64,000 bases of DNA from positions 19,719 through 83,718 of the forward strand of contig DATNLR010000127.1 in NCBI GenBank assembly GCA_035602755.1. Direction: 5' to 3'. How positions within the stretch are numbered: position 1 is the first letter of the stretch; each line of letters starts with the position of its first letter. The stretch comes from Candidatus Binatus sp. (GTDB lineage Bacteria; Acidobacteriota; Terriglobia; Acidiferrales; UBA7541). Both the position numbers and the translations under genes were made by a program. Positions 1 to 64,000 of this stretch are shown here, piece after piece. Below the pieces are notes generated by a model. The model had not been told where the DNA came from. It did not search any database and saw nothing but the letters and a program-made list of their open reading frames with translations.

Positions 1-152
1 TAGTCCCATTTCTGGATGCCATGGTCGATGAAGGTTTGATCGCACTGTCGGAGGTAGAAGTAATCAAGTACGTGCACCAGGATGGCGCACGTTCGTAGCG
101 AGCCGCGCTGACCTGCAGGAGGCTTGTTCGGATAGTGGGGAAGGCCTTGTAT

Positions 153-947
153 TTAATCGGGAACGACTTGCCACCCTGGGGCCAGGCTCGGCTGTAACGT
201 GGGGCCCGTCTGATAATAGGTGCCGCCGTCGAAATTCATAAACCAAATCGTGTTTTCCGGCGTGCTGGTGTTCCACAACAAAAGATCCTTGGCGCCGTCG
301 CCATTAAAGTCGCCCACAGCCTGGATTTCAGTATCAGCGGGCATTTTTGCGAAGACTTGGCTCGACAAAGCAGTTTTCAGGAAAGGTCTGAAATTGGTAA
401 TTCCCAACTGTCCGCTGGAAGGGTTGATCCACACGATGCTGGCATAAGCCGTTCCCAGAGTTTGAAAAATTCCGGTTGCAGCAACGCTCCAGGTAGCATC
501 GAATCGCCCCGATGTGCTGCCATACATTGAGGTGTAACTGGCGGTTGAAGAATAACCGAGGCTCGCAACTTCAAAATCGGTCGTCGTCGGCGGAACTGAT
601 GGATAGAAATAAACAACTTCAAGATTGCCGCCGGTATCCCTCAACAAAACGTCAGAATATCCATCGCCGTTGAAATCGGCCACCGCAGCCAGGGACCAGT
701 TCGAGACTGTCGCGGGCTGAAAAGTTTGCTGCCGGATAACTCGATCGCCATTCATCAATAAAATCTTCCCCGTCTGGGTACTGCTATTCCAAAGAAGGAT
801 ATCCGTGTAACCGTCTCCGTTAAAATCGCCGGTGCCAGCAACCGCGCCGTCGGAGCTTAGAAGTTTGTAAACCTGACTGTACTGTGCATTCCACGGGTCG
901 GCGCTATTCCTATAGGGCTCCTTCCATATGCCAAGGTAACCTGGCGG
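153..947 (-). pseudogene. FG-GAP/VCBS repeat region; out-of-frame C-terminal continuation of the upstream beta-helix protein (frameshifted gene, sequencing error, or separately initiated fragment)
   Basis: Three clear FG-GAP motifs are present: GDFNGDGYTDILLWN, ADFNGDGYSDVLLRD and GDFNGDGAKDLLLWN. The meaningful sequence begins at ...PPGYLGIWKEPYRN, exactly where the 910..2787 ORF loses sense. The first ~70 codons of the 153..1157 ORF overlap the upstream gene and look like noise. Confidence 0.55.
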
Positions 948-2787
948 TATCCGTGACGACGGCACTCGCGTAACCGTCGCCGAAAAAGTCGCCACTGCCT
1001 TGAACTTCAAACTTTGCGGTGAGGTTCGGCTGAGAAATGGAAAAAAGCGAATATTGCAGCGGGCTAGTGGCGGTGGCCAAGCTAAACACGGGAATTTCAA
1101 ACTCAGTTGGGTTGCTTTGATTTCTAAAAAGAAGATCGCCCACGGTGTTCCCCGCATAACTCATATTGCGATTGGCGTCTAAAGTGATTGTGGGATTTGG
1201 CGTCGGCAAGCCCCCAACCACTACATCGTTGAAGCTCACGTCGGAAACTTGATGGGCCAGATTAAATCCCCGAAAAACCGGGGGGAACTGCTGAGCATCG
1301 GTTGCTTGAATATTTTCAAAAGTGAGACCGCTGATGGAGCCAAGCTGTGTGTTGTCGGGTTGAAAGTTACTAGGAAGAATCTCAATTTTAAAGAGTTGCC
1401 AGTTTTCATTTTCCACGCGAATATCTTCGAAAGTGTAATTGCTCAGATTTCCAGAACCACCCTGATTGGCGGAAAACACCGCGTCAGAAGTATTGGGCCA
1501 GTTATATTCAGCGCGTATCACATCGGAATTTCGAACGGTAATATTAGTTACATTGGTTCCGATGCCCGCTCCTATTTCAAATGCTGCTGCGTTGTTCAAT
1601 TTCCAGACCACGCAGTTTTGAACCAACAGATTGCTTGCCGTGATTTTGATGGAGTCGTCACCATTTTTAACAAAACTATTTTCAATCACGCTACCGCTAT
1701 CTTGCGCTCCATAACTTGCTTGAATTCCGTCGGAATTGCCGAGCCAGGCAATCACTTTCACATTGTCCACCGTGTTGCCGCTGCCGCCATTGATTGAGAC
1801 ATTGTAAAAAGGCGATTGGATGAAAGTGATTCCTTCGACCAGCAAATTCTGGACATTGCCTTTGGAACTGACCATGTCAGGACAACCTGCGGGCGTTCCT
1901 ATGCATTGAGCTTTGGGCAGATCCTCTCCGGAGAGAATTCCTCTTCCGCGAATTGTCGCGTTACGCGCTTTAGTTTTAAAAGCTAAGAAGCCCTTCACAT
2001 AAGCGCCCGCCGCTAAATAGACTGTTTGATTCGAATCAACCGTCAACGGCGTGAGGCCCAAATCGTAGACCCCTGGCCCGAAGTACAGAGTGTTCTGAAA
2101 GCCGCTCAGTTGCGGTAGCGCTTCTCCCCGCAGAACTGAGAGGCCTGGTGCAACGCGAAACACGTTGGCGGCGAGGGGATTCGGGGCATTCGTTTCAATT
2201 GGATTGGCAAACACCAACATCGGATTGGTCAGATCTGTATCGTTGGCCTCCGTGCAGGTTTCACCAGTAGCGCAGAAATCAACGGCATATTGCCCGGGTT
2301 GGTCCAACGTAAACGAGATGGTATTGCCGCTGACAGTGGGAATAATTTGCGCATGGCTGGGCAGAATACGAGCTGAGGTGAACGTTGTACTGTTGGTCAC
2401 CTGGACAGTCACGGAACCGGCGAAGGAAAACGACGTCCAGGACGTGGCATGCTCCGAGGTCGAAGAACTGCTGATGCCACTGGGTTGCCCATTGGGTAGA
2501 AACCCTGGGTTTTGCACTTGGTAGACAAACGAACTGATCCACGAATCATTTTGACTGAGGCGCACCGTGTACTGCGAAGACGGAACAATTCCAGGAGGAG
2601 TGCTGTCCACCTGAAGTCCGCCACGTGATTCCGCCTGGGCCTGGCCAGAAGCGGCTAATGTAGGTGCGCCGCCGCCGACATATCCAATCAAACAAACGGT
2701 TAACGCCAGCGAGAAAAGATGGCCAAGCATAGGTAGTTTCCGCTTCGCACCCTCCGGTCGCCGAGACAAATCACAAGCTCCTTTCAT
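910..2787 (-). CDS. Secreted right-handed beta-helix glycoside-hydrolase-like protein (GH49/GH28-like), ending in a first FG-GAP repeat
   Basis: N-terminal hydrophobic signal-like segment (LFSLALTVCLIGYVGG). Beta-helix type motifs NSDGIQ and NGDDSIKI lie in a region of repeated short beta-strand-like segments. The C-terminus GDFFGDGYASAVVTD is an FG-GAP motif interrupted about 12 codons later by a stop. An alternative start at Met20 (2730) is possible. Confidence 0.6.
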   Translation of the reverse strand: MKGACDLSRRPEGAKRKLPMLGHLFSLALTVCLIGYVGGGAPTLAASGQAQAESRGGLQVDSTPPGIVPSSQYTVRLSQNDSWISSFVYQVQNPGFLPNGQPSGISSSSTSEHATSWTSFSFAGSVTVQVTNSTTFTSARILPSHAQIIPTVSGNTISFTLDQPGQYAVDFCATGETCTEANDTDLTNPMLVFANPIETNAPNPLAANVFRVAPGLSVLRGEALPQLSGFQNTLYFGPGVYDLGLTPLTVDSNQTVYLAAGAYVKGFLAFKTKARNATIRGRGILSGEDLPKAQCIGTPAGCPDMVSSKGNVQNLLVEGITFIQSPFYNVSINGGSGNTVDNVKVIAWLGNSDGIQASYGAQDSGSVIENSFVKNGDDSIKITASNLLVQNCVVWKLNNAAAFEIGAGIGTNVTNITVRNSDVIRAEYNWPNTSDAVFSANQGGSGNLSNYTFEDIRVENENWQLFKIEILPSNFQPDNTQLGSISGLTFENIQATDAQQFPPVFRGFNLAHQVSDVSFNDVVVGGLPTPNPTITLDANRNMSYAGNTVGDLLFRNQSNPTEFEIPVFSLATATSPLQYSLFSISQPNLTAKFEVQGSGDFFGDGYASAVVTDTARLPWHMEGAL

Positions 2788-3035
2788 CGAGCGAGGCTGG
2801 CTGGCCGTTCAGTCGTTATCCTCGAACACTGGGTCGACTGAAAAGTAGCAAAAATCCATTGAAATTCGATTACGGTACTATGAACCACGAGTCACTCCGA
2901 GGTTCTTATGTTGGCCGGAAAATACTGTTTTTGGGACTGGGAATGCGGTTTCCAAAAATCACCGGCGCTTTCAGGCGCATTTGTTTTCTGTGAGCGCCAG
3001 CCAGTAGACGATGCTAATTCAGATTCCGGTTCGAC

Positions 3036-6000
3036 CTACTCTCCGGTCCCGGTTAGTTTCACCGTCTGAGGCGAGTTCGTTGCCGCGTCGGCAATTGTGA
3101 GCGTGCCGGTGCGAGTGCCCGTCGCCGTCGGGGTAAACGTCACCATAACCGTGCAACTCGCTGGGGAGGGCCCCAACGAGCTAGTGCAAGTCCCGAGGGT
3201 CTCCGCAAAATCCCCAGTCGTCCCAAACGAAATCGACGTAGATCCCGTGCCAGTATTTTTTATAGTGACCGTCTTGGACGCGCTCGTCGTTCCAACGGCC
3301 TGCTTGGCAAACGTCTCGCTTGTCGGCGTGGCAGTTACCACAACCGTGAGAGCTTTTCCCGTTCCGCTCAGGTTGACCATCTGCGGCGAAGTTGACCCGT
3401 TGTCATTAACCGAGATCGACCCAGCGAGAGTACCCGTCGCTTGCGGCGTAAACGTCACGGAAATCGTGCAAGTCGCCGGAGAAGGACCGAGCGTGGTGCC
3501 GCACGTGTTCGTCTGCGCGAAGTCTCCGCTCGCGGGTGCAATCGAAATCGGCGTGGACGCTGTGCCGATGTTTTTCACCGTCACGGTTTTCGCGGCGCTA
3601 GTGGTTCCCACCGTTTGTGCCGCAAACGTTTCGCTCGTGGGTGAAACTGTCACCACAACCGTGCCAGCCTTGCCGGTCCCGGTCAGGCTCACCGTCTGTG
3701 GCGAGTTGCTGGCATGGTCAGTGATCAAGATCGAGCCGGTCAGTGTGCCGGCCGATTCAGGAGTAAATGTCACGCTAATCGTGCAGCTTGCTGGAGAAGC
3801 TCCCAGGGTAGGGCCGCAGGTGGTGGACTTCACAGCAAAATCTCCACTGGCGGGCGAGATTGTGATCGGCGTAGAACCCGTACCAGTGTTCTTCACAGTT
3901 ACCGTCTTAGCCGCGCTGGTTGTTCCTATCGCCTGGGCAGCAAAAGTCTCGCTCGTCGGAGAGGGTGTCACGATAACAGTGGCAGCCTTGCCCGTCCCGG
4001 TGAGCTTCACCATCTGCGGCGAGCTGGTTGCGCTGTCGGTGACCGAGAGCGTTCCCGTCAGAGTGCCAGTCGTAGTCGGACTGAACGTCACGGATATGGT
4101 GCAACTCGCGCCCGCGGCCAACGTCGTGCCGCATGGTGTTGTTCCGCCGCCAACCGCTGCGAAGTCTCCGGTGACCGCAAACGAAAGCGAGGTCGATCCA
4201 GTTCCCGTATTCTTCACTGTGACAGTCTTAGCCGCACTGGTGGTCCCGACTGTCTGAGCGACAAACGTTTCGCTCGCAGGCGTGGCCGTCACTATGACGG
4301 TACCGCTGCTCGTCCCTGTGCCTGACAAAGTCACCATCTGCGGCGAGTTCGTTGCCTGGTCCGTGATAGAGATGCTGCCGGACAGCGGACCGGCGACGCT
4401 GGGTGTGAACGTCGCGTTGATGGTGCAAGATGCGCCAGCATCCAGTAGGCTCCCGCAGTTATTAACCTGAGCAAAGTTACCGGTGGTGGAGATGGCGATC
4501 GATGTATAAGCAGAGCCCGTATTCTGCACCGTAAAAGTCTGGAAATTACTTGTGGTCCCGACAGCTTGGCCGCCAAAGTTGTAAGTTGTCGGCGTTGCTG
4601 TGACCGTGGTCGTCGCAGGTGTCGCCGTTCCGGACAGAGTTACGACCTGCGGCGAATTTGTTGCGCTGTCAGTGACCGAGATATTGCCCGTTAAGCTGCC
4701 CGTCGTGGTTGGAGCGAACGTTGCGCTAATCGTGCAGCTTGCGCCAGCCGCTAATGTAGAGGGAGCAAGCGGACAAGTAGTCGACTCACCGAAATTCGTG
4801 CTCGCGGTGATGCCGATCGTTGTAGCCACGCTACCGGTATTTTTTACGCTAATCGGTTGGGTAGGGCTGTTTTGGTCCACCACCGTTGAGGGGAAAGAAA
4901 GTGTGGTGGGCGATGCCGTAACGGTGGTCGCTCCAGTACCCGCACTTTGAGACACGAAGAACGGCTCATATGCGAAGACCGCGCAGCCACTCCAGGGCGC
5001 TGATGGGTAATTCTCGACAAATACCAGGAAGGTCCCAGGCGTGGCGATGTCTGCGGAAGGTACGGTGACTTGTAATTCCGTCGAACTCACAAAAGTCGGT
5101 GTGAGGAAGATACTTGGGAAATTAATCCCAACATTCTCTATCGGACTTCCCGTCCCGTTCTGGGTAAAGCCGCTCCCGTTTATCGTAAGAGTGAAGGCTG
5201 AGCTTCCTGAAAGGACCGACGACGGGCTTAGGCTCGTGATTGTGAGTGGCGAGCTGGTGGTGTTGAAATTCGCATATACGAGGGATTCGTCGGTTGGCGA
5301 CAAGGTGTCAGGATTCGTTGTACCGGTGAGGTCCCGACTCCAGCCAGTGAAAATCCAAGACGAACCGCCCGAGTTCGCAGATGGCGTCTCGGTATAGGTC
5401 AATTCTGTCCCGGACGGATAGAATCCGCCAGAGATTGTGGGCGCAGGAGTGATCGCTCCGGTGCCGCCGCAAGGATTGAAATTGGTTGCCGGTACATATT
5501 CAGGACTGAGGGTCGCGATGTAACTCTGACTAGTCGCAGGCAGCGTGATCGTCAGAGGATTTGAGGTTCCTCCTGGAGTCCAGGTCGAAAAAACAAATTG
5601 GGTGTTCAAGTCGAAAGGCTGTAAAGGCGAAGAAAAATCCAGCGTGTGCATGGTGCCGGAGGCCCAAGCCGCGCCATCATAATCTGGGTCTGGAGAAAAA
5701 TTCTTGGGCGTGTAAGTAAATCCGGAGTTCTCCTCCGTGGCGTCCACATTTGCAGACAAGTTCGAGCTGAACGAATCGGGCGTAACGTCGACGGTATAGA
5801 TTGGATAGGTTGTGAATTCCGCAGCGGTATCAACGAACAAACCCGTGTCCGGAACGTAAAATGTCTTGGGATTGGCGCCAAGACCGCCGGGAAGCCAGTA
5901 AGGCGCATTATTGAATTCGTAGAAGTTGTATCCGCTAGCCGGACTGGCAGTCAACGTGGCTTGCTGGCGCGCCACAAAAAAAACGCCGGAGGCGCCGGCA

Positions 6001-7283
6001 TAGCTCTGAGGCGTTGGCGAGACGGAAACGGTGCCCGACCCCGTCGGGAAGATTGCAGCAGTATAAGGGACCAGTTGCATAAAATTGGCGGAGTAGGTTG
6101 CTACTTGCGGGGCTGTTGACGGAAAGCCGGCGTCGCCATTTCCCGGAGTCACCGTAATTGTGTGGCTCTGCATTCCGCCGTCGTTCCAGACGCCGTAGGT
6201 ATAGTAAAAAACTGTCGGCTGTATCGGATTGCTGCTATCGACGATAATTCCGTTCAAAGTTTGTACGCCGGTGGCAACAGCCAGTGTGTGGGAGGAATTC
6301 AGCAGCCAACTGTAGGTCGTTGGCGTTGTGACGGGCGAGCCATCGACCATCACTTGCAAGCCGGGCGGGTTCGACGTGACTGTGACCTGCGAGGGGGCTA
6401 CGCCATACAAGCGCATAATGCCTTCGACGTCAGCTGCCGAATAACCTATGAGGTTTGACAGAGGCATGCCAGGCGGAATTGAATCGAGCGGAGGCCCGCC
6501 GTTACGCGAGAAGGAGAAAGCCGGGTATTCCATCACGGAGGCGAAATCGTACGGAGTCAAGTTCTGCTGGTCGTTATCCACGGCTGGAAGGAAGTTGCCG
6601 ATCGAGCCTTTAATAACGTTGCCATAGTTGAACGTCACATAGGTGGCTGCATCGATGCGCGACTGTTCATGCCACACACCTGTAACGTGTCCAAATTCGT
6701 GGAGAATGGTTGCGATCGTGCAATTCGGTGCTCCATCAACAGACTGCTCCCCGTCATTCGCATCGCCTTCCGTAGCTTCACAGATTCCATTGGCAGTACC
6801 GCTCAGGTTGATGTCGATGTAGTTTGCTTGCGTAGTGCGAGGCACGAGCTGGATGACTCCGGCAAAAGTGGAGTTGTAGGTGCTGATCGCGCTGGCGAGG
6901 TTCGGATTCGCCGATGCTTCGTCGATCACATACGGGATTTGAGCGACACCGTCAACTTTTGGCCAGAGATGGTTCGAGTTAACGAGGCCGACGGAATCGG
7001 AATGTACTCCGCCGCCTTGGCCAGCCTTCGGCATGGGCTGCACGTTTTCCAGGATGATGTCGCCCTCATAGATGTTCCGGCCGTTGATAACTTGATAGGT
7101 GACCGGTCGTCCGCGCCACATGCCCATGCGTGTGTCGGAGGCCGTAGGTGTAGGCTGCGTGATCTGACCGGGGGCTGGTCGTCCTTGCGGTGGCTGTCCT
7201 TGCGCGAAGCTCGCGCCACCAACAGCGCAAAAAACGAAAAGACATAGCACGGACACAGCAATGCGCGACAAGGCTCTAAGCAC
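3036..7283 (-). CDS. Giant secreted astacin-like (M12A-type) zinc metalloprotease with IPT/TIG-like domain and six C-terminal choice-of-anchor-D-like beta-sandwich repeats
   Basis: Signal peptide MLRALSRIAVSVLCLFVFCAVGGASFAQG. Astacin zinc signature HEFGHVTGVWHEQSR (nt 6666-6701) and a Met-turn-like YDFASVMEYP. IPT-like segment LTITSLSPSSVLSGSSAFTLTINGSGF. Six ~105-aa repeats with the pattern VGTTS..KTVTVKNTG....DF......C...L....SCTI.VTF.P...G...G...V.D.A..SPQ.V.L.GTG. GTG start preceded by GGAGGA. Confidence 0.75.
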   Translation of the reverse strand: MLRALSRIAVSVLCLFVFCAVGGASFAQGQPPQGRPAPGQITQPTPTASDTRMGMWRGRPVTYQVINGRNIYEGDIILENVQPMPKAGQGGGVHSDSVGLVNSNHLWPKVDGVAQIPYVIDEASANPNLASAISTYNSTFAGVIQLVPRTTQANYIDINLSGTANGICEATEGDANDGEQSVDGAPNCTIATILHEFGHVTGVWHEQSRIDAATYVTFNYGNVIKGSIGNFLPAVDNDQQNLTPYDFASVMEYPAFSFSRNGGPPLDSIPPGMPLSNLIGYSAADVEGIMRLYGVAPSQVTVTSNPPGLQVMVDGSPVTTPTTYSWLLNSSHTLAVATGVQTLNGIIVDSSNPIQPTVFYYTYGVWNDGGMQSHTITVTPGNGDAGFPSTAPQVATYSANFMQLVPYTAAIFPTGSGTVSVSPTPQSYAGASGVFFVARQQATLTASPASGYNFYEFNNAPYWLPGGLGANPKTFYVPDTGLFVDTAAEFTTYPIYTVDVTPDSFSSNLSANVDATEENSGFTYTPKNFSPDPDYDGAAWASGTMHTLDFSSPLQPFDLNTQFVFSTWTPGGTSNPLTITLPATSQSYIATLSPEYVPATNFNPCGGTGAITPAPTISGGFYPSGTELTYTETPSANSGGSSWIFTGWSRDLTGTTNPDTLSPTDESLVYANFNTTSSPLTITSLSPSSVLSGSSAFTLTINGSGFTQNGTGSPIENVGINFPSIFLTPTFVSSTELQVTVPSADIATPGTFLVFVENYPSAPWSGCAVFAYEPFFVSQSAGTGATTVTASPTTLSFPSTVVDQNSPTQPISVKNTGSVATTIGITASTNFGESTTCPLAPSTLAAGASCTISATFAPTTTGSLTGNISVTDSATNSPQVVTLSGTATPATTTVTATPTTYNFGGQAVGTTSNFQTFTVQNTGSAYTSIAISTTGNFAQVNNCGSLLDAGASCTINATFTPSVAGPLSGSISITDQATNSPQMVTLSGTGTSSGTVIVTATPASETFVAQTVGTTSAAKTVTVKNTGTGSTSLSFAVTGDFAAVGGGTTPCGTTLAAGASCTISVTFSPTTTGTLTGTLSVTDSATSSPQMVKLTGTGKAATVIVTPSPTSETFAAQAIGTTSAAKTVTVKNTGTGSTPITISPASGDFAVKSTTCGPTLGASPASCTISVTFTPESAGTLTGSILITDHASNSPQTVSLTGTGKAGTVVVTVSPTSETFAAQTVGTTSAAKTVTVKNIGTASTPISIAPASGDFAQTNTCGTTLGPSPATCTISVTFTPQATGTLAGSISVNDNGSTSPQMVNLSGTGKALTVVVTATPTSETFAKQAVGTTSASKTVTIKNTGTGSTSISFGTTGDFAETLGTCTSSLGPSPASCTVMVTFTPTATGTRTGTLTIADAATNSPQTVKLTGTGE
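3039..4950 (-). repeat. Six tandem in-frame ~315-bp coding repeats; the last four (about 3039-4316) are most similar to each other
   Basis: The motif SETFAAQTVGTTSAAKTVTVKNTGTGST recurs nearly verbatim in repeats 3-6 of the 1415-aa protein. The long antisense ORFs in this interval are repeat shadows. Confidence 0.8.
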
Positions 7284-7441
7284 AAATCCTCCGGGGTTGG
7301 GACGAAGAAATTGACCTTTTACCGAGCGTAGCCAGGAGCAGACGATGGGTCGGGGTCAGCTGTCTTTTCTAGCGATAAGCCGGCGCGGTGTCAAGATGTG
7401 AAAGCGAGTGGGCCGAAAGTAATGGTAAGTACAGGCCTCGA

Positions 7442-8653
7442 TTAGGTGGCCGTGGGCTTCATCGAGCGCAGTGCAATTCCGCCCAGAATCATAACGGCCG
7501 CGATAATGCTCACCCATAGAACTGCGGGGTGACGTTCCGACCAGGGGCGGTCGTCGGGACGACCGCTAAAGGCAGCATTCTGTTCTTCAGCAGACAGTTG
7601 CACCTGCTCGGCGCTCGCGTCTCTTTGAAATAGCTTGGCGTAATCGTAAATCGGAGGTCCGAGTTTCTCGTCTCCATAATAGAGGCTAAGAGAAGCGCCG
7701 GGTTCGGAGTCGAAATAGATGCGGCGCTCGTACTGCTGCAGATGGACGCCGGTTACCTTCAACGGCGCGTCATCTCCGTTATGGACAATGATTTTGAATG
7801 GCCCTGGGCCGGTCCCTCCGACGTCAAGCCACGGTTGTTCCACATCAATTCTTTGACCATTTCGGTTCAGGTGAATGCGGCTGAGCTCGCCGGAGCCGAA
7901 CCACATTCCGTTATCACTCTGAATTTCGACGTCACGGCGGAAATTAGTTTGCGAGGGGTCAATTGACAAAAGCACTCTTTCGATCGGAACATTCTTCGGA
8001 ATCGAAACAATGAATATTGTGTCGCGGCCTTGCTGGGTGTGTTGCGGCTCGCTATTCAGGTCACGCCACACGGCCTTTTCTTCCAAATTCATCCCCGCTG
8101 ACGCGCTTTCCACGTCCACAGGTTTCACGAAATTGTCTATCCACACGCGCAAGTATTTGTAAGTTGTCACGGGAATGTGCAGCGCGCTGTTGTGGCCAAG
8201 TTTTTCGTCTGACAAATCGTAGAGAGTCGTAGTACCGAGATTGGACCAGCCAACTCCGTGTGGGTCGTCACTCCCTTCGACGCGAGCATGAGCCACAAAG
8301 TTTGTTGTTCGCAGTTTTAATTCAACGCGGTCGTAGCGCGAGATATCGGACATATCCAGAAGAAATTGAGTTTTTCCATTCAGTGTGCCGGGCTGCAGCA
8401 CGCTTATCTTTTTCTGTTCGATCGCCAAACCGCCGCGCTCGATCGTTAACATGTATGGAATTTCTTTTTCCGCTGCGTAAATGCGCAAGTCTTCCAAACC
8501 GGGGCCAGCATGAGGCCAAACGGTTTCGTCCAATACAATGTAGTGTTGGCCGCCGGACGGTATTGGTTGCAGCAGCCGCTCATATTTGAAATAAGAAATA
8601 GAGGCTGTGGCTATTAAAAGCGCTGCCACCATCCCCCGAGCGGTCTTCATCAT
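7442..8653 (-). CDS. DUF3999-like secreted/anchored protein (family recognised from memory of the DUF2339/DUF3999 gene pairing)
   Basis: The likely start MMKTARGMVAALLIATASISY gives a signal peptide. There is a C-terminal TM anchor AVLWVSIIAAVMILGGIAL. Its ATG overlaps the upstream TAA by 1 nt (TAATG at 8651-8655), indicating translational coupling to the DUF2339-like gene. Confidence 0.5.
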   Translation of the reverse strand: MMKTARGMVAALLIATASISYFKYERLLQPIPSGGQHYIVLDETVWPHAGPGLEDLRIYAAEKEIPYMLTIERGGLAIEQKKISVLQPGTLNGKTQFLLDMSDISRYDRVELKLRTTNFVAHARVEGSDDPHGVGWSNLGTTTLYDLSDEKLGHNSALHIPVTTYKYLRVWIDNFVKPVDVESASAGMNLEEKAVWRDLNSEPQHTQQGRDTIFIVSIPKNVPIERVLLSIDPSQTNFRRDVEIQSDNGMWFGSGELSRIHLNRNGQRIDVEQPWLDVGGTGPGPFKIIVHNGDDAPLKVTGVHLQQYERRIYFDSEPGASLSLYYGDEKLGPPIYDYAKLFQRDASAEQVQLSAEEQNAAFSGRPDDRPWSERHPAVLWVSIIAAVMILGGIALRSMKPTAT

Positions 8654-10542
8654 TAAGTCCTTTGAGTGGATTTCTCCGAGGAATCCGAAGAAAGCTTCAG
8701 CCAATCGCGTTGATAAATGAAAGAAATCGCAAGCAGTACCGCACCGAGGGCAATAAAGCTGACAATTCTGTACGTGCCACCAAGCTCGGAAACGTCATAC
8801 ATAAAAACCTTGGCGATGGTGAATGCAATTAATATCAAAGCCTGCCAGCGGACAAAGGCCGAACGTTTCCGGAAGCCGATGGTCATCAAGACGACACCGT
8901 AAATCAACCAGATAGCTGAATAGGTAAAATCGCGGGCGAGGGTTAATTGGTTCTGGCGATAAAAGAGAAAACGGTCTCCGCTGGCTTGCATTCGTCGGGC
9001 AAAATAATCCGAGACTTCCAGCGTGAGGGCAATCAAGGCGAGCAGATTCACGCCAACTGCAGCTAAGTCGATGAGGGGCATTTCCTGTTCCGAGGCAAGT
9101 CTCTTCCCAAAAAATGCAATTCCGCCCAAGACAGCGATGGCGATCAAGTAGGTGAAAAATCTCAGATTGAATAGCAAGGTTTCTGTTTGAAAGTGGTCAT
9201 AAAACAGCAGCCGGAAAAGACCCAAGACTAAGGCTATAGAGGCGAGGTAGCGCAAGAAATTAACTTGGGTCTTGACGCTAATCCACAGAAGTACGGCAGA
9301 TTCGACGAGCCAGCTAATAGTGATCCACTGGCCTTCCAGCTTCAGTGGGATCGCGATGGTGATGAAGGTGATGGCCATAGCTACATGCAATAGGTGGATG
9401 AAGGTCGTGTCTTGCTTCGGAAAGCGCTTCTTGAAGGATGCGGCGATGCCCAGGTAAAAAGCGGCAAGCGCCAGAGCATACCATGTGAGTGTGAGGTTCT
9501 CACCTTGGTACATTTGATAGAGGGCCAGGAAAAATGCGACGGCGTTAAATAGCGGAATTAAAGTAAGCGTAACCGAAGGACCGGTGAATCGTTTCGACTC
9601 TTCGTAAGGCGATAGCAGCGGAATCGCCGCAAAGATAGCGAAAAACAACGCCGTAAAACAGACCGTGAGAATCCGCTGGTCTTTGGAATAGTAGTCTGAG
9701 CACCAACCGATATAGAGGAGCATGGTCCCAACAAAACTGCCCCAGAGCAAACGCCGCCAGGGCTTGAAAATGGACATCTCCAAAATCGCAAGGTCCAGCA
9801 GAGCGATATATGAAAAGAGCGCTACCTCGTGATTTTCTCCGGTAGAAAGCAGTACCGGGGTAGCGAATCCTCCAGCTAATGCAAAACTCGCCAGCAATTC
9901 CGCATTTTGCGTTAAGGCCAGAACGATGGTGGCTGCGGTTACGATTACCATGGCGGCGAATGCCGCTGCCGCCGGAATCAAGTGGTAAACCTGAAAAGCG
10001 CCCCAGAGCGATAGATAGAGCGTCCCGATGCCGGCAGCTTTTAAGGAATACGAAAATGCCAGGTGTCCCCGAGAGCGAAACTTTTCACTCCATACAATCA
10101 ATCCGATGCCCGCTAAAAGGCCAATTGCAATACGACCTGCCGGGCCGATCCAATTGTTTTCAAAAGCATATTTCAGAAAGTAAGAAACTCCGACCAGCAG
10201 AGCGACGATGCCGATTCGGTTCAGCCAAAACTGCCCAATCGTTTTTTCAAGACCAGCATCTTGTTTAGTCAGAGCTGACCCTAGATTCAGCTTCGACGGC
10301 ATAAAGGGTTTGGGGGGCGGGGCCGCGGTGTTCGGTGCATGCGACCCAGCGTCGGGCGGCGATAAAGATGGTTGAGGCAGGGAGCCCATAGCGGGAACCA
10401 CAGGCTGCTGTGGCAAGGGAGTAGTTGGTTGCGCCTTAGGCTCTGCTCGGATTCCGTTGCTTTGTTCTAGTTGGTACACCCGTGCAGTTAGTGCGGCAAC
10501 TTGAGCTTTCAAAGCTTCGAGTTCGTCTGGGGAACCCGCCAT
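8653..10542 (-). CDS. DUF2339-like polytopic inner-membrane protein with N-terminal coiled coil and Pro-rich linker
   Basis: N-terminus ELEALKAQVAALTARVYQLEQ (coiled coil), then a Pro-rich linker, then roughly 15 or more hydrophobic helices filling the rest of the 629 aa. Confidence 0.6.
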   Translation of the reverse strand: MAGSPDELEALKAQVAALTARVYQLEQSNGIRAEPKAQPTTPLPQQPVVPAMGSLPQPSLSPPDAGSHAPNTAAPPPKPFMPSKLNLGSALTKQDAGLEKTIGQFWLNRIGIVALLVGVSYFLKYAFENNWIGPAGRIAIGLLAGIGLIVWSEKFRSRGHLAFSYSLKAAGIGTLYLSLWGAFQVYHLIPAAAAFAAMVIVTAATIVLALTQNAELLASFALAGGFATPVLLSTGENHEVALFSYIALLDLAILEMSIFKPWRRLLWGSFVGTMLLYIGWCSDYYSKDQRILTVCFTALFFAIFAAIPLLSPYEESKRFTGPSVTLTLIPLFNAVAFFLALYQMYQGENLTLTWYALALAAFYLGIAASFKKRFPKQDTTFIHLLHVAMAITFITIAIPLKLEGQWITISWLVESAVLLWISVKTQVNFLRYLASIALVLGLFRLLFYDHFQTETLLFNLRFFTYLIAIAVLGGIAFFGKRLASEQEMPLIDLAAVGVNLLALIALTLEVSDYFARRMQASGDRFLFYRQNQLTLARDFTYSAIWLIYGVVLMTIGFRKRSAFVRWQALILIAFTIAKVFMYDVSELGGTYRIVSFIALGAVLLAISFIYQRDWLKLSSDSSEKSTQRT

Positions 10543-10774
10543 CGGCGTACACTAACCTATCGGTTAACTCCGAGCAAGGAAGTAGGCTGAAACGATTCGG
10601 CAAGAATAACTACGACATCTCTGTGCTTGACGGAACATGCAGGAATAGCGAAGCGCCAAAATGTGATATTTCTTGAGTCCGTGGCGCAGTTTGGCCGCAT
10701 CACATCCCGAGCGAAACGCGCGGCTACTGGTTTCGGCAATATTCTTTCCCGGATAACTTGCGAGGAGGTGCCAC

Positions 10775-12424
10775 ATGCGAGGCAACGGAATTCGAGGCTC
10801 GCTTCTGAAAGTCTGCATTGGTGCGGCCATTTTGATGCTGAGCTGCGCTCTCGCGCGAGGCCAAGAACCGCCAGCGCAGAGGGCGCCTATGCCCGCGCAG
10901 GCCGATGCGACGCCTGACCTGCGCGCCTTGGCGGACGCCATTCGGACTTTGCAAGCCCAGGTGCAGACGCTGAATTCTCAAGTGAGCGAGTTGCGCACGG
11001 ATGAGCAGCGTTGGCACGCGGAAGCTCGCGAGCTGCGCAGCGAACTGGAACTCACCCGCGCGCAACTCGCTTCGCATCCGGACGCGATGAACTACGCGGA
11101 ATCATCCACCTCGTCACAGAAATTCCTGCCGCCGTCGTCGAATTCAAATCTGAGCTCCCCTCCCGTAACAATTCAAACTGCTGAGGCGCCAACTCTGGAA
11201 GAGCGCTTAGCGAAACTGGAAGACAATCAGGATTTGCTCGACGCCAAGATTAACGAGCAGAGCCAAACAAAAGTGGAAAGTGGCTCAAAGTATCGCGTAA
11301 GACTCTCCGGCATCTTGCTATTGAATTTATTTGATACGCGAGGACCCGTGGACAATCTGGACTTCCCGCAGCTGGCGGTTCCTCCTACATTAGGGAACTC
11401 TTCAAACGCTTTCGCGGCTACCATTCGCCAATCGCAGATTGGACTGGAGGTGTTCGGTCCGGAGATTGCGGGAGCGCGCACCAGCGCGAATGTGAAATTT
11501 GATTTTGCGGGTGGATTTGCCGATCTGCCGAACGGAGTTTCCATGGGAGTGGTTCGCCTGCGCACCGGCACCATGCGGATGGACTGGGCCAACACTTCTA
11601 TCGTCGCCGGCCAGGATACCTTGTTTTTCGCACCCTTGATCCCAACTTCGCTAGCTTCGATAGCTACTCCTCCGCTGGCTTACGCCGGAAATCTTTGGAG
11701 CTGGACGCCGCAAATTCGCATCGAACATCGTAAGGACTTGAGCGAGGGATCGAGCTTGACGTTCGAAGCAGGAGTCTTAGATTCACTTACGGGAGACCTC
11801 CCTGTGATGCAAGGCTATCGCGCTCCAACGGCGGGTGAACAATCCGGCCAGCCAGCGTATGCCGGGCGCATCGCCTGGAGTCACGGTTTGTTCGAACGAA
11901 ATTTTACGACTGGCGTGGGCGGCTACTATGGGCGCCAAAACTGGGAATTTGGCCGCGATGTCGATGGGTGGGCGGTGACGGCAGACCTCTCGATGCCGCT
12001 CAGCAGATTGTTTTCGGTAACCGGGGAATTCTATCGCGGGCGCGCCGTGGGTGGGCTTGCGGGCGGGGTAGGCCAGGATATTCTGCTTTCAGGTGCGCTT
12101 GCGGATCCCACGACCAGTATCCACGGGCTAGATTCGATCGGTGGCTGGACGCAGTTAAAATTCAAGCCCAGCGCTAAATTCGAGGTGAATGCTGCGCTAG
12201 GCATGGATAACCCGTTCGCGAGCGAATTGAGGCGTTTTCCAGCCACGCAGTATTATTATGGCTATTCCATATCGCGAAATCTTAGCCCGTTCATCAATTT
12301 TATTTATCAGGTGCGTTCGGACGTGTTGTTTTCAGCCGAATATAGACGGATCCAGACGTACACGCTCGACAGCAATTTCAACGCGGCCAATCAATTCGGA
12401 ATCAGCATCGGGTACATATTCTAA
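10775..12424 (+). CDS. Outer-membrane beta-barrel (porin-like) protein with N-terminal coiled-coil segment
   Basis: GAGGAGG Shine-Dalgarno 7 nt before the ATG. Signal peptide LKVCIGAAILMLSCALARG. Coiled coil ALADAIRTLQAQVQTLNSQVSELR. Alternating amphipathic beta pattern and a terminal aromatic residue (...ISIGYIF) typical of OMPs. Confidence 0.55.
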   Translation: MRGNGIRGSLLKVCIGAAILMLSCALARGQEPPAQRAPMPAQADATPDLRALADAIRTLQAQVQTLNSQVSELRTDEQRWHAEARELRSELELTRAQLASHPDAMNYAESSTSSQKFLPPSSNSNLSSPPVTIQTAEAPTLEERLAKLEDNQDLLDAKINEQSQTKVESGSKYRVRLSGILLLNLFDTRGPVDNLDFPQLAVPPTLGNSSNAFAATIRQSQIGLEVFGPEIAGARTSANVKFDFAGGFADLPNGVSMGVVRLRTGTMRMDWANTSIVAGQDTLFFAPLIPTSLASIATPPLAYAGNLWSWTPQIRIEHRKDLSEGSSLTFEAGVLDSLTGDLPVMQGYRAPTAGEQSGQPAYAGRIAWSHGLFERNFTTGVGGYYGRQNWEFGRDVDGWAVTADLSMPLSRLFSVTGEFYRGRAVGGLAGGVGQDILLSGALADPTTSIHGLDSIGGWTQLKFKPSAKFEVNAALGMDNPFASELRRFPATQYYYGYSISRNLSPFINFIYQVRSDVLFSAEYRRIQTYTLDSNFNAANQFGISIGYIF

Positions 12425-13170
12425 TGAAATCGTGGGGAACGGCTCGATTCTTGAAAATTCGCGACGGGCTAGTGCTGTTGGGGTTCTGTTTCTTTCCCCT
12501 TGCTGCACATGCGCAGGACAATACGGTGACTGCTAAGGTTGTGGAGGTGAAGCAGGGAACGGGTAGCGTCTCCAATGCTCCGAATGTTGTGGTGTGGCTC
12601 AGCCCACTGGATAATTCGAGGCAAGAATCTGCGGATCACCTAGCCGCGGCGCGAAGCCCCCAACTCGTACAACAAGACAAAACTTTTGTCCCCCATATTC
12701 TGGTAGTGCAAGTCGGCACGGTGGTTCAGTTTCCAAACCGTGATCCGTTCTTCCACAATATTTTCTCGTTATATGACGGCAAACGATTTGATCTGGGATT
12801 ATACGAAGCAGGCACCACACGATCGGTCCGCTTCGACCGCCCAGGCGTGAGCTTTCTGTTTTGCAATATACATGCGGAAATGAGCGCTGCCGTGGTGGCG
12901 GTCGAAACTCCGTATTTCGCGATTTCCGATCGCCTGGGGCGGCTGAGCATATCCAATGTTCCCGATGGGCGCTATGAGATGCACATTTGGGACGAGCGCG
13001 GCACGCCGGAAAGCCTGAAGAGTCTCACTCGTACGGTGGTAATTTCCGGATCTAGCCGTGCTTTGCCAGCTATCCGCATAGTTGATAATCCCGATTTCAC
13101 CCTGGCGCACAAAAATAAGTATGGCCAGGATTACGTTCCGCCGCCCAATTCTGGTTACGTGCAGCCATAA
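12424..13170 (+). CDS. Periplasmic cupredoxin-fold (plastocyanin/amicyanin-like) protein with C-terminal carboxypeptidase-regulatory-like beta-sandwich
   Basis: Signal peptide present. FPNRDPFFHNIFS resembles the plastocyanin ...FPHNIVF block. FLFCNIHAEM has the amicyanin-type C-x2-H-x2-M spacing. The C-terminus RLSISNVPDGRYEMHIWDE is CarboxypepD_reg-like. The start overlaps the upstream stop (TAATG). Confidence 0.55.
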   Translation: MKSWGTARFLKIRDGLVLLGFCFFPLAAHAQDNTVTAKVVEVKQGTGSVSNAPNVVVWLSPLDNSRQESADHLAAARSPQLVQQDKTFVPHILVVQVGTVVQFPNRDPFFHNIFSLYDGKRFDLGLYEAGTTRSVRFDRPGVSFLFCNIHAEMSAAVVAVETPYFAISDRLGRLSISNVPDGRYEMHIWDERGTPESLKSLTRTVVISGSSRALPAIRIVDNPDFTLAHKNKYGQDYVPPPNSGYVQP

Positions 13171-13460
13171 GTTATTGAACTGCGGACGGCTTGCCAATCG
13201 CCAAATTCTAGGACGATGTTACAAATTGTTTACAATTTGCAAACACGCCGGTGACAACAATTACGGTGCTCTCTCTCAATCTAGTGTCTGATACTACGGG
13301 ATTTAGCGCTAAGCCGACTTTCAGCGATTATTTCAAGGTCGCGTCGGTCCGCTAATTGCCCGGTGCATTGACGGTCTAAAGTGAACGGTCTAGCATTAAA
13401 GACTCCCCGTTTCCTTTTACCGATCGCGCACCGCTTTGCGTGACCGAGGACACTAAATTT

Positions 13461-14198
13461 ATGGATACCGTTCTAATTGTCGAAGACAGCCGCCCCATGC
13501 AGCGGACATTGCAGCGGCTGTTTGAATCCGATGGACTGCAGGTAGAGATCGCTTCCGATGGCGTCGCGGGACTAGAAAGTTTTAGAAAGCAGATTCCTGA
13601 CGTGGTCGTGCTGGACCTAACCCTTCCGCGTCTTCCGGGTAAGGAGCTTTGCCGCGCGTTCAAAACTCATGCGGCGGCGGTGCCCGTCGTAGTGTTAAGC
13701 GCAAATACCGAAGTGGAAGACAAAGTCCTCCTTTTGGAGCTGGGGGCCGATGATTACGTAACAAAGCCCTTCAGCCCCAAAGAGCTTCTGGCGCGTGTGA
13801 GACGTGCGATGCGTCGCGCGAGCGCGCAGGCAACCGACGCCGCGAAAAATGTCCAGGAAACGCCGCGGCATGAATTGCTGATGTTTGGCGACGCGAAGAT
13901 TGACTTCACCGGAATGGTAGCCACCCGCGCGGGGAAAGCGCTAAGCTTCACGGCGCAAGAATTCAAGTTACTTAAATTTTTCGCGCACTCGCCTGGAAAA
14001 GTTATTTCGCGTGAAGAACTCTTGAACGCTGTGTGGGGATATCAGAATTATCCAACAACACGCACCGTGGATAATCACGTGTTGCGTCTGCGCCAGAAGC
14101 TTGAGCCCGATCCTGGCAACCCGCGGTATTTTCTAACCATGCACGGCACGGGATACAAATTTTCGCCCGGCGATCTCGTTGGGGTACCTGAAAAATAG
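13461..14198 (+). CDS. OmpR-family response regulator (receiver + winged-helix DNA-binding domain)
   Basis: Receiver motifs VLIVEDS, VVVLDLTLP and DDYVTKPF. Winged-helix motifs FTAQEFKLLKFF, TRTVDNHVLRLRQKLE and GTGYKF. The ORF extends to a GTG at 13440; the ATG at 13461 is preferred. Confidence 0.9.
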   Translation: MDTVLIVEDSRPMQRTLQRLFESDGLQVEIASDGVAGLESFRKQIPDVVVLDLTLPRLPGKELCRAFKTHAAAVPVVVLSANTEVEDKVLLLELGADDYVTKPFSPKELLARVRRAMRRASAQATDAAKNVQETPRHELLMFGDAKIDFTGMVATRAGKALSFTAQEFKLLKFFAHSPGKVISREELLNAVWGYQNYPTTRTVDNHVLRLRQKLEPDPGNPRYFLTMHGTGYKFSPGDLVGVPEK

Positions 14199-14211
14199 CG
14201 CGAGGAGCTGA

Positions 14212-15984
14212 ATGGCACGTCTCAGACTACGATCACAACTACTGATCGCGTCCCTTTTAATAATCTGCACACTGACGGGTGGCCTGCTTTTAATCGTGCG
14301 CTACACGGTACGCTCGGAAATCGCTAAACAGGTACGAGAGAGCACCGACGCGTCGCTGCTGGCCTTCGAAAACATGCAGCGCGAACGTGAGCTTCAACTA
14401 TCTCGCACAGCGGCGCTTCTCGCAGAGCTCCCTACGCTGAAGGCTTCCATGACCACCGAACACATACTGACTATTCAAGATGCCTCGGAACCATTCTGGA
14501 AGCTGGCCGGCAGCGATCTCTTTCTGCTGGCGAAATCAGATGGAAGCTTGCTTGGGTTTCACGTTGGGAAGCCGGGGTGGGATGCGGAGGTTGCGGCGCG
14601 CGATTTGAAAAGCTCTCTGGAACAAGGAGAAGACGCCGCTTGGTGGTACGCCAACGGACAACTCTATCGAGTTTTCTTGCACCCGGTCACAGCCGGCACG
14701 GCGGAGAACCAGAGGCAACTTGGAATACTCGCCATCGGTTATCAGATAGATTCAACGATGGCGAAGCAGCTCGCCGAAGTATCCGGCAGTGAAATTGCGC
14801 TCGCGACGGGTGACAAGATCATAGCTTCGACTCTTTCGCCGCAAGAGGAGGCTGAACTCGAGCAGTCGCTGCAACGGAAGTTCAACGCAGATAATGATTC
14901 GCGGGAGATGACATTAGCGTCGAATCAATACCAGGTGGCGTCCATACTAATTCAAAGCGGACCTCCTGCACCGGTAAAGTCTTACGTACTCATGTCCTTG
15001 CAGCCGGCCAATGGTTTCATCAAGCGGCTGAATCGCACAATTTTCATACTTGCGATTTCCGCTGTTGCGCTGGCGGCCTTGCTTTTGACTTTCGTGTCAC
15101 GGACTATTACGCACCCTCTGGATAATCTGGTTTCCGGGGTCCGCGCGCTGGCTGCTGGGGATTACACATACTCGATCACGCCGCGTGGGAGCAGCGAGGT
15201 TGCCGAGCTGGGCGAGGCATTCTCAAAAATGCGCGGCGAACTGCTCGCTTCGCAACAACAACAGCTTGCTACCGAGCGCATCGCGGCTTTCGGAACAGCG
15301 GCTAGTTCGATTTCGCACGATCTTCGGCACTATCTCGCGGCCGTTGTGGCCAATGCGGAATTCCTGTACGAAGCGGAGAAACTGAAACTTAATCGAGACG
15401 AAATCTATGACGAAATCAAAACGGCATCGGATCAAATGACCGACTTATTGGATTCGCTGCGGGAATTGGCGCGTACAGACAGTTCGATTGTTCCGGTGCC
15501 GGCCTTCCTGGATCAGAGTGTGCGGCGGGCTATCGATTCTGTCCGGGCCAGGCCTGAACTTCGGAGCCGTCTGATTTCAATCAGCACATCCGGTGACATG
15601 AACGGAGTGTTCGATCCGAAGAAAATGGAACGTGCATTCTTCAATCTGCTGTTGAATGCTTGTGAAGCTACGGCCCAGTCCGAAGGGCAAATAAAAATTG
15701 AAGTCGGATCATCCGGTGAATTATTTAAAGTCCGTGTTGCGGACAATGGCGCCGGGGTGCCGGCTTCGATCCGTGGGACGCTCTTCCATCCCTTTGTGAG
15801 TTCGGGGAAATCGAACGGCACGGGCCTCGGGCTCGCCATCGTAAGCAAAGTGATTCACGACCACGGTGGGACAGTAACGGTGGAACGCACGTCAGGTGCT
15901 GGAACAATTTTTCTAGTCACCTGGCCGCGCTCGGTGAATGGACGAGCGATGACTGACCGCACGCCGGCCTCATCGCTTAGTTGA
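14212..15984 (+). CDS. Sensor histidine kinase (TM - periplasmic sensor - TM - HAMP - HisKA - HATPase_c)
   Basis: Two TM segments flank a ~250-aa periplasmic region. H-box SSISHDLRHYL, N-box NLLLNACEA, G-boxes DNGAGV and GTGLGLAIV. GAGGAG Shine-Dalgarno before the ATG. Confidence 0.9.
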   Translation: MARLRLRSQLLIASLLIICTLTGGLLLIVRYTVRSEIAKQVRESTDASLLAFENMQRERELQLSRTAALLAELPTLKASMTTEHILTIQDASEPFWKLAGSDLFLLAKSDGSLLGFHVGKPGWDAEVAARDLKSSLEQGEDAAWWYANGQLYRVFLHPVTAGTAENQRQLGILAIGYQIDSTMAKQLAEVSGSEIALATGDKIIASTLSPQEEAELEQSLQRKFNADNDSREMTLASNQYQVASILIQSGPPAPVKSYVLMSLQPANGFIKRLNRTIFILAISAVALAALLLTFVSRTITHPLDNLVSGVRALAAGDYTYSITPRGSSEVAELGEAFSKMRGELLASQQQQLATERIAAFGTAASSISHDLRHYLAAVVANAEFLYEAEKLKLNRDEIYDEIKTASDQMTDLLDSLRELARTDSSIVPVPAFLDQSVRRAIDSVRARPELRSRLISISTSGDMNGVFDPKKMERAFFNLLLNACEATAQSEGQIKIEVGSSGELFKVRVADNGAGVPASIRGTLFHPFVSSGKSNGTGLGLAIVSKVIHDHGGTVTVERTSGAGTIFLVTWPRSVNGRAMTDRTPASSLS

Positions 15985-16183
15985 AGTCAATGGGGACTGA
16001 CTAAGCGCCTCCGTTTCTATCTGGGACAGGCAGAGTTACTGCCGCAATAAATACAAATCTTAAAATCGCAGTTCCTCGTGTTTTCGCGTGTGTCCTGACC
16101 GCTAACCTTAGTTGACGCATACACTAAAGACCCTATTACGCATGAATTGTTTGGCATTCAACATGTAGATGGAGGATGGAGTT

Positions 16184-16564
16184 ATGTCAAATGTTCGAAT
16201 CCTTATTGTGGATGATAAACCGCTCGTGAGAAACGGGCTGCGCTTGTTCCTGGAACTACACCAGGGCATGACCGTCTGTGGCGAAGCTTCCGATGGGCTC
16301 GAAGCCATCAAAAAAGCTTTCGAGCTTAAACCCGACGTGATCTTGCTGGATTTAAGCATGCCCACTCTCGACGGCCTGAAGGCCGCGCAGCTTATACACC
16401 AAGGCTCACCCCGGGCGGAGATTTTGATCGTCACAAGTCATCACTCGCTGGAAGCGGCGCGCTTAGCTGCGGAGGCGGGAGCCAGCGGCTACGTAACGAA
16501 GTCTTTGGTTACGACGGATTTGCTACCAGCGATCGAGGAAGCGGTGAACCGGCACGCGGCTTAG
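16184..16564 (+). CDS. Stand-alone receiver-domain response regulator (NarL-like receiver, no output domain)
   Basis: Motifs RILIVDDKPLVRNGL, PDVILLDLSMPTLDG and GASGYVTKS. The ORF stops directly after the receiver domain. An in-frame ATG at 16169 is also possible. Confidence 0.85.
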   Translation: MSNVRILIVDDKPLVRNGLRLFLELHQGMTVCGEASDGLEAIKKAFELKPDVILLDLSMPTLDGLKAAQLIHQGSPRAEILIVTSHHSLEAARLAAEAGASGYVTKSLVTTDLLPAIEEAVNRHAA

Positions 16565-16600
16565 TTGACAGACTTAAGTCTAAATCCAATCGGGGGTGAA

Positions 16601-16792
16601 ATGGCCTCTCCGTCAGCAGAGGAATTTCAAAAAGAATTCAATACCGTTCGCAACAAGCAGGTTGAAATATTCGAGCGCCTGAGCCATATGGAAAGTCAGA
16701 TAAGGCAGCTCACCGAAAACATGCGAAAGCTGGAAGACGTGGTTCATAAACTAGACGGCAGTTCGCAGCGCAAAAATCCGTACCAGCGCTAG
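16601..16792 (+). CDS. Small coiled-coil hypothetical protein
   Basis: 63 aa with heptad-like ERLSHMESQIRQLTENMRKLEDVVHKL. G-rich Shine-Dalgarno (GGGGGTG) before the ATG. It lies immediately downstream of the receiver gene. No family recognised. Confidence 0.35.
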   Translation: MASPSAEEFQKEFNTVRNKQVEIFERLSHMESQIRQLTENMRKLEDVVHKLDGSSQRKNPYQR

Positions 16793-16832
16793 CTAGCTTT
16801 GCGCGCTGGTACCGGCCTTCAGGGCACCGAGT

Positions 16833-19800
16833 TCAAAACGTCAGCTTTAGTCCGAACTCAATCGTGCGCGGCGCTCCCAGCGCAAAAACGCCTGTGCCTA
16901 CGCCGATGCGCACGGAATTGGCGCTTGCATAGGTTGTACCGTTCAGCGAGCCGGGGCCCCCGGTGAGGATTCCACTTAATACGTTGCCGGGAATATTGAA
17001 GTTCGCAAAGTTAAGCAAGTTGTAGAAACTTGCGCTCGGTTCGATCGAGATTTCTCTCTCTTTGATGTTTACTTTGCCCACCCAGGTGAGACTCATATCA
17101 AAGGTCTTCAACCACGTGAGTCCGACTTCTCCCGGGACCACCGGAGAGAGAAGGGGGGCGACAGCACAAGCGGCCCCCGCCGAAATGCTGGCTGGATTAT
17201 TCACGCAAAGCTGATTGCCTACTCCGAGTTGTTGCGCCGTAAACAAGCCCTCCGAGACAAGCAGTTGTCCAGCGGGTGTAAGGTTGTCGGCAACCGTATT
17301 GTTGTAGTTATTTACGACGTTTGGCAAATCGCCGAGAGAGACACCGCGCATGAACGAGCCTTGCTTAGTTCCCGGGATCGGATCACCCACCGTGCCGTCA
17401 CCGGTGAAATCAGTGCGGAAGATTTCCCCTGGTCCAATGCCGGTGGTCGGAACGGCGAGAGCACTGGCCAGCGGGCTATCGAAATGGAAAATCGTTCCCA
17501 AGCGGAAGTGCGCTGGCAGATCTGCGTAGCCGCCGAACGAAAACTGGTGTGTGCGATCCAGTGCGGAAGGACCACTGAAGCCACAGGGTTTATCGTTGTC
17601 GATTGTGGGATTGACGAAGTCCTGATCCGCCGCAGCTGGGGATGTGCCTTCGGAGGTGGTCAAAGCGGCGCCGCAATTGGTGAAGCGGGAAAGAGCGTAT
17701 GCGAATTGGAAATTTAAATACCGTACGCCACGGAATGGGGTTTTCACATTGTCCACTAGCTTGATGTCCAGGGCGTTGTATACAGAGCGGCCAACTGGAT
17801 AAAGAAAGATCGCCGGCCCTACATTCGGATTGATCCCCTGGAAAGCGCACGCAAAACCGAGCGCTATAGAGCAGCCTCCGACGCCCAAGTCGGCCGCCGA
17901 ATCAAGCCCATTGTTGGCGTAGCTGGCAATGGAAGCTCCCGGAAGGTTGGTAAATTGGTCCACTACCGGAGAGTTCAGCGCGCAATTGGTCGCTGCTGCA
18001 CTAAAGGAGAAAGGGCATCCGAATTGCGAGTTGGTTGTGGCGATGGCCCGCTGAGCCGCCCCCAGGCTGAAATACTTCGGGTTCACGTCACCACTGTGGT
18101 TGGCGTCAATCCCGATCAGGTAGTGCAGGTTCACATTGCGGAGATAATCCACACTCAGCACCATGCCCGGCATTATCTCTCGCTGGATTCCTGCATTCAT
18201 TTGAACTGAGTAGGGAGTCCTGTAGTTCGGCGCTAGCGCTCCGAGCGGAATTTCCCCACCGGTTGCGATAAGGTTTGGCAGATAGGACGGGTTCGACGCT
18301 TTGGCACCCACGGCGGAGGAGGCTTGTTGGTAGGTCGTTTGGAAACTGGCGATGCACTGCGCCGAGGTCATCCCGCTACAATTCCCGGCAGTGGATCCCA
18401 GAGTTTGACCGATCAGCGAACCGCAGATTACACCCGCCGCCATTGAGCTACCGCCTAGGAACTGCAAAGTTCCACTTGATCCGGCCTGGGGAAAAGGAAC
18501 TCCGGCAGCTATAGCGTTGCTACATGGTGTCGGGTTCGCAAGGAAGGCTCCTGTTGCAAGTCTTTCCGGACGATCGAATTCGGCGTTGTTCCAAATAGCA
18601 TTCTCATAGAACACACCGATGCCCGCTCGGATAACCGTTTTCGAGTCTTTGCGTGGGTCCCAAGCAAAGCCCAATTGTGGACCGAAGTTGTGATCCGGTT
18701 GACGCACTGGTTTGGTAAGGCCCGGCTGTATCAGGTTTAGCTGCTGAGCTGGAAGCGCTGGAAGGTCACTGTCTGACCGTCCGGTGTCGCGGACGTAGCG
18801 AACCCCATAAGTCACCGTGAGATTGGGTTTAATCTTCCAGCTATCTCCGACGTATAGACCGAGCCGGTTGTCGGGAGGAGTACCGCTGCAAGGCGCATTG
18901 AACGCCGGGATTTCGGTATCGCACTCCTCACCGTTGCCGAGGGTTACGTTATCCACAGGGTAATTGAGCGGGCAAGATGCTCCGGTGATACTACCAGGAC
19001 ATGCGAACGGCCCGTTCATGGCATTGTTAATCTCCGTGGTGCTTCCAATCGGGCTAACGTTGGCGGTGATTGCGCTGAACGAGAATAAGCCGCCTCCACG
19101 TAAGCGGTTGTATGCCACGCCGTAGCGGAGGATGTGTGCGCCCAGCAATTTGCTGCCGTCGTATTTAATCTGGCGATCCGTCTGATAGGTTTGCTGAGGT
19201 GCCAGGAAGTTAGGACCTGTGAGAAAGCCGAAGCTGGTGAAGTTCATGCTGACCGGAAAGTTTGCGAACGGCAAGTCGGAACCAAGAACTGTGTCTCCCA
19301 GGTTATTTATGAATTTCAGGTATTCGAAGCGGAAACTGTGGGTATACCCGCCCTTGGTTGTGAAATCCGCACCTATTACATGCGTTCGCGTGTAATTTTT
19401 GTCTTCGAACGGCTGATAACCGATAGTGCCGCCGGTGGCAACCGCCAAGCTGTCAAAATAGCTAAAGCGGTAAAACATGCGAACGTTTTTCCAAAATTGC
19501 CAATCGAGCCGGGCATCATAATCGGTCTCCCGGAAGGGAGTACCCGTGTTCCCGGTATAAACATTGAATGGCGGAGCCGGGACGATGGGTGCCAAAAGAT
19601 TTTGGTTCGTATGCTCTGCGTCCAGGAAGAAGAAGAGCTTGTCCGTGAGGATGGGGCCGCCGAAATTGCCACCGTCCTGGTTTCGCTGATAGGGCGAAGG
19701 TGGTCCCGGGAGGGCTGCCGAAAAATCGCTGTCGCGAAACAGAGCGAACCCCTCGCCATGATAATTGTTCGTTCCAGAACGTGTGGTGACATTCACTGCG

Positions 19801-20537
19801 CCCGAAGAGGTCAGTTCGTTCGAGAGGTCCAGGGTAGACTGGCTGATTTGAAATTCGTCGATCGCGCTGGCGGGAATATTTTCAGTGGTGGTACCGACGG
19901 TCTCATCGCTTACGTCCACGCCATCGACTTCAATGCGTGCGGTTCGTCCAAAGCGGCCGCCCACTGATATGGAGGAGAAGCCGACTTTTGTGGGGTCGAA
20001 GTCGGCGCCGTCCTGGATTTGTACGCCGGGTTCGAGCTGCGCGAGGTCGAGGAAGTTTCGGCCATTCACCGGCAAGTTCTCGATCTGTTCCTTGTTCAAA
20101 ACTCCCTGCACGGTGGGCTGTTCGGTATTGATCGCCACGGCCTGTTCGGCAACTTCAACGACCGTGTTGGTGGAGCCTACTTGGAGACTAAAGTTGACGC
20201 CCGAGACCACGCCTACCTTTACGATGACTCCCTGTTCAACGGTTTTGAAGCCGGCAGCTTCCGCGCGAACAGAGTAATTTCCGGGAACCAGGGTGCCGGA
20301 GTTATACGCGCCCGCTGAGGAGGTCGTGACGGTGTTGGATTGACCAGTATCCTTATTGGTGATGGTGACTTTCGCGCCTTCCACCACCGCGCCGCTGGGG
20401 TCCGTCAAGGTACCTTGGATGTTTCCGGTCGCCGTAGTGCTCTGCGCCCGCGCTGTCATGGTTGCCAATAAGACGTAGGCGAATAATATGACAAATCGGA
20501 TTAATTTAAGATTATTGGTAGTACGGTGAGAAATCAC
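16833..20537 (-). CDS. TonB-dependent outer-membrane receptor with N-terminal carboxypeptidase-regulatory-like domain
   Basis: Signal peptide. GTLTDPSGAVVEGAKVTITNKDTGQSNTVTTSSAGAYNSGTLVPGNYSVRAEAAGF is a CarboxypepD_reg domain. The plug region carries NLPVNGRNFLDLAQLEPGV. A long beta-barrel follows, and the C-terminus FGLKLTF ends in an aromatic residue. Confidence 0.85.
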   Translation of the reverse strand: MISHRTTNNLKLIRFVILFAYVLLATMTARAQSTTATGNIQGTLTDPSGAVVEGAKVTITNKDTGQSNTVTTSSAGAYNSGTLVPGNYSVRAEAAGFKTVEQGVIVKVGVVSGVNFSLQVGSTNTVVEVAEQAVAINTEQPTVQGVLNKEQIENLPVNGRNFLDLAQLEPGVQIQDGADFDPTKVGFSSISVGGRFGRTARIEVDGVDVSDETVGTTTENIPASAIDEFQISQSTLDLSNELTSSGAVNVTTRSGTNNYHGEGFALFRDSDFSAALPGPPSPYQRNQDGGNFGGPILTDKLFFFLDAEHTNQNLLAPIVPAPPFNVYTGNTGTPFRETDYDARLDWQFWKNVRMFYRFSYFDSLAVATGGTIGYQPFEDKNYTRTHVIGADFTTKGGYTHSFRFEYLKFINNLGDTVLGSDLPFANFPVSMNFTSFGFLTGPNFLAPQQTYQTDRQIKYDGSKLLGAHILRYGVAYNRLRGGGLFSFSAITANVSPIGSTTEINNAMNGPFACPGSITGASCPLNYPVDNVTLGNGEECDTEIPAFNAPCSGTPPDNRLGLYVGDSWKIKPNLTVTYGVRYVRDTGRSDSDLPALPAQQLNLIQPGLTKPVRQPDHNFGPQLGFAWDPRKDSKTVIRAGIGVFYENAIWNNAEFDRPERLATGAFLANPTPCSNAIAAGVPFPQAGSSGTLQFLGGSSMAAGVICGSLIGQTLGSTAGNCSGMTSAQCIASFQTTYQQASSAVGAKASNPSYLPNLIATGGEIPLGALAPNYRTPYSVQMNAGIQREIMPGMVLSVDYLRNVNLHYLIGIDANHSGDVNPKYFSLGAAQRAIATTNSQFGCPFSFSAAATNCALNSPVVDQFTNLPGASIASYANNGLDSAADLGVGGCSIALGFACAFQGINPNVGPAIFLYPVGRSVYNALDIKLVDNVKTPFRGVRYLNFQFAYALSRFTNCGAALTTSEGTSPAAADQDFVNPTIDNDKPCGFSGPSALDRTHQFSFGGYADLPAHFRLGTIFHFDSPLASALAVPTTGIGPGEIFRTDFTGDGTVGDPIPGTKQGSFMRGVSLGDLPNVVNNYNNTVADNLTPAGQLLVSEGLFTAQQLGVGNQLCVNNPASISAGAACAVAPLLSPVVPGEVGLTWLKTFDMSLTWVGKVNIKEREISIEPSASFYNLLNFANFNIPGNVLSGILTGGPGSLNGTTYASANSVRIGVGTGVFALGAPRTIEFGLKLTF

Positions 20538-20741
20538 CTAACACCCCCAGTGGCGTTATCTGATTGCCTGGTTGCGGTTTATATTTAGATCGACAACAAG
20601 TCAAGAAGAATCCACACGCTAGACTGCAAACGCGATGCCAGAAATACAACAATTCCACTGGCCGTTTTGTGCCTCACACGCACCATTTGTTCCGGCGCAC
20701 GCGGGAAAATTTCGTATCGAAGTTGACAGTTTCGGGTGGGA

Positions 20742-22130
20742 CTAATGCTGGGCAGCGCCGCCGAGCTCGCGAACGATGGCGCCTACGAAAGCTTTGGCGT
20801 CTCCGAAAAGCATCAGCGTCTGATCGAGGTAGTAAAGCGGGTTATCGATTCCGGCGAAGCCAGGACTCATGCCGCGTTTGATCACCATTACGGTGCGAGC
20901 TTTATCGACGTCCAGAATTGGCATGCCGTAGATCGGGCTGCTGGGATCGCTGCGAGCTGCGGGATTTGTGACGTCGTTCGCGCCGATTACCAGCGCTACG
21001 TCTGTCTGGGGAAAATCGCCGTTAATTTCATCCAGGTCCAATAGCTTGTCGTAGGGGATATCCGCTTCGGCCAACAAAACGTTCATGTGCCCTGGCATGC
21101 GGCCCGCTACTGGGTGAATACCGAATTTCACGTCCACGCCGCGCTTGGTTAACGCATCGTAAAGCTCCCGCACTTTGTGCTGTGCCTGCGCGACAGCTAG
21201 CCCATATCCGGGAACGATTACAACTTTGCTCGCTGCGGAAAGAATCGCGGCAGCTTCTTCGGCAGTGGCGCTCCGCACGCTACGAGTCTCTTGCGCCCCG
21301 GCGCCCGTCGCTTGTTCCTGGCCGAATGCGCCAAACAGTACGTTCGTAAACGAACGGTTCATGGCCTTCGACATGTTCAAAGACAGAATGAAGCCTGAAG
21401 CGCCGTCCAAAGCGCCGGCCACGATCAACAGTTTGCTATCGAGAACAAAACCCATGGCAGCCGCTGAAAGTCCCGCGTACGAATTCAGTAGGGAAATTAC
21501 GGTCGGCATGTCGGCCCCGCCGATCGGAATAATCATTAGGATGCCGAACAGCAAGGGAATCCCGACGATGAAAGGAAAGACATGCGCGTGACCAGGATGC
21601 GTCACAACGTAAGCTGCCAATCCAATCGCAACAGCGAGCACGCTGAGATTGAGGAAGTTCTGTCCTTTAAAGGTGATCGGGCGCTGTGGCAGGACTTCCT
21701 GCAATTTTCCAGCGGCCATCAAGCTGCCAGTGAACGTCAGCGAGCCTAGAATCACTTCCATGCAAAGAACCGACATGGTGAATCGTGAAACCTCTGTGCC
21801 GCGAAGATAAAACTCGGAGGTACCGACCAGCGTCACACAAAGGGCTCCAAACGCGTGACTAAGCGCAGTCCGCTGTGGCACCGCCGTCATGTGAACCATG
21901 CCGAGCGGGACACCGATGATGGTCCCGAGCACGAGGGCCATGGCGATCCACTTGTAATCAACGATGCCGTGGTTCAGAAGTGTTCCGGCGATGGCCAGAA
22001 CCATGCCTACTTCGCCGGCCCATACGCCGTGGCGGGCGGTTGTCGGCGCGCTCATCCATTTCAGCGAGAGAATGAACAGAGCAGTGGCAGCCAGATAAGT
22101 GAGTTCGATGATGTGTTGGGGAACCTGCAT
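20742..22130 (-). CDS. pntB: NAD(P) transhydrogenase subunit beta
   Basis: Multi-TM N-terminal half. C-terminal dIII NADP(H)-binding domain with VIVPGYGLAVAQAQH, HPVAGRMPGHMNVLLAEA and VIGANDVTNPAA. Confidence 0.95.
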   Translation of the reverse strand: MQVPQHIIELTYLAATALFILSLKWMSAPTTARHGVWAGEVGMVLAIAGTLLNHGIVDYKWIAMALVLGTIIGVPLGMVHMTAVPQRTALSHAFGALCVTLVGTSEFYLRGTEVSRFTMSVLCMEVILGSLTFTGSLMAAGKLQEVLPQRPITFKGQNFLNLSVLAVAIGLAAYVVTHPGHAHVFPFIVGIPLLFGILMIIPIGGADMPTVISLLNSYAGLSAAAMGFVLDSKLLIVAGALDGASGFILSLNMSKAMNRSFTNVLFGAFGQEQATGAGAQETRSVRSATAEEAAAILSAASKVVIVPGYGLAVAQAQHKVRELYDALTKRGVDVKFGIHPVAGRMPGHMNVLLAEADIPYDKLLDLDEINGDFPQTDVALVIGANDVTNPAARSDPSSPIYGMPILDVDKARTVMVIKRGMSPGFAGIDNPLYYLDQTLMLFGDAKAFVGAIVRELGGAAQH

Positions 22131-22135
22131 CTAGA

Positions 22136-22432
22136 TCACGGTTTTTGCGGGCGGCTGGATTTGAACATCTTGAGCATTCGATCCGTGATTAGAAAGCCGC
22201 CGACAACGTTGCTGGTGGCGGCCACAATCGCGATGGTGCCGAGCACGGTCGATAGTGTGCTTTTATGAGCGCCGACCAAAAGAATGGCGCCCACCACGGC
22301 GATGGCGTCGAGCGCGTTCGTTAAGGACATGAGCGGCGTATGCAGCAATGGAGAAATACGCCGAATCACTTCGAATCCGATGAAAGCGGCGAGCATGAAG
22401 ACGTACAGGTCGGTCATCAAATCGAATTTCAT
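22136..22432 (-). CDS. pntAB: NAD(P) transhydrogenase subunit alpha part 2 (membrane part)
   Basis: 98-aa three-helix membrane protein (FMLAAFIGFEVI..., HTPLMSLTNA). It lies between the alpha-1 and beta genes with 5-nt gaps on each side. Confidence 0.9.
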   Translation of the reverse strand: MKFDLMTDLYVFMLAAFIGFEVIRRISPLLHTPLMSLTNALDAIAVVGAILLVGAHKSTLSTVLGTIAIVAATSNVVGGFLITDRMLKMFKSSRPQKP

Positions 22433-22437
22433 AAAGT

Positions 22438-23619
22438 CTAATTTCCTCCCTGCTTTGCTGCGAGCGCCGGCAATTTGTAAAACTCGCGAACTCGCGGGTT
22501 GACTATTTCACCTTGCTTGGTTACCAGCGTGCTGCGAATAATTTCGTCTTCGGGGTTGAGCTGTAACTTTCCGTCTTTTACCAGGTGTAGCAAAAAAGCG
22601 CTGATGTTGCGCGCATACATCTGGCTCGCGTTATACGGCACGCGACTAGCCAGATTGATCCAGCCGATAATGCTGACACCATGCTCGATAACAACTTCGC
22701 CCGGCCTGGTAAGTTCGCAGTTTCCTCCGCGCTCTGAAGCTAAATCGACGATTACAGATCCTGGCGCCATGCGCGCGACCATCTCTCTCGTGATCAGAAC
22801 TGGTGATTTTTGTCCTGGAATCACGGCAGCAGTTATGACCACGTCGCTTTCAGCCACCATGCGACCGAGCAATTCGCGCTGGCTCTTGTAGAAATCTTCA
22901 CTTTGCGCTCGCGCGTAACCTCCTGCGTCCTGCGCGTCCGTAGCTTCGATGGGAAGCTCCACAAATCGACCGCCCAAACTCTGTACCTGTTCTTTGGCGG
23001 CAGGCCGCATGTCGTAAGCAGACGTGACGGCTCCCAGCCGACGGGCGGTGGCGATGGCCTGGAGGCCGGCAACACCTGCGCCGATTACGAAAACGCGTCC
23101 GGGCGTAATGGTGCCGGCAGCGGTAGTCAACATGGGAAACATTCTGGGCAGAGTATCAGCCGCGATGAGCACCGCTTTGTAACCGCATATTGTGCCCATA
23201 GAGGAAAGCGCATCCATGCTTTGCGCGCGAGTCGTTCGCGGCATCAATTCCACGGAAAACGAAATCGCGCCGGTGGCGGCCACATCTTGCACCGTCTCCA
23301 GGCTCCCCAGCGGTCGCAAAAATCCGATTAACCCTTGTTCTCGACGTAACAGCGCAAGATCGCCTTTCCCGGATTTGTCATTTGAGCCGTAGCACAATAC
23401 TTGGACGACGATATCGGCGGTACGAAAAACATCCGCACGCTGGGGAACGATCTTTGCACCCTTGGCCAGGTAGTCCGCATCCGGATAGCCAGCGCCCACA
23501 CCCGCGCCGGCTTCTAGCACAACTTCGATGCCAGCTTTCGTGAGATTTGGAACGACTGCGGGCGTCAACGCGACTCGCAACTCCCCCGGAAAGCTTTCCC
23601 GCGGTACTCCTACGATCAC
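22438..23619 (-). CDS. pntAA: NAD(P) transhydrogenase subunit alpha part 1 (dI, NAD(H)-binding, alanine-dehydrogenase-like)
   Basis: Motifs VGVPRESFPGELRVALTP, the Rossmann motif VFVIGAGVAGLQAIATARRLGA, and AVIPGQKSPVLIT. GTG start. Confidence 0.95.
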   Translation of the reverse strand: MIVGVPRESFPGELRVALTPAVVPNLTKAGIEVVLEAGAGVGAGYPDADYLAKGAKIVPQRADVFRTADIVVQVLCYGSNDKSGKGDLALLRREQGLIGFLRPLGSLETVQDVAATGAISFSVELMPRTTRAQSMDALSSMGTICGYKAVLIAADTLPRMFPMLTTAAGTITPGRVFVIGAGVAGLQAIATARRLGAVTSAYDMRPAAKEQVQSLGGRFVELPIEATDAQDAGGYARAQSEDFYKSQRELLGRMVAESDVVITAAVIPGQKSPVLITREMVARMAPGSVIVDLASERGGNCELTRPGEVVIEHGVSIIGWINLASRVPYNASQMYARNISAFLLHLVKDGKLQLNPEDEIIRSTLVTKQGEIVNPRVREFYKLPALAAKQGGN

Positions 23620-23906
23620 GAGAGCTTCTCCGGGTCTAGCACGTTACATTTTGCCGCCAGCGGAAGATGAACCAACGGTATCTGGAAATTAGAAGGGGAC
23701 CAATTCATACCAACAGGTTTTGAGTAGGTCATCAAATCAAAACATTCTGGAGGAGCGCGAAGTCCACTGTGAAAAACACGCACTCTCTAACGCCGACATT
23801 CTATCTGCAAAGCTGATAAAGTCCACTGACAATTGGAGAGCAGATTTTTCTGTCGATTCTTAATCACGAGTGCGTGCAGAATCGGGTTTATCAAGCTGGG
23901 GAAAGC

Positions 23907-24776
23907 ATGAGCGAGAAAGACCAGGCTTGGCGGAATTGGCCGCTGGTGCGAATCGAGAAAGAATATTCGCCGAGCAGTTGCGTGCCGTCCGCCGAGCCGT
24001 TTATGGCAGAGTATGCGATCCGCAGCCGCGAGGCTAAAGAGACCCTCGCTTGCCAGCAGGATCTGCGTTGGGGCGGGCATCCCGACGAAACCTTGGATTT
24101 TTTCCCCGCGCCTTCGAGAAATTCTCCGTTGCTCGTTTTCATTCACGGCGGCTACTGGCAGGAGCTGTCGAAAAATGAATCGTTGTTCCCCGCTCCCGAT
24201 AGTGTAGCGAACGAAATCGCATTCGCCTCCGTCAACTACACGTTAGCGCCGCGAGCTGGCCTGGAAAAAATCGTTGATCAATGCCGGCGAGCAGTGGCCT
24301 GGCTGCATCGGCAAGCGGATGCGCTGGGCTTCGATCGCGACCGGATTTTTATTTCAGGAAGCTCTGCCGGCGCGCATCTGGCTGCCATGATGTTGCTGAA
24401 AGGGTGGCAAACAACGCTGGGCCTTTCAGATCATGCCGTCGCGGGCGCGATTTTACTCAGCGGAATCTACGATCTGGAACCTTTGGTGGGGACCTATATT
24501 TCGAAACCGTTGAACCTTACAGCCGCCGATGCACACGGCCTTAGTCCTATGAACTTGGCCTTAGGTCGCCCGGTGTCAGTCATCGTGGCGTGGGGAGAAA
24601 ACGAGACCAGCGAATCCAAGCGTCAAAGCAAAAGCTACGCTTCGCGATTGCATGACGCAGGCTTTGCGGTCTCGGCGTTTGAAGTTGCGGGAGCGAATCA
24701 CTTCGATATCGTTTTGGGTTTGGCTGATCCGCAGACACCATTAGGACGTGCGACGCTGGAATTAATTGGCAGCTAA
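23907..24776 (+). CDS. Alpha/beta-hydrolase arylformamidase; probable kynurenine formamidase of the eukaryote-like (BNA7/AFMID) type
   Basis: Oxyanion-hole motif FIHGGYWQ and nucleophile elbow ISGSSAGAHL. It is convergent with kynU, with 21 nt between the two stops. The function is inferred from context. The ORF extends upstream to 23874. Confidence 0.6.
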   Translation: MSEKDQAWRNWPLVRIEKEYSPSSCVPSAEPFMAEYAIRSREAKETLACQQDLRWGGHPDETLDFFPAPSRNSPLLVFIHGGYWQELSKNESLFPAPDSVANEIAFASVNYTLAPRAGLEKIVDQCRRAVAWLHRQADALGFDRDRIFISGSSAGAHLAAMMLLKGWQTTLGLSDHAVAGAILLSGIYDLEPLVGTYISKPLNLTAADAHGLSPMNLALGRPVSVIVAWGENETSESKRQSKSYASRLHDAGFAVSAFEVAGANHFDIVLGLADPQTPLGRATLELIGS

Positions 24777-24797
24777 AGCACTCGCGCGAAAGCGATG

Positions 24798-26075
24798 TTA
24801 GGCGCGTATCGCAGCGAGGAACTTCTCGGCAAAAGTGTGCACGTCTGAGAATGTGTTGTAGAGAGGCACGGGCGCGACTCGAAGGATGTCTGGCTCGCGC
24901 CAGTCGCAAATAATTCCTTTTTTGGCGAGAGTGTCACAAACTTCGCGGCCTACTTCGCCCACTCGCAACGACAGTTGTGCTCCTCGCTGCGCGCCATCTT
25001 GTGGCGTGATGATGGAAAAGGCCTTCGAAGAGGTCTGCTGCAGCAAGAACTCCAGATAGCCTGTCAGTAACTCGCTTTTCGAACGCAAGCGCTGCATGGT
25101 TGCTTCATCGAAAATTTCCAGCGAAGCTCGTAGCGCGGCTGCCGACAGAATGGATGGGTTGCTTAATTGCCATCCTTCGGCGCCTGGGATGGCCTCGAAA
25201 TCCGGAGGCATGCGGAAACGATTTCCCTTGTCGTGGCCCCACCAGCCGGAGAACCGCGGCAATTGGGAATCTCGCGCGTGGCGTTGGTGTACAAAGCATC
25301 CGGCTATAGCCCCAGGACCAGCATTGAGGTATTTGTAACTGCACCAGACTGCGAAGTCGATATCCCAGTCATGTAATTTCAGCGGAAGATTTCCGGCTGC
25401 GTGCGCCATATCGAAGCCGACAACGCATCCTTTCGCGTGTCCGGCATCCGTGATGCGGCGAAAATCGAAGGCCTGTCCGGAGTAGTAATTGACGCCGCCG
25501 AGCATGACCAGCGCGATTTTGTGACCTTCGCGGGCGATTAACTCTTCGATGTCCTCGGTGCGAATCCAGGTTTCGCCTGCGCGCGGCTTTACTTCGATCA
25601 GCGCTTCTGCCGGACGATAGCCGTGATACTGAATCTGTGACTTCACGGCATATTGATCGGAAGGGAAGGCGTTCGCTTCTATCAGTATTTTATTTCGTTT
25701 CGCGGCGGGACGGTAGAAAGAAACCATCATCAGGTGCAGGTTAACGGTGAGCGAATTCATGGCCACTACTTCGATGGGAAGGGCGCCTACTAAACGTGAA
25801 ACGGAGTCGGTAAGAATCTCGTGGTAGGGCATCCACGGATTGCGCGCCTGAAAATGGGCATCGACACCGAGTCGCGCCCAATCTTCCAGTTCCTGTTCCA
25901 CATACTCACGCGTCGAAGTTGGCTGCAATCCAAGGGAGTGGCCGCAGAGATAGACGCAATCGGAGCCGTTCGGCATTTGGGGAATGTGAAAACGTTCACG
26001 AAAGGCTACCAGCGGGTCGCGAGCCGTTTGTTCTGCGGCGAATTCTTTGCTGGTCCCGAATGCGATCGCAGACAC
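24798..26075 (-). CDS. kynU: Kynureninase (PLP-dependent)
   Basis: Typical kynureninase blocks: YLCGHSLGLQP, EDWARLGV, FPSDQYA, DFAVWCSYKYLNAGPG and SGWWGH. Confidence 0.95.
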   Translation of the reverse strand: MSAIAFGTSKEFAAEQTARDPLVAFRERFHIPQMPNGSDCVYLCGHSLGLQPTSTREYVEQELEDWARLGVDAHFQARNPWMPYHEILTDSVSRLVGALPIEVVAMNSLTVNLHLMMVSFYRPAAKRNKILIEANAFPSDQYAVKSQIQYHGYRPAEALIEVKPRAGETWIRTEDIEELIAREGHKIALVMLGGVNYYSGQAFDFRRITDAGHAKGCVVGFDMAHAAGNLPLKLHDWDIDFAVWCSYKYLNAGPGAIAGCFVHQRHARDSQLPRFSGWWGHDKGNRFRMPPDFEAIPGAEGWQLSNPSILSAAALRASLEIFDEATMQRLRSKSELLTGYLEFLLQQTSSKAFSIITPQDGAQRGAQLSLRVGEVGREVCDTLAKKGIICDWREPDILRVAPVPLYNTFSDVHTFAEKFLAAIRA

Positions 26076-27458
26076 TTAGAATTGCTCCAGTGGAGTTAAC
26101 TGACGATGGATCATGGATTCCGCTTTTTGCCAGTCAATATCTTCGATGCGTTCGATCGATTGGCATAACTCGGTCAACATCGCGTCCTGAACGCGTCCCC
26201 GCGAAAGAGCCACAGAATAGGGAAGGCGCTGAAAGGTGACCATCGCATACTTAGGAACGAAAAAGAGCGGATATTTGGCTGCGAGCGCAAGCTCCACTTT
26301 TTTCTTGAACAGGAACCTCGGATCGGCGACACGATCACGCATCTCCACGAAATTTTCGAGAGCTAAATCGGCAATAGCGTCGGTGTTTGCTTTTCGCAAG
26401 TTCTCAAACTCGGGAAATATCGCCGCCCAATCGGATCCGTGGCGATCGAGAAGTTCCAGCAGAGCGGTGCAATCCTCGAACGCGCAATTCATTCCCTGAC
26501 CGAAGAAGGGAACGATGGCATGGGCGGCGTCCCCGATCAGGAGCGATTTCGCATCCACGTGCCACGGCGAACACTTCACCGTCACCATCGAGCCGGTCGG
26601 ATTGTCGAGAAAGTTTTCGCCGAGCTGCGGCATCCATGCTACAGCGTCAGGGAAGTTCAACTCGAAGAATTCCAGGAACTTGCTCTCCGAATCGAGATTG
26701 GCAAAACTTGTTGTTCCTTCAAACGGCAGGAAAAGTATGCAGGCAAAAGTGCCATCCACATTGGGCAATGCGATCAGCATGTGCGATCCGCGCGGCCATA
26801 TGTGCAGGGCGTTCGGCACCAGAACGTGTTTTGTATCGGGCCCCGCGGCAATGGTGAGCTCTTTATAGCCGTAGTCGAGATACTGTTGTGACAAATTGAA
26901 CCGGTTGAGCTTAAGCATGGCGAGTCGGACCGCAGAAGACGCACCGTCTGCGCCGATGATAACGCCGGAATCGACATCCGTTTCGCTGCCGGTCCGTTCG
27001 TTGCGGAAACGAGCGGTCCCCGCATGCAAATCGAGCCCTATACAACGCTCGTCAAAATGTATTTGGACGCCGCATTTTTCGGCGTCGTTCATCAGGGCTG
27101 CATTCAAGTCCGCGCGAGAAATCGAATTGATTACTTCTGTTTCATCTTTTCCGTAGGGCTGAAAAGTAAGCTCGCCGGACAGCGAGTGCATCATGCGGCC
27201 TTTCATCGGAATGATGATATTGCGCATGGATTCCCAAAGCCCTGCTTCGCGCAGTGCGTGGATTCCACGAACGGAAATGGCGAGATTGATCGAGCGCCCT
27301 GCTGAGAGACGAACGCGGCGCGGGTCCGCACGACGTTCGTAAATGGCGACGCGAAATCCGCGCTGAACGAGCGAGATCGCGAGCAGAGGGCCGGTAAGCC
27401 CGGCGCCGACGAGGGTAACTGTATCGGATGTACTTGGCATGTATCGGCGGAATCTCAA
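26076..27458 (-). CDS. kmo: Kynurenine 3-monooxygenase (FAD-dependent)
   Basis: FAD motif VTLVGAGLTGPLLAISLVQRGFRVAIYERR. Further blocks RSINLAISVRG, LIGDAAHAIVPFFGQGMNCAFED and a C-terminal KMO-type tail. Its stop abuts the kynU start. Confidence 0.9.
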   Translation of the reverse strand: MRFRRYMPSTSDTVTLVGAGLTGPLLAISLVQRGFRVAIYERRADPRRVRLSAGRSINLAISVRGIHALREAGLWESMRNIIIPMKGRMMHSLSGELTFQPYGKDETEVINSISRADLNAALMNDAEKCGVQIHFDERCIGLDLHAGTARFRNERTGSETDVDSGVIIGADGASSAVRLAMLKLNRFNLSQQYLDYGYKELTIAAGPDTKHVLVPNALHIWPRGSHMLIALPNVDGTFACILFLPFEGTTSFANLDSESKFLEFFELNFPDAVAWMPQLGENFLDNPTGSMVTVKCSPWHVDAKSLLIGDAAHAIVPFFGQGMNCAFEDCTALLELLDRHGSDWAAIFPEFENLRKANTDAIADLALENFVEMRDRVADPRFLFKKKVELALAAKYPLFFVPKYAMVTFQRLPYSVALSRGRVQDAMLTELCQSIERIEDIDWQKAESMIHRQLTPLEQF

Positions 27459-27483
27459 TCGTCGCGGATTAGCGGCGTGACGG

Positions 27484-29427
<1,944 letters not shown>

Positions 29428-29442
29428 TTTATATTTGTCGCG

Positions 29443-30437
<995 letters not shown>

Positions 30438-30473
30438 TCGGAAATCCTTCCAATTGAAACGCAGAAAACCGAA

Positions 30474-31988
30474 TCACAACTTGACACAAATATTGTTCAG
30501 TTCAGAGTAAAAATTCAGCGAATGCATGCCGCCTTCGCGTCCAATCCCGGACAGCCCAGCGCCACCAAACGGCGTGCGCAGGTCGCGCAGGAACCAACAA
30601 TTCACCCAGGTGATTCCGACGTGCAACTTTTCGGCCACTCGATGTCCGCGCTTCAGATTTGTGGTCCACACAGAAGCGGCCAGACCGTACTTTGTGTCGT
30701 TCGCCTTGGCCACGGCTTCTTCTTCCGTATCAAACGGGGAGATGTGGCAGAGGGGCCCGAAGATTTCCTCTTTAACGCAGCGAGCCGATTCCGCCAGGCC
30801 GGTTAGGATCGTCGGCTGAATATAAAATCCGTGGTCCCGAGCGTCACCAAATTCCGGAGTGCCTCCGCCGGTTACGATTGTAGCGCCTTCCTTTTTTGCA
30901 AGCTCATAGTAGCAGAGGACTTTGGCGCGATGTTCTTTCGAAATCAGCGGACCAGTCGTCGTTTTGTTTTCCGTTGGCCATCCAAGTACCAGACTTTGCG
31001 CTTTTTGCTTCAACGCAGAAACGAAGCGCTCTAAGATCGGGCGTTCCACATAAACACGCTCGGCGCAGAGGCAGACCTGGCCCGTATTCAGGAAGACCGC
31101 ATCGGCCAGGCCGTTAAGCGTTTCATCGAAGTCGCAATCCGCAAAAACAATCGCGGCATTTTTCCCGCCAAGTTCAAACGAGATCGGCTTCACGGTGGGC
31201 GCCACCGCGCGCATGATGGCCGACCCTGTTTTCGATTCGCCCGTAAATGTCACCGCGTTCACATCCGGATGGCCGGTTAGAAATTCGCCCGCTGACCCGG
31301 AACCAAAACCATGAACTACGTTGAAAACTCCTGCCGGCACTCCTGTCGATTGCATCACCTCCGCCAGCAGAGTAGCAGTCGCCGGAGTTTCCTCGGACGG
31401 TTTTACCACCACGCAATTGCCGCAAGCCAGCGCCGGAGCGGTCTTCCATGTAAGAAGCAGCAACGGCAAATTCCAGGGTGTAATGACGCCGACTACTCCG
31501 AGCGGTTTCCGTACCGAATAATTCAGCGCGCAGACGTTGTCCAGCGTTTCCGTGCGAAAGGCTTCCAGCCCCGCGGATTTAACGAGGTCGGCAAAGATGC
31601 GAAAATTCGCGGCTCCTCTTGGGATGTCGATCTTCGAAGCAAGGGAGATAGGTTTGCCAGTATCCGCCACTTCGGCCTGCACGAAATCGTCAAATCGTTT
31701 TTCAATTCCGTCGGCGATTTTGTGCAAAATGGAGGCGCGGGCTGGAACCGTCAGTTTGCCCCAATCTCCGTCGAGCGCCCGGCGGGCCGACTCTACCGCT
31801 TGATTTACCAAGGATTCGTCAGCTTCTGAAACTTGGGCGATTACAGAACCATCTGCGGGGTTGATATCTGCGAACTCGCGTGGGCCGCGGACAAATTGCC
31901 CATTCACAAAGTTTTGAAGGAGCTTAGAGCAGGAGGTCACTCGTTCTCCCGAAGGCACCGAGGGAAGGCGGCAATCATCGAAGATCAT
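30474..31988 (-). CDS. NAD-dependent aldehyde dehydrogenase, probable 2-aminomuconate-6-semialdehyde dehydrogenase
   Basis: ALDH blocks VGVITPWNLPLLL, FTGESKTGSAIM, ELGGKNAAIVF, catalytic Cys in GQVCLCAERVYV, and EEIFGP. The start was moved to Met50 of the ORF (31988) because the longer ORF overlaps the upstream gene and encodes a non-ALDH leader. Confidence 0.85.
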   Translation of the reverse strand: MIFDDCRLPSVPSGERVTSCSKLLQNFVNGQFVRGPREFADINPADGSVIAQVSEADESLVNQAVESARRALDGDWGKLTVPARASILHKIADGIEKRFDDFVQAEVADTGKPISLASKIDIPRGAANFRIFADLVKSAGLEAFRTETLDNVCALNYSVRKPLGVVGVITPWNLPLLLLTWKTAPALACGNCVVVKPSEETPATATLLAEVMQSTGVPAGVFNVVHGFGSGSAGEFLTGHPDVNAVTFTGESKTGSAIMRAVAPTVKPISFELGGKNAAIVFADCDFDETLNGLADAVFLNTGQVCLCAERVYVERPILERFVSALKQKAQSLVLGWPTENKTTTGPLISKEHRAKVLCYYELAKKEGATIVTGGGTPEFGDARDHGFYIQPTILTGLAESARCVKEEIFGPLCHISPFDTEEEAVAKANDTKYGLAASVWTTNLKRGHRVAEKLHVGITWVNCWFLRDLRTPFGGAGLSGIGREGGMHSLNFYSELNNICVKL

Positions 31989-32061
31989 TATACTCAACTC
32001 AAGAGAATTAATAGCGGGCGGGGGTCCATTCTGCGCGACTGGAATCCTGCGAAGGATTTTG

Positions 32062-32436
32062 TCAGACCGTGAATCGATCCAGAATAATCTTGGGATTATC
32101 CGGCGAAACCAGAAGCCTCTTGTTAGGAAATACAACCAGGACCATTTTTTGCCAGTCCGTTACAAATGCAAGAAACCTTCCCAGCTTCGCATTCGAGAAA
32201 TAACCGTAAGGTTTGAGCGGCCAGCCGGCGCCGAACAATCGAATCGTTTTTCCAAAGCGAATATCTTCCTGACGAACGGGCATCGCGCCGCGCATTTCTG
32301 TGAGGTCATACTTCAGGGTGAATACCAGCGTTTTGACTCTTAGCTCGTTACCGATAATCGTGCACTCTCGCGGCGCAAAGGCGAGCATGCCGATAACAAA
32401 GAGGATTGGAAATGCGAAAAGAATGGAAATGAGCAT
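32062..32436 (-). CDS. Small membrane-anchored protein, bacterial PH-domain-like
   Basis: N-terminal TM MLISILFAFPILFVIGMLAF, followed by a ~100-aa beta-rich domain reminiscent of bPH-type domains (FGAGWPLKPYGYF, VLVVFPNKRLLVSP). Weak family recognition. Confidence 0.45.
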   Translation of the reverse strand: MLISILFAFPILFVIGMLAFAPRECTIIGNELRVKTLVFTLKYDLTEMRGAMPVRQEDIRFGKTIRLFGAGWPLKPYGYFSNAKLGRFLAFVTDWQKMVLVVFPNKRLLVSPDNPKIILDRFTV

Positions 32437-32497
32437 TGTCCGCCGCCGTCATTCGACTTGTATTTTTTCATAAGAATCGCCCGGCGGCTTACCAATG

Positions 32498-33271
32498 TCA
32501 GTTTTGGTGTTTACTGATTGTCTTCAGATATTCCTTGCCGCGTTCGAATCCGCGTTTGAATGGGCCGCTCTCGTGCATGCGCGGGTAGCGATCACCCAGC
32601 TCGCGATGGCACTGCTCATAGCTTCGGTCGCGGTTCTTGTGCAGCACGGCGGCCTCGAAGCCACAACGAAAATAGCGCTCGTCGTTTTCGAATTTGCTGC
32701 CGTCGGTCTCATATTTTTCCTTCTCCGCGTCGCGCAGACCCACCCACCACATTTCACGTGCACGATCAATGCTTTCAGCTCCGGCATGCTCCAGCGCGCC
32801 GCGCACCGCGTCGGCTTCGTCATCATCGGCCATTACTACGACAACCGTGCGGCCTTTGCGCAATGCATCCTCGTAGACGTACAGTTCATCTTCCGGCAAT
32901 CCTTCGAAAACGTCGCCCTCCAGCTTTCCGCCCACGGCTCCGCCTCCAACCGCACCGAGGGCTCCGAGTATCACGCCCCCCGCCACTCCAATTGCCAGGA
33001 CCGGGCCCACGCCCGGAATCAGAAAGCTCGCGATCATGGGAACCAGCCCGACGCCGCCGGCAACTCCCATCGCGCCACCGACAGCCGCACCTATCGCGGT
33101 ACCCATCCCTGGCTGTTCGCCTGCAACGGTTGGCACAGCCGCGACCTGCTGATCGGTCGCATGGGGCGTGAGAATCGTAACTCGATCTCGTGGAATCTCC
33201 AGGGGCACTAGCTCCGCCGCGCCAACCTCCGCATCCGATCGAGACTTGAAAACTCCAACGACGGCTTTCAT
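32498..33271 (-). CDS. Hypothetical membrane protein with glycine-zipper segment
   Basis: The preferred start MKAVVGVFKS has GGGAGG 5 nt upstream. The central segment GTAIGAAVGGAMGVAGGVGLVPMIASFLIPGVGPVLAIGVAGGVILGALGAVGGGAVGG is a glycine-zipper/TM region. The C-terminal domain is charged. The longer ORF to 33406 overlaps the thiolase gene. Confidence 0.5.
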   Translation of the reverse strand: MKAVVGVFKSRSDAEVGAAELVPLEIPRDRVTILTPHATDQQVAAVPTVAGEQPGMGTAIGAAVGGAMGVAGGVGLVPMIASFLIPGVGPVLAIGVAGGVILGALGAVGGGAVGGKLEGDVFEGLPEDELYVYEDALRKGRTVVVVMADDDEADAVRGALEHAGAESIDRAREMWWVGLRDAEKEKYETDGSKFENDERYFRCGFEAAVLHKNRDRSYEQCHRELGDRYPRMHESGPFKRGFERGKEYLKTISKHQN

Positions 33272-33392
33272 GGTGCCTCCCGTTCTAGTCCGCGTGATAT
33301 GACCGCAATTCGGGTCACTAAACCATACATTAGAAACTGTAGCAAGCGGCTCGTGCGATTCCCGGCGAGGGGCCTCAAAGAGCAGCGGGATT

Positions 33393-34598
33393 TTAGCAGC
33401 GTTCAATGATTGTGGCGATTCCTTGGCCTACTCCGATGCACATGGTACAGAGGGCATACTTCCGCTTGGTCGTTCGCAACTGATATGCCGCGGTCGTCAC
33501 CAACCTGGCGCCGCTGGCGCCGAGGGGATGTCCAATGGCAATAGCGCCTCCATTGGGATTCACATGCTCTGCATCGTCCGCGAGGCCCAGGTCGCGGGTA
33601 ACTGCGAGAGCCTGCGCGGCGAAGGCTTCGTTCAGCTCGACGAAGTCCATCTGCGAAAGTTTCAGCCCGGTTTTGTCCAGGATTTTCCGCGTGGCAGGTG
33701 CGGGAGCATATCCCATGATGCGCGGTGCTACGCCCACCACGGTGGTTGCGACAATACGAGCAAGCGGCGCGAGGCCGAACTTCGAAGCTGCCGTTTGGGA
33801 AGCGATGATTAACGCGCAGGCACCGTCGTTCACTCCTGAAGCGTTTCCCGCAGTCACAGTTCCATTCGGTTTTACGATAGGCTTGAGCTTCGAAAGGGCT
33901 TCGAGCGTAGTGTCTGGCCGCGGATGTTCATCCTGGTCAAAAATCTTAGGCTCGCCTTTTTTTTGAGGAATCGGAACCGGTACGATTTCTTGTTTGAAAA
34001 AGCCTGCCGCGTTGGCGCGAGCCCAGCGTTGCTGCGTACGCAGCGAGAAAGCATCCTGGTCCGCACGCGAAACATGAAACTCTTCGGCCACATTTTCGGC
34101 CGTCTCCGGCATAGAATCCACGCCAAACTTGCACTTCATCGACGGATTCACGAAGCGCCAGCCGAGGGTGGTATCGAAAGTTTCCATTGACCGGCTAAAC
34201 GGGGTGTCCGCTTTTCCCATCACGAAAGGAGCGCGCGTCATATTTTCCACACCACCCGCGATGATTAGCTCTGCTTCGCCCGATTTGATGGCGCGGGAAG
34301 CAACGCCGATGGCGTCCATGCTGGAGCCGCAAAGCCGGTTCACCGTGGAACCGGGGATTTCCTTGGGCAGACCAGCAAGCAGAAGGGCCATCCGCGCTAG
34401 GTTACGATTGTCCTCACCAGCCTGATTTGCGCAGCCGAAGACAACGTCGTCGAGGGCCATCCAATCCACTCGAGGGTTGCGTTCCATTAATAACCGCAAT
34501 GGAATGGCGGCCAAATCGTCGGCGCGAATCGATGCGAGAGCGCCACCGTAGCGTCCGAATGGCGTGCGTATCGCATCACAGATGAAAACTTCGTTCAC
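33393..34598 (-). CDS. Acetyl-CoA C-acyltransferase / 3-oxoadipyl-CoA-type thiolase
   Basis: Thiolase signatures: VNRLCGSSMDAI (active-site Cys), NASGVNDGA, NPNGGAIAIGHPLGASG and ALCTMCIGVGQG. Confidence 0.92.
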   Translation of the reverse strand: MNEVFICDAIRTPFGRYGGALASIRADDLAAIPLRLLMERNPRVDWMALDDVVFGCANQAGEDNRNLARMALLLAGLPKEIPGSTVNRLCGSSMDAIGVASRAIKSGEAELIIAGGVENMTRAPFVMGKADTPFSRSMETFDTTLGWRFVNPSMKCKFGVDSMPETAENVAEEFHVSRADQDAFSLRTQQRWARANAAGFFKQEIVPVPIPQKKGEPKIFDQDEHPRPDTTLEALSKLKPIVKPNGTVTAGNASGVNDGACALIIASQTAASKFGLAPLARIVATTVVGVAPRIMGYAPAPATRKILDKTGLKLSQMDFVELNEAFAAQALAVTRDLGLADDAEHVNPNGGAIAIGHPLGASGARLVTTAAYQLRTTKRKYALCTMCIGVGQGIATIIERC

Positions 34599-34710
34599 TT
34601 GATCCTCTCTAAATTCTGCTTCCAGTATAACTGACGAGGTTTACATTTCCACTTAGCGGCTCTCGATGGGTGGAAGCGGGATTTCCAAGAGCGCACCATC
34701 GGTGTAAAAT

Positions 34711-35118
34711 ATGCGTATGAGCGAAAAAATAAAAAAGAGTGATGCGGAATGGCGTTCCAATCTTACGGACGAGCAATTTGAAGTTACGCGCAAAAAAGGG
34801 ACTGAACCTCCATTCACCGGCGAATACGCAGACATGGAGAAAGAGGGCACCTATGTTTGCGTGTGCTGCGGACAGCCGCTCTTTAGCTCCGACGCGAAAT
34901 ACCACTCCGGCTCCGGCTGGCCGAGCTATTATCAGCCGGTCGCCGCCGAAAATGTAGAGATGCAGCGCGACATGAGCCACGGAATGGTTCGTACAGAAGC
35001 TCTTTGCAGCCGCTGCGACGCGCACCTGGGCCATGTTTTTGAAGACGGTCCCAAACCCACAGGCCTCCGTTTCTGTATCAACTCTGCCGCATTGCGCCTG
35101 GACGAAAAGAAGAAGTAA
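34711..35118 (+). CDS. msrB: Peptide-methionine (R)-S-oxide reductase
   Basis: Blocks [39 protein letters not shown] and GLRFCINS. Confidence 0.95.
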
Positions 35119-35202
35119 AGCCTACTTTCGGCGCAGTCTTCCATTAAGAGTGCGAGCTGCGCTGTAGCGCCGATGGAAGACAATTGGTCCGTTCCGGCTA
35201 TT

Positions 35203-37965
35203 TTAATGATTTAGGAATATGACCTGAGGTTGAGGATCGCCCGAAGCCGGATCCGTTGGAATCATTCGCAAGCTACTTGGCGACACTACATAGAACACCA
35301 GATTCCCAGGGAAGCCGTTGATTTGGTTCGGCGTCAGCGTTCCGCTGCCATTAGAAGCCACCGTGTAGGTTCCAGCCAAAGCCTGATTGGTAGAAGGTGT
35401 ACTGGGTGGAATAAATTCATCCAAGGTGCCAGAAATTGTGCCGCCGCCAGTTGCATCCAGCTGGCCGATCATATTGACGATGTTGGTATCCGGTTCCTTG
35501 GGGGCGAAAAGGGCATAGCTGCCTTGAATGGAGGAGGCAGAGTAAGGCGCGCCGGTCTGCTGCTCAAGAAGGCCGTATGTGACAGCCGTATCGGAACCGA
35601 TGATGAATCCTTGGTTCGGGCCAGTGAGATAGGCTGCGGCCAGACGTGATCCTAGACCCGTGAATCCCACACGGCCATTCGACTGTACCTGGTAAGACCC
35701 AGACGAAGAGTTCGTGGTGACTGTACCGGCGTCATTTTGGGTGTAAGACACCGTCGCGCTGCCGTTGCCCAGAGTCGAAGCCAACAGACCGGCGAATACC
35801 GTCGAGTTCGATCCTGCCAACCCCGTGCCGCTTACCACTCCCGATCCTTGCAAAACAGTGTTCGTGAATTGTGTGGATGTGTTTTGAAGAAGCATCTCGC
35901 CGCTCAGCCTTGGAAAGGGATTGCTCACGGTGGCAACGTCTGTCTCGATAAAGAAAATTTCCGACGAGGAAACGAAGAAAAAGTCGAAAGTCAGAGTGAT
36001 TACTGCCCTACCGGGAGGCTGGAAGAACATACTTGCTTCACCTTCCGAACCTGACGAGAACACCGCAAAACTGCCGATCAGCGAAAGCTGGGAACTGTAC
36101 ACGCTTGCATCGTTAAAGTCACCCATCCCTGTCAGAGTCTGGCCGTTGTCAGAGAGCACTACTCCTGCCAGCACCTCGGGCGCCGCCAAGTAGTCCTGGC
36201 CGTTCAACTCAAACGCATAATTTCCACTGAAATTCGCAGCGGTAAATGTTCCCACAACAGGTTTCATGATTCCCGAGCCATGCGTAATTCCTACGCCGGC
36301 ATTGCCGGTTGTATCGTCCTCGATCACGTGCAGATTGAGGTTCGAATCGATGGCCAGCAAATAATTTGCGGTGAATATGGCCGTCTTTTGATTCGTTGCA
36401 ATCAACTGCATGGTGCCGCGTCCGTCCGTGCCCAGTGCGTAAGTGCCCGTCAAGGTCGCAGAAACCACGGCGTATGTAGCAGCACCCGGGTTCACCCGGT
36501 TGATGACTTCCTCACCACTTAAAATATTTCCATTTCCGTCGGCCGAGAAGTTAGCACCAATCAAAACAGTTCCATTGTCATCAAAGCCGTTGAACAGAAA
36601 GCTGTAAGAATTAATGATTAAACTGTTGCTGCTGGTCGTGCCTGTCGTGACGGTGATCTGCAGCTGCTGCGTTGCCTTGGCTGGGCCACCGGCGCCCTGC
36701 GAATTGTCCTGCACTTGGACGGTAAAAACGGAAGTGCCGGTGAGAATCGGAGTCCCGGTAATCGTGCCGGCTTGAGCATTCAATATCAGTCCGGCGGGAA
36801 GCTGTCCGGTAACTAGGCTCCAGGTATAAGGCTGAATGCCGCCGGTGGCGGTTAGGGTCCCGCTGTAAGGTGTGGCGGTCATTCCATTAGGAAGTGGCGC
36901 AGTGGTTGCTTGCAATGGTTGTGGTGTTTGAATAGAAATCACAAGGGTGCCGGAAGTAGCGTTTTGCGGCGGCACAGAGGAATCCTGCACGGTTGCTACG
37001 AACGGATAAGTACCTACGGTTGTCGGAGTGCCTGAGATTACGCCGGTGGACATATTTACAGCGAGGCCGGGCGGCAACCCATTTGCGGGTATGGTCCAAG
37101 TATAAGGCGTCACGCCGCCCGTGGCAGTCAAAGTGGCGCTATAAGGCTGGCCAATGAATCCGGGAGGCAGGATCGTTGTGGTAACCGAAAGCGGGGTGGA
37201 TGGGTTAATGGTCACGGTAAAGAGCGTGGACGTGACCGAGAGCGGCGGTAGTTGGTTGGGCACTTGAATGCCGCCGCGATCGGTGGCTTTCACATAAAAG
37301 GTGTAGGTTCCGGGCGTGGTCGGTATTCCAACCAAGTTTCCCGTCTGATTCAGCGTTAAACCGGGAGGGAGACAATTGTTCCGGTTGGTCGGGCATACCA
37401 CAGTGAAAACCAGCGGCGTAACGCCGCCAGTTACCAAAACTTGCTGGCTGTAGTTGACGCCATTGGATCCGTTGGGAAGAGTTGTAGTGGTAAAAGTCGG
37501 GGGCAGGACCACATTAATAGTTGTCGTTACCGTGACCCCGCTATCGGCGTTGGAGACTGCTTCCAAACTAACCGTCAGTGCAACCGAACTGTTGCTAGGC
37601 GCGGTGTAAAGGACCGAAGTCTTGGTTACCATGGTCAAAGTACCGCACCCGGTTCCCGCGCATCCTGTACCGGTGAGGGGCTTCCAGGTGACTCCCGCAT
37701 TACCGGTGTCATTCCCTAGGATCGCGTTAAATTGTATTGTTTGACCTTGATCGACTGTCTGGGATGTATTGGGCGTAACTTCCAGCGTTATGCCCGTGCC
37801 GCCGCCGCAACCAGCGAGAAATGAAACACCAAGTGAACACAGCAACACGAGAGCGAACAATCGGAGTCGACCTGGTTGCAAACTGAAATGGGAGCCTGCT
37901 ATCGAATTTCTGCGCTGGTGTGCAGCGGCTTTCGAAATCTGGGCATACGCCTTCAAAGTTGTCAT
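35203..37965 (-). CDS. Large lipoprotein with several putative Ig-like (He_PIG/dystroglycan-cadherin-like) domains and a ~450-aa C-terminal domain of unknown function
   Basis: Lipobox LSFLAGCGGG. Repeated LPPGL..N..TG.ISGTPT..GTY.F...V.D motifs occur at least three times. The remainder is Thr/Ser/Gly-rich beta sequence with no recognisable catalytic motif. Confidence 0.65.
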   Translation of the reverse strand: MTTLKAYAQISKAAAHQRRNSIAGSHFSLQPGRLRLFALVLLCSLGVSFLAGCGGGTGITLEVTPNTSQTVDQGQTIQFNAILGNDTGNAGVTWKPLTGTGCAGTGCGTLTMVTKTSVLYTAPSNSSVALTVSLEAVSNADSGVTVTTTINVVLPPTFTTTTLPNGSNGVNYSQQVLVTGGVTPLVFTVVCPTNRNNCLPPGLTLNQTGNLVGIPTTPGTYTFYVKATDRGGIQVPNQLPPLSVTSTLFTVTINPSTPLSVTTTILPPGFIGQPYSATLTATGGVTPYTWTIPANGLPPGLAVNMSTGVISGTPTTVGTYPFVATVQDSSVPPQNATSGTLVISIQTPQPLQATTAPLPNGMTATPYSGTLTATGGIQPYTWSLVTGQLPAGLILNAQAGTITGTPILTGTSVFTVQVQDNSQGAGGPAKATQQLQITVTTGTTSSNSLIINSYSFLFNGFDDNGTVLIGANFSADGNGNILSGEEVINRVNPGAATYAVVSATLTGTYALGTDGRGTMQLIATNQKTAIFTANYLLAIDSNLNLHVIEDDTTGNAGVGITHGSGIMKPVVGTFTAANFSGNYAFELNGQDYLAAPEVLAGVVLSDNGQTLTGMGDFNDASVYSSQLSLIGSFAVFSSGSEGEASMFFQPPGRAVITLTFDFFFVSSSEIFFIETDVATVSNPFPRLSGEMLLQNTSTQFTNTVLQGSGVVSGTGLAGSNSTVFAGLLASTLGNGSATVSYTQNDAGTVTTNSSSGSYQVQSNGRVGFTGLGSRLAAAYLTGPNQGFIIGSDTAVTYGLLEQQTGAPYSASSIQGSYALFAPKEPDTNIVNMIGQLDATGGGTISGTLDEFIPPSTPSTNQALAGTYTVASNGSGTLTPNQINGFPGNLVFYVVSPSSLRMIPTDPASGDPQPQVIFLNH

Positions 37966-38436
37966 ATCACCTTGGATGTCTTTTTCAGATCCGCCCAGAC
38001 CGGTGGGTCAGAACCCGTTCTCGAACTATTCACGAAGAATGCGAAACAAATTGAATAACAAAACGGCCTCAAAGTGTCAACGCACATCTCCTGAGGTCGC
38101 GGCTGCATTGCGGTTAACCATTTGCATGGCCTGTGGCTTGGACTCGTCGGACATCCGCAGTCGAGGGACAAGCCCTTTCATCAGCCTTCTGGATGCGACT
38201 AATCCACAGGTCGTTGCCTGCTATCTGCTTGGCTGGCTTGTCGCAGAACTGCGGATTCGCTTCGGAAGGCCACAACTTTTCCGTGCCTTCATGGCATCTC
38301 ATAGAGGTAATGTCCGCCGGCTATTAACATCCACGGAAAGCGAGCCGCAGCATTTTCAATTTTAGTCCGTCTTTAGTATAAAGGTTGATTCGGAAGCACA
38401 TGCCAGGCGGCTGCGTGTCTGATCAGGAGGAATAAG

Positions 38437-39396
38437 TTGATCGAGGTTCAGGATTTGACGAAATCTTACGGCGCGGTGAAAGCCGTGGATGACGTTTCGT
38501 TTACCGTAAACAAAGGCGAGATTCTCGGTTTCCTGGGACCTAATGGAGCCGGCAAAACTACCACCATGCGCATTTTGACGGGCTATATGCCCGCTACATC
38601 AGGCACCGCACGTGTCGCCGGGTTCGATGTTTTCCGCGACTCCATGCAAGTCCGCCGTCACATCGGTTACTTGCCCGAAAATCCCCCGGTCTACCCGGAC
38701 ATGACGGTGGAGGCTTATCTAGACTTTGTCGCTCGTATCAAGAACGTCCCGGCCGAGCGGCGAGTGGTACGCATAGACGACGCGCTCGGAAAGACGAACC
38801 TGGAAGACCGGCGGTCAGAGTTAATCAAAAGGTTGTCGCGCGGTTACAAGCAGCGTGTAGGCATCGCGCAAGCGCTGGTGCATGATCCTGACGTGATTAT
38901 TCTGGACGAACCGACCGTAGGGCTGGACCCCAAACAAATAATAGAAGTCCGTAACTTGATCAAGGGCCTTGCGGGAAACCACACGATTATTCTGTCCACG
39001 CACATACTTCCGGAAGTGAGCATGACTTGCGACCGCGTGGTAATCATCAACAAGGGGAAAATCGTGGCGGTGGACACTCCGCAGAACCTCACCTCCCAAC
39101 TAAAGGGTGGGCAGAAAATTCGTATCGAGGTGGAGGCCCCGGAAAGACGTCTTCGCGAAGTGCTGGCTCAAATTCCTGGGGCCAGCCGCGTGGAGGTTGA
39201 GCCAGAACGCGCGGGGGAGCGCCTGGCGGTTACCGTGGAAGCGGCGCAAGGGAAGGACATCCGCAGCGACATCGCGGCGAAAATTGCCCAAAACGGCTGG
39301 CCACTTTTCGAGTTGCGTGGAGTTAGTTTAAGCCTGGAAGACATCTTCCTCGAGCTAACCACGGACGACGCTACGCACGCGCAGCCATCCAACTAA
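38437..39396 (+). CDS. ABC transporter ATP-binding protein (ABC-2/GldA-like)
   Basis: Walker A GPNGAGKTT, signature LSRGYKQRV, Walker B VIILDEPTVGLD and H-loop STHIL. TTG start preceded by AGGAGG. Confidence 0.9.
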   Translation: MIEVQDLTKSYGAVKAVDDVSFTVNKGEILGFLGPNGAGKTTTMRILTGYMPATSGTARVAGFDVFRDSMQVRRHIGYLPENPPVYPDMTVEAYLDFVARIKNVPAERRVVRIDDALGKTNLEDRRSELIKRLSRGYKQRVGIAQALVHDPDVIILDEPTVGLDPKQIIEVRNLIKGLAGNHTIILSTHILPEVSMTCDRVVIINKGKIVAVDTPQNLTSQLKGGQKIRIEVEAPERRLREVLAQIPGASRVEVEPERAGERLAVTVEAAQGKDIRSDIAAKIAQNGWPLFELRGVSLSLEDIFLELTTDDATHAQPSN

Positions 39397-39426
39397 TCAA
39401 AACGCACGGTAGGATTGGAGAGAACG

Positions 39427-40212
39427 ATGCACGGTTTGTACGCAATTTACCGCAAAGAGATGGGCCATTACTTTGTTTCGCCCATCGCCTATATCTTTAT
39501 CGGACTTTTTCTGATTTTGAGCGCGTTTTTCTTCAACGTGATTCTGTCCGAAGTAATCAAACAATCTTTTCAGATGGAAATGCAAAGCATGCAGTTTGGG
39601 CAGCCCTCCAGTTTTGACGTTCCGGCATCCGTCCTGCGCAGTTTCTTTGGATTGCTCTCCACATTGATTTTATTTTTCACGCCGATTCTGACCATGAGCG
39701 TTTATGCGGAGGAGCGCAAGCGCGGCACGATGGAGCTGCTGATGACCTCTCCGGTCAGCGAACTGGAAATTGTGCTAGGGAAATTTCTGGCTTCGCTGTC
39801 CTTGTTCGCCATCATGTTGCTGCCCACCGCCAGTTACCTGATTTTCATGGTTCTGCGCAGTGAGCCAATGTTGCCCTGGCGCATGTTGCTGGCCGGATAT
39901 GCCGGAGTCCTGCTGCTCGGCGGATCGTTGCTGGCTTTGGGATCTTTTGTTTCTTCCCTAACCGAAAATCAGTTGATCGCCGCGGTGATCACTTTCGCTG
40001 CCTCTTTATTTATTTGGGTTCTTGATATCGCGCGTACCTCGGATACCGGGGCGGGCGCGGTGCTTCAGTATCTTTCAGTCATACGGCATTACGAGGATTT
40101 CACGCGAGGCGTGATTGATACTTCGAGCCTGATTTATTACTTCAGCTTTATCGTACTTTTCATTTTTTTGACGGTGCGCTCGGTGGATTCCATGCGCTGG
40201 CGCCGGGCCTAA
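39427..40212 (+). CDS. ABC-2 type transporter permease (GldF-like)
   Basis: Six predicted TM helices. IYRKEMGHYFVSPIAYIF and EERKRGTMELLMTSP are typical of the GldF/ABC-2 family. The ORF extends to a TTG at 39415. Confidence 0.8.
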   Translation: MHGLYAIYRKEMGHYFVSPIAYIFIGLFLILSAFFFNVILSEVIKQSFQMEMQSMQFGQPSSFDVPASVLRSFFGLLSTLILFFTPILTMSVYAEERKRGTMELLMTSPVSELEIVLGKFLASLSLFAIMLLPTASYLIFMVLRSEPMLPWRMLLAGYAGVLLLGGSLLALGSFVSSLTENQLIAAVITFAASLFIWVLDIARTSDTGAGAVLQYLSVIRHYEDFTRGVIDTSSLIYYFSFIVLFIFLTVRSVDSMRWRRA

Positions 40213-40254
40213 ATCGCAATTTGGGATTTGCAATACGATGGAGGAATTCGCGGG

Positions 40255-41793
40255 ATGAAATGGGATCGTGAAGAACTAGCAAGATTCATTGGAACCATGG
40301 GTGTGGCGATGTTGATCGCCGGATATTTGCGCTATTCGATCCAGGGCGAGCTTCTCACCTTTAGCAAAGTTGTACTGATACTGGGCGCTTTGTTTGTGCT
40401 GGCTTCGCTAGTGATCGGCTTTGAATTCATTATTCGCTTTTTCTCCAGGCGCTCCTCGCAACTCGGAACGAACACAACTATTTTAACTCTGGCGGTGATC
40501 GCAATCCTGGTGGTGGTGAATTTTTTCGGGTTCCGCCATCACAAGCGCTTCGATCTAACCACCGAAAAGCTTTTCACGCTTTCAGACCAGACTAAACAGG
40601 TCGTGGGCGGATTGCAGAAGGAAGTCACCATCGTCCGATTCGATAAGTCGCGCAATGCTGCGTTGGACGATGAGATGGCCGAGTACACCAACCTGAGTAA
40701 GCGGCTGAAATTCCAGAACATCGATCCCCAGCAGAAGCCCGAGGTGGCGCAGCAATATGGCGCCACGCGTATGGGCGACGTGATTGTCGCTTCCGGTTCT
40801 CACAGGGAACATCTGGAATCCGGGGTGGAAAGTGGAATCTCGGAAGAAGATATCACTCGGGCGATCATGAAGGTTACCCAGGACACGGCTAAGACAGTTT
40901 GCTTCGTGACTGGTCATGGCGAGAAGTCGTTAAGCGACAGCGGAGAGAACGGTTTCAACCACGTGGATGCCGGACTGAAAGGGCAGAACTACAACACCAA
41001 AACGATCAATCTCGTTTCGGAGAACGGCGTAGCGCCGGACTGTAGCGTGGTCGTAGTGGCGGGGCCGACGCAAGAATTCTTCCCGCAAGAAGCCGGAATG
41101 CTGAAGAAATATCTGGAGGGCAGCGGTAAAGTTTTGATACTGGTCGATCCCCAAACGGACCCCAAGCTAGGTGATATTTTCAATGCCTGGAATACGAGCG
41201 TAGGAAACAACGTGGTGATCGACGCAAGCGGAGTGGGAAGTCTCATCGGTGCGGGCCCGGCGATTCCCTTGGTTACCACCTTCGGGCAAAGTCCGATTAC
41301 CAAAAACTTTACCGGCATGATGACTTTCTTTCCTTTGGCTCGCACCGTGTCGATTGCGGATAAGTCGAAAACATCTCCTCCGATGGTCGAGCTTCTGAAA
41401 ACATCAGAACGCAGCTTCACCATCCCCAGCTTGAAGGAAGGCCAGAAGAAAGTGGAATTTGATCCGAAGACGGGCGTGCAAGGTCCGCTTTCATTGGGCC
41501 TAGCTGGTTCGCAGAAATCATCCGGCGGCGAAGCTCGACTGGTGGTGATCGGCAACTCCGAATTCGCCGCGAATCCCTATTTGAATCAACAGAAGAATGG
41601 GGATCTCTTCTACAACACGATTAACTGGCTGGCGCAAGACGAGAACCTGATTTCGATTCGTCCGAAATCTCAGACCAATCGTCGGGTTACGCTGACGCAA
41701 GGCCAAAGCAGCGCCCTCACATGGCTCGATCTATTCTTTCTGCCAGGAATCGTAATCTTGTCGGGAGTGTACATCTGGTGGAAGCGCCGTTAG
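40255..41793 (+). CDS. GldG-like ABC-transporter auxiliary protein (ABC-type uncharacterized transport system domain)
   Basis: N-terminal TM helices, a large periplasmic domain (FDLTTEKLFTLSDQT, VVVAGP, VIGNSEFA.N) and a C-terminal TM anchor. It lies directly after the ATPase and permease genes. GGAGGA is 9 nt before the ATG. Confidence 0.75.
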   Translation: MKWDREELARFIGTMGVAMLIAGYLRYSIQGELLTFSKVVLILGALFVLASLVIGFEFIIRFFSRRSSQLGTNTTILTLAVIAILVVVNFFGFRHHKRFDLTTEKLFTLSDQTKQVVGGLQKEVTIVRFDKSRNAALDDEMAEYTNLSKRLKFQNIDPQQKPEVAQQYGATRMGDVIVASGSHREHLESGVESGISEEDITRAIMKVTQDTAKTVCFVTGHGEKSLSDSGENGFNHVDAGLKGQNYNTKTINLVSENGVAPDCSVVVVAGPTQEFFPQEAGMLKKYLEGSGKVLILVDPQTDPKLGDIFNAWNTSVGNNVVIDASGVGSLIGAGPAIPLVTTFGQSPITKNFTGMMTFFPLARTVSIADKSKTSPPMVELLKTSERSFTIPSLKEGQKKVEFDPKTGVQGPLSLGLAGSQKSSGGEARLVVIGNSEFAANPYLNQQKNGDLFYNTINWLAQDENLISIRPKSQTNRRVTLTQGQSSALTWLDLFFLPGIVILSGVYIWWKRR

Positions 41794-41809
41794 AGATCCC
41801 AGGCCGACC

Positions 41810-43162
41810 ATGCTTATGATCAGAAAATCAACATTGCTGGTGCTGCTTGCGGCCGTTGTCTTGGGCGCGACGGTATATTTTCTTGACTGGCGAAAGAGCC
41901 AAAAAGAAAGTGAAAAGCCTCCTGTGGATGCCGAGAAGCTGGCCTATGCGATCCAGCCGCAGGATATAAATTCGCTCACCATTGAACATCCCGGGAATTC
42001 CGCCGAACCCCTGCTGCATTTCGAAAAACGCAACGGAAATTGGCAGATTACCCAACCGCTCATGACGCTGGCGGATGAGAGTTCGCTGGAGGGAATCGTT
42101 GATAGCCTATCCAGCGCACGCATCGCACAAAATGAACCGGGAACGCCGGACCGTTTGAAAGTGTTTGGCCTCGACCCGCCAGCAGTTTTAGTTGAATTCC
42201 AGCTTCAGAATGGCACCAAACACACGTTGGCTTTGGGCCATAAGGATTTCACCGGAATTTCGGCCTATGCCATCGTCGATGGGGCAAAAGATGTGGCTCT
42301 GCTTCCGGAATCGTTGCTCGTTAGCACCAGCAAAAGTCTCCAGAATTTGCGCGACAAAAATGTACTTCATATTGTGAACGGCGAGGTAGCCTCCTTCGAT
42401 CTGAAGAATCCTTCCGGCCAGCTCTCGGCAAAGAAAGAGCAAGACGACTGGAAGTTTACCGGGCCCACCGAAGCGAGAGGCGATGGGAACAGTATCGACA
42501 GTCTGCTCGCTACTATCGCCTCGGCAAAAATGACCGCCATCGCCAGCGAGACGCCGGATAATTTGGCCAAGTATGGCTTGGCGAGTCCGGCAATAATGTT
42601 CACGGCCCTAGACGGCAAAGGAAAAACATCCACACTGATCGTGGGGAAGAAGGAAGACGGCCAATATTTCGCGCGCGATATTTCCAGACCCACCCTATTT
42701 CGCATTGATGAAGAGCTGTACAAGAAACTCGCGCAAAATTTGGGCGACCTTCGAGATAAGAAGCTCGCGCACTTCGATCCTGCGGCGATAAATCACGTAG
42801 AAATACACAATGCTAACGGGACGTTTATCTGTACGCGGAAATCCGCGAGCGACTGGACAATTGACGCGCCTGCCGATCAGAAAGGAAAATCGCCTGAGAT
42901 CTCAAAGGTCTTTTTGCCGTTGGAGCAGGCTATCGCCGAACAGGTTTTCGACCAGCCCCCGGCCGATCTACGCGCTAAGTTGGCTAAGCCGGCGTTCGAG
43001 GCCACTTTAACGGACAAATCCGGAAAGAAATTGACCGTTCAGATATCGGGAGAGTCAGGTGGGTTTGTGTACGCGAAGACGAGCGACGGCCCGGCAATCT
43101 ATAAGTTCAATAAGCAAATTCTTAGCGATTTGAGTTTCCGCAATATGTACCCAACTTCCTAA
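41810..43162 (+). CDS. DUF4340-like periplasmic protein (usual fourth gene of GldAFG-type ABC operons)
   Basis: N-terminal TM/signal anchor. Repetitive ~100-aa beta modules (W.I..P, D...V..L...L). The position after the gldG-like gene matches the known synteny. Confidence 0.65.
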   Translation: MLMIRKSTLLVLLAAVVLGATVYFLDWRKSQKESEKPPVDAEKLAYAIQPQDINSLTIEHPGNSAEPLLHFEKRNGNWQITQPLMTLADESSLEGIVDSLSSARIAQNEPGTPDRLKVFGLDPPAVLVEFQLQNGTKHTLALGHKDFTGISAYAIVDGAKDVALLPESLLVSTSKSLQNLRDKNVLHIVNGEVASFDLKNPSGQLSAKKEQDDWKFTGPTEARGDGNSIDSLLATIASAKMTAIASETPDNLAKYGLASPAIMFTALDGKGKTSTLIVGKKEDGQYFARDISRPTLFRIDEELYKKLAQNLGDLRDKKLAHFDPAAINHVEIHNANGTFICTRKSASDWTIDAPADQKGKSPEISKVFLPLEQAIAEQVFDQPPADLRAKLAKPAFEATLTDKSGKKLTVQISGESGGFVYAKTSDGPAIYKFNKQILSDLSFRNMYPTS

Positions 43163-43247
43163 GGCACGGCATTCGGAAGTATTCGCGAACGCAACGCCGT
43201 AGCTTCTACTTCCCTGGGGACCGATTCATCATGGCTCCAGCCCGCGA

Positions 43248-43448
43248 TTAGCAAGACTTTTCCCGTTTAGGCGAGATGTATAGGAAATACAACGGTCCAC
43301 GGAGTTTGACTTCGTAGAAACCCGGGCGCTTGGGGTCGGGAATGACGTTCGCTCCGCGGGCCAACACATGGCGCAGGCGGGTGATCATTTCTTGTGAGTG
43401 ATTTCTGAGATCTTCGATTTCCAACTCGCGCTCTCGACACATCACCAT
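43248..43448 (-). CDS. Small conserved-looking hypothetical protein (66 aa)
   Basis: GGAGGA Shine-Dalgarno 5 nt upstream of the ATG. The sequence is not low-complexity (RPGFYEVKLRGPLYFLYISP). No family named. Confidence 0.4.
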   Translation of the reverse strand: MVMCRERELEIEDLRNHSQEMITRLRHVLARGANVIPDPKRPGFYEVKLRGPLYFLYISPKREKSC

Positions 43449-43663
43449 GGGTTCCTCCAGCCCTATATCGTCCTTCCTCTACTATTACGTTAGGGCTGTC
43501 CTAGTAGTTTCCAGCGCGGAGGTCTTTGCCCCTGGTTGGTTCAATCCGGCCAAGCCGCGTTCTGAAAAGTCCGCTGGAAGGTATAGGAGCGTTAACCATT
43601 AACTAGATACTTGCGCGAGCTTATTAAACTTGCCATAGTCCGAATGACTGAGGCCCATCCAAC

Positions 43664-43867
43664 GTGAAAAAAAAGAGAGCAAAGAAGTCGAACCGCATGC
43701 AGCGGGATAAGCGAAGGAAGCACCAGCACTGGCAGGTTACCGTGTTCTACCACGACGGGGAACGCTTTGCGCGTGTCTACATCGATCGCGATCGTGCCCA
43801 ACGTTTCGCCGCCCGTCAGAAGAAATCTCCGATTGTCAAAGCTACCAGAATCCTGGAAGTGGATTGA
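43664..43867 (+). CDS. Small highly basic hypothetical protein (67 aa)
   Basis: GTG start. Lys/Arg-rich N-terminus, then WQVTVFYHDGERFARVYIDRDRAQRFAARQ. Codon usage is plausible. No family named. Confidence 0.3.
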   Translation: MKKKRAKKSNRMQRDKRRKHQHWQVTVFYHDGERFARVYIDRDRAQRFAARQKKSPIVKATRILEVD

Positions 43868-43991
43868 AGCCTACAGGCACCCAAGCAGTCCGCGCAGCAC
43901 ACGTTTTCGACTCGTTCCAGATGTGTGGTGGAGCCCTTGTTCGCCTATAAGCCTCATGTTATAAATATTGGAGACTGAAGGCAGACTTAAC

Positions 43992-44065
43992 GCGGGATTC
44001 GTATAGTGGTAGTACGCGACCTTGCCAAGGTCGAGGCGAGAGTTCGATTCTCTTATCCCGCTCCA
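43992..44065 (+). tRNA. tRNA-Gly (anticodon GCC), CCA encoded
   Basis: Manual cloverleaf. Acceptor GCGGGAT/ATCCCGC. D-arm GTAT-AGTGGTA-GTAC. Anticodon stem CGACC/GGTCG with loop TTGCCAA. T-arm GAGAG-TTCGATT-CTCTT. Discriminator T followed by CCA. Confidence 0.9.
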
Positions 44066-44317
44066 CTTTTAGTCAATGTTTTGCAGGGTGTTTGCAATTT
44101 CGGTGATTTTGGCCCTGCCCCACCTACACTAAACTTCCATGATTGGGCGTTCCGAGGCGATGGTAAGCGATAGCAATCGTCTCGGAGCGCAACCACTCGT
44201 TTGAGTTCCTTCCATACTTCCTTGACTGCCTTCCTGGGGCGGCGACAAATAATGGTGCCAATTACGATCCGTATTACGGCTGGGGTGAAATCGACAGCGG
44301 GAACTGGGGCCCGTCAG

Positions 44318-46228
44318 TTATTCGGTGTTGGCGAAGAAATGAGGGTATAGCCGCTTGCAAGTCTCTGACGTACATCCCGCCTTCAAGTTCTCGGTTGTGG
44401 GCTTGTCTTCACGCCAGTTCTTTGCCTCAATCAGTCCATGGATGAGCTCGGCTTGCAGCGTATATTGCTCCGGCGGAACTTCTGCTCGGGCCCACTCCTT
44501 CTGCCACTTAGCTAGGCGCGCGCGCAAGATGGCCTCGTCCTCCGCAGGTCCGTGTTGAGAAATCTCAAAAGCAGCCTGCTTGGCGATCAACGGCTCTTCA
44601 CGCTGCAGCGCCTCGCGAAAGAAGAGGTCCACGGCGGGCGAATAGTAGGATTTGCACAACGCTATGAGCGGAGTCACATCCAGCGCTTTGCCATCCAACG
44701 CAATGCCCGCCTGCAATAATTTGAGGCCGCCTTGGGTGTCCCAGTGTGCCAGATATGCAAGTATTCCGCCGCGCGTATCGCCACCCCACTGCGAGCCATA
44801 CTGCTGGTACAGCGCGAGCATTTGCGGATAGACGCTCTTGGTGGCAAAACGCCCCGCCAACATCGCCTTTTCCGACATCAAAGCCCTCGGCTTTCCCCCA
44901 CCGCTCGCTCTGCTCTGTAAGTCGCTCAACAGGCAGTCATCCACTTCCGGCAAGCTGTCTGCCGGCAGCTTCGCCATCACGTCAAACTGCAAATATTCGG
45001 TCGGATTGCACGCCGCTTCTACCACGTAGGGCCGGCCTTCCGCTGGAGCGAGTTCCATCAGACGCTTCAAAGCTGCGCTTTTCGTTCCCTGAAACGTGTC
45101 GTCGAGTTTTTCTTCCAGTAAATGTTTTAGCGCCGGCACGATGCGCTGATCGGCGAGGTACTGCCCATAGGAGTTCAGCAACCAGTCCTGATGCCAGATG
45201 CTCACATCACCGAAGTGAGTGATCAGCACTTCCTGGGCAGCGGCAAATTGCGGAGTATAGGTCTCACCTTTCTGCGCGTAGGTGGTGAACACTGTTTCCG
45301 CTGTCTGTGCCAGGCTTCGCCCGCCGCGTTGTGGCAAGGTGGCCGCCACCTTCTGCAAATATTCTTGCTCGAACTGCTCCTGCGCCTGCTCCGTTGGCTG
45401 CGCCGCACTCGGCCCCGGCGGAACCGTCAGCGTAGCTTTCATCTCCGCGGCGAGCTGAAGCGCTGCTGCAACCGGATAAGAAGGATCGGTCATGGACTGT
45501 TCGAGAAGCTTCACGATTAATTCGCGGTCTCGCGCGACCCATAAAGCCGGAGTAATGCTCGTGCCGAACGGCTCGTATACTTGCGGGTGGAAAAACAGGT
45601 CCACTTTTGCGCGCGTCGAAGGCTCGCCGGTCAGCCACCTAAGCGTGTCCACATACTCCTGCGCAGTCCCAAGGTCGGGGGCGCTGCGAATCTTCTCCAT
45701 CAAATGATTCACCAGGGCCTGTTCGGCGGCCTCCTCCATCGGCGTCACGGTGAAACTCACGTCGTTGGTCGTCAGTGGCTCTTTGCCCTGCGGGGAATTG
45801 TCGGAATTCAACACCCGCGCGGTGGATAGGCGAACCGTATAGTTGCCCGGTTTGTCGAAGCGATACACCGCGTTGAGCAGCAGAAAGATATGTTGTGGAT
45901 CCCCCGGCTCAAGCTTTGAGGTTATTACATAATCGGGAACATACGGATGGCCGCGCGAAGAATCCGCCAGCCAGTTGAAAACTCCGTCGGAAGGCGTGAT
46001 CGTGAACTGATCAATTGGAGATGCGGGCTCGGTGACAATTGTGTTGACGGCGTAGCCTCGCTCATCGGCCGCAATCCCGAGGTCCATGACAATCGGCTCG
46101 CCTATGCGGTAGGAAACTTTCCCATCCCTCAACGAAAGCTGTACCCGCACGCCGTTCGTTTGTCCGAACGAGGAGCTCACCATCAGGAAGAGAAATACGA
46201 CGCCAGCCGCAAATTTCCATACTTGCAT
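44318..46228 (-). CDS. Secreted hypothetical protein (636 aa), N-terminal beta-sandwich-like region and alpha-helical C-terminal two thirds
   Basis: Signal peptide MQVWKFAAGVVFLFLMVSSSFGQ. The long ORF has coherent composition. No catalytic motif or family recognised. Confidence 0.6.
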   Translation of the reverse strand: MQVWKFAAGVVFLFLMVSSSFGQTNGVRVQLSLRDGKVSYRIGEPIVMDLGIAADERGYAVNTIVTEPASPIDQFTITPSDGVFNWLADSSRGHPYVPDYVITSKLEPGDPQHIFLLLNAVYRFDKPGNYTVRLSTARVLNSDNSPQGKEPLTTNDVSFTVTPMEEAAEQALVNHLMEKIRSAPDLGTAQEYVDTLRWLTGEPSTRAKVDLFFHPQVYEPFGTSITPALWVARDRELIVKLLEQSMTDPSYPVAAALQLAAEMKATLTVPPGPSAAQPTEQAQEQFEQEYLQKVAATLPQRGGRSLAQTAETVFTTYAQKGETYTPQFAAAQEVLITHFGDVSIWHQDWLLNSYGQYLADQRIVPALKHLLEEKLDDTFQGTKSAALKRLMELAPAEGRPYVVEAACNPTEYLQFDVMAKLPADSLPEVDDCLLSDLQSRASGGGKPRALMSEKAMLAGRFATKSVYPQMLALYQQYGSQWGGDTRGGILAYLAHWDTQGGLKLLQAGIALDGKALDVTPLIALCKSYYSPAVDLFFREALQREEPLIAKQAAFEISQHGPAEDEAILRARLAKWQKEWARAEVPPEQYTLQAELIHGLIEAKNWREDKPTTENLKAGCTSETCKRLYPHFFANTE

Positions 46229-46702
46229 CCGGCACCTCCTACGCGTTATGTGCCCTTAGACGCCGCGCAATAGCTATTTGTTGCCAGGTCTCAACTATCT
46301 TGCCAGTTGTATCCGGATTCATCCCGTTGCTCCAGTAAAATTGCTCGGGCACTCAATCGAAGCCTGTTTTCCCTGCTGTCACGCAGTTGTACAGAATTGT
46401 AAAACCCCCCTAGAGCCCTTATTTCCGCAAGCGGAAGGCTCGTCTCGCGCGTCTAAGCACGGTGAATGAGCTCGCGGAAGGGAATGTAAATTCTCCGGAC
46501 TCGCGCCCGAAATCTATTGTGGGCGACCGATTTATTGGAGTATGCTCCCCGACGCACTCCCCCGGATTCCACCGGGGCTTGGAACCGGCCCAGTTTTACA
46601 AAACCAACCCAAACAGAAACATCCGAATTCGTCCGGATGGCGTAGTAACAGTAGGAGTGGTTGAAGTCTGATGTCCAAACTCAACAGGAGGTAATTCGGG
46701 AA

Positions 46703-46990
46703 ATGACCAAATCAAAGAAGGCTCTAGTAGCTGGTGCAGCACTTGCAGGCTTGCTTGCCGGTTCCAGCGCAACGATTCAAGCATCGAATCTTCTACCTGG
46801 CTTGAGAGCTGCCGCGCAGTCCGATCAGGCGCCAGCCGACAAGAAGGTGAAGGAAAAGCACGCTTGCAAGGGTCAGAATTCCTGTAAGGGCAAGGGTGGA
46901 TGTAAATCGAGCGACAACGGTTGCAAAGGCAAGAACTCTTGCAAAGGCAAGGGCGGCTGCGCAACCGACGGTTCCAAGATGCCCGAATAA
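46703..46990 (+). CDS. bufA: Bufferin-type (6-Cys class) RiPP precursor peptide with Sec signal peptide
   Basis: AGGAGG lies upstream of the ATG. The signal peptide is MTKSKKALVAGAALAGLLAGSSATIQA. The core is HACKGQNSCKGKGGCKSSDNGCKGKNSCKGKGGCATDG, with 6 Cys in a duplicated CKG(Q/K)NSCKGKGGC module. The gene lies immediately upstream of DUF692, DUF2063 and DoxX genes. The ORF track extends to a TTG at 46661. Confidence 0.7.
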   Translation: MTKSKKALVAGAALAGLLAGSSATIQASNLLPGLRAAAQSDQAPADKKVKEKHACKGQNSCKGKGGCKSSDNGCKGKNSCKGKGGCATDGSKMPE

Positions 46991-47014
46991 GAAGGCGCAA
47001 GCTTTCTCCTGTCC

Positions 47015-47041
47015 AGGGCCGGCTTGGGGCTTACCGGCCCT
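47015..47041 (+). terminator. Intergenic stem-loop between precursor and modifying-enzyme genes (possible partial terminator or mRNA-stabilising hairpin)
   Basis: Perfect 8-bp GC-rich stem AGGGCCGG (47015-47022) / CCGGCCCT (47034-47041) with an 11-nt loop. It sits 25 nt after the precursor stop codon and 31 nt before the DUF692 start. There is no strong U-tract. Confidence 0.4.
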
Positions 47042-47072
47042 CGACATCCCCTTCGATTTACCGGAGTAGCGT

Positions 47073-47924
47073 ATGCCTGCGAATCGCTTTAATAATTTTA
47101 CGGACTATGGGATCGGAATTGGTCTGCGCGCCACGCATTACAATCACATCCTGACGCGCAAGCCGGTAGTGGACTGGTTCGAAATAATTTCCGAGAATTT
47201 CATGATCGATGGCGGCCGACCATTGCGCATCCTCGATCAAATTTTAGAGCAGTACAAAGTCGTGCAGCACGGCGTCTCGATGTACTTTGGTTCAGCGGAA
47301 CGTCCGAACCGCGAGCATCTTCGCCGGCTGAAAGCTCTTGTGAAGCGTACGAATACGCCCTGGCTCTCGGACCACCTTTGCTGGGGAAGCGTGGATGGCC
47401 GCTACACGCACGATCTGCTGCCCATGCCGTACACCTTGGAAGCCGCGCGTATCACGGCGCAGAAGGTTCGCGAAGTCCGCGATTACCTGGAAGTCCCGGT
47501 GGTGGTGGAAAACGTGAGCAGCTACGCGGAATTCCATGTTTCCGAGATGACCGAGTGGGAATTTCTGAACGAAGTGGTGGAGCGCGCCGACTGCGGAATT
47601 CTTCTGGACGTAAACAATATTTACGTTTCGTCAAAAAATCACAATTTCGATCCCTTTACCTACCTCAACAGCGTGCCCCCCGAGCGCGTTGCGCAGATTC
47701 ACATCGCTGGTCATTCAAAGTATCGGAAATATATTTTGGACACCCACGATCATCCGGTGATCGACCCGGTGTGGAAGTTGTACTCCCGCGCGATTGAACG
47801 CATTGGCCACACCGCAACGCTGCTGGAGTGGGACGACAGCATTCCATCATTTGACGAAGTTCACGACGAAGCTTTGAAAGCGAATAGATTCCTGGTCAGC
47901 GCGTCTTTGGCCACGGCCGTATGA
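47073..47924 (+). CDS. bufB: DUF692-family multinuclear non-heme iron oxidase (MNIO; MbnB/BufB-like)
   Basis: Full-length DUF692/UPF0276 pattern: GIGLRATHY, VDWFEIISENFM, HGVSMYFGS, PWLSDHLCW, HDLLPMPYT, VVVENVSSY, LLDVNNIYVSSKNH, IHIAGH, LDTHDHPV and LLEWD. Confidence 0.9.
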   Translation: MPANRFNNFTDYGIGIGLRATHYNHILTRKPVVDWFEIISENFMIDGGRPLRILDQILEQYKVVQHGVSMYFGSAERPNREHLRRLKALVKRTNTPWLSDHLCWGSVDGRYTHDLLPMPYTLEAARITAQKVREVRDYLEVPVVVENVSSYAEFHVSEMTEWEFLNEVVERADCGILLDVNNIYVSSKNHNFDPFTYLNSVPPERVAQIHIAGHSKYRKYILDTHDHPVIDPVWKLYSRAIERIGHTATLLEWDDSIPSFDEVHDEALKANRFLVSASLATAV

Positions 47925-48865
47925 AGCTGCTTGCTCTCCAACGTCGCATGGCCCGCGCGGTAATGACACCGTTAACGCCGTCGGAGCATATGCGTTCGGT
48001 TACGCCCGATGGACGCTCGATGCGCGCGGTGGCGTCTGAAATCATCAAGCCAAACGATCGCCTAACTTCTTTCGAGCGCCTGGAAATCTATAATCGACAG
48101 TATTGGTTTCGGATTCTGTCAGGATTCGCCGAGGATTTTCCCGGCCTTCGCAGCGTGCTGGGAGGAAATCGATTTGATCGTATGGCGAAGGCCTATCTTA
48201 GCGATTGCCCTTCGCAATCCTTCACTTTGCGCAATTTAGGAGCGCGCCTGGAAGGCTGGTTGAGGAAACATGCTCAGTGGGCGGGCACGCGGCAGTTGCT
48301 CGCTCTCGATATGGTACGGCTCGAATGGGCTGATATCGAAGCTTTCGATGGTCTGGCTGAGTCTCCGCTAAAACCGGAAGACCTTGCGGGCGCGAATCCA
48401 GCGAAGTTGCGTTTGCGCCTGCAGCCTTACATTCAGCTTCTGGATTTGCACTACCCGGTTGACGATCTGTTGTTGGAAGTTCGCAAAGTTGAGCAGGACA
48501 CGGATTTCGCCAGCAATGCATTCAGCGAGCGCCATCATCGAAAACGGGTTTCTGCCGTCGCCCGATTGAAAACCGAGCCGATTTTTCTGGCGGTACATCG
48601 CATGGACGATTCGGTTTATTTTCGACGGTTGCAGGCGGAAGAGTTTGCCATTCTGCGCGTTCTTCGTGGAGGTAAACCGCTCAATACCGCGGTGGAATCC
48701 GCGTTGAAAAAGAGTTCGATTGCGACCGAAGAGCGGCCCGCTCAGGTGCAACACTGGTTTCAAACTTGGTCGGCGCTGGGTTGGTTTTGCCGCGTCGCCG
48801 ATGATGTCGCAGAACGAAATTCAGCAGGGCAAACCACGCCGGGAGCAAAGGTTTCCATAAAATGA
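47921..48865 (+). CDS. bufC: DUF2063-family partner protein (MbnC/BufC-like substrate-recruiting subunit)
   Basis: ATGA start/stop overlap with the DUF692 gene. N-terminus LLALQRRMARAVMTP... and YRNQY-like IYNRQYWFRI are typical of DUF2063. The size and position match the DUF692-DUF2063 pairing. Confidence 0.75.
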   Translation: MKLLALQRRMARAVMTPLTPSEHMRSVTPDGRSMRAVASEIIKPNDRLTSFERLEIYNRQYWFRILSGFAEDFPGLRSVLGGNRFDRMAKAYLSDCPSQSFTLRNLGARLEGWLRKHAQWAGTRQLLALDMVRLEWADIEAFDGLAESPLKPEDLAGANPAKLRLRLQPYIQLLDLHYPVDDLLLEVRKVEQDTDFASNAFSERHHRKRVSAVARLKTEPIFLAVHRMDDSVYFRRLQAEEFAILRVLRGGKPLNTAVESALKKSSIATEERPAQVQHWFQTWSALGWFCRVADDVAERNSAGQTTPGAKVSIK

Positions 48866-49374
48866 ACGACGCAGCAAATCCAATTCTGCGGCTCTATAAC
48901 GGCTTCGTACGAGTTGTTTCCAGCCTTCAATCACCGTTTTTGCTGGTGGTTCGGGTGTATTGGGGCTGGCAAATCTCGCAAAATGGATGGGGCAAACTTC
49001 ACAACTTGCAGCATGTGACGCAATTCTTTGCGAGTCTTGGGCTGCCAGCGCCGGGATTTACGGCGGCGTTTGTCTCCAGTTTTGAGTTCACGGCTGGAAT
49101 TTTGCTGGCCGTGGGATTGTTGTCGAGAATTGCCGCGTTGGGCCTGGTAATTGATATGACCATGGCGTATTTGACCTCGGATCGAGATTCTTTTTTCGCA
49201 TTTTTTTCAAACCCGGGGAAATTTTACGGCGCCGATCCATTTATTTTTCTGTTCGTGGGCCTGCTCCTATTGATTTTCGGGCCGGGCAAAATCTCTCTCG
49301 ATGCGCTCCTGAAGCGAATGATGGGAAAAGGCAAATATTCAGACTCCGCAGAGACCAGCTCCTCCGCGGCTTGA
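48862..49374 (+). CDS. DoxX-family membrane protein
   Basis: ATGA overlap with the DUF2063 gene. Four TM helices with the DoxX-like blocks LLVVRVYWGWQISQNGWGKL and FEFTAGILLAVGLLSRIAALGL. Confidence 0.8.
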   Translation: MNDAANPILRLYNGFVRVVSSLQSPFLLVVRVYWGWQISQNGWGKLHNLQHVTQFFASLGLPAPGFTAAFVSSFEFTAGILLAVGLLSRIAALGLVIDMTMAYLTSDRDSFFAFFSNPGKFYGADPFIFLFVGLLLLIFGPGKISLDALLKRMMGKGKYSDSAETSSSAA

Positions 49375-49425
49375 TGCTCGCCAAAAAAGTTAGCGGTTTG
49401 GGCGAGGGAGGCAGGCCTGGCAGGC

Positions 49426-50433
49426 ATGAAATCAAAAAAGCTTCGAGGCGCGTTTCTAGGTTCGGCAGTATTCTGCTTGTTCGCGGTAATTTCGGCGGGT
49501 TCCTTTCGAACTGACCAAATGACGTCGACCATCGTTATTGGAAATTCACGAATTGATGTGGCGGTGGAGAAGGGAACGCTGCAGGTATCGAAGGACGATT
49601 TGCTGAAGTGGGTGCAGTGGGCTGCGGAGTCCGTTAGCACCTATTACGGGCGTTTTCCGCTCCCTCATGTTTTGCTGCGCATCATCCCGACGGATGGAAA
49701 AGGTGTGCGCAACGGCCGCACGTTCGGAGAAAGAGGCGGATTCATCACCATTCACGTGGGGGCAAATTCCACCTTCGAAGATCTCGCAAATGATTGGATG
49801 CTCACGCACGAAATGGTTCACCTGGCATTTCCGTCGGTCGCCGACGAGCATCACTGGATCGAAGAGGGCATTGCAACCTACGTGGAACCGATCGCGCGCG
49901 TGCGAGCAAAACATCTGGACGCCACACAGATGTGGAGAGAGCTGATTCGCGACTTGCATCAGGGTCTTCCCGCGGCCGGAGATCGAGGGCTCGACAACAC
50001 TCATACCTGGGGGCGCACCTATTGGGGCGGTGCACTCTACTGTTTTCTCGCCGATATTGATATCCACCGGCAAACTCAAAACAAGAAAGGGCTAGACGAT
50101 GCGCTGCGGGGCATCCTGAACGCGGGAGGCGACATTCGCCAGGACTGGGAGCTTAGCAAGGCTCTCGATATCGGAGATCAAGCAGTTGGCGTGAAAGTTT
50201 TGCGGCCACTCTACGACAAGATGAAAGATCAGCCATACGATGTGGACCTTCCTGCGATATGGAAACAATTAGGCATCGAGCTCGAAGGCGGGAGAATTCA
50301 TTTTGTGGATGACGCGCCCCTTTCAAAGACGCGCGAAGCGATTACCTATGGATCGGTTGCGGCCGGATCCAACCCTGTTTCCGCCCTGAGTGTCGTTGTG
50401 GGAGATAGGGCCATGAATTTCCCGCAGCGCTAA
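49426..50433 (+). CDS. Secreted putative zinc metallopeptidase (HExxH, gluzincin-like)
   Basis: Signal peptide MKSKKLRGAFLGSAVFCLFAVISAGS. The HEMVH motif is at nt 49807-49821, followed by ...EHHWIEEGIATYVEP. It starts 51 nt downstream of the DoxX gene on the same strand. The family is not firmly recognised. Confidence 0.55.
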   Translation: MKSKKLRGAFLGSAVFCLFAVISAGSFRTDQMTSTIVIGNSRIDVAVEKGTLQVSKDDLLKWVQWAAESVSTYYGRFPLPHVLLRIIPTDGKGVRNGRTFGERGGFITIHVGANSTFEDLANDWMLTHEMVHLAFPSVADEHHWIEEGIATYVEPIARVRAKHLDATQMWRELIRDLHQGLPAAGDRGLDNTHTWGRTYWGGALYCFLADIDIHRQTQNKKGLDDALRGILNAGGDIRQDWELSKALDIGDQAVGVKVLRPLYDKMKDQPYDVDLPAIWKQLGIELEGGRIHFVDDAPLSKTREAITYGSVAAGSNPVSALSVVVGDRAMNFPQR

Positions 50434-50501
50434 CGAAGACGCGGCCGAAACCTTCAGAATTATAGATTGCTCGACCGCGCCAAGAAACCGAAAACAGCTT
50501 T

Positions 50502-52865
50502 TCACTTCGTTTTCATCACATACACCCCATCCCAATCGGCCTGCGGGGCTTCCTCTATGAATTCCTCGGCGCGTTCCAGGAAGGCCTGGGTCGGACCGTC
50601 GTCCGGATAGATGGTGAGAATTTGAGCGAATCTGTCAGCGGCTTCCTGCCAATCCTGGTTGCGGTATGCGGCCATGGCGTGATCGAATTGTTGCAGTAAC
50701 GCTTCGTATTGGGGTCTTTCCGCCGCCACATCGAGCAATTCGTAAATATTTACAGGCTGGTTTTTTCCCTTCACTTTTATCTTGTCCAGTTCGCGGCAGA
50801 CAAATTGGGAGGCAATCTCGCGGTAGGTCGCCTCGCTGATAACCAGCTTGGAGTGATACTGCTTGGTGATCCCTTCCAGGCGCGATGCAAGGTTTACGTT
50901 GTCGCCCATCACCGTCCATGCAAGACGCCGGTCCGAGCCCATATTCCCCACGTTGACGAGCCCGGTATTTAATCCAATTCCCACCGCAATCGGCGGACGT
51001 CCCTCGTTCCGCCATTTCAAATTCAATTTTTCCAGGCCTCGCACCATCTCCAGAGCGCAACTACAACTGCGGAAGGCGTGGTCTAGCTGGGGATAAGGCG
51101 ATCCCCAGAAAGCCATGATGGCGTCACCAATGTATTTGTCCAGCGTGCCCTGATAAGAAAAAATAATTTCGGTCATGGCGCCGAAGTATTCATTCAACAA
51201 GTGTACGAGGTCGTCCGGCGATAGTCCTTCCGACAGCGTTGTAAAACTGCGGATATCGCTGAACATGATGGTCAGCTCTTTCATCTCGCCGCCAGGCCGA
51301 ATGTACTTTTCCGGATCTTTCTCGATTAACTCGATCACCCCTGGCGACAAATACTGCGAGAAACTCTTTCGGATTTGCCGTTTGGCGCGCTCCTCGCGGA
51401 TCATTCGAAAACTAGTGATGGCTGCATAGTTGGCTGCCAGGGTGCCGGCAGGAATGACAAAACTGAGCCACCTTCCGTGGCTGGCGAAACTGAAATAGAC
51501 GAAGCACGCGAATGCCACCAGGGTGACGATCACCGTGATGGTGGAATAGAGCGGCGCGATACGGCTGAATACGAACCCGAAAACGAGACCAAAGATTAGA
51601 ATAAAAGCTAGGTCCACTATTTCTTCGTCTGTTCCGCGGCTTAGAAATCCGCGGCCTTTTTCTCCGCTATGCAACAGATTGTCGATGATGTTTGCATGCA
51701 CCTCCACGCCCATGTAGCCGGTGTCCTGCCAGGGAGTATTACGAACGTCACCGGTGGCCAGCGCTGTCGCGCCGACGAGTACGATCTTGTCACGGAAGGC
51801 CTCCGGTGGAGTGCTTCCTCGAATAACATCGGCCATGGAATAGTGCGGGTAGGTATTGTAGGGGCCGGTGTAATTGATCAGAGCGGTGCCGTTGCGCGAG
51901 GGCCGCAAAACATGTTCGCCGAGTTGAATTCGCTCCAAGCCATCTTCGGCGATATAGGCCACGATCTGCTGGTCGGGAATTTTTTCGTATTCGCGAATCA
52001 CTTGCATGGGCAGCGAAGGAAAGAAATCCTTGTCCTGGTAGCGGATCATCAACAGAGCACGCCGCAGAGTGCCGTCTGCGTCGGGATTAATATTTAGAAA
52101 ACCGTAGGACGCCGCTGATTCAGCAATCTTGCTGATGTTGGCTTCTACACCGGCGGCCACTGTTCCACCGTTTTGGATCCACGCGCTGCCCAGGTCAAAA
52201 GCTTTCCCGTTTTTCGACTTGACCGGCACAACTTGCGGAAAGGTTTGAGCCCATACGATGTTGAAATACTCCTCCGCTGATTTCGTTTCAGCAGATTTTG
52301 CTCGTTCCGGACTGAGAAATAGGTGGCCCAGGATTACGTCGCCGCCCTCCTTCAGTGCGGTTGCAAAATGGGCGTCCTGATCGGTAGAGACTTCCAGTTC
52401 TTTTACCTGCCTCAGGACATTTGGCGAGATGGACGCGCCGAGATTTTTCTGCAATTGCTCGAGTGTTTGCGGCCCCGAATTGCTTTCCGGAGTGGGGAAC
52501 GATTCGTCAAACGCGATGATGCGCGCTCCGCCGGCATTTAGCCGTTCAACCAAAGCTGCATAGTTGCTTCGTGGAAGAGGAAAGGAATTGATTGTTTGGA
52601 GTGTTCTCTCGTCCATACCGACAATGACGATTCGCGGGTCATGCGGGCGCGCTCCGCGCAGACTGAACCTGGTATCCAGCGAGCTTTGTTCAATATTCTG
52701 GAGGAAAACAAAGCCTGCGCGATTGTCACCATTAATTCCAGAGAAAACAAAGAGCGTAAGTCCGCTCAGCGTAACCAGGAGGGCCAAGGCGATATCGATA
52801 CGAACGAAGGGGAACTCTCTGAGTCGCGCCGCCCAGCGAGACCCGTGCTCTTCCTGAGGTGTCAT
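50502..52865 (-). CDS. CHASE2 sensor - class III adenylate/guanylate cyclase with C-terminal TPR-like tail
   Basis: N-terminal TM, a ~350-aa periplasmic CHASE2-like region (IVIVGMDERTL, IAFDESF, VLVGATA) and three TM helices. The cyclase domain carries TIMFSDIRSFTTLSE, GDAIMAFWG, GIGLNTG.V.VGNMGS and NLASRLEG. Confidence 0.85.
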   Translation of the reverse strand: MTPQEEHGSRWAARLREFPFVRIDIALALLVTLSGLTLFVFSGINGDNRAGFVFLQNIEQSSLDTRFSLRGARPHDPRIVIVGMDERTLQTINSFPLPRSNYAALVERLNAGGARIIAFDESFPTPESNSGPQTLEQLQKNLGASISPNVLRQVKELEVSTDQDAHFATALKEGGDVILGHLFLSPERAKSAETKSAEEYFNIVWAQTFPQVVPVKSKNGKAFDLGSAWIQNGGTVAAGVEANISKIAESAASYGFLNINPDADGTLRRALLMIRYQDKDFFPSLPMQVIREYEKIPDQQIVAYIAEDGLERIQLGEHVLRPSRNGTALINYTGPYNTYPHYSMADVIRGSTPPEAFRDKIVLVGATALATGDVRNTPWQDTGYMGVEVHANIIDNLLHSGEKGRGFLSRGTDEEIVDLAFILIFGLVFGFVFSRIAPLYSTITVIVTLVAFACFVYFSFASHGRWLSFVIPAGTLAANYAAITSFRMIREERAKRQIRKSFSQYLSPGVIELIEKDPEKYIRPGGEMKELTIMFSDIRSFTTLSEGLSPDDLVHLLNEYFGAMTEIIFSYQGTLDKYIGDAIMAFWGSPYPQLDHAFRSCSCALEMVRGLEKLNLKWRNEGRPPIAVGIGLNTGLVNVGNMGSDRRLAWTVMGDNVNLASRLEGITKQYHSKLVISEATYREIASQFVCRELDKIKVKGKNQPVNIYELLDVAAERPQYEALLQQFDHAMAAYRNQDWQEAADRFAQILTIYPDDGPTQAFLERAEEFIEEAPQADWDGVYVMKTK

Positions 52866-52932
52866 AAATATCGCGACAGCAGATACCGTTCGCGGCTTTT
52901 ACCGCTTCCGTTTGATTTTCACGGCCTGTGGT

Positions 52933-53736
52933 CTATCGAGTCTTGGCCGGATTGCCGTTCTGAGTTCCGCTGGTGCCGACACCGATACCCACACTTAGAC
53001 CCACGGCGATAGCCGTGCCGATAATCACATTGCGCAGAACATGATTTTTGCCAACGTGAGTTGGAGGAGGCCCGTTCTCGGGAACATCCGTGGACAATTG
53101 GCTGCTCTGCACCACGGCTACGGGAGTTTGTGACGTTTGAAAACCGCCGGGAGGAATTACGGAGACGATTTCGACCATTTCGCCGGCGCTGACTACCATC
53201 GAATTTCCGCTCGAACTTGTTTGTCCCGAATTGTTCTGCGCCTGCGCGTTACCGATTGGAGTGACCGATACTTTTCCCTGGTAACAAATGACGGTGGTCT
53301 TGTTGGAAGCGTAGGCCACATAGAAGTCGGTACCGATCACGCCGATCACCGCATTAGGCGTAGTGACCTGGAATTTGCCTGCGGGCTGCGTGATCTTTAC
53401 TACCTGGCTTCGCACTTTCCCGAAATTCATCTCGAGCGAAGTTTGTTGGGAAGCGCCGTCGTGCTGCACGATGCGAAGTTCGCTGTCGGAGCCCAAACTC
53501 AGAATGGAGCCATCATCCAATCCAGCGCGTACGCGGCCCGAATGCGTAGTCTTCAACACGTCATTCCATTGCAGGTCGTCTTTCACTTTCGCCGGCTGAG
53601 AATTGCGGGTAGCGGCCGGGATCATAGCGCTGATCTGTCCGGCGTGTTGCGCGCCGGTCTGTGGGCTGGCCAATACCGGTAGGGAACAGAGCAGCAAACA
53701 AAGCGGTCCCACCAAAATGCGTTTCAACAGATTCAT
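52933..53736 (-). CDS. FecR-domain secreted protein
   Basis: Signal peptide. FecR-like beta region GSILSLGSDSELRI...FQVTTPNAVIGVIGTDFYV. C-terminal hydrophobic anchor. It lies directly upstream of the CHASE2 cyclase on the same strand. Confidence 0.7.
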   Translation of the reverse strand: MNLLKRILVGPLCLLLCSLPVLASPQTGAQHAGQISAMIPAATRNSQPAKVKDDLQWNDVLKTTHSGRVRAGLDDGSILSLGSDSELRIVQHDGASQQTSLEMNFGKVRSQVVKITQPAGKFQVTTPNAVIGVIGTDFYVAYASNKTTVICYQGKVSVTPIGNAQAQNNSGQTSSSGNSMVVSAGEMVEIVSVIPPGGFQTSQTPVAVVQSSQLSTDVPENGPPPTHVGKNHVLRNVIIGTAIAVGLSVGIGVGTSGTQNGNPAKTR

Positions 53737-53919
53737 TAGTTTTTCCCTGTTCGAAGCGAATTCGTATGTTCAATCTTCGCATCGGACTTATGAAAGTCAA
53801 CGTGGGAACCTTCCGGATGTCGCTTATATGCTTACATCCGATACGCAACGTCCATCGCCGTTGTTTTTCCTAGCAGTGTGATTTGGATGCTGAGCTCGTG
53901 TTAGAGTCTGGTTCAGATC

Positions 53920-54405
53920 ATGTTGGCATATCTTTGCGGTCCAATCGAATTCGCCGAGGACGGTGGCCGACTCTGGCGGCACAAACTCGCGCCGTTCTTG
54001 AGGCAACTGGGCCACCGCGTTTACGATCCGGCAGAAGACGAATTGAAAAACCTTACCGCGGAAGAAGCCGCCCATTTTCGTGAATGGAAGACGAATGACC
54101 TGGAACGCTTCCGCCGAACGGTGCGCAAAATCATCGCCTTCGACCTGGACCTGATCGAAAACAAAGCAGATTACGTAATCTGCTTCTGGCCTTCGGCAAA
54201 CGCTCAAAGTGGAGGCACTCCAGCCGAACTAACGGTCGCTTATAGGAAAGGCATTCCAGTCTACCTGGTCACGCCGATTGCGCTGGAACAGGTAAGTGGG
54301 TGGATGCTTGCTTGCTCCGACCATTTATTCAAGTCCATAGAAGAATTAAAAGAATTTTTGGCGCTTAAGTTCTCGCGCGAAAAACAGACCCAACTTTGGA
54401 AATAG
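53920..54405 (+). CDS. Nucleoside 2-deoxyribosyltransferase-like (Rossmann-like) protein
   Basis: The N-terminal YLCGPIE motif and later ADYVICFWP...SGGTPAELTVAYRKGIPVYLV resemble the NDT/DUF4406-type fold. The family call is tentative. Confidence 0.4.
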   Translation: MLAYLCGPIEFAEDGGRLWRHKLAPFLRQLGHRVYDPAEDELKNLTAEEAAHFREWKTNDLERFRRTVRKIIAFDLDLIENKADYVICFWPSANAQSGGTPAELTVAYRKGIPVYLVTPIALEQVSGWMLACSDHLFKSIEELKEFLALKFSREKQTQLWK

Positions 54406-54548
54406 GTTCTGGCCGTTTCTTCAGAGCTCCGGCGCCCCGCTACTGTCCTCCAACCCATGCGTGGAAATATATTCGCCTAAGAATTCCGCGTCATCCAGGG
54501 AGAGAACTTCTCGCCGCTAAATCCTTATGCTGATAGAATCCGCGCCGG

Positions 54549-55151
54549 ATGGAAAAAATTATCATCGCCGTGGGCAGCGCGCGTCTTGTGAAGATGAATG
54601 CGGTGTCCGCGGCGCTGCGGTCCTTCGGCTCCTTCTTGAATGCCAGTGCGGAATTTGAAATTGAAGGGATCGATGTTCCGAGCGGCGTCCGCCATACTCC
54701 TCTGACGCGGGAAGACACCATGACTGGCGCGCGTCAGCGAGCGGAAGCCCTGCTGAACCTGGCGCGAGGGAAAAATGCGTCCTGGGAATACTTGGTAGGC
54801 CTGGAAGGCGGGCTTGACGTCGTTGGCGACAGTTCCGATCGATTAGTCTTTCTTGAGAATTGGGCCTATGTAGCAGATCGCAGCGGGCTAGGATTTTTCG
54901 GACAATCCGGAGCCGTGCCGCTGCCGGATGCGCTGGTTAGGTCGGTGGTGGATCAAGGTGTGGAATTATCGGTGGCCATCGATGCGTTTGCTGGCAGCCA
55001 TGGAGTACGTGACGCGCAAGGAGCGTGGGGAATCCTGACGCACAACCTGATCACACGCCAAGACGCTTTTCAGGCTGCGGTCATCAATGCCTTCGCACCG
55101 TTCTTTAATAGCGAGATATATTCGCAGCACTTCAAGCGCAGCAGGGGGTAG
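54549..55151 (+). CDS. yjjX: Inosine/xanthosine triphosphatase (DUF84/YjjX-like non-canonical purine NTP phosphatase)
   Basis: Blocks IIIAVGSARLVKMNAV, PSGVRHTPLTREDTMTGARQRA and VGLEGG. The length is about 200 aa. Confidence 0.65.
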   Translation: MEKIIIAVGSARLVKMNAVSAALRSFGSFLNASAEFEIEGIDVPSGVRHTPLTREDTMTGARQRAEALLNLARGKNASWEYLVGLEGGLDVVGDSSDRLVFLENWAYVADRSGLGFFGQSGAVPLPDALVRSVVDQGVELSVAIDAFAGSHGVRDAQGAWGILTHNLITRQDAFQAAVINAFAPFFNSEIYSQHFKRSRG

Positions 55152-55252
55152 CGTGGCGTGTAGTTCGCCACGACGAGATTCCCGTGCTAGCTGGATTCAG
55201 CGCGCTCAATTTACACCCGTGTATGTGCTAGCCTAAAGTCAGGAGAGCAAGC

Positions 55253-55876
55253 GTGGACATTGTAAAAGGGAACATGGGCTGGATCGAAGTTGTCGTGGGA
55301 CCAATGTTCTCCGGCAAAAGCGAAGAGCTGATTCGGCGTTTGCGGCGTGCGGAGATTGCGAAACAGCGCGTTCAGATTTTTAAGCCGGTCATCGACCAAC
55401 GCTACGCGAAGAACGGAATCGTCAGCCATTCCGGCCTGGAACTGGATTCAGAACTGGTGAAAACGGGCGAAGAGATTCTCACCAAGGTTGTGCCGCGCAC
55501 CGAAGTGGTGGGAGTTGACGAAGCACAATTCCTGGGCGAGAGCGTGGTGGAAAGTTGCGTGAAACTCGCCGATCTGGGCAAACGAGTGATCGTGGCAGGT
55601 CTGGACACCGATTTTATGGGACGTCCATTCGAGCCCATGCCGCGCCTCCTGGCGGTAGCCGAAGAAATCACCAAGCTGCTGGCCATTTGTATGCGCTGCG
55701 GCAATCCTGCTGTGCATACGCAGCGGCTGGTTGCTTCTGAAGAGTTGATCGTGGTTGGCGCGGGCGGAATGTATGAAGCGCGCTGCCGCCGCTGCTTCGA
55801 ACCGCTTTTGGCAGCGCAGAAAATAGAAGAAGAAAAAGGTCCCGCTCCGCCGAAAGTTCGCGCTGCGATCAGCTAG
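55253..55876 (+). CDS. tdk: Thymidine kinase
   Basis: P-loop GPMFSGKSEELIRR, VVGVDEAQF, VAGLDTDFMGRPF and zinc ribbon CMRCG...CRRC. The GTG start has AGGAG 7 nt upstream; the ATG at 55274 is an alternative. Confidence 0.9.
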   Translation: MDIVKGNMGWIEVVVGPMFSGKSEELIRRLRRAEIAKQRVQIFKPVIDQRYAKNGIVSHSGLELDSELVKTGEEILTKVVPRTEVVGVDEAQFLGESVVESCVKLADLGKRVIVAGLDTDFMGRPFEPMPRLLAVAEEITKLLAICMRCGNPAVHTQRLVASEELIVVGAGGMYEARCRRCFEPLLAAQKIEEEKGPAPPKVRAAIS

Positions 55877-56960
55877 GTTTTCCAAGTTTTTTCGCGAGCT
55901 GCGAACGTATTTCCTCCGCGATTGCCCGGTGTTGCTTACCTCCCACGACTTCGAGCGCAGGCGGAGTTTGGTCTGCTAACTTCGATCTTTGCCGCAAGCG
56001 CTCGATTCGTTTATGGCTCGCCTGCCATTCTGCGTCTTCAAATTCCCCTCGACTGCGCGCCAAGCACAGACGTTCGAGCAAAGGTTTCACTAGTTTCCAA
56101 TCGTGGCAGAGCAGCGCCATGTCACTGCCCGCTTGAAAAGTCAGTACTGCGGATTCCGCCGGCGTCCGGGTGTTCGCTATTGCTCCCATGGCTAAATCGT
56201 CAGCCAGAATCACTCCGTCGAATTTGGCGCCACGCAAAATACCGTTCAGCAACTTGCGTGACAAGCTTGCCGGAAACTCGGGATCAATTTCGGGAAGAAA
56301 AATGTGTGCGGTCATAATCATGGGGATCTTCGCGGATACAAGCGCCTCGAATGGGATGAGCTCGGCACTTTTCAGCCGCTTCAAGTCGCCGCGAAAAACC
56401 GCCGAGTCCAGGTGCGGATCGACGGTAGCGTCTCCATGGCCTGGAAAATGTTTCGCGCACGCCAGGACTCCTTCTTTGGCCAGCCCGCGCGCGAAAGCCA
56501 GGCCCAGGCGGGATACTTTCTCGGCCTCCGACCCGAAGCTGCGGACACGTGTTACCGGACTGTCCGGATGCATGTGCAAATCAAGCAGCGGTGCAAAATT
56601 CAAGTTACAACCTACGCTGTGCAACTCCCGTGCAAGCGCCCTGGCTTGCGTCTCGACCAGTTCTCCGTCGTCCAATTTTCCGAGATCTTCCGGCGACACC
56701 CACTGGGTGAAAGGTTCGGGCAGTGAAAATCGCGTGCCGCCCTCCTGATCGATTCCGATCAAGACCGCATGGCCTGCGGCACGTTTGATTTCACCTGTGA
56801 GCGCCCGCAATTCCGCGGGCCCGCTAAAATTTCTGGGGAAGAGAACCACGCCGCCCAGACCTTGGGCCAGAAGATCGCGCAATTCGCCCGTTATGTCACG
56901 GCCGTGGAAGCCTACAATTAATTTTTCGAGCACTTCGGCTGACACTTGCGCTGAAGTCAT
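55869..56960 (-). CDS. nagZ: Beta-N-acetylhexosaminidase (GH3, NagZ-like)
   Basis: Blocks GIDQEGG, NLNFAPLLD, KHFPGHGDATVDPH and VILADDLAMGAI. Confidence 0.85.
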   Translation of the reverse strand: MTSAQVSAEVLEKLIVGFHGRDITGELRDLLAQGLGGVVLFPRNFSGPAELRALTGEIKRAAGHAVLIGIDQEGGTRFSLPEPFTQWVSPEDLGKLDDGELVETQARALARELHSVGCNLNFAPLLDLHMHPDSPVTRVRSFGSEAEKVSRLGLAFARGLAKEGVLACAKHFPGHGDATVDPHLDSAVFRGDLKRLKSAELIPFEALVSAKIPMIMTAHIFLPEIDPEFPASLSRKLLNGILRGAKFDGVILADDLAMGAIANTRTPAESAVLTFQAGSDMALLCHDWKLVKPLLERLCLARSRGEFEDAEWQASHKRIERLRQRSKLADQTPPALEVVGGKQHRAIAEEIRSQLAKKLGKPS

Positions 56961-57058
56961 CGGCTCATCTGTTATGATGCGCGAGTTCTTTCGAACTCAT
57001 CGTGTTTCGTTTCATGGTCACCGCATTCAGAGTAGCCGCCAAGGAGTTTTCAAACAAG

Positions 57059-58069
57059 ATGCGTATTGAAGCGCGCGCTCCCACAAGAATTGATTTGGCT
57101 GGCGGCACGCTGGATATCTGGCCGCTATATTTATTTCATCAGCCCGCATTCACCTTAAATTGCGCGATCAACTTATACGCCTCCTGCACTCTGGAAACGC
57201 GCCGAAACAGTGAGTCCATCAGGCTGATTTCGCTCGATACAAATCAAAGCGAAGAATTTCCCTCCCTGCGCGCGCTGGCAGATTCCCGACCTTACCGCCT
57301 TCCTCTGCTGGCGCAATTTGCGAAACATTTTCGTTTCGCGCGAGGTTTGACGATTACCACAAATTCTCAGGCTCCGGCTGGCGCCGGTATTTCCGGGTCC
57401 AGTGCGTTGGCTGTCGCGCTTTCGGCTGCCTTTGACCGACTCACCAACTGGAGAGCAAGCCGCGTTGACTGGATCCACCTAAGTCGCGACATTGAATGCG
57501 TCGTTTTGGGTGTCACCACCGGGACGCAGGACCATTACCCGGCAGCCTTCGGCGGCGTTAGCCTGATTTCATACGGCCTCGGCGGCGAAAATCGCTCGGA
57601 GCTTGGCGCGGACGTTGACGAACTCGAAAAGCGATTGGTGGTCTGTTACACCGGCAAGCCGCGCCGGTCCGGGATCAACAATTGGAAAATCGTGAAAGCT
57701 CACATCGACGGCGACCGCCGGGTTTGGCGAAACCTCGAAGAAATTGCAAAGATCGCGCAAGAAATGCCCGCAAGCATCCGCGCCGGCAACTGGAAGGAAG
57801 CGGGGCGATTGTTGCGCGAGGAATGGAACTACCGCAGACGCAATCTGCCCACGATTTCGACGCCCACTATAGATCGTATCATTGCCCAAGCACGAAATGC
57901 CGGCGCGCTCGGCGGAAAAGTTTGCGGAGCCGGTGGTGGAGGTTGCGTCGCGCTGCTAATCGAGCCTGGCTCGCGGGCTCGCGTGGAAGAAGCCGCGACC
58001 TCAGCAGGTGGACAAGTGCTGCCTGTAGGAATCGACCGTCGCGGTGTGCGAGTACGGCTAGTACACTGA
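57059..58069 (+). CDS. GHMP-family sugar kinase (HddA/fucokinase-like)
   Basis: Blocks APTRIDLAGGTLDIWP, GHMP motif II SQAPAGAGISGSSALAVAL, and KVCGAGGGGCVALL. AAGGAG lies upstream of the ATG at 57059. The ORF extends to 57002. Confidence 0.75.
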   Translation: MRIEARAPTRIDLAGGTLDIWPLYLFHQPAFTLNCAINLYASCTLETRRNSESIRLISLDTNQSEEFPSLRALADSRPYRLPLLAQFAKHFRFARGLTITTNSQAPAGAGISGSSALAVALSAAFDRLTNWRASRVDWIHLSRDIECVVLGVTTGTQDHYPAAFGGVSLISYGLGGENRSELGADVDELEKRLVVCYTGKPRRSGINNWKIVKAHIDGDRRVWRNLEEIAKIAQEMPASIRAGNWKEAGRLLREEWNYRRRNLPTISTPTIDRIIAQARNAGALGGKVCGAGGGGCVALLIEPGSRARVEEAATSAGGQVLPVGIDRRGVRVRLVH

Positions 58070-58208
58070 GATCTCCTGTTGTGCCTGGGCCGCTAGCCGG
58101 AATGCTCTTCCGCCGAGCCGCCACTCATCTGCAACCATCCAAGCTTGCCGCGAATCCATATTCATCTAATCGTCAAAATACAATAAAATAGGCTTGGAAC
58201 GGGCATCC

Positions 58209-59096
58209 ATGTACATTCGCTGCATTCTCGTAATCGTTGCTGCGATGGGTATCAGTGGTGACACTGCTGATGTCAATCGCTACCGCACGCCCGTGCTCCC
58301 TGATGCGCCGGACATTGCTACGGCGCCCACCTCCGTTCGCTCCCTGGACTTATTTGGTTCTGGAATGTTTATTTCCGTGGGGCCGCAAGCCGCCAACAAA
58401 CAGGCTCCGCTCCAACCGCAATCTCGGTTGGAAATTATCCGCTACGTTTCCGGGGAGTTTGCCAAAACAGTGTCGCCGATTCCCGGAGGACGAAAGGGAT
58501 TCAGAATTCCTGTGGGCGAGAAATTGAACCAGGTGGAGTTAAGGAGGGCGCTACACCACGAGGGCGCCGCGGTGAACGCGGGCGAAACGGTACAAGTCAC
58601 TAGTGTGGAGTTCCGCACTAGGGAAATTGTCGTCCAAGTGAACGGCGGCGGAAAAAAGCATTTTAATGTTCGCGAACACCTTCAGGTCGGGATCGGAGGA
58701 TCACAAGCCCCGGGAACGGCGCCCAGCGGCCCACAAGAGAAACCGGGCGCTACGCTGATCCTGGATTACGGCGGCCCGGTTCCGGATCTGAGCGCCGATG
58801 ACGTGATGACCGCGTTGCAAGCGTTCTTGAGCTTTTCCAAAGAGCAATCGGCTGCGGTGAATTGGGTGGATACCTTGCCCGCTCAATTTAAGGACGCCAT
58901 CAAGGATCAGAAGGCCGTCGTGGGCATGGATCACGAAATGGTGCTGGCGGCGCTCGGACGTCCGGATCACAAAGTTCGCGAGCGCGATCCGGACGGTGCC
59001 GAGACGGAGGATTGGATTTACGGGAATCCGCCGGCCAGGACAGTCTTCGTCACTTTTAATGGCGATAAGGTAATCCGCGTGAAAGAATACGAGTGA
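58209..59096 (+). CDS. Hypothetical secreted protein with BamE/SmpA-like C-terminal segment
   Basis: Hydrophobic N-terminus MYIRCILVIVAAMGISG. The C-terminus VGMDHEMVLAALGRPDHKVRE...EDWIYG...VFVTFNGDKV resembles the SmpA/OmlA fold. No firm family. Confidence 0.5.
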   Translation: MYIRCILVIVAAMGISGDTADVNRYRTPVLPDAPDIATAPTSVRSLDLFGSGMFISVGPQAANKQAPLQPQSRLEIIRYVSGEFAKTVSPIPGGRKGFRIPVGEKLNQVELRRALHHEGAAVNAGETVQVTSVEFRTREIVVQVNGGGKKHFNVREHLQVGIGGSQAPGTAPSGPQEKPGATLILDYGGPVPDLSADDVMTALQAFLSFSKEQSAAVNWVDTLPAQFKDAIKDQKAVVGMDHEMVLAALGRPDHKVRERDPDGAETEDWIYGNPPARTVFVTFNGDKVIRVKEYE

Positions 59097-59203
59097 CCGC
59101 GTTGACTTTTATCCCTCGGCACCCTAGCATCACCAGTCGGTAAGTACCTCGAGGACGCTTCGAGTTCGTCGTCCGCATTTCATTGCACGTGCCGGGAGGC
59201 CTC

Positions 59204-60208
59204 ATGTCGATCAAGGTTGGAATTAACGGATTCGGGCGTATCGGACGCAACATTTTTCGCGCAGCGCTCGAAGATCCGTCTATTGAAATTGTAGCCGTCA
59301 ATGACATTACCGACTCGAAAACGCTGGCCCATTTGCTCAAGTACGATTCGATTCTGGGCAACCTGCCCAATCAAGTTTCGCACACGGAAGACTCCATCGC
59401 CGTTGACGGAAAAAGCTTTAAAGTTTTCCGCGTGAAGGATCCCGCTGAGCTCGATTGGACGTCCGTGGGGGCCTCCATCGTTGTCGAATCTACCGGGCTT
59501 TTTACCACAGGCGTCGATGCGCGCAAACACATTCGCGGGTCGGTGAAGAAGGTAATCATTTCCGCGCCCGCCACCGACCCCGATGCCACTTTCGTTCTCG
59601 GCGTGAACGATAAATCCTACGACCCTGCGAAGCACCACGTGGTTTCCAACGCCTCCTGCACCACAAATTGTCTGGCTCCGGTTGCAAAAGTAATTCACGA
59701 AACTTTCGGCATCAACGTCGGCACTATGACCACGGTGCATTCTTATACCAACGACCAAAAACTCCTCGATTTGCCGCATCCGGATCTTCGCCGATCTCGA
59801 GCGGCCGCTCTTTCCATGATTCCCACCTCCACGGGAGCGGCCAAGGCGCTGCACCTGGTAATTCCGGAGCTTAAGGGAAAATTAGATGGCTATTCGCTGC
59901 GCGTGCCCACGCCCAACGTCAGCGTAGTGGACTTGACCGTAATGACGGATAAGCCCGCGACGGTGGAGTCGGTGAATTCGGCGCTGAAGAACGCAGCCAA
60001 CGGTCCCATGAAAGGCATCCTCGCCTACACCGAGGAAGAACTAGTCTCCATCGATTTTCGCGGCAATCCTCATTCCTCGATCGTCGATTCTGGATACACG
60101 CGCGTGGTAGGTGGAAACTGTGTGAAAGTCTTAGCCTGGTACGACAACGAATGGGGCTACTCAAGCCGCTGCCGCGATCTGATCAAAATTCTAGCGGCCA
60201 AGCTGTAA
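59204..60208 (+). CDS. gap: Type I glyceraldehyde-3-phosphate dehydrogenase
   Basis: Blocks [12 protein letters not shown], active site [12 protein letters not shown], and [15 protein letters not shown] Shine-Dalgarno before the ATG at 59204. Confidence 0.95.
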
Positions 60209-60245
60209 GCCATTCAGGAGAACGCTCGATCCTCGGTCCGCGAAC

Positions 60246-61460
60246 ATGAATAAGCTTTCCATTCGCGATCTGGAACTAGGCCGCAAGCGTGTGTTCCTAC
60301 GCGTGGATTTTAACGTCCCCATGGCCGGCGATAAGGTCGAAGACGACACACGCATTCGAGAAACGATTCCGACCTTGCGCTACGCCATTGATCGGGGCGC
60401 GAGGTTGGTCCTCGCTTCCCATTTGGGCCGTCCCAAAGGGAAAATAGACCCAAAATATACGCTCTCACCGGTAGCTAACCGCTTGCGCGAACTCCTCGGC
60501 AAGCCTGTCGCCTTCGCCTCCGATTGTGTGGGTGCGCAGGCCGAAACAAAAAGCAAGTCCTTGGGCGATGGGGATGTTCTGCTTCTTGAGAATGTGCGCT
60601 TCCATCCGCAAGAAGAGGCTAACGACCCGGAATTTTCTCGGCAACTCGCGCAATTGTGCGATGGGCTCTTTGTTTGCGATGCCTTCGGCTCCTCCCATCG
60701 CGCGCACGCTTCGGTAGTCGGCATAACCAAATTTGTTCGTCAGGCCGCCGCTGGTCTGCTGATGGAAAAGGAACTCACTTATCTCGGAAAAGCTATATCG
60801 AATCCCGATCGTCCATTCGTTGCCATTCTAGGGGGAGCAAAAGTTTCCGACAAAATTGAAGTGGTGCAAAATTTGATGAAGCTGGCAGACACTCTCCTGA
60901 TTGGCGGAGCCATGGCCTACACTTTCCTCAAATCGCAAGGGCTACCAATCGGGAAGTCGCTGGTCGAAAACGATAAGCTGGATCTTGCTCGCGGCCTGCT
61001 GGAGGACGCTCGGCGTCGCAATTTCCGTTTTTTGCTTCCCGTAGATCACGTGCTTGCGGAGTCGCCAAATTCGACGGAAACAAGCATCGTTGATATCGCG
61101 CAAACGCCGGAGAATAGGATGGGCCTCGACATCGGCCCTAAGACGATCGCCTTGTTCAGCGAGCAAATTAAGAGTGCTCGCACGATTGTATGGAACGGCC
61201 CGCTAGGAATTTTCGAGAAGCCCGCGTTCGCTCAGGGTACTTTAGCGATTGCCCGCGCGGTAGCGGCGGCTTCCTTGGCGGGCGCAACTTCGATTGTCGG
61301 TGGGGGCGATTCGGTAGCGGCAATTGAACAATCCGGCGTAGCCTCAAAAATCTCCCACATTTCAACCGGCGGCGGCGCTTCGCTCGAATTTCTAGCCGGA
61401 GAAAAGCTTCCGGGCGTTGAAGCGCTTACAAATAAATCCGGAAGCCAAAAGGATTTCTAA
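60246..61460 (+). CDS. pgk: Phosphoglycerate kinase
   Basis: Blocks [23 protein letters not shown]-like [24 protein letters not shown] and [10 protein letters not shown]. Confidence 0.95.
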
Positions 61461-62213
61461 TTGTCTCGCCGCCCTGTAATCGCCGGGAATTGGAAGATGT
61501 ACAAGACTCGGGCAGACACCCGGCAATTTTTCGAAACATTTAAACCACTGGTGGCCGCCTCGCATCACTGCGACATCGTCATTGCGCCGCCTTTCACCGC
61601 GCTCTCCACTGCGGTCGAGGCTGCCGCTGGCACCGCCGTCGCTATAGCGGCGCAGAATGCTCACTGGGAACGCGAAGGCGCCTTCACCGGCGAAGTTTCC
61701 ATGCCCATGCTGGTGGAAACTGGCTGTCGTGGCGTCATCATCGGACATTCCGAGCGCCGCCAGTATTTCGGCGAGACGGACGAGTCTGTGAATCGCAAAC
61801 TCAAGGCCGCGCTTCAGGCTGGGCTTGCCCCTATTGTGTGTGTGGGAGAACTGGCCGCAGAACGCGACGCCAATCTGACTCAGGCTGTATTAAAGCGCCA
61901 ATTTGAAGGCGGTTTTGCCGCGTTGACCGATGTGGAGTTCTCGCGTATCCTTTTAGCTTACGAACCGGTATGGGCCATCGGCACGGGGCGAACAGCTACG
62001 CCGGAAATCGCGGCAAGCGCCCACGGTTTCCTACGCGAGTTAGCCAGGAAGCGATTTTCGCCGGAATCTGCCTCCGCACTTCGTATCCTCTACGGTGGTA
62101 GCGTCAAGCCCGACAATATAAAAGGGTTGATGGCGCAAGAGGAAATCGATGGTGCGCTGGTAGGCGGAGCGAGTCTGGACGCGAAGTCGTTCTCCGCAAT
62201 CGTGAATTTTTAG
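61461..62213 (+). CDS. tpiA: Triose-phosphate isomerase
   Basis: Blocks [26 protein letters not shown] and LYGGSV. The TTG start immediately follows the pgk TAA. Confidence 0.95.
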
Positions 62214-62260
62214 CGCCGACTGTCGGTGGGAATCGAGCGGCGGCAATAATGGAGTTCTGA

Positions 62261-62692
62261 ATGTCGTCTTGGACAAAGTGGGGATTATCCTTACTGGTGG
62301 CAATCGCCCTGATTTGGGTGGGTTGGCGAATGACGTTTATTTTAGTAACGCTGCACGTGGCCGTCTGTTTCGTGCTGGTAATCGTCATCATGTTGCAAAG
62401 TGGTTCGGCTGCTGATTTGGCCGGAGCTTTCGGCGGCGCCGGTAGCCAAACTGCCTTCGGTCCTCGCGGCGCGGCGACTTTTCTGTCTCGCGCCACCACC
62501 TGGTGCGCGATCGTATTCATGATGACCTCGCTCACCTTGTCGGTGAAGCGCGCTCCGTCGGAAGCGGCGGGCGTCCATTCAATTATGGAGGACACGCAGC
62601 ACCCAGCATCGAAGCCAGACAAGCCTGCTGTTCCTAGTGGCGGACAGATTCCGTTGGTTCCGCCGGCTCCGCCGACGGCACCGAAGAAGTAA
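62261..62692 (+). CDS. secG: Preprotein translocase subunit SecG with Pro-rich C-terminal extension
   Basis: Blocks VLVIVIMLQSGSAADLAGAFGGAGSQTAFGPRG and LSRATTWCAIVFMMTSL. The conserved tpiA-secG-tRNA-Leu synteny is present. The alternative start ATG 62330 would give a canonical SecG N-terminus. Confidence 0.85.
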   Translation: MSSWTKWGLSLLVAIALIWVGWRMTFILVTLHVAVCFVLVIVIMLQSGSAADLAGAFGGAGSQTAFGPRGAATFLSRATTWCAIVFMMTSLTLSVKRAPSEAAGVHSIMEDTQHPASKPDKPAVPSGGQIPLVPPAPPTAPKK

Positions 62693-62727
62693 CAGAGTGG
62701 TTTAGATTTTAGGAAGTAGCCCCCATT

Positions 62728-62814
62728 GCGGCTGTGGCGGAATTGGCAGACGCACCAGCTTGAGGGGCTGGCGGTCGCAAGACCGTGGTGGTTCGAATCC
62801 ACTCAGCCGCACCA
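62728..62814 (+). tRNA. tRNA-Leu (anticodon GAG), long variable arm, CCA encoded
   Basis: Manual fold. Acceptor GCGGCTG/CAGCCGC. Anticodon stem CCAGC/GCTGG with loop TTGAGGG. Variable arm CGGTCGCAAGACCGTG. T-arm GGTGG-TTCGAAT-CCACT. Discriminator A followed by CCA. Confidence 0.9.
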
Positions 62815-62916
62815 ACACTTAAACCCAAGCGTAGGCACCGCTTTGCGATTCCCCCACCTTAGCCGGATCTGGCTTGTCGGAAAAAATATCGCTGTTGGTA
62901 TGGAAGGATAATACTG

Positions 62917-63543
62917 CTATTCCCAGAAGTCGTCGCGGTCCAGAAGCTCCACTCCGATTTGCCTCCGTCCGTCACCGTCATATCGACAGTAAACTACGCG
63001 CGCTTGTGCCCGGCTGCCTTTGTCTCTTCGGCATAGAACCACTCTGCCGCCAGCTTCGACTGCGTGCCGGCAAACCAACCCGGCGCCATGTCGGCTGGTG
63101 GTTACGGTCCAGGTTTCTTCTTCCCATGTGCGCGCGGGATCTTCGCGCCGAAGCCAGACCGGTACGGAAGCAGTGAGCCGCGGACTGCGTCGGATCCGCT
63201 TGCTTAATTCCGATGCGCGAAGAAGAAACTCGAGTAGTTGGGTCTTCGTTTCTTCGTCAACATTTGGAGGACCGTCGGAAATTCGCCGCGCTTGTTCCAC
63301 GCTCGAATTCAAAAATTTCCGGAAGGACTCGATTTCAGAATCAGCGGGTTGGCTTTTCAATCGCTCATTACGTGCTTCCAGTTCTTGAAAGCAAGCGGCC
63401 AGGAAGTGTTCGGTGCAAAGGCGCTTGGCGTCGAAATCCGCGGCGGCCGGTTCTCCGCACGAGCCGGAACTGCAAACGGCGTCCTTCATTGTTTGTGGCA
63501 CGTTGTGTGATTCTATTTGATTTTCCACGGTACGCCCCAGCAA
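62917..63543 (-). CDS. PilZ-domain protein with Cys-containing N-terminal helical region
   Basis: The C-terminal ~100 aa contain RRSPR (RxxxR) and TTSRHG (xxSxxG), spaced as in PilZ c-di-GMP binding motifs. The N-terminus carries CSSGSC...C. Confidence 0.5.
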   Translation of the reverse strand: MLGRTVENQIESHNVPQTMKDAVCSSGSCGEPAAADFDAKRLCTEHFLAACFQELEARNERLKSQPADSEIESFRKFLNSSVEQARRISDGPPNVDEETKTQLLEFLLRASELSKRIRRSPRLTASVPVWLRREDPARTWEEETWTVTTSRHGAGLVCRHAVEAGGRVVLCRRDKGSRAQARVVYCRYDGDGRRQIGVELLDRDDFWE

Positions 63544-63558
63544 TCTAACAGATTCATC

Positions 63559-63987
63559 TTACTTCTCTTTCGGCGCTTTACCCATTCCCTTGGCAAGCTC
63601 TGAAATCGCGCCACCCACAAACTCCAGATGGCTGCGACTGTAGGTGGCCAATTCACTCGCAAAGTGCTGGGAAGTCTCAGCTGCTTTCTCTTTCAGCGAA
63701 CCGAGCGCCTGGTGCAAAATAGGCTGAAACGCCTCGCGGTAGTGGCGTTCCGCCTCAGCCGAGTACTTCTGGCCCGAAGCGCGAAGATTGTTCAGCGCGA
63801 GCTCGGTGGCCTGTTTGCTCTGAGCTTCTAATTCTTTTTTGGCAGCCTCGAGCTTTTCCCGAATTGCGGTCTCGAACTGTTTTTCAAAACGCGCGTAGAT
63901 TTCCTCGATTCGCGTCGCTGATTTTTCCAGCGATCGCTCGACTGCTTTTTCCAGCTCGCCCTTTTGCCTGGCCAGGTCGGATGTCAC
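63559..63987 (-). CDS. Coiled-coil hypothetical protein (apolipoprotein/phasin-like helical repeats)
   Basis: The 142-aa ORF is almost entirely amphipathic helix (KLEAAKKELEAQSKQATELALNNLRA...). The start lies 13 nt from the window edge, so the true 5' end is uncertain. Confidence 0.4.
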   Translation of the reverse strand: MTSDLARQKGELEKAVERSLEKSATRIEEIYARFEKQFETAIREKLEAAKKELEAQSKQATELALNNLRASGQKYSAEAERHYREAFQPILHQALGSLKEKAAETSQHFASELATYSRSHLEFVGGAISELAKGMGKAPKEK

Positions 63988-64000
63988 TTTCAGCGCGTTA

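Follow-up and report, generated by a model that had tools for sequence, protein, structure and literature searches.

Organization of the locus

All positions refer to the window, the whole 64,000-nucleotide stretch of DNA that was analysed. Reading of the open reading frames between 46703 and 49374 gave a precursor gene, a hairpin and then the genes of an MNIO, a DUF2063 and a DoxX protein (Table 1). The bufB/bufC and bufC/doxX junctions are both ATGA overlaps. A sequence-only reading of this range had claimed a Sec-type precursor with six Cys, a hairpin and a DUF692-DUF2063-DoxX series joined by ATGA overlaps, and all of these elements were recovered at the positions it had assigned. The range that it flagged ends one gene before a conserved fifth gene. 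The A-B-C-D gene order is kept in 80/80 related species-level genomes, mostly Acidobacteriota, with a DoxX gene 3' of bufC in about 75 of the 80. The closest relatives are Ca. Acidiferrales/Acidoferrum, in agreement with the Acidobacteria-like host proposed earlier.

Table 1. Coordinates of genes and non-coding features at the bufferin-type locus
Feature	Coordinates	Strand	Remarks
Putative sigma-70-type promoter, TTGTGG-18 nt-TATGCT	46517..46546	+	weak evidence; about 150 nt 5' of start codon
Shine-Dalgarno sequence, AGGAGG	46686..46691	+	11 nt 5' of precursor ATG; read in sequence
bufA2-type precursor	46703..46990	+	95 aa; ATG at 46703; stop codon ends at 46990
GC-rich hairpin, bufA-bufB spacer	47010..47046	+	GGGCCGG...CCGGCCC, extended to 12 pairs
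bufB, MNIO (formerly DUF692)	47073..47924	+	283 aa; PF05114, NF050167
bufC, MNIO partner protein (PME1)	47921..48865	+	314 aa; PF09836
bufD, DoxX-family membrane protein	48862..49374	+	170 aa; PF07681
Fifth gene, secreted HExxH protein	49426..50433	+	335 aa; beyond the flagged range

The putative promoter scored below the threshold of the consensus scanner, and close relatives align at this site as TTGTCA-17 nt-TATGCT. The 5'UTR of the precursor gene is not unusually structured (z +0.58) and matched nothing in Rfam at E<=1, and its AGGAGG is kept in the upstream alignment of the relatives. The 91-nt spacer stretch that holds the hairpin folds at -34.2 kcal/mol (z only -1.8 versus shuffles), and no T tail follows the hairpin in the window. 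A strong hairpin was found in 80/80 related spacers (median best dG of -26.9 versus -17.5 for shuffles), with stem sequences that vary between clades and with at least 5 T after the stem in only 20 of the 80. This element is likely a partial terminator or an mRNA stabiliser, which would raise the level of the precursor over that of the enzymes. The stability of the window hairpin is only marginally above that of shuffles, and this counts against its part in the explanation.

Precursor peptide

The precursor is composed of a Sec signal peptide (residues 1-27), a variable spacer (residues 28-51) and a core (residues 52-95, KHACKGQNSCKGKGGCKSSDNGCKGKNSCKGKGGCATDGSKMPE) with six Cys at positions 55, 61, 67, 74, 80 and 86, five of which are directly followed by Lys. 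Its N-terminus consists of MTKSKK, ALVAGAALAGLLAG and SSATIQA, with SN after the predicted cleavage point. In a heuristic reading, the signal peptide has a Lys-rich n-region, a hydrophobic h-region (segment 6-20) and an A-x-A-type cleavage site; this pattern is kept in relatives, and some Verrucomicrobia members carry lipoboxes instead. Within the core, the internal repeats CKGQNSCKGKGGC and CKGKNSCKGKGGC are identical at 12 of 13 amino acids but at only 29 of 39 nucleotides. A Lys/Gly-rich, duplicated core had been described correctly, but it is not unusual, being the norm of the clade and of the 'Cys-Lys' precursor group. Natural variants with 4 or 5 Cys occur, in which Cys III and/or Cys IV are missing.

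The only family matched by the precursor was NF050166 BufA2 (E 3e-10; 40.2 bits, below the curated cut-off of 60), and no Pfam match was obtained in the profile search. Precursors from 24 of 24 diverse relatives likewise matched the BufA2 model alone and below its cut-off (best E 2e-12). With six Cys and BufA2 as sole model matched, at a sub-cut-off score, the precursor is probably of the proposed 6-Cys (BufA2-like) class. More than 7,600 precursor homologues were found in metagenomes, and the ORF is annotated as 'hypothetical protein' in public records. Over 45 pairwise comparisons of the core, codon differences were synonymous in 622 cases versus 61 non-synonymous, a pattern which indicates that the core is under purifying selection. 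Conservation of the small ORF beside the MNIO gene, on which the sequence-only reading had made its case depend, was observed in all 80 genomes together with this selection.

Maturation enzyme, partner protein and DoxX protein

BufB matched PF05114 at 357.9 bits over its full length (profile positions 1-261 of 263) and passed the cut-off of NF050167, 'MNIO family bufferin maturase' (348.6 bits versus 310). Its iron-ligand positions are H66, H101, E146, D179, N182, H210, D223, H225 and E252. All nine have identical counterparts in an alignment with 3BWW, the structure first used to model the MbnB ligand set, and are invariant in 80/80 relatives; the positions located inside aligned stretches of TglH and MbnB are identical to those of BufB. 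The ligands of MbnB are H54, H90, E133, D163, N166, H192, D208, H210 and E239 (PMC9060507), and their correspondence to the BufB positions was drawn indirectly, via 3BWW, Vibrio MbnB (7DZ9) and motif spacing. The ligand set, whose loss had been named beforehand as fatal to the bufferin reading, is complete. MNIOs that work on Cys-Lys substrates are recognised by a second Asp, in place of Phe, next to the catalytic one (PMC13097082). BufB carries E252-W-D254-D255 at this place, where 3BWW (EGKCG type) has E-R-D-F, and the EWDD motif was found in 77 of the 80 relatives.

BufC matched PF09836 DUF2063 at 51.2 bits (cut-off 27.2) and the NCBIfam HvfC equivalog at 42 bits, below its cut-off of 142. 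In NCBI annotation, a 77%-identical relative carries the name 'HvfC/BufC family peptide modification chaperone'. In an AF2 prediction (pLDDT 75.9), the protein models as an N-terminal DUF2063 domain followed by a C-terminal RRE-like domain; the top Foldseek matches of this model were TglI 8hi7_A (E 2e-5), NGO1945 3dee (E 1e-4) and the lasso RRE TbiB1 5v1u (prob 0.93). BufD, in which hydrophobic segments were detected, matched PF07681 DoxX at 65.4 bits (cut-off 23.6) and the NF050144 HvfX family at 52.8 bits, below the cut-off of 80. Since the precursor, BufC and the DoxX protein all score below the BufA2, HvfC and HvfX cut-offs, the non-MNIO parts of the operon are divergent from the proteobacterial models. 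Matches to the families predicted for the MNIO, DUF2063 and DoxX proteins were confirmed by the profile searches, and that of the precursor to BufA2 was obtained below cut-off only.

Comparison with characterized systems

With the BufB equivalog cut-off passed, the iron ligands complete and a partner that models as DUF2063 plus RRE, the earlier identification of a bufferin locus is retained. The locus is very probably a Buf2-type bufferin biosynthetic operon, with the mechanism proposed below, and belongs to a soil acidobacterium within the Ca. Acidiferrales/Acidoferrum group. BUF_6/12Cys and 'Cys-Lys' captophorin are equivalent names for the Buf2 type. The operon is a typical representative of the bufferins, a widespread family of exported Cys-rich peptides whose modification by an iron enzyme enables copper binding. 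It had been put forward as a poorly described system, a view that does not stand: Buf2 clusters, acidobacterial ones included, were catalogued in 2024-2026. The bufferin authors already list the A-B-C-D operons of Koribacter and Acidobacterium under Buf_6-12Cys, and their Buf_6/12Cys HMM calls the precursors of both. The sole new point is the conserved, unannotated peptidase-like gene just 3' of the operon.

Bufferin 2 of Caulobacter vibrioides (bufA2B2C2, CCNA_02999-03001) belongs to the BUF_6/12Cys family. As at the present locus, its Sec-signal precursor has six Cys, most of them with Lys as the next residue, its MNIO is of BufB type and has a second Asp next to the catalytic one, its partner is a DUF2063+RRE protein, and no sigma/anti-sigma pair is adjacent. 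The mature peptides have a similar layout, with about 25 residues ahead of Cys I and about 10 behind Cys VI. Unlike the Caulobacter buf2 operon, which has no DoxX gene, the window operon includes one; its precursor lies under the NCBI BufA2 cut-off, its core is a near-perfect tandem duplication, its host is acidobacterial and a conserved gene of M1/M61 fold lies downstream.

The bufferin 1 or gig operon (Caulobacter, Cupriavidus, Legionella) encodes a DUF2282 precursor, an MNIO, a DUF2063 protein and a DoxX protein. The four-gene architecture and Sec export are shared with the window operon, as would be, by analogy, thiooxazole chemistry and periplasmic copper buffering. The bufferin 1 precursor has four Cys and two heterocycles and belongs to the DUF2282 family, whereas the window precursor has no Pfam match.

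The oxazolin/fontiphorin/gonophorin systems (HvfABC, FonABC) likewise have an MNIO-PME1 pair, a DoxX-like HvfX and a signal-peptide precursor. Their products contain 5-thiooxazoles and bind copper, and the same may be expected, by analogy, of the window product. The 'Lys-Cys' captophorins of EGKCG type have EGKCG repeats, absent from the window precursor, and a Phe in the MNIO where the window BufB has Asp255. Identity with oxazolin/HvfABC was rejected on this Asp, on the lack of EGKCG and on the NF003818 HvfB score (249.9 bits versus a cut-off of 360).

Methanobactin MbnABC has the same MNIO fold and iron-ligand set, and a conversion of Cys to a copper-binding heterocycle would by analogy be common to both systems. 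It differs by a leader peptide without signal peptide, oxazolone/thioamide groups, secretion as a copper scavenger and MbnC in place of a DUF2063 partner. Identity with this system was discarded as well, the TIGR04159 MbnB score being 40.3 bits versus a cut-off of 325 and the window precursor having a signal peptide.

The gene downstream of the operon

The fifth gene encodes a secreted protein of an unannotated family with a predicted M1/M61 aminopeptidase-like fold. No Pfam or NCBIfam family and no M1 match were obtained in profile searches, PF05299 Peptidase_M61 scoring 16.5 bits (E 0.011) below its cut-off of 22, and no PDB sequence match was found, profile search included. In the AF2 model (pLDDT 85.9, pTM 0.83), an N-terminal beta-sandwich and a thermolysin-like catalytic domain are predicted, as in M61 and two-domain M1 zinc aminopeptidases (7XYO, 8J9C, 6KP0, 6A8Z). 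Each of the top 50 Foldseek matches was an M61 or M1 enzyme (E 6e-8 to 2e-5, prob 1.0, TMq 0.42-0.56), the best being M61 7xyo and 8j9c and two-domain M1 6kp0. As in these enzymes, HExxH is followed by a downstream Glu in an EEG helix: the motif HEM[VI]H...HHWIEEG is invariant, with H128, E129, H132, E146 and E147 kept in 36/36 aligned homologues and in all locus copies. The HExxH-to-Glu spacing is 14-15 residues, versus 18-20 in M1 and thermolysin. The protein further differs from M61/M1 aminopeptidases by an identity of only 13-16%, by its much shorter length and secretion, by its genetic tie to a RiPP operon and by the absence of the GxMEN exopeptidase motif of M1 from its 335-aa sequence, as read directly.

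Judged only by its gene neighbourhood and fold, the product may be involved in trimming or turnover of the peptide after export, a role that is without experimental precedent. Somewhat less probable, but to be taken seriously, is a role unrelated to the bufferin, either as a periplasmic peptidase of general function or as a metal-binding protein without catalysis, the gene being just a stable neighbour in this lineage. The gene is directly 3' of doxX in 37 of the 76 genome loci with room for it, and is missing within 5 kb in 34/76, among them every cultured member of the Acidobacteriaceae sampled. Between doxX and the gene lies a 52-nt gap rather than an overlap, the wider family of the gene product forms about 3,000 clusters at the 50% identity level, many of them with other architectures, and precursor features showed no clear difference between loci with and without it; all this would suit a bystander. 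A link to the operon is nevertheless favoured by the metagenome loci carrying a homologue, in 68/73 of which doxX is the immediate upstream neighbour in the same orientation. In six genome loci the gene is displaced from doxX but kept within 5 kb, in three of them on the opposite strand (L062, L068, L074). In addition, none of 38 doxX-fifth gene spacers has a terminator-like site, and the product is secreted into the compartment where the peptide ends up.

Proposed mechanism

The chemistry and function of Buf1 and Buf2 are known from Caulobacter (PMC11626156), the chemical structure of the Buf2-type modification being unsolved even there (PMC12452194). At the present locus, the precursor would be made in excess of the enzymes, probably aided by the hairpin 3' of its stop codon. 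In the cytoplasm, the RRE-like domain of BufC would bind it and hand it to the iron enzyme BufB, which, by analogy with Caulobacter Buf1/Buf2 and fontiphorin, would use O2 for four-electron oxidations of Cys to 5-thiooxazoles. By analogy with the Buf2 peptide of Caulobacter, the outer pair C55 (Cys I) and C86 (Cys VI) would stay unmodified and disulfide-linked, and the four central Cys would be modified. The variants that lack Cys III and/or IV are consistent with a pseudo-symmetric hairpin in which (II,V) would form one metal site and (III,IV) a second, dispensable one. The modified product would be exported by Sec, with removal of residues 1-27 by signal peptidase I, and its heterocycles would bind Cu(I)/Cu(II) in the periplasm and buffer excess copper, again by analogy. 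The DoxX protein would be an accessory membrane protein, probably unneeded for the chemistry as in Caulobacter, where it is dispensable for bufferin 1 modification. The fifth-gene product, as a predicted periplasmic metallopeptidase-like protein of M1/M61 fold, would most likely trim the unconserved N-terminal spacer or degrade the peptide.

The copper-buffering step has a rather unlikely competitor, in which the modified peptide is made but serves to handle a different soft metal (Au, Ag, Cd, Zn) or to protect the cell from oxidative or hypochlorite stress. The literature ties MNIO-DUF2063 operons also to gold, oxidative and hypochlorite stress, a related Microbulbifer cluster is uninduced by copper, and the surroundings of the operon and the ten largest ORFs of the window yielded neither a copper-sensing regulator nor a CopA/Cus gene nor a SigF/NrsF pair; no other copper-related gene lies nearby either. 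The lack of an adjacent metal-sensing regulator had been noticed before and was borne out, but as a peculiarity it loses its force: Buf2 clusters are typically without an adjacent sigma/anti-sigma pair, and it is Buf1 clusters that often carry SigF/NrsF regulators (PMC12452194). Against a non-copper role, copper is bound by every characterised MNIO-PME1 product, and the closest relative to have been characterised, Caulobacter Buf2, is both induced by copper and protective against it.

As regards the chemistry, it is improbable that BufB makes methanobactin-like oxazolone/thioamide pairs, although these are isomeric with 5-thiooxazole and hard to distinguish from it, and although NMR has left the Buf2 modification unsolved. 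NMR assigned the Buf1 groups as 5-thiooxazoles, oxazolin has since been revised to the same structure, a 2026 study concludes on 5-thiooxazoles for all characterised MNIO-PME1 pairs, and the MbnB model scores far below its cut-off. Finally, that the small ORF is no real substrate gene and that the DUF692/DUF2063 pair acts elsewhere is almost certainly wrong, as nothing in its favour was found beyond the public 'hypothetical protein' label and the ORF lies directly 5' of the MNIO gene in 80/80 loci, has about ten synonymous changes per non-synonymous one, is preceded by a strong ribosome-binding site and matches BufA2 as its sole model.

Assignment of the operon

With this locus another Buf2-type bufferin operon joins a known, very common kind, in a lineage for which such operons have already been catalogued. 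What interest remains lies chiefly in a peptidase-like fifth gene, conserved and unannotated, and to a lesser degree in a very abundant soil clade of these loci that sits below current annotation thresholds.

Features of the operon and of its surroundings (window positions)
Feature	Position	Strand	Remarks
Promoter-like element	46517-46546	+	reads TTGTGG-18-TATGCT
5'UTR	46553-46702		long; left 3' of the promoter-like element
Hairpin 5' of the precursor gene	46620-46639		
Precursor gene (bufA2-type)	46703-46990	+	ATG to stop, 95 aa; AGGAGG 11 nt 5' of ATG
Hairpin in the bufA-bufB spacer	47010-47046		GC-rich
bufB (MNIO)	47073-47924	+	
bufC (DUF2063 + RRE)	47921-48865	+	ATGA overlap with bufB
doxX	48862-49374	+	ATGA overlap with bufC
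Fifth gene	49426-50433	+	52 nt after doxX; 335-aa protein with signal peptide
CHASE2-domain adenylate/guanylate cyclase	50502-52865	-	787 aa; preceded by the FecR-domain gene
FecR-domain protein	52933-53736	-	with the cyclase gene, converges on the operon
Secreted protein, no Pfam/NCBIfam family	44318-46228	-	636 aa; divergent from the operon
Amidohydrolase fused to tryptophan 2,3-dioxygenase	27484-29427	-	647 aa; unrelated to the operon
Astacin-like peptidase, many Ig-like repeats	3036-7283	-	1415 aa; unrelated to the operon
Two tRNA genes	43992-44062, 62728-62811	+	unrelated to the operon

The elements named by the sequence-only reading (a precursor with Sec signal peptide and six Cys, a hairpin and three ATGA-joined genes) were all present in the ORF list and sequence, and its family calls were borne out by Pfam profile searches: DUF692/MNIO for BufB (MbnB_TglH_ChrH, 358 bits, full model covered), DUF2063 for BufC (51 bits) and DoxX for the fourth gene (65 bits). 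BufB also clears the cut-off of the curated NCBI equivalog BufB, the bufferin maturase model (348.6 vs 310 bits), and in the NCBIfam search it lies below the equivalog cut-offs of HvfB, ApyH, ChrH and MbnB. BufC falls short of the HvfC equivalog cut-off, and DoxX of that for HvfX. A Pfam profile search gave no match for the precursor. The BufA2 model, as proposed for it, is its sole NCBIfam match (E 3e-10), but the score of 40 bits lies under the cut-off (60 bits). Since BufB passes its cut-off and the other three fall short, the enzyme is, by its sequence, a clear family member; the precursor, BufC and DoxX can be recognised but have diverged from the proteobacterial sequences on which the models are built.

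The iron ligands of MbnB (H54, H90, E133, D163, N166, H192, D208, H210 and E239; PMC9060507) have counterparts in BufB at H66, H101, E146, D179, N182, H210, D223, H225 and E252, identical at 9/9 positions in the 3BWW alignment; where the alignment extends to TglH and MbnB, the residues are identical as well, and all nine are invariant in 80/80 relatives, so that the ligand set is complete. Past E252, BufB reads W-D254-D255 where 3BWW has R-D-F. A 2026 study, which assigned BufA2 to a 'Cys-Lys' group among the 'captophorins', identifies the first Asp as the catalytic base; MNIOs whose substrates belong to that group, BufA2 among them, are marked by an Asp for Phe at the next position (PMC13097082). 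The EWDD motif was found in 77 of the 80 BufB relatives.

An AlphaFold2 model of BufC (34 homologues, pLDDT 75.9) gave as top PDB matches TglI, the partner of the MNIO TglH, and NGO1945, the DUF2063 prototype, and for its C-terminal part the best match was the leader-binding RRE of TbiB1, a lasso protein. A relative with 77% identity bears the NCBI name 'HvfC/BufC family peptide modification chaperone'; a sequence identical to BufC stands in the public records as 'DNA-binding domain-containing protein [Candidatus Binatus sp.]'.

Comparison with described bufferin loci

Bufferins were defined in 2024 as peptides whose precursors carry Sec signal peptides and whose Cys are turned into 5-thiooxazoles by BufB and BufC, DoxX being dispensable; in the Caulobacter Buf2 peptide, Cys I and Cys VI are unmodified and probably disulfide-linked, and the four central Cys lose 4 Da each (PMC11626156). 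A 2025 survey reported thousands of Buf2 precursors, 90% of them with six Cys, in a core cluster of precursor, MNIO, DUF2063 and DoxX, with the Buf2 modification still chemically unidentified at that date (PMC12452194). Its genome table lists one Buf_6-12Cys gene each for Ca. Koribacter versatilis and Acidobacterium capsulatum, with consecutive MNIO, DUF2063 and DoxX accessions (PMC12452194). The system is therefore well described, not poorly so as had been supposed. Buf2 clusters, acidobacterial ones among them, were catalogued between 2024 and 2026, and the features earlier held to be unusual (a Lys/Gly-rich, duplicated core and the lack of an adjacent regulator) are family traits; sigma/NrsF genes were seen in Buf1 clusters, not in Buf2 clusters (PMC12452194).

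Scanning GTDB with one genome for each species yielded 80 loci, mostly from Ca. Acidiferrales/Acidoferrum and Acidobacteriaceae with some Verrucomicrobiota, in agreement with the Acidobacteria-like host first proposed. The precursor lies directly 5' of bufB and the DUF2063 gene 3' of it in 80/80, and DoxX is also present in about 75. Several soil metagenome contigs encode an identical BufB flanked by the same genes. Among cultured relatives, Edaphobacter aggregans and Silvibacterium bohemicum have the operon. BufB identity across the 80 loci (79-94%) is unusually high for a span of Acidobacteriota, Verrucomicrobiota and MAGs labelled Eremiobacterota or Eisenbacteria, the ranges in the same loci being 33-81% for BufC and 43-82% for DoxX; strong constraint, horizontal transfer or mis-binning could account for it.

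No gene for copper resistance or metal sensing was found within 6 kb of the operon or among the window's ten largest ORFs. The downstream FecR-like and CHASE2 cyclase genes were rejected as an adjacent regulator, being syntenic only in the nearest relatives (loci L019 and L036), and the 636-aa upstream gene was rejected as a part of the system, being found only in contigs identical to the window.

Precursor peptide and its natural variants

On a heuristic reading, the precursor begins with a tripartite Sec signal peptide (MTKSKK, ALVAGAALAGLLAG and SSATIQA|SN). It is followed by a 24-residue spacer, unconserved among relatives, and by a C-terminal core with six Cys (residues 55, 61, 67, 74, 80 and 86) that is near-invariant (KH[AS]CKG[QK]N[SD]CKG[KQ]GGCK..DNGCKGKNSCKGKGGC). 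Two internal blocks of 13 residues, CKGQNSCKGKGGC and CKGKNSCKGKGGC, are identical at 12/13 amino acids but at merely 29/39 nucleotides, which indicates an old duplication kept at the protein level. Codon differences in the core between relatives and the window (622 synonymous, 61 non-synonymous) argue that the ORF is translated and constrained; together with its constant place beside bufB, this upholds the small ORF as a conserved gene. No second precursor gene was found within the 64-kb window.

All of 24 diverse precursors match BufA2 alone among the bufferin models, with scores below the cut-off (one also matches, weakly, an unrelated acid-shock model). This shortfall is why public records call such precursors 'hypothetical', in a soil clade that exceeds 7,600 clusters at 90% identity. 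A JGI record labels one homologue 'type IV secretory pathway TrbL component'. In four Verrucomicrobiota loci (L046, L053, L070 and L075) the precursor has a lipobox (e.g. VTGC, LTGC) instead of a signal peptidase I site, in agreement with the published share of about 16% lipoprotein-type Buf2 precursors; in L053 the precursor gene occurs as a tandem pair.

In some related loci the precursor core has five or four Cys. With the middle otherwise intact, Cys IV alone is missing in L044, L047, L063, L065 and L067 (5 Cys), and Cys III and IV are both missing in L066 and L068 (4 Cys); L080 and L083 have a shortened middle segment. Every variant retains Cys I, II, V and VI. Should Cys I pair with Cys VI, the pattern suggests a pseudo-symmetric hairpin that would hold one metal site at (II,V) and a second, dispensable one at (III,IV). 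The natural variants form a ready series for resolving which Cys pairs make metal sites.

Non-coding elements

A strong hairpin was found in 80/80 bufA-bufB spacers (median best dG -26.9 kcal/mol vs -17.5 for shuffled sequences). Its stem sequences vary by clade, so that what is conserved is the hairpin structure. A canonical intrinsic terminator after the precursor was dropped as an explanation, since the window copy has no T tail and only 20/80 relatives have one. We infer an attenuator or an mRNA-stabilising element, which would favour the precursor over the enzymes.

A promoter-like TTGTCA-17-TATGCT is conserved in close relatives about 150 nt before the start codon, and a hairpin lies about 55 nt 5' of the ATG in each relative. 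A regulatory RNA in the 475-nt upstream region was rejected (no Rfam match at E<=1; 5'UTR no stabler than shuffles, z +0.58).

The fifth gene

The fifth-gene protein carries the invariant motif HEM[VI]HLxFPS....HHWIEEG (HExxH protein). It has no family in Pfam or NCBIfam, the sole match being a sub-threshold one to Peptidase_M61 (E 0.011), and its public homologues are all 'hypothetical'. Single-sequence and profile searches of the PDB gave no match that would link it by sequence to a solved structure. Its AlphaFold2 model is confident (pLDDT 85.9, pTM 0.83), and the best 50 PDB matches of this model are all M61 or M1 zinc aminopeptidases (probability 1.0, TM up to 0.56).

Among 76 genome loci with sufficient room, the gene directly follows doxX in 37, lies elsewhere within 5 kb in 6 (3 of these on the opposite strand) and is absent within 5 kb in 34. 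The reverse check started from homologues (56-84% identical) in 73 metagenome loci with enough upstream sequence: doxX lies directly upstream on the same strand in 68/73, buf genes are found elsewhere in 1, and 4 are without buf genes. No terminator-like site was seen in the doxX-fifth-gene spacers (0/38). Precursor features considered as correlates of the gene (Cys I position, Cys count, residue before Cys I, lipobox) gave no clear signal, the small differences by presence or absence being confounded by phylogeny.

From gene neighbourhood and predicted fold, the most economical reading makes the product a putative periplasmic peptidase that would act on the peptide after its export. More tentatively, Buf2 in Acidobacteriota and some Verrucomicrobiota may be a five-gene unit, the last gene of which would encode a dedicated periplasmic metallopeptidase of M1/M61 fold that trims the spacer of the thiooxazole-bearing peptide or degrades the copper-loaded peptide; we hold this possible but less likely than not. 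If true, the product would be the first known maturation or turnover protease for bufferins/captophorins. No protease is reported for these pathways in the published surveys; two recent papers likewise report none with MNIO-DUF2063 clusters and treat proteolytic processing of the product as an open question. One survey counted unrelated genes only if they lay within 10 bp of a known gene and the other relied on Pfam domain counts, so that both would have missed a gene more than 10 bp from doxX and without a Pfam model. The fifth gene offers a concrete handle for testing proteolytic processing of these metallophores.

At 50% identity the wider family falls into about 3,000 clusters, and some of its members are 460-500 aa long, with an extra N-terminal domain. 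A DoxX fusion was ruled out for these, the extension of about 190 aa having no DoxX or other Pfam match; it resembles an extra soluble domain.

Follow-up and report, generated by a model that had tools for sequence, protein, structure and literature searches.

Why does a peptide of 95 residues carry nearly the same cysteine-rich unit of 13 residues twice, and what is the peptide for? This question was raised by one small gene in the stretch of 64,000 nucleotides analyzed here (the window). Translation of the open reading frame 46703..46990 on the + strand gave MTKSKKALVAGAALAGLLAGSSATIQASNLLPGLRAAAQSDQAPADKKVKEKHACKGQNSCKGKGGCKSSDNGCKGKNSCKGKGGCATDGSKMPE, in which the modules CKGQNSCKGKGGC and CKGKNSCKGKGGC, with KSSDNG between them, are encoded at 46865..46960 (+). 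The peptide is of the bufferin type, and the repeat is its cysteine-rich core. More precisely, it is very likely the core of a Buf2-type precursor in the 'Cys-Lys' group of MNIO-made thiooxazole metallophores (captophorins), with modules that go back to an ancient tandem duplication. The neighbouring iron enzyme probably turns the peptide into a periplasmic copper chelator.

Sequence of the Repeat Core

As Table 1 shows, the core consists of two modules and a short linker. The modules were identical at 12 of 13 residues, the sole difference being Q58 versus K77, and 9 of the 12 identical residues were encoded by different synonymous codons, with one non-synonymous change. Both modules had the cysteine spacing C-x5-C-x5-C. 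The residue before each of the six cysteines was A, S or G; the residue after it was K in five cases and A in one. The earlier note had described the duplication, the many synonymous differences, the spacing and the residues around the cysteines in the same way; translation bore it out on all of these, and the DNA strings that it quoted were identical to the window. The cysteine region of 32 residues contained 8 K and 9 G and had a net charge of +7, and the predicted mature peptide had a net charge of +8 and a pI of 9.4. When the mature peptide and the cysteine region were each shuffled 5000 times, the best 13-mer self-match reached 9/13 versus 12/13 observed, which excludes a chance origin of the repeat.

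Table 1. Features of the precursor gene and its operon, with positions in the window.
Feature	Position	Strand	Remarks
Shine-Dalgarno-like AGGAGG	46686..46691	+	11 nt 5' of the precursor-gene ATG; read from the sequence
bufA-like gene, precursor of a tandem-type Buf2 bufferin	46703..46990	+	95 aa + stop
Predicted Sec signal peptide	46703..46783	+	Residues 1-27; cleavage after SSA23 or IQA27; by inspection
N-terminal part of the predicted exported peptide, SNLL...KVKEKHA	46784..46864	+	Ends conserved, middle variable (alignment)
Module A, CKGQNSCKGKGGC, Cys55/61/67	46865..46903	+	Residues 55-67; DNA TGCAAGGGTCAGAATTCCTGTAAGGGCAAGGGTGGATGT
Linker KSSDNG, six residues	46904..46921	+	6 residues in 110/110 two-module representatives; consensus K-[STA]-[GS]-D-N-G
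Module B, CKGKNSCKGKGGC, Cys74/80/86	46922..46960	+	Residues 74-86; DNA TGCAAAGGCAAGAACTCTTGCAAAGGCAAGGGCGGCTGC
Short C-terminal tail ATDGSKMPE	46961..46987	+	Canonical 'C-L-x-x-G-G-x-I' tail absent
GC-rich stem-loop between bufA and bufB, GGGCCGG/CCGGCCC core	47010..47046	+	Candidate attenuator or mRNA-stabilising hairpin
bufB, MNIO (DUF692) bufferin maturase, 'Cys-Lys' type	47073..47924	+	NF050167 348.6 bits; PF05114 (MbnB_TglH_ChrH fold) E 3.8e-107, 357.9 bits
bufC, DUF2063 partner (PME1/RRE-type)	47921..48865	+	PF09836 51.2 bits vs cut-off 27.2; start overlaps bufB stop
bufD, DoxX membrane protein	48862..49374	+	PF07681 65.4 bits; start overlaps bufC stop
Gene for a secreted HExxH protein of 335 aa, possibly accessory	49426..50433	+	HEMVH motif; weakly M61-peptidase-like

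The Precursor and Its Operon

By inspection, the precursor begins with a Sec-type signal like that of Buf2 (BUF_6/12Cys) precursors: the basic n-region MTKSKK leads into a hydrophobic core of 14 residues, positions -3 and -1 hold small residues, and there is no lipobox Cys; the signal region was kept in homologs. In the homolog alignment, S28, N29 and L30 and the core-adjacent K-E-K-H-A were invariant or nearly so, while the middle of this part varied in sequence and length. The only NCBIfam match of the precursor was BufA2 (NF050166; E 3e-10, 40.2 bits, profile positions 15-64 of 79). Because 40.2 bits is below the equivalog cut-off of 60 bits, which applies to the whole-protein score, the precursor was not filed as an NF050166 equivalog, and it is not a canonical BufA2. 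The peptide did not match PF10048 (DUF2282/Buf1) even at E up to 10, and the EGKCG motif was absent from the precursor. Its Pfam matches to families of conotoxins (E 0.45) and defensin-like peptides (E 4.6) were attributed to chance, and an antisense ORF at 46596..47000 (134 aa) and other overlapping ORFs were without support and were taken as noise. Homologs of the precursor formed more than 7,600 clusters at 90% identity. The precursor found no match on plasmids by tblastn, with low-complexity masking as the probable cause, and annotated canonical buf2 operons on plasmids were reached with BufB as the query instead. The examples of canonical BufA2 used here were those of Asticcacaulis pASTEX01 (100.1 bits) and of a Legionella pneumophila plasmid (80.5 bits).

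From the residues around the cysteines, the earlier note had suggested an enzyme that heterocyclises Cys. Such an enzyme is encoded next door: BufB passed the NF050167 BufB equivalog cut-off of 310 bits and is followed by its DUF2063 partner. BufB carried the motif E252-W-D254-D255, where 3BWW has E-R-D-F and a Buf1-type enzyme has E-R-D-G; the E-x-D-D motif was common to Buf2-type MNIOs and was not present in the Buf1-type or the EGKCG-type enzyme. 'Cys-Lys' MNIOs, in which an Asp adjoins the catalytic base, recognise their substrates by the Lys after Cys (PMC13097082), and the motif of BufB agrees with this published Asp-Lys contact. As in the 'Cys-Lys' captophorins defined by Gadgil 2026, the catalytic Asp was followed by Asp and not Phe (D254-D255; the position of BufB2 Asp251 / FonB Phe250), and multiple Cys-Lys pairs, here five C-K dipeptides, were encoded next to an MNIO-PME1 (DUF2063) pair, namely the adjacent bufB and bufC. 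In addition to its Pfam match, bufC showed a weak HvfC match (42.4 bits versus 142). Equivalog scores also stayed below the cut-off for HvfB (249.9 versus 360), HvfX (52.8 versus 80) and MbnB (40.3 versus 325), and the locus qualified neither as an EGKCG/oxazolin (HvfA-HvfB-HvfC) nor as a methanobactin system.

The genes bufA, bufB, bufC and doxX were on one strand and overlapped or were nearly adjacent. The Buf2 gene order bufA-bufB(MNIO)-bufC(DUF2063) was kept in 79 to 80 of 80 related loci, bufC being syntenic in 79 and bufD in 73. Cultured relatives with the operon include Edaphobacter aggregans DSM 19364 and Silvibacterium bohemicum. The earlier note expected the ORF to be present wherever close relatives keep the DUF692 operon, and the precursor was indeed found 5' of bufB in 80/80. 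The gene for the HExxH protein was found 3' of bufD in 40/80 related loci; its sole match was a sub-threshold Peptidase_M61 (E 0.011), and a search for PDB sequence matches returned none. Next to the operon, there was no copper-responsive regulator and no other copper gene, which counts against the copper-chelator reading. Overall, this is a bufferin-2 ('Cys-Lys captophorin') operon, which belongs to a published family, and heterocyclisation of Cys in the peptide, as predicted by homology, is well supported by the gene context.

Comparison with Known Systems

Canonical BufA2, represented by Caulobacter vibrioides Buf2 (NF050166), shares with the window peptide a Sec signal, a precursor gene directly 5' of the MNIO and DUF2063 genes, an MNIO with E-x-D-D, and the arrangement H-x-C-x-G-x-N-x-C-K-G-x-x-x-C, 6-residue linker, C-K-G-x-N-x-C-K-G-x-G, with the first five cysteines spaced 5-5-6-5. 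Five of the six cysteines, the linker length and the H-x-C and N-x-C-K-G motifs thus align, which argues for Buf2 identity: module A aligned with CysI-III and Cys74/Cys80 with CysIV/CysV. Cys86, however, aligned with F/V of the canonical 'CKGxG[FV]' and not with CysVI, so positional homology does not extend to all six cysteines. Canonical peptides have the spacing 5-5-6-5-12, with CysVI in a 'C-L-x-x-G-G-x-I' tail (85/89 sequences) that the window peptide lacks, and their CysI is followed by Y or S and their CysVI by L, whereas the window cysteines are followed by K or A. They also differ in score (80 to 100 bits versus 40 for the window peptide) and in median net charge (+1 versus +8 in the subfamily described below), and Caulobacter buf2 is without doxX (PMC11626156), whereas the window operon has it. 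Judged by its sequence, the window peptide is a member of a distinct 'perfect tandem' subfamily with the spacing 5-5-6-5-5, no Cys-bearing tail and a charge of about +8. In soil Acidobacteriota this subfamily is the dominant one, and it scores under the NCBI BufA2 cut-off. The family as such is already known; the window peptide represents a form of it with very much lysine and a perfect duplication, which is common in soil Acidobacteria.

The 12-Cys Buf2 proteins (BUF_6/12Cys) resemble the window peptide in their 13-residue modules, the 6-residue A-B linker and the B-type consensus C-[AK]-G-K-N-S-C-K-G-K-G-G-C. They differ in that four modules follow one another as A-B-A-B and the units are linked by 7-8 residues; in addition, the first B-module Cys is mostly followed by Ala, the signals are often of the lipoprotein type, and the ending is '-C-A-V-P-V-K-H'. 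Buf1 (DUF2282, gig operons) has a similar operon (precursor, MNIO, DUF2063, DoxX) and G-x-N-x-C at a modified Cys; conversion of Cys to 5-thiooxazole and periplasmic copper buffering (PMC11626156) would be further likenesses if extended to the window peptide. It differs in its four cysteines, its folded beta/alpha domain without tandem modules and its E-R-D-G MNIO. The EGKCG captophorins (oxazolin, fontiphorin, gonophorin and bulbicupramide) share repeat-built Cys-rich precursors and the MNIO-DUF2063 pair. They have six or seven thiooxazoles and no disulfide staple and are copper-associated (PMC13097082), but they carry Lys-Cys-Gly in 5-mers instead of Cys-Lys-Gly, and their MNIO has Phe at the position of Asp255 in the window enzyme. 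An NACKG substrate was left unprocessed by FonBC. Methanobactin (MbnA/MbnB/MbnC) is likewise an MNIO-modified, Cys-containing RiPP and binds copper, but it has a leader peptide instead of a Sec signal, an oxazolone-thioamide, the partner MbnC and a role in copper acquisition.

Predicted Modification of the Cysteines

The earlier note judged the surroundings of every Cys to suit a heterocyclising enzyme. Each window Cys does have surroundings that occur at a modified Cys in canonical Buf2; in the characterised Buf2, however, modification is confined to the four central cysteines, with a presumed disulfide between the outer two (PMC11626156), and not every window Cys need be a substrate. The published numbering of Caulobacter BufA2 places CysI at Cys24 and CysVI at Cys50, which conflicts with the 5-5-6-5-12 spacing found in its relatives: with CysVI at 50 in the 61-residue peptide, this spacing would put CysI at 12. 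For this reason, the Buf2 modification pattern was transferred to the window peptide by ordinal position only. Since Cys86 is not homologous to CysVI and the tail is missing, the Buf2 pattern, in which four thiooxazoles are combined with an outer disulfide, is not confidently transferable.

In the perfect-tandem subfamily, all six cysteines may instead become thiooxazoles with no disulfide, giving a flexible multi-copper chelator nearer to oxazolin/fontiphorin than to the folded Buf1/Buf2. We regard this as a credible option, though not the one to bet on. Every window Cys is followed by K or A, like the modified cysteines of Buf1 and canonical Buf2, whereas in canonical peptides Y/S and L, respectively, come after the unmodified CysI and CysVI. 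The first, second and third Cys of the module each match a central, modified Cys of canonical Buf2 (PMC11626156), and the tail that bears canonical CysVI is missing. For the mature peptide, AlphaFold2 (44-sequence alignment) gave a pLDDT of 52.5 and a pTM of 0.26; this low confidence lends no structural support, and it is consistent with little fixed fold. However, natural 4-Cys variants retain exactly Cys I, II, V and VI, like the outer disulfide and two inner thiooxazoles of Buf1, so that a pattern of four thiooxazoles plus a disulfide fits equally well. In addition, CysI keeps the preceding His found in canonical BufA2. Our literature search found no report testing the chemistry or metal binding of the subfamily.

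A broader and rather speculative proposal is that the cationic perfect-tandem peptides form a functionally distinct bufferin branch, in which all three cysteines of each module would be thiooxazoles, without staple or folded tail. Such a peptide would be a modular chelator of several copper (or soft-metal) ions, its Lys-rich surface would have a second role, and the co-conserved, putative HExxH peptidase might trim it. If so, each peptide would hold six thiooxazoles, and 3- to 6-module forms more, with a capacity that scales with module number; the second role of Lys might be retention at the anionic envelope or charge balance for thiolates. The branch would then be very abundant in acidic soils.

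Positive Charge

The charge had been called strongly positive, odd for a metal chelator and a possible pointer to another target or an envelope association. It is indeed unusual, the subfamily median being +8 against +1 for canonical BufA2, and this difference counts against the Buf2 reading. The step to another target does not follow: Lys after Cys is what 'Cys-Lys' MNIOs recognise (PMC13097082), BufB has the matching Asp255, and positive charge alone is therefore no pointer away from metal binding. It is improbable that the peptide works without modification, or that its target is not a metal, so that it would serve as a periplasmic metallothionein-like thiolate binder or as a cationic defensin-like or envelope-binding peptide. 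The net charge of +8, the Cys/Gly/Lys-rich composition and the far more cationic character of the subfamily compared with canonical BufA2 would suit such roles, and envelope association does occur in the Buf2 family, about 16% of Buf2 peptides being lipoproteins (PMC12452194). The precursor, however, has no lipobox, its linkage to bufB/bufC was invariant in 80/80 loci, and its Lys residues and BufB Asp255 match. The conotoxin and defensin matches were insignificant (E 0.45, 4.6), and near the operon there was neither an immunity gene nor a dedicated transporter gene.

Age of the Duplication and Module Copy Number

The internal duplication is a family trait and not peculiar to the window genome, and a known system explains it. 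Sequence comparison supports the earlier note in taking purifying selection to act on an old duplication, and indicates that the duplication is family-wide. Among 110 two-module representatives, the profile of module A was C-K-G-[QK]-N-S-C-K-G-[KQ]-G-G-C, always preceded by K-H-x, and that of module B was C-K-G-K-N-S-C-K-G-K-G-G-C, preceded by D-N-G and followed by A-T-D-G; C1, N5, C7, G11 and C13 of the module were invariant. The A- and B-specific flanks and residues were also kept, in the order A-B-A-B, in 106 twelve-Cys proteins. The two types were distinct across phyla, in Acidobacteriota and in a distant 12-Cys clade, and were present in degenerate form in canonical proteobacterial BufA2.

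Between modules A and B, dN was 0.033 and pS was above 0.75, with saturated synonymous sites and an undefined dS (Nei-Gojobori). Omega between the modules is far below 1, and with saturated dS a numerical dN/dS is not obtainable. In 60 genes (the window and related loci), the modules differed by 1 to 9 synonymous codons (mean 4.4), against 4.6 expected from random codon choice; the nine differences of the window belong to the upper tail (per-gene P about 0.01, with 60 genes examined). Selection against DNA repeats was rejected as the cause of these nine differences because the mean of 4.4 was so close to the expected 4.6. Module divergence within genes (4.4 codons) was about that between genes (4.6), which gives no sign of concerted evolution. 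Given the saturation and the 60-gene range, the synonymous-codon argument of the earlier note stands only for a non-recent duplication and provides no date.

It is scarcely credible that the modules are alike through recent slippage, gene conversion or convergent low-complexity selection for K/G/C instead of ancient duplication. Copy number does change: P0002, whose modules differ at only 3 to 5 nucleotides, and P0019 have three modules, P0169 and P0203 have a single one through an exact deletion of 19 residues, and P0009 shows a hexad deletion. Moreover, 13 of the 60 genes, which are not independent, had two or fewer synonymous differences between modules, about twice a rough binomial estimate of about 6. 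In the window, however, 9 of 12 comparable codons differ. The flanks and residues typical of A and of B modules stay apart across phyla and inside A-B-A-B proteins, module A, linker and module B lie collinear with canonical BufA2, and divergence within genes is no lower than between genes. The module profiles already point to a grouping of A with A and B with B across phyla.

Homologs carried 1 to 6 modules, two being the usual number. The 1, 2 and 4 copies anticipated in the earlier note all occur, but so do 3, 5 and 6, as well as 4- and 5-Cys forms, in which the loss was among the two cysteines flanking the linker. Buf2 (BUF_6/12Cys) peptides are defined by six (or twelve) conserved cysteines (Leprevost 2024; Microb Genom 2025), and six were found in 71 of 80 related loci, with Cys I, II, V and VI invariant in 80/80. 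Of the cysteine positions, on the conservation of which the earlier interpretation depended, four of six are thus invariant across the related genomes.

Proposed Function and Significance

Buf1 and Buf2 protect Caulobacter from copper, their cysteines being converted to 5-thiooxazoles and their export being Sec-dependent, and Buf1 binds Cu 1:1 in a 2N2S shell (PMC11626156). By homology with these two peptides, the precursor would be made in excess over the enzymes, with the conserved hairpin after its gene. In the cytoplasm, BufB (MNIO) and BufC (DUF2063) would oxidise cysteines to 5-thiooxazoles, the Lys after each Cys being read by BufB Asp255. The peptide would then be exported by Sec, with removal of the signal peptide, and the product would be kept in the periplasm, where it may sequester excess Cu(I) and Cu(II) via thiooxazole N and S donors. 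Both modules would be kept because each supplies cysteines in a context that the maturase recognises.

Bufferins are among the largest RiPP families, and bench work has so far been carried out on proteobacterial members only. The perfect-tandem subfamily comprises thousands of sequence clusters in soil metagenomes and is left as 'hypothetical protein' by current NCBI rules. Its architecture makes it testable what decides which Cys an MNIO modifies, as a 13-residue unit is presented twice in register and natural 1- to 6-copy and Cys-loss variants serve as ready controls. Such work could clarify copper handling by Acidobacteria in acidic soils.

Intergenic Hairpin

On the + strand near bufA, neither a sigma-70 promoter nor a T-run terminator was found. 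The stem-loop between bufA and bufB was weak when the window alone was considered (z -1.8), and its conservation was seen only through comparison across 78 loci: a hairpin of at least 8 pairs was found at the equivalent intergenic position in the window and in 77/77 related loci tested, with a median z of -3.0. The stem sequences differed among lineages, and some hairpins were followed by T-runs.

Repeat structure of the precursor and operon context

The bufA-like precursor contained two modules that were identical at 12 of 13 residues and joined by the linker KSSDNG (see the table). The earlier note had described this core as duplicated and rich in Lys and Gly, and the description was confirmed, including its exactly quoted DNA strings. 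Shuffling the mature peptide, or the Cys region alone, 5000 times each gave a best 13-mer self-match of 9/13, which excludes chance as the source of the repeat. Each module held two hexads of the form C-K-G-x-x-x; exactly one hexad was missing in the homologous precursor P0009. The 32-residue Cys region carried 8 Lys and 9 Gly with a net charge of +7, and the predicted mature peptide had a pI of 9.4 and a net charge of +8.

Features of the precursor operon and its surroundings in the window
Feature	Position	Strand	Basis or remark
AGGAGG ahead of precursor ORF	46686..46691	+	sequence reading
bufA-like precursor ORF	46703..46990	+	95-residue translation
Module A, residues 55-67, CKGQNSCKGKGGC	46865..46903	+	translation
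Module B, residues 74-86, CKGKNSCKGKGGC	46922..46960	+	translation
GC-rich stem-loop 3' of precursor gene	47010..47046		bufA-bufB intergenic; z -1.8
bufB, MNIO bufferin maturase	47073..47924	+	NF050167 348.6 bits (curated cut-off 310); PF05114 E 3.8e-107
bufC, DUF2063 protein	47921..48865	+	PF09836 51.2 bits
bufD, DoxX protein	48862..49374	+	PF07681 65.4 bits
335-residue protein	49426..50433	+	signal-peptide-like N-terminus; HEMVH (HExxH) motif; 52 nt past doxX
CHASE2-sensor adenylate/guanylate cyclase, 787 residues	50502..52865	-	C-terminal TPR; converges on operon 3' end

The precursor ORF was the first of four genes in a one-strand operon, identified as the bufferin system that Leprevost et al. 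described (PMC11626156). Bufferin precursors bear Sec signal peptides, BufB and BufC turn their Cys into 5-thiooxazoles, and the exported bufferins buffer copper in the periplasm; Buf1 binds copper 1:1 through 2 N and 2 S, with Kd values of about 6e-15 M for Cu(II) and 7e-20 M for Cu(I) (PMC11626156). The second family, first named BUF_6/12Cys and then Buf2, has six conserved Cys in about 90% of its members and twelve, as duplicated 6-Cys domains, in the others (PMC12452194). Gadgil et al. assigned Buf2-type precursors to the 'Cys-Lys' group of captophorins and proposed that an Asp beside the MNIO catalytic base (Asp251 of BufB2) touches the Lys after the substrate Cys, a position held by Phe in Lys-Cys enzymes (Phe250 of FonB) (PMC13097082). 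Operon, enzyme and class of chemistry are already known, and earlier publications describe both the repetitive nature of Cys-Lys precursors and the 6/12-Cys classes.

The window BufB reads E252-W-D254-D255 where PDB 3BWW has E-R-D-F, one Buf1-type enzyme E-R-D-G and two canonical Buf2-type enzymes E-R-D-D. Because it shares the Asp of the canonical Buf2-type enzymes, it is a Cys-Lys-type enzyme, and such enzymes are expected to recognise the Lys that follows five of the six window Cys. The earlier note was largely right in its interpretation as well as correct in its observation, except in its charge inference: it had called the charge odd for a metal chelator and suggested that it may point to another target or an envelope association, which is unsupported as argued since Lys after Cys is expected by a Cys-Lys enzyme. 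The positive charge exceeds the need of such recognition.

In 40 of the 80 related loci, a syntenic gene for the HExxH protein lay downstream of the four buf genes. The protein had a single, sub-threshold family match, to Peptidase_M61 (E 0.011), and none by sequence in the PDB; it might be a trimming peptidase specific to this lineage. According to published surveys, bufferin clusters rarely include additional conserved genes. The cyclase is probably unrelated to the operon, as it was present in only 2 of the 80 loci. Taken by itself, the bufA-bufB stem-loop of the window did not stand out; hairpins with 8 or more pairs occupied the same place in all 78 loci compared, the window and 77 relatives (median z -3.0; -2 or lower in 63 of 78). 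The stems varied in sequence by lineage, and 19 of them preceded an 8-nt stretch with five or more T. The hairpin may act as an attenuator, or stabilise the mRNA, and thereby set the precursor:enzyme ratio.

Conservation among relatives

Homologues of the window peptide formed more than 7,600 clusters at 90% identity, and 1,325 matches were obtained among 50%-identity representatives. Named relatives came from Candidatus Acidiferrales/Acidoferrum and other Acidobacteriota, with some MAGs labelled Verrucomicrobiota or Eremiobacterota. The 80 related loci were gathered through BufB (79-94% identity) and not through the peptide. According to the earlier note, its reading depended on conserved Cys and on the ORF accompanying the DUF692 operon; the precursor lay directly upstream of bufB in 80/80 loci, and Cys I, II, V and VI were invariant, so neither of the findings that the note said would overturn its reading was seen. 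Spacing was 5-5-6-5-5 in 69 loci, two had an 8-residue linker, CysIV was lost in five, and CysIII and CysIV together in four. Conservation is therefore not absolute, the two linker-flanking Cys being dispensable. Synteny extended to bufC in 79 loci and doxX in 73.

The 5-Cys precursors (L040, L043, L059, L061, L063) and 4-Cys precursors (L062, L064, L076, L079) accompanied BufB proteins at least 79% identical to that of the window, and the 4-Cys forms look like the Buf1 layout. BufB 79-91% identical to the window's also occurred in MAGs labelled Verrucomicrobiota, Eremiobacterota, Eisenbacteria or Chthoniobacterales (L013, L016, L025, L033, L037-L040, L042, L049, L050, L060, L066, L071, L075), some with near-identical precursors, which suggests horizontal transfer or mis-binned contigs.

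Comparison with canonical BufA2

The sole NCBIfam match of the window precursor was BufA2 (NF050166; E 3e-10, 40.2 bits, below the cut-off of 60), whereas canonical examples from annotated plasmids of Asticcacaulis excentricus and Legionella pneumophila scored 100.1 and 80.5 bits, respectively. The first five Cys and the linker aligned between the two types, so the duplication is visible in canonical BufA2 too, in a degenerate state. Canonical spacing was 5-5-6-5-12 (both examples and 85 of 89 relatives), the sixth Cys lying within a C-terminal C-L-x-x-G-G-x-I tail; the window peptide has no such tail, and its sixth Cys, Cys86, aligned with F/V of the canonical C-K-G-x-G-[FV]. CysI was followed by Y or S in canonical BufA2 and K in the window peptide, and the sixth Cys by L and A, respectively. 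Median net charge was +1 in canonical BufA2 (n=87) and +8 in the window subfamily (n=227). The NCBI model misses the 'perfect tandem' subfamily to which the window peptide belongs, which explains the name 'hypothetical protein' given to its relatives. Our literature search found no paper separating this subfamily from canonical BufA2, describing the 13-residue A/B module or reporting experiments on any member.

Weak precomputed DUF2282 (PF10048) matches were present on canonical P0403, P0409, P0410, P0417, P0432, P0449, P0460, P0461 and P0467, but not on tandem-type peptides. This difference hints that the C-terminal tail of canonical BufA2 is what it has in common with Buf1. On Asticcacaulis plasmid pASTEX01 (L083, 237241-243023), a buf1 operon (DUF2282-DUF692-DUF2063-DoxX) lies back to back with a buf2 operon, and behind the buf2 operon come two NrsF genes and one for a sigma-70-family RNA polymerase sigma factor. 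A published survey reported sigma/anti-sigma genes for Buf1 clusters and none for Buf2 clusters.

Predicted maturation

By homology, the most likely course would be cytoplasmic Cys modification by BufB and BufC, Sec export with signal-peptide cleavage after Ala23 or Ala27 (sites by inspection), retention in the periplasm and copper sequestration there. In Caulobacter Buf2, 4.03 Da are lost at each of four central Cys and a CysI-CysVI disulfide is presumed (PMC11626156). This pattern is not confidently transferable, because the sixth Cys of the window peptide does not correspond to the canonical one and each of the six is followed by K or A, as modified Cys are. Two products remain. Four modified Cys plus a disulfide would fit the natural 4-Cys variants, which retain Cys I, II, V and VI; six thiooxazoles, nearer in logic to EGKCG-repeat peptides, would fit the K or A after every window Cys. 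That CysIII and CysIV, beside the linker, are lost together would fit a hairpin-like, pseudo-symmetric pairing (I-VI, II-V, III-IV), which we only infer. With a pLDDT of 52.5, the AlphaFold2 model was uninformative.

The 61-residue Buf2 is numbered with unmodified CysI and CysVI at Cys24 and Cys50 (PMC11626156). With the 5-5-6-5-12 spacing of canonical P0382-P0470 and L083/L084, CysVI at 50 places CysI at 12 and CysIII at 24; either C. vibrioides Buf2 has a different spacing or the numbering is off.

Age of the duplication and module copy number

The linker was six residues long in 110/110 two-module representatives. Across these, module A was preceded by K-H-x and had Q/K at position 4 and K/Q at position 10, while module B was preceded by D-N-G, had K at both positions and was followed by A-T-D-G. 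In a distant 12-Cys clade (106 proteins), modules 1 and 3 were A-type and modules 2 and 4 B-type (B-type consensus C-A-G-K-N-S-C-K-G-K-G-G-C-A), so the A/B split predates both the 6-to-12 duplication and the separation of the clades. These conserved identities are the real evidence for age, and here the proposed old duplication held. Synonymous codons differed at 9 of the 12 identical residues in the window, beside one non-synonymous change (dN 0.033, dS saturated), and nine such differences were the maximum among 60 genes from the window and related loci. Over these genes, synonymous A-B differences were 4.4 within and 4.6 between genes, with 4.6 expected under random codon choice and no orthology signal. 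The codon divergence invoked by the earlier note therefore argues against a recent duplication and against strong gene conversion, and for nothing further.

Among 150 representatives, 111 had two modules, 26 four, two three, two five, eight one and one none; the one- and zero-module entries were mostly truncated or frameshifted. P0271 had six modules, and P0169 and P0203 carried an exact 19-residue deletion of a module plus linker. Copy number is thus not limited to the one, two or four that the earlier note had proposed to look for. Arrangements such as A-A-A-B (P0143) and A-B-B (P0002) indicate gain and loss of single modules and not only of 6-Cys units. Three-module (9-Cys, A-B-B) precursors lay on two short metagenomic contigs (P0002, L081:859-1206; P0019, L082:249-614). 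Unlike those of the window, the P0002 modules differed by only 3 to 5 nucleotides, reflecting either a recent module expansion or an assembly artefact on its 1.2-kb contig.
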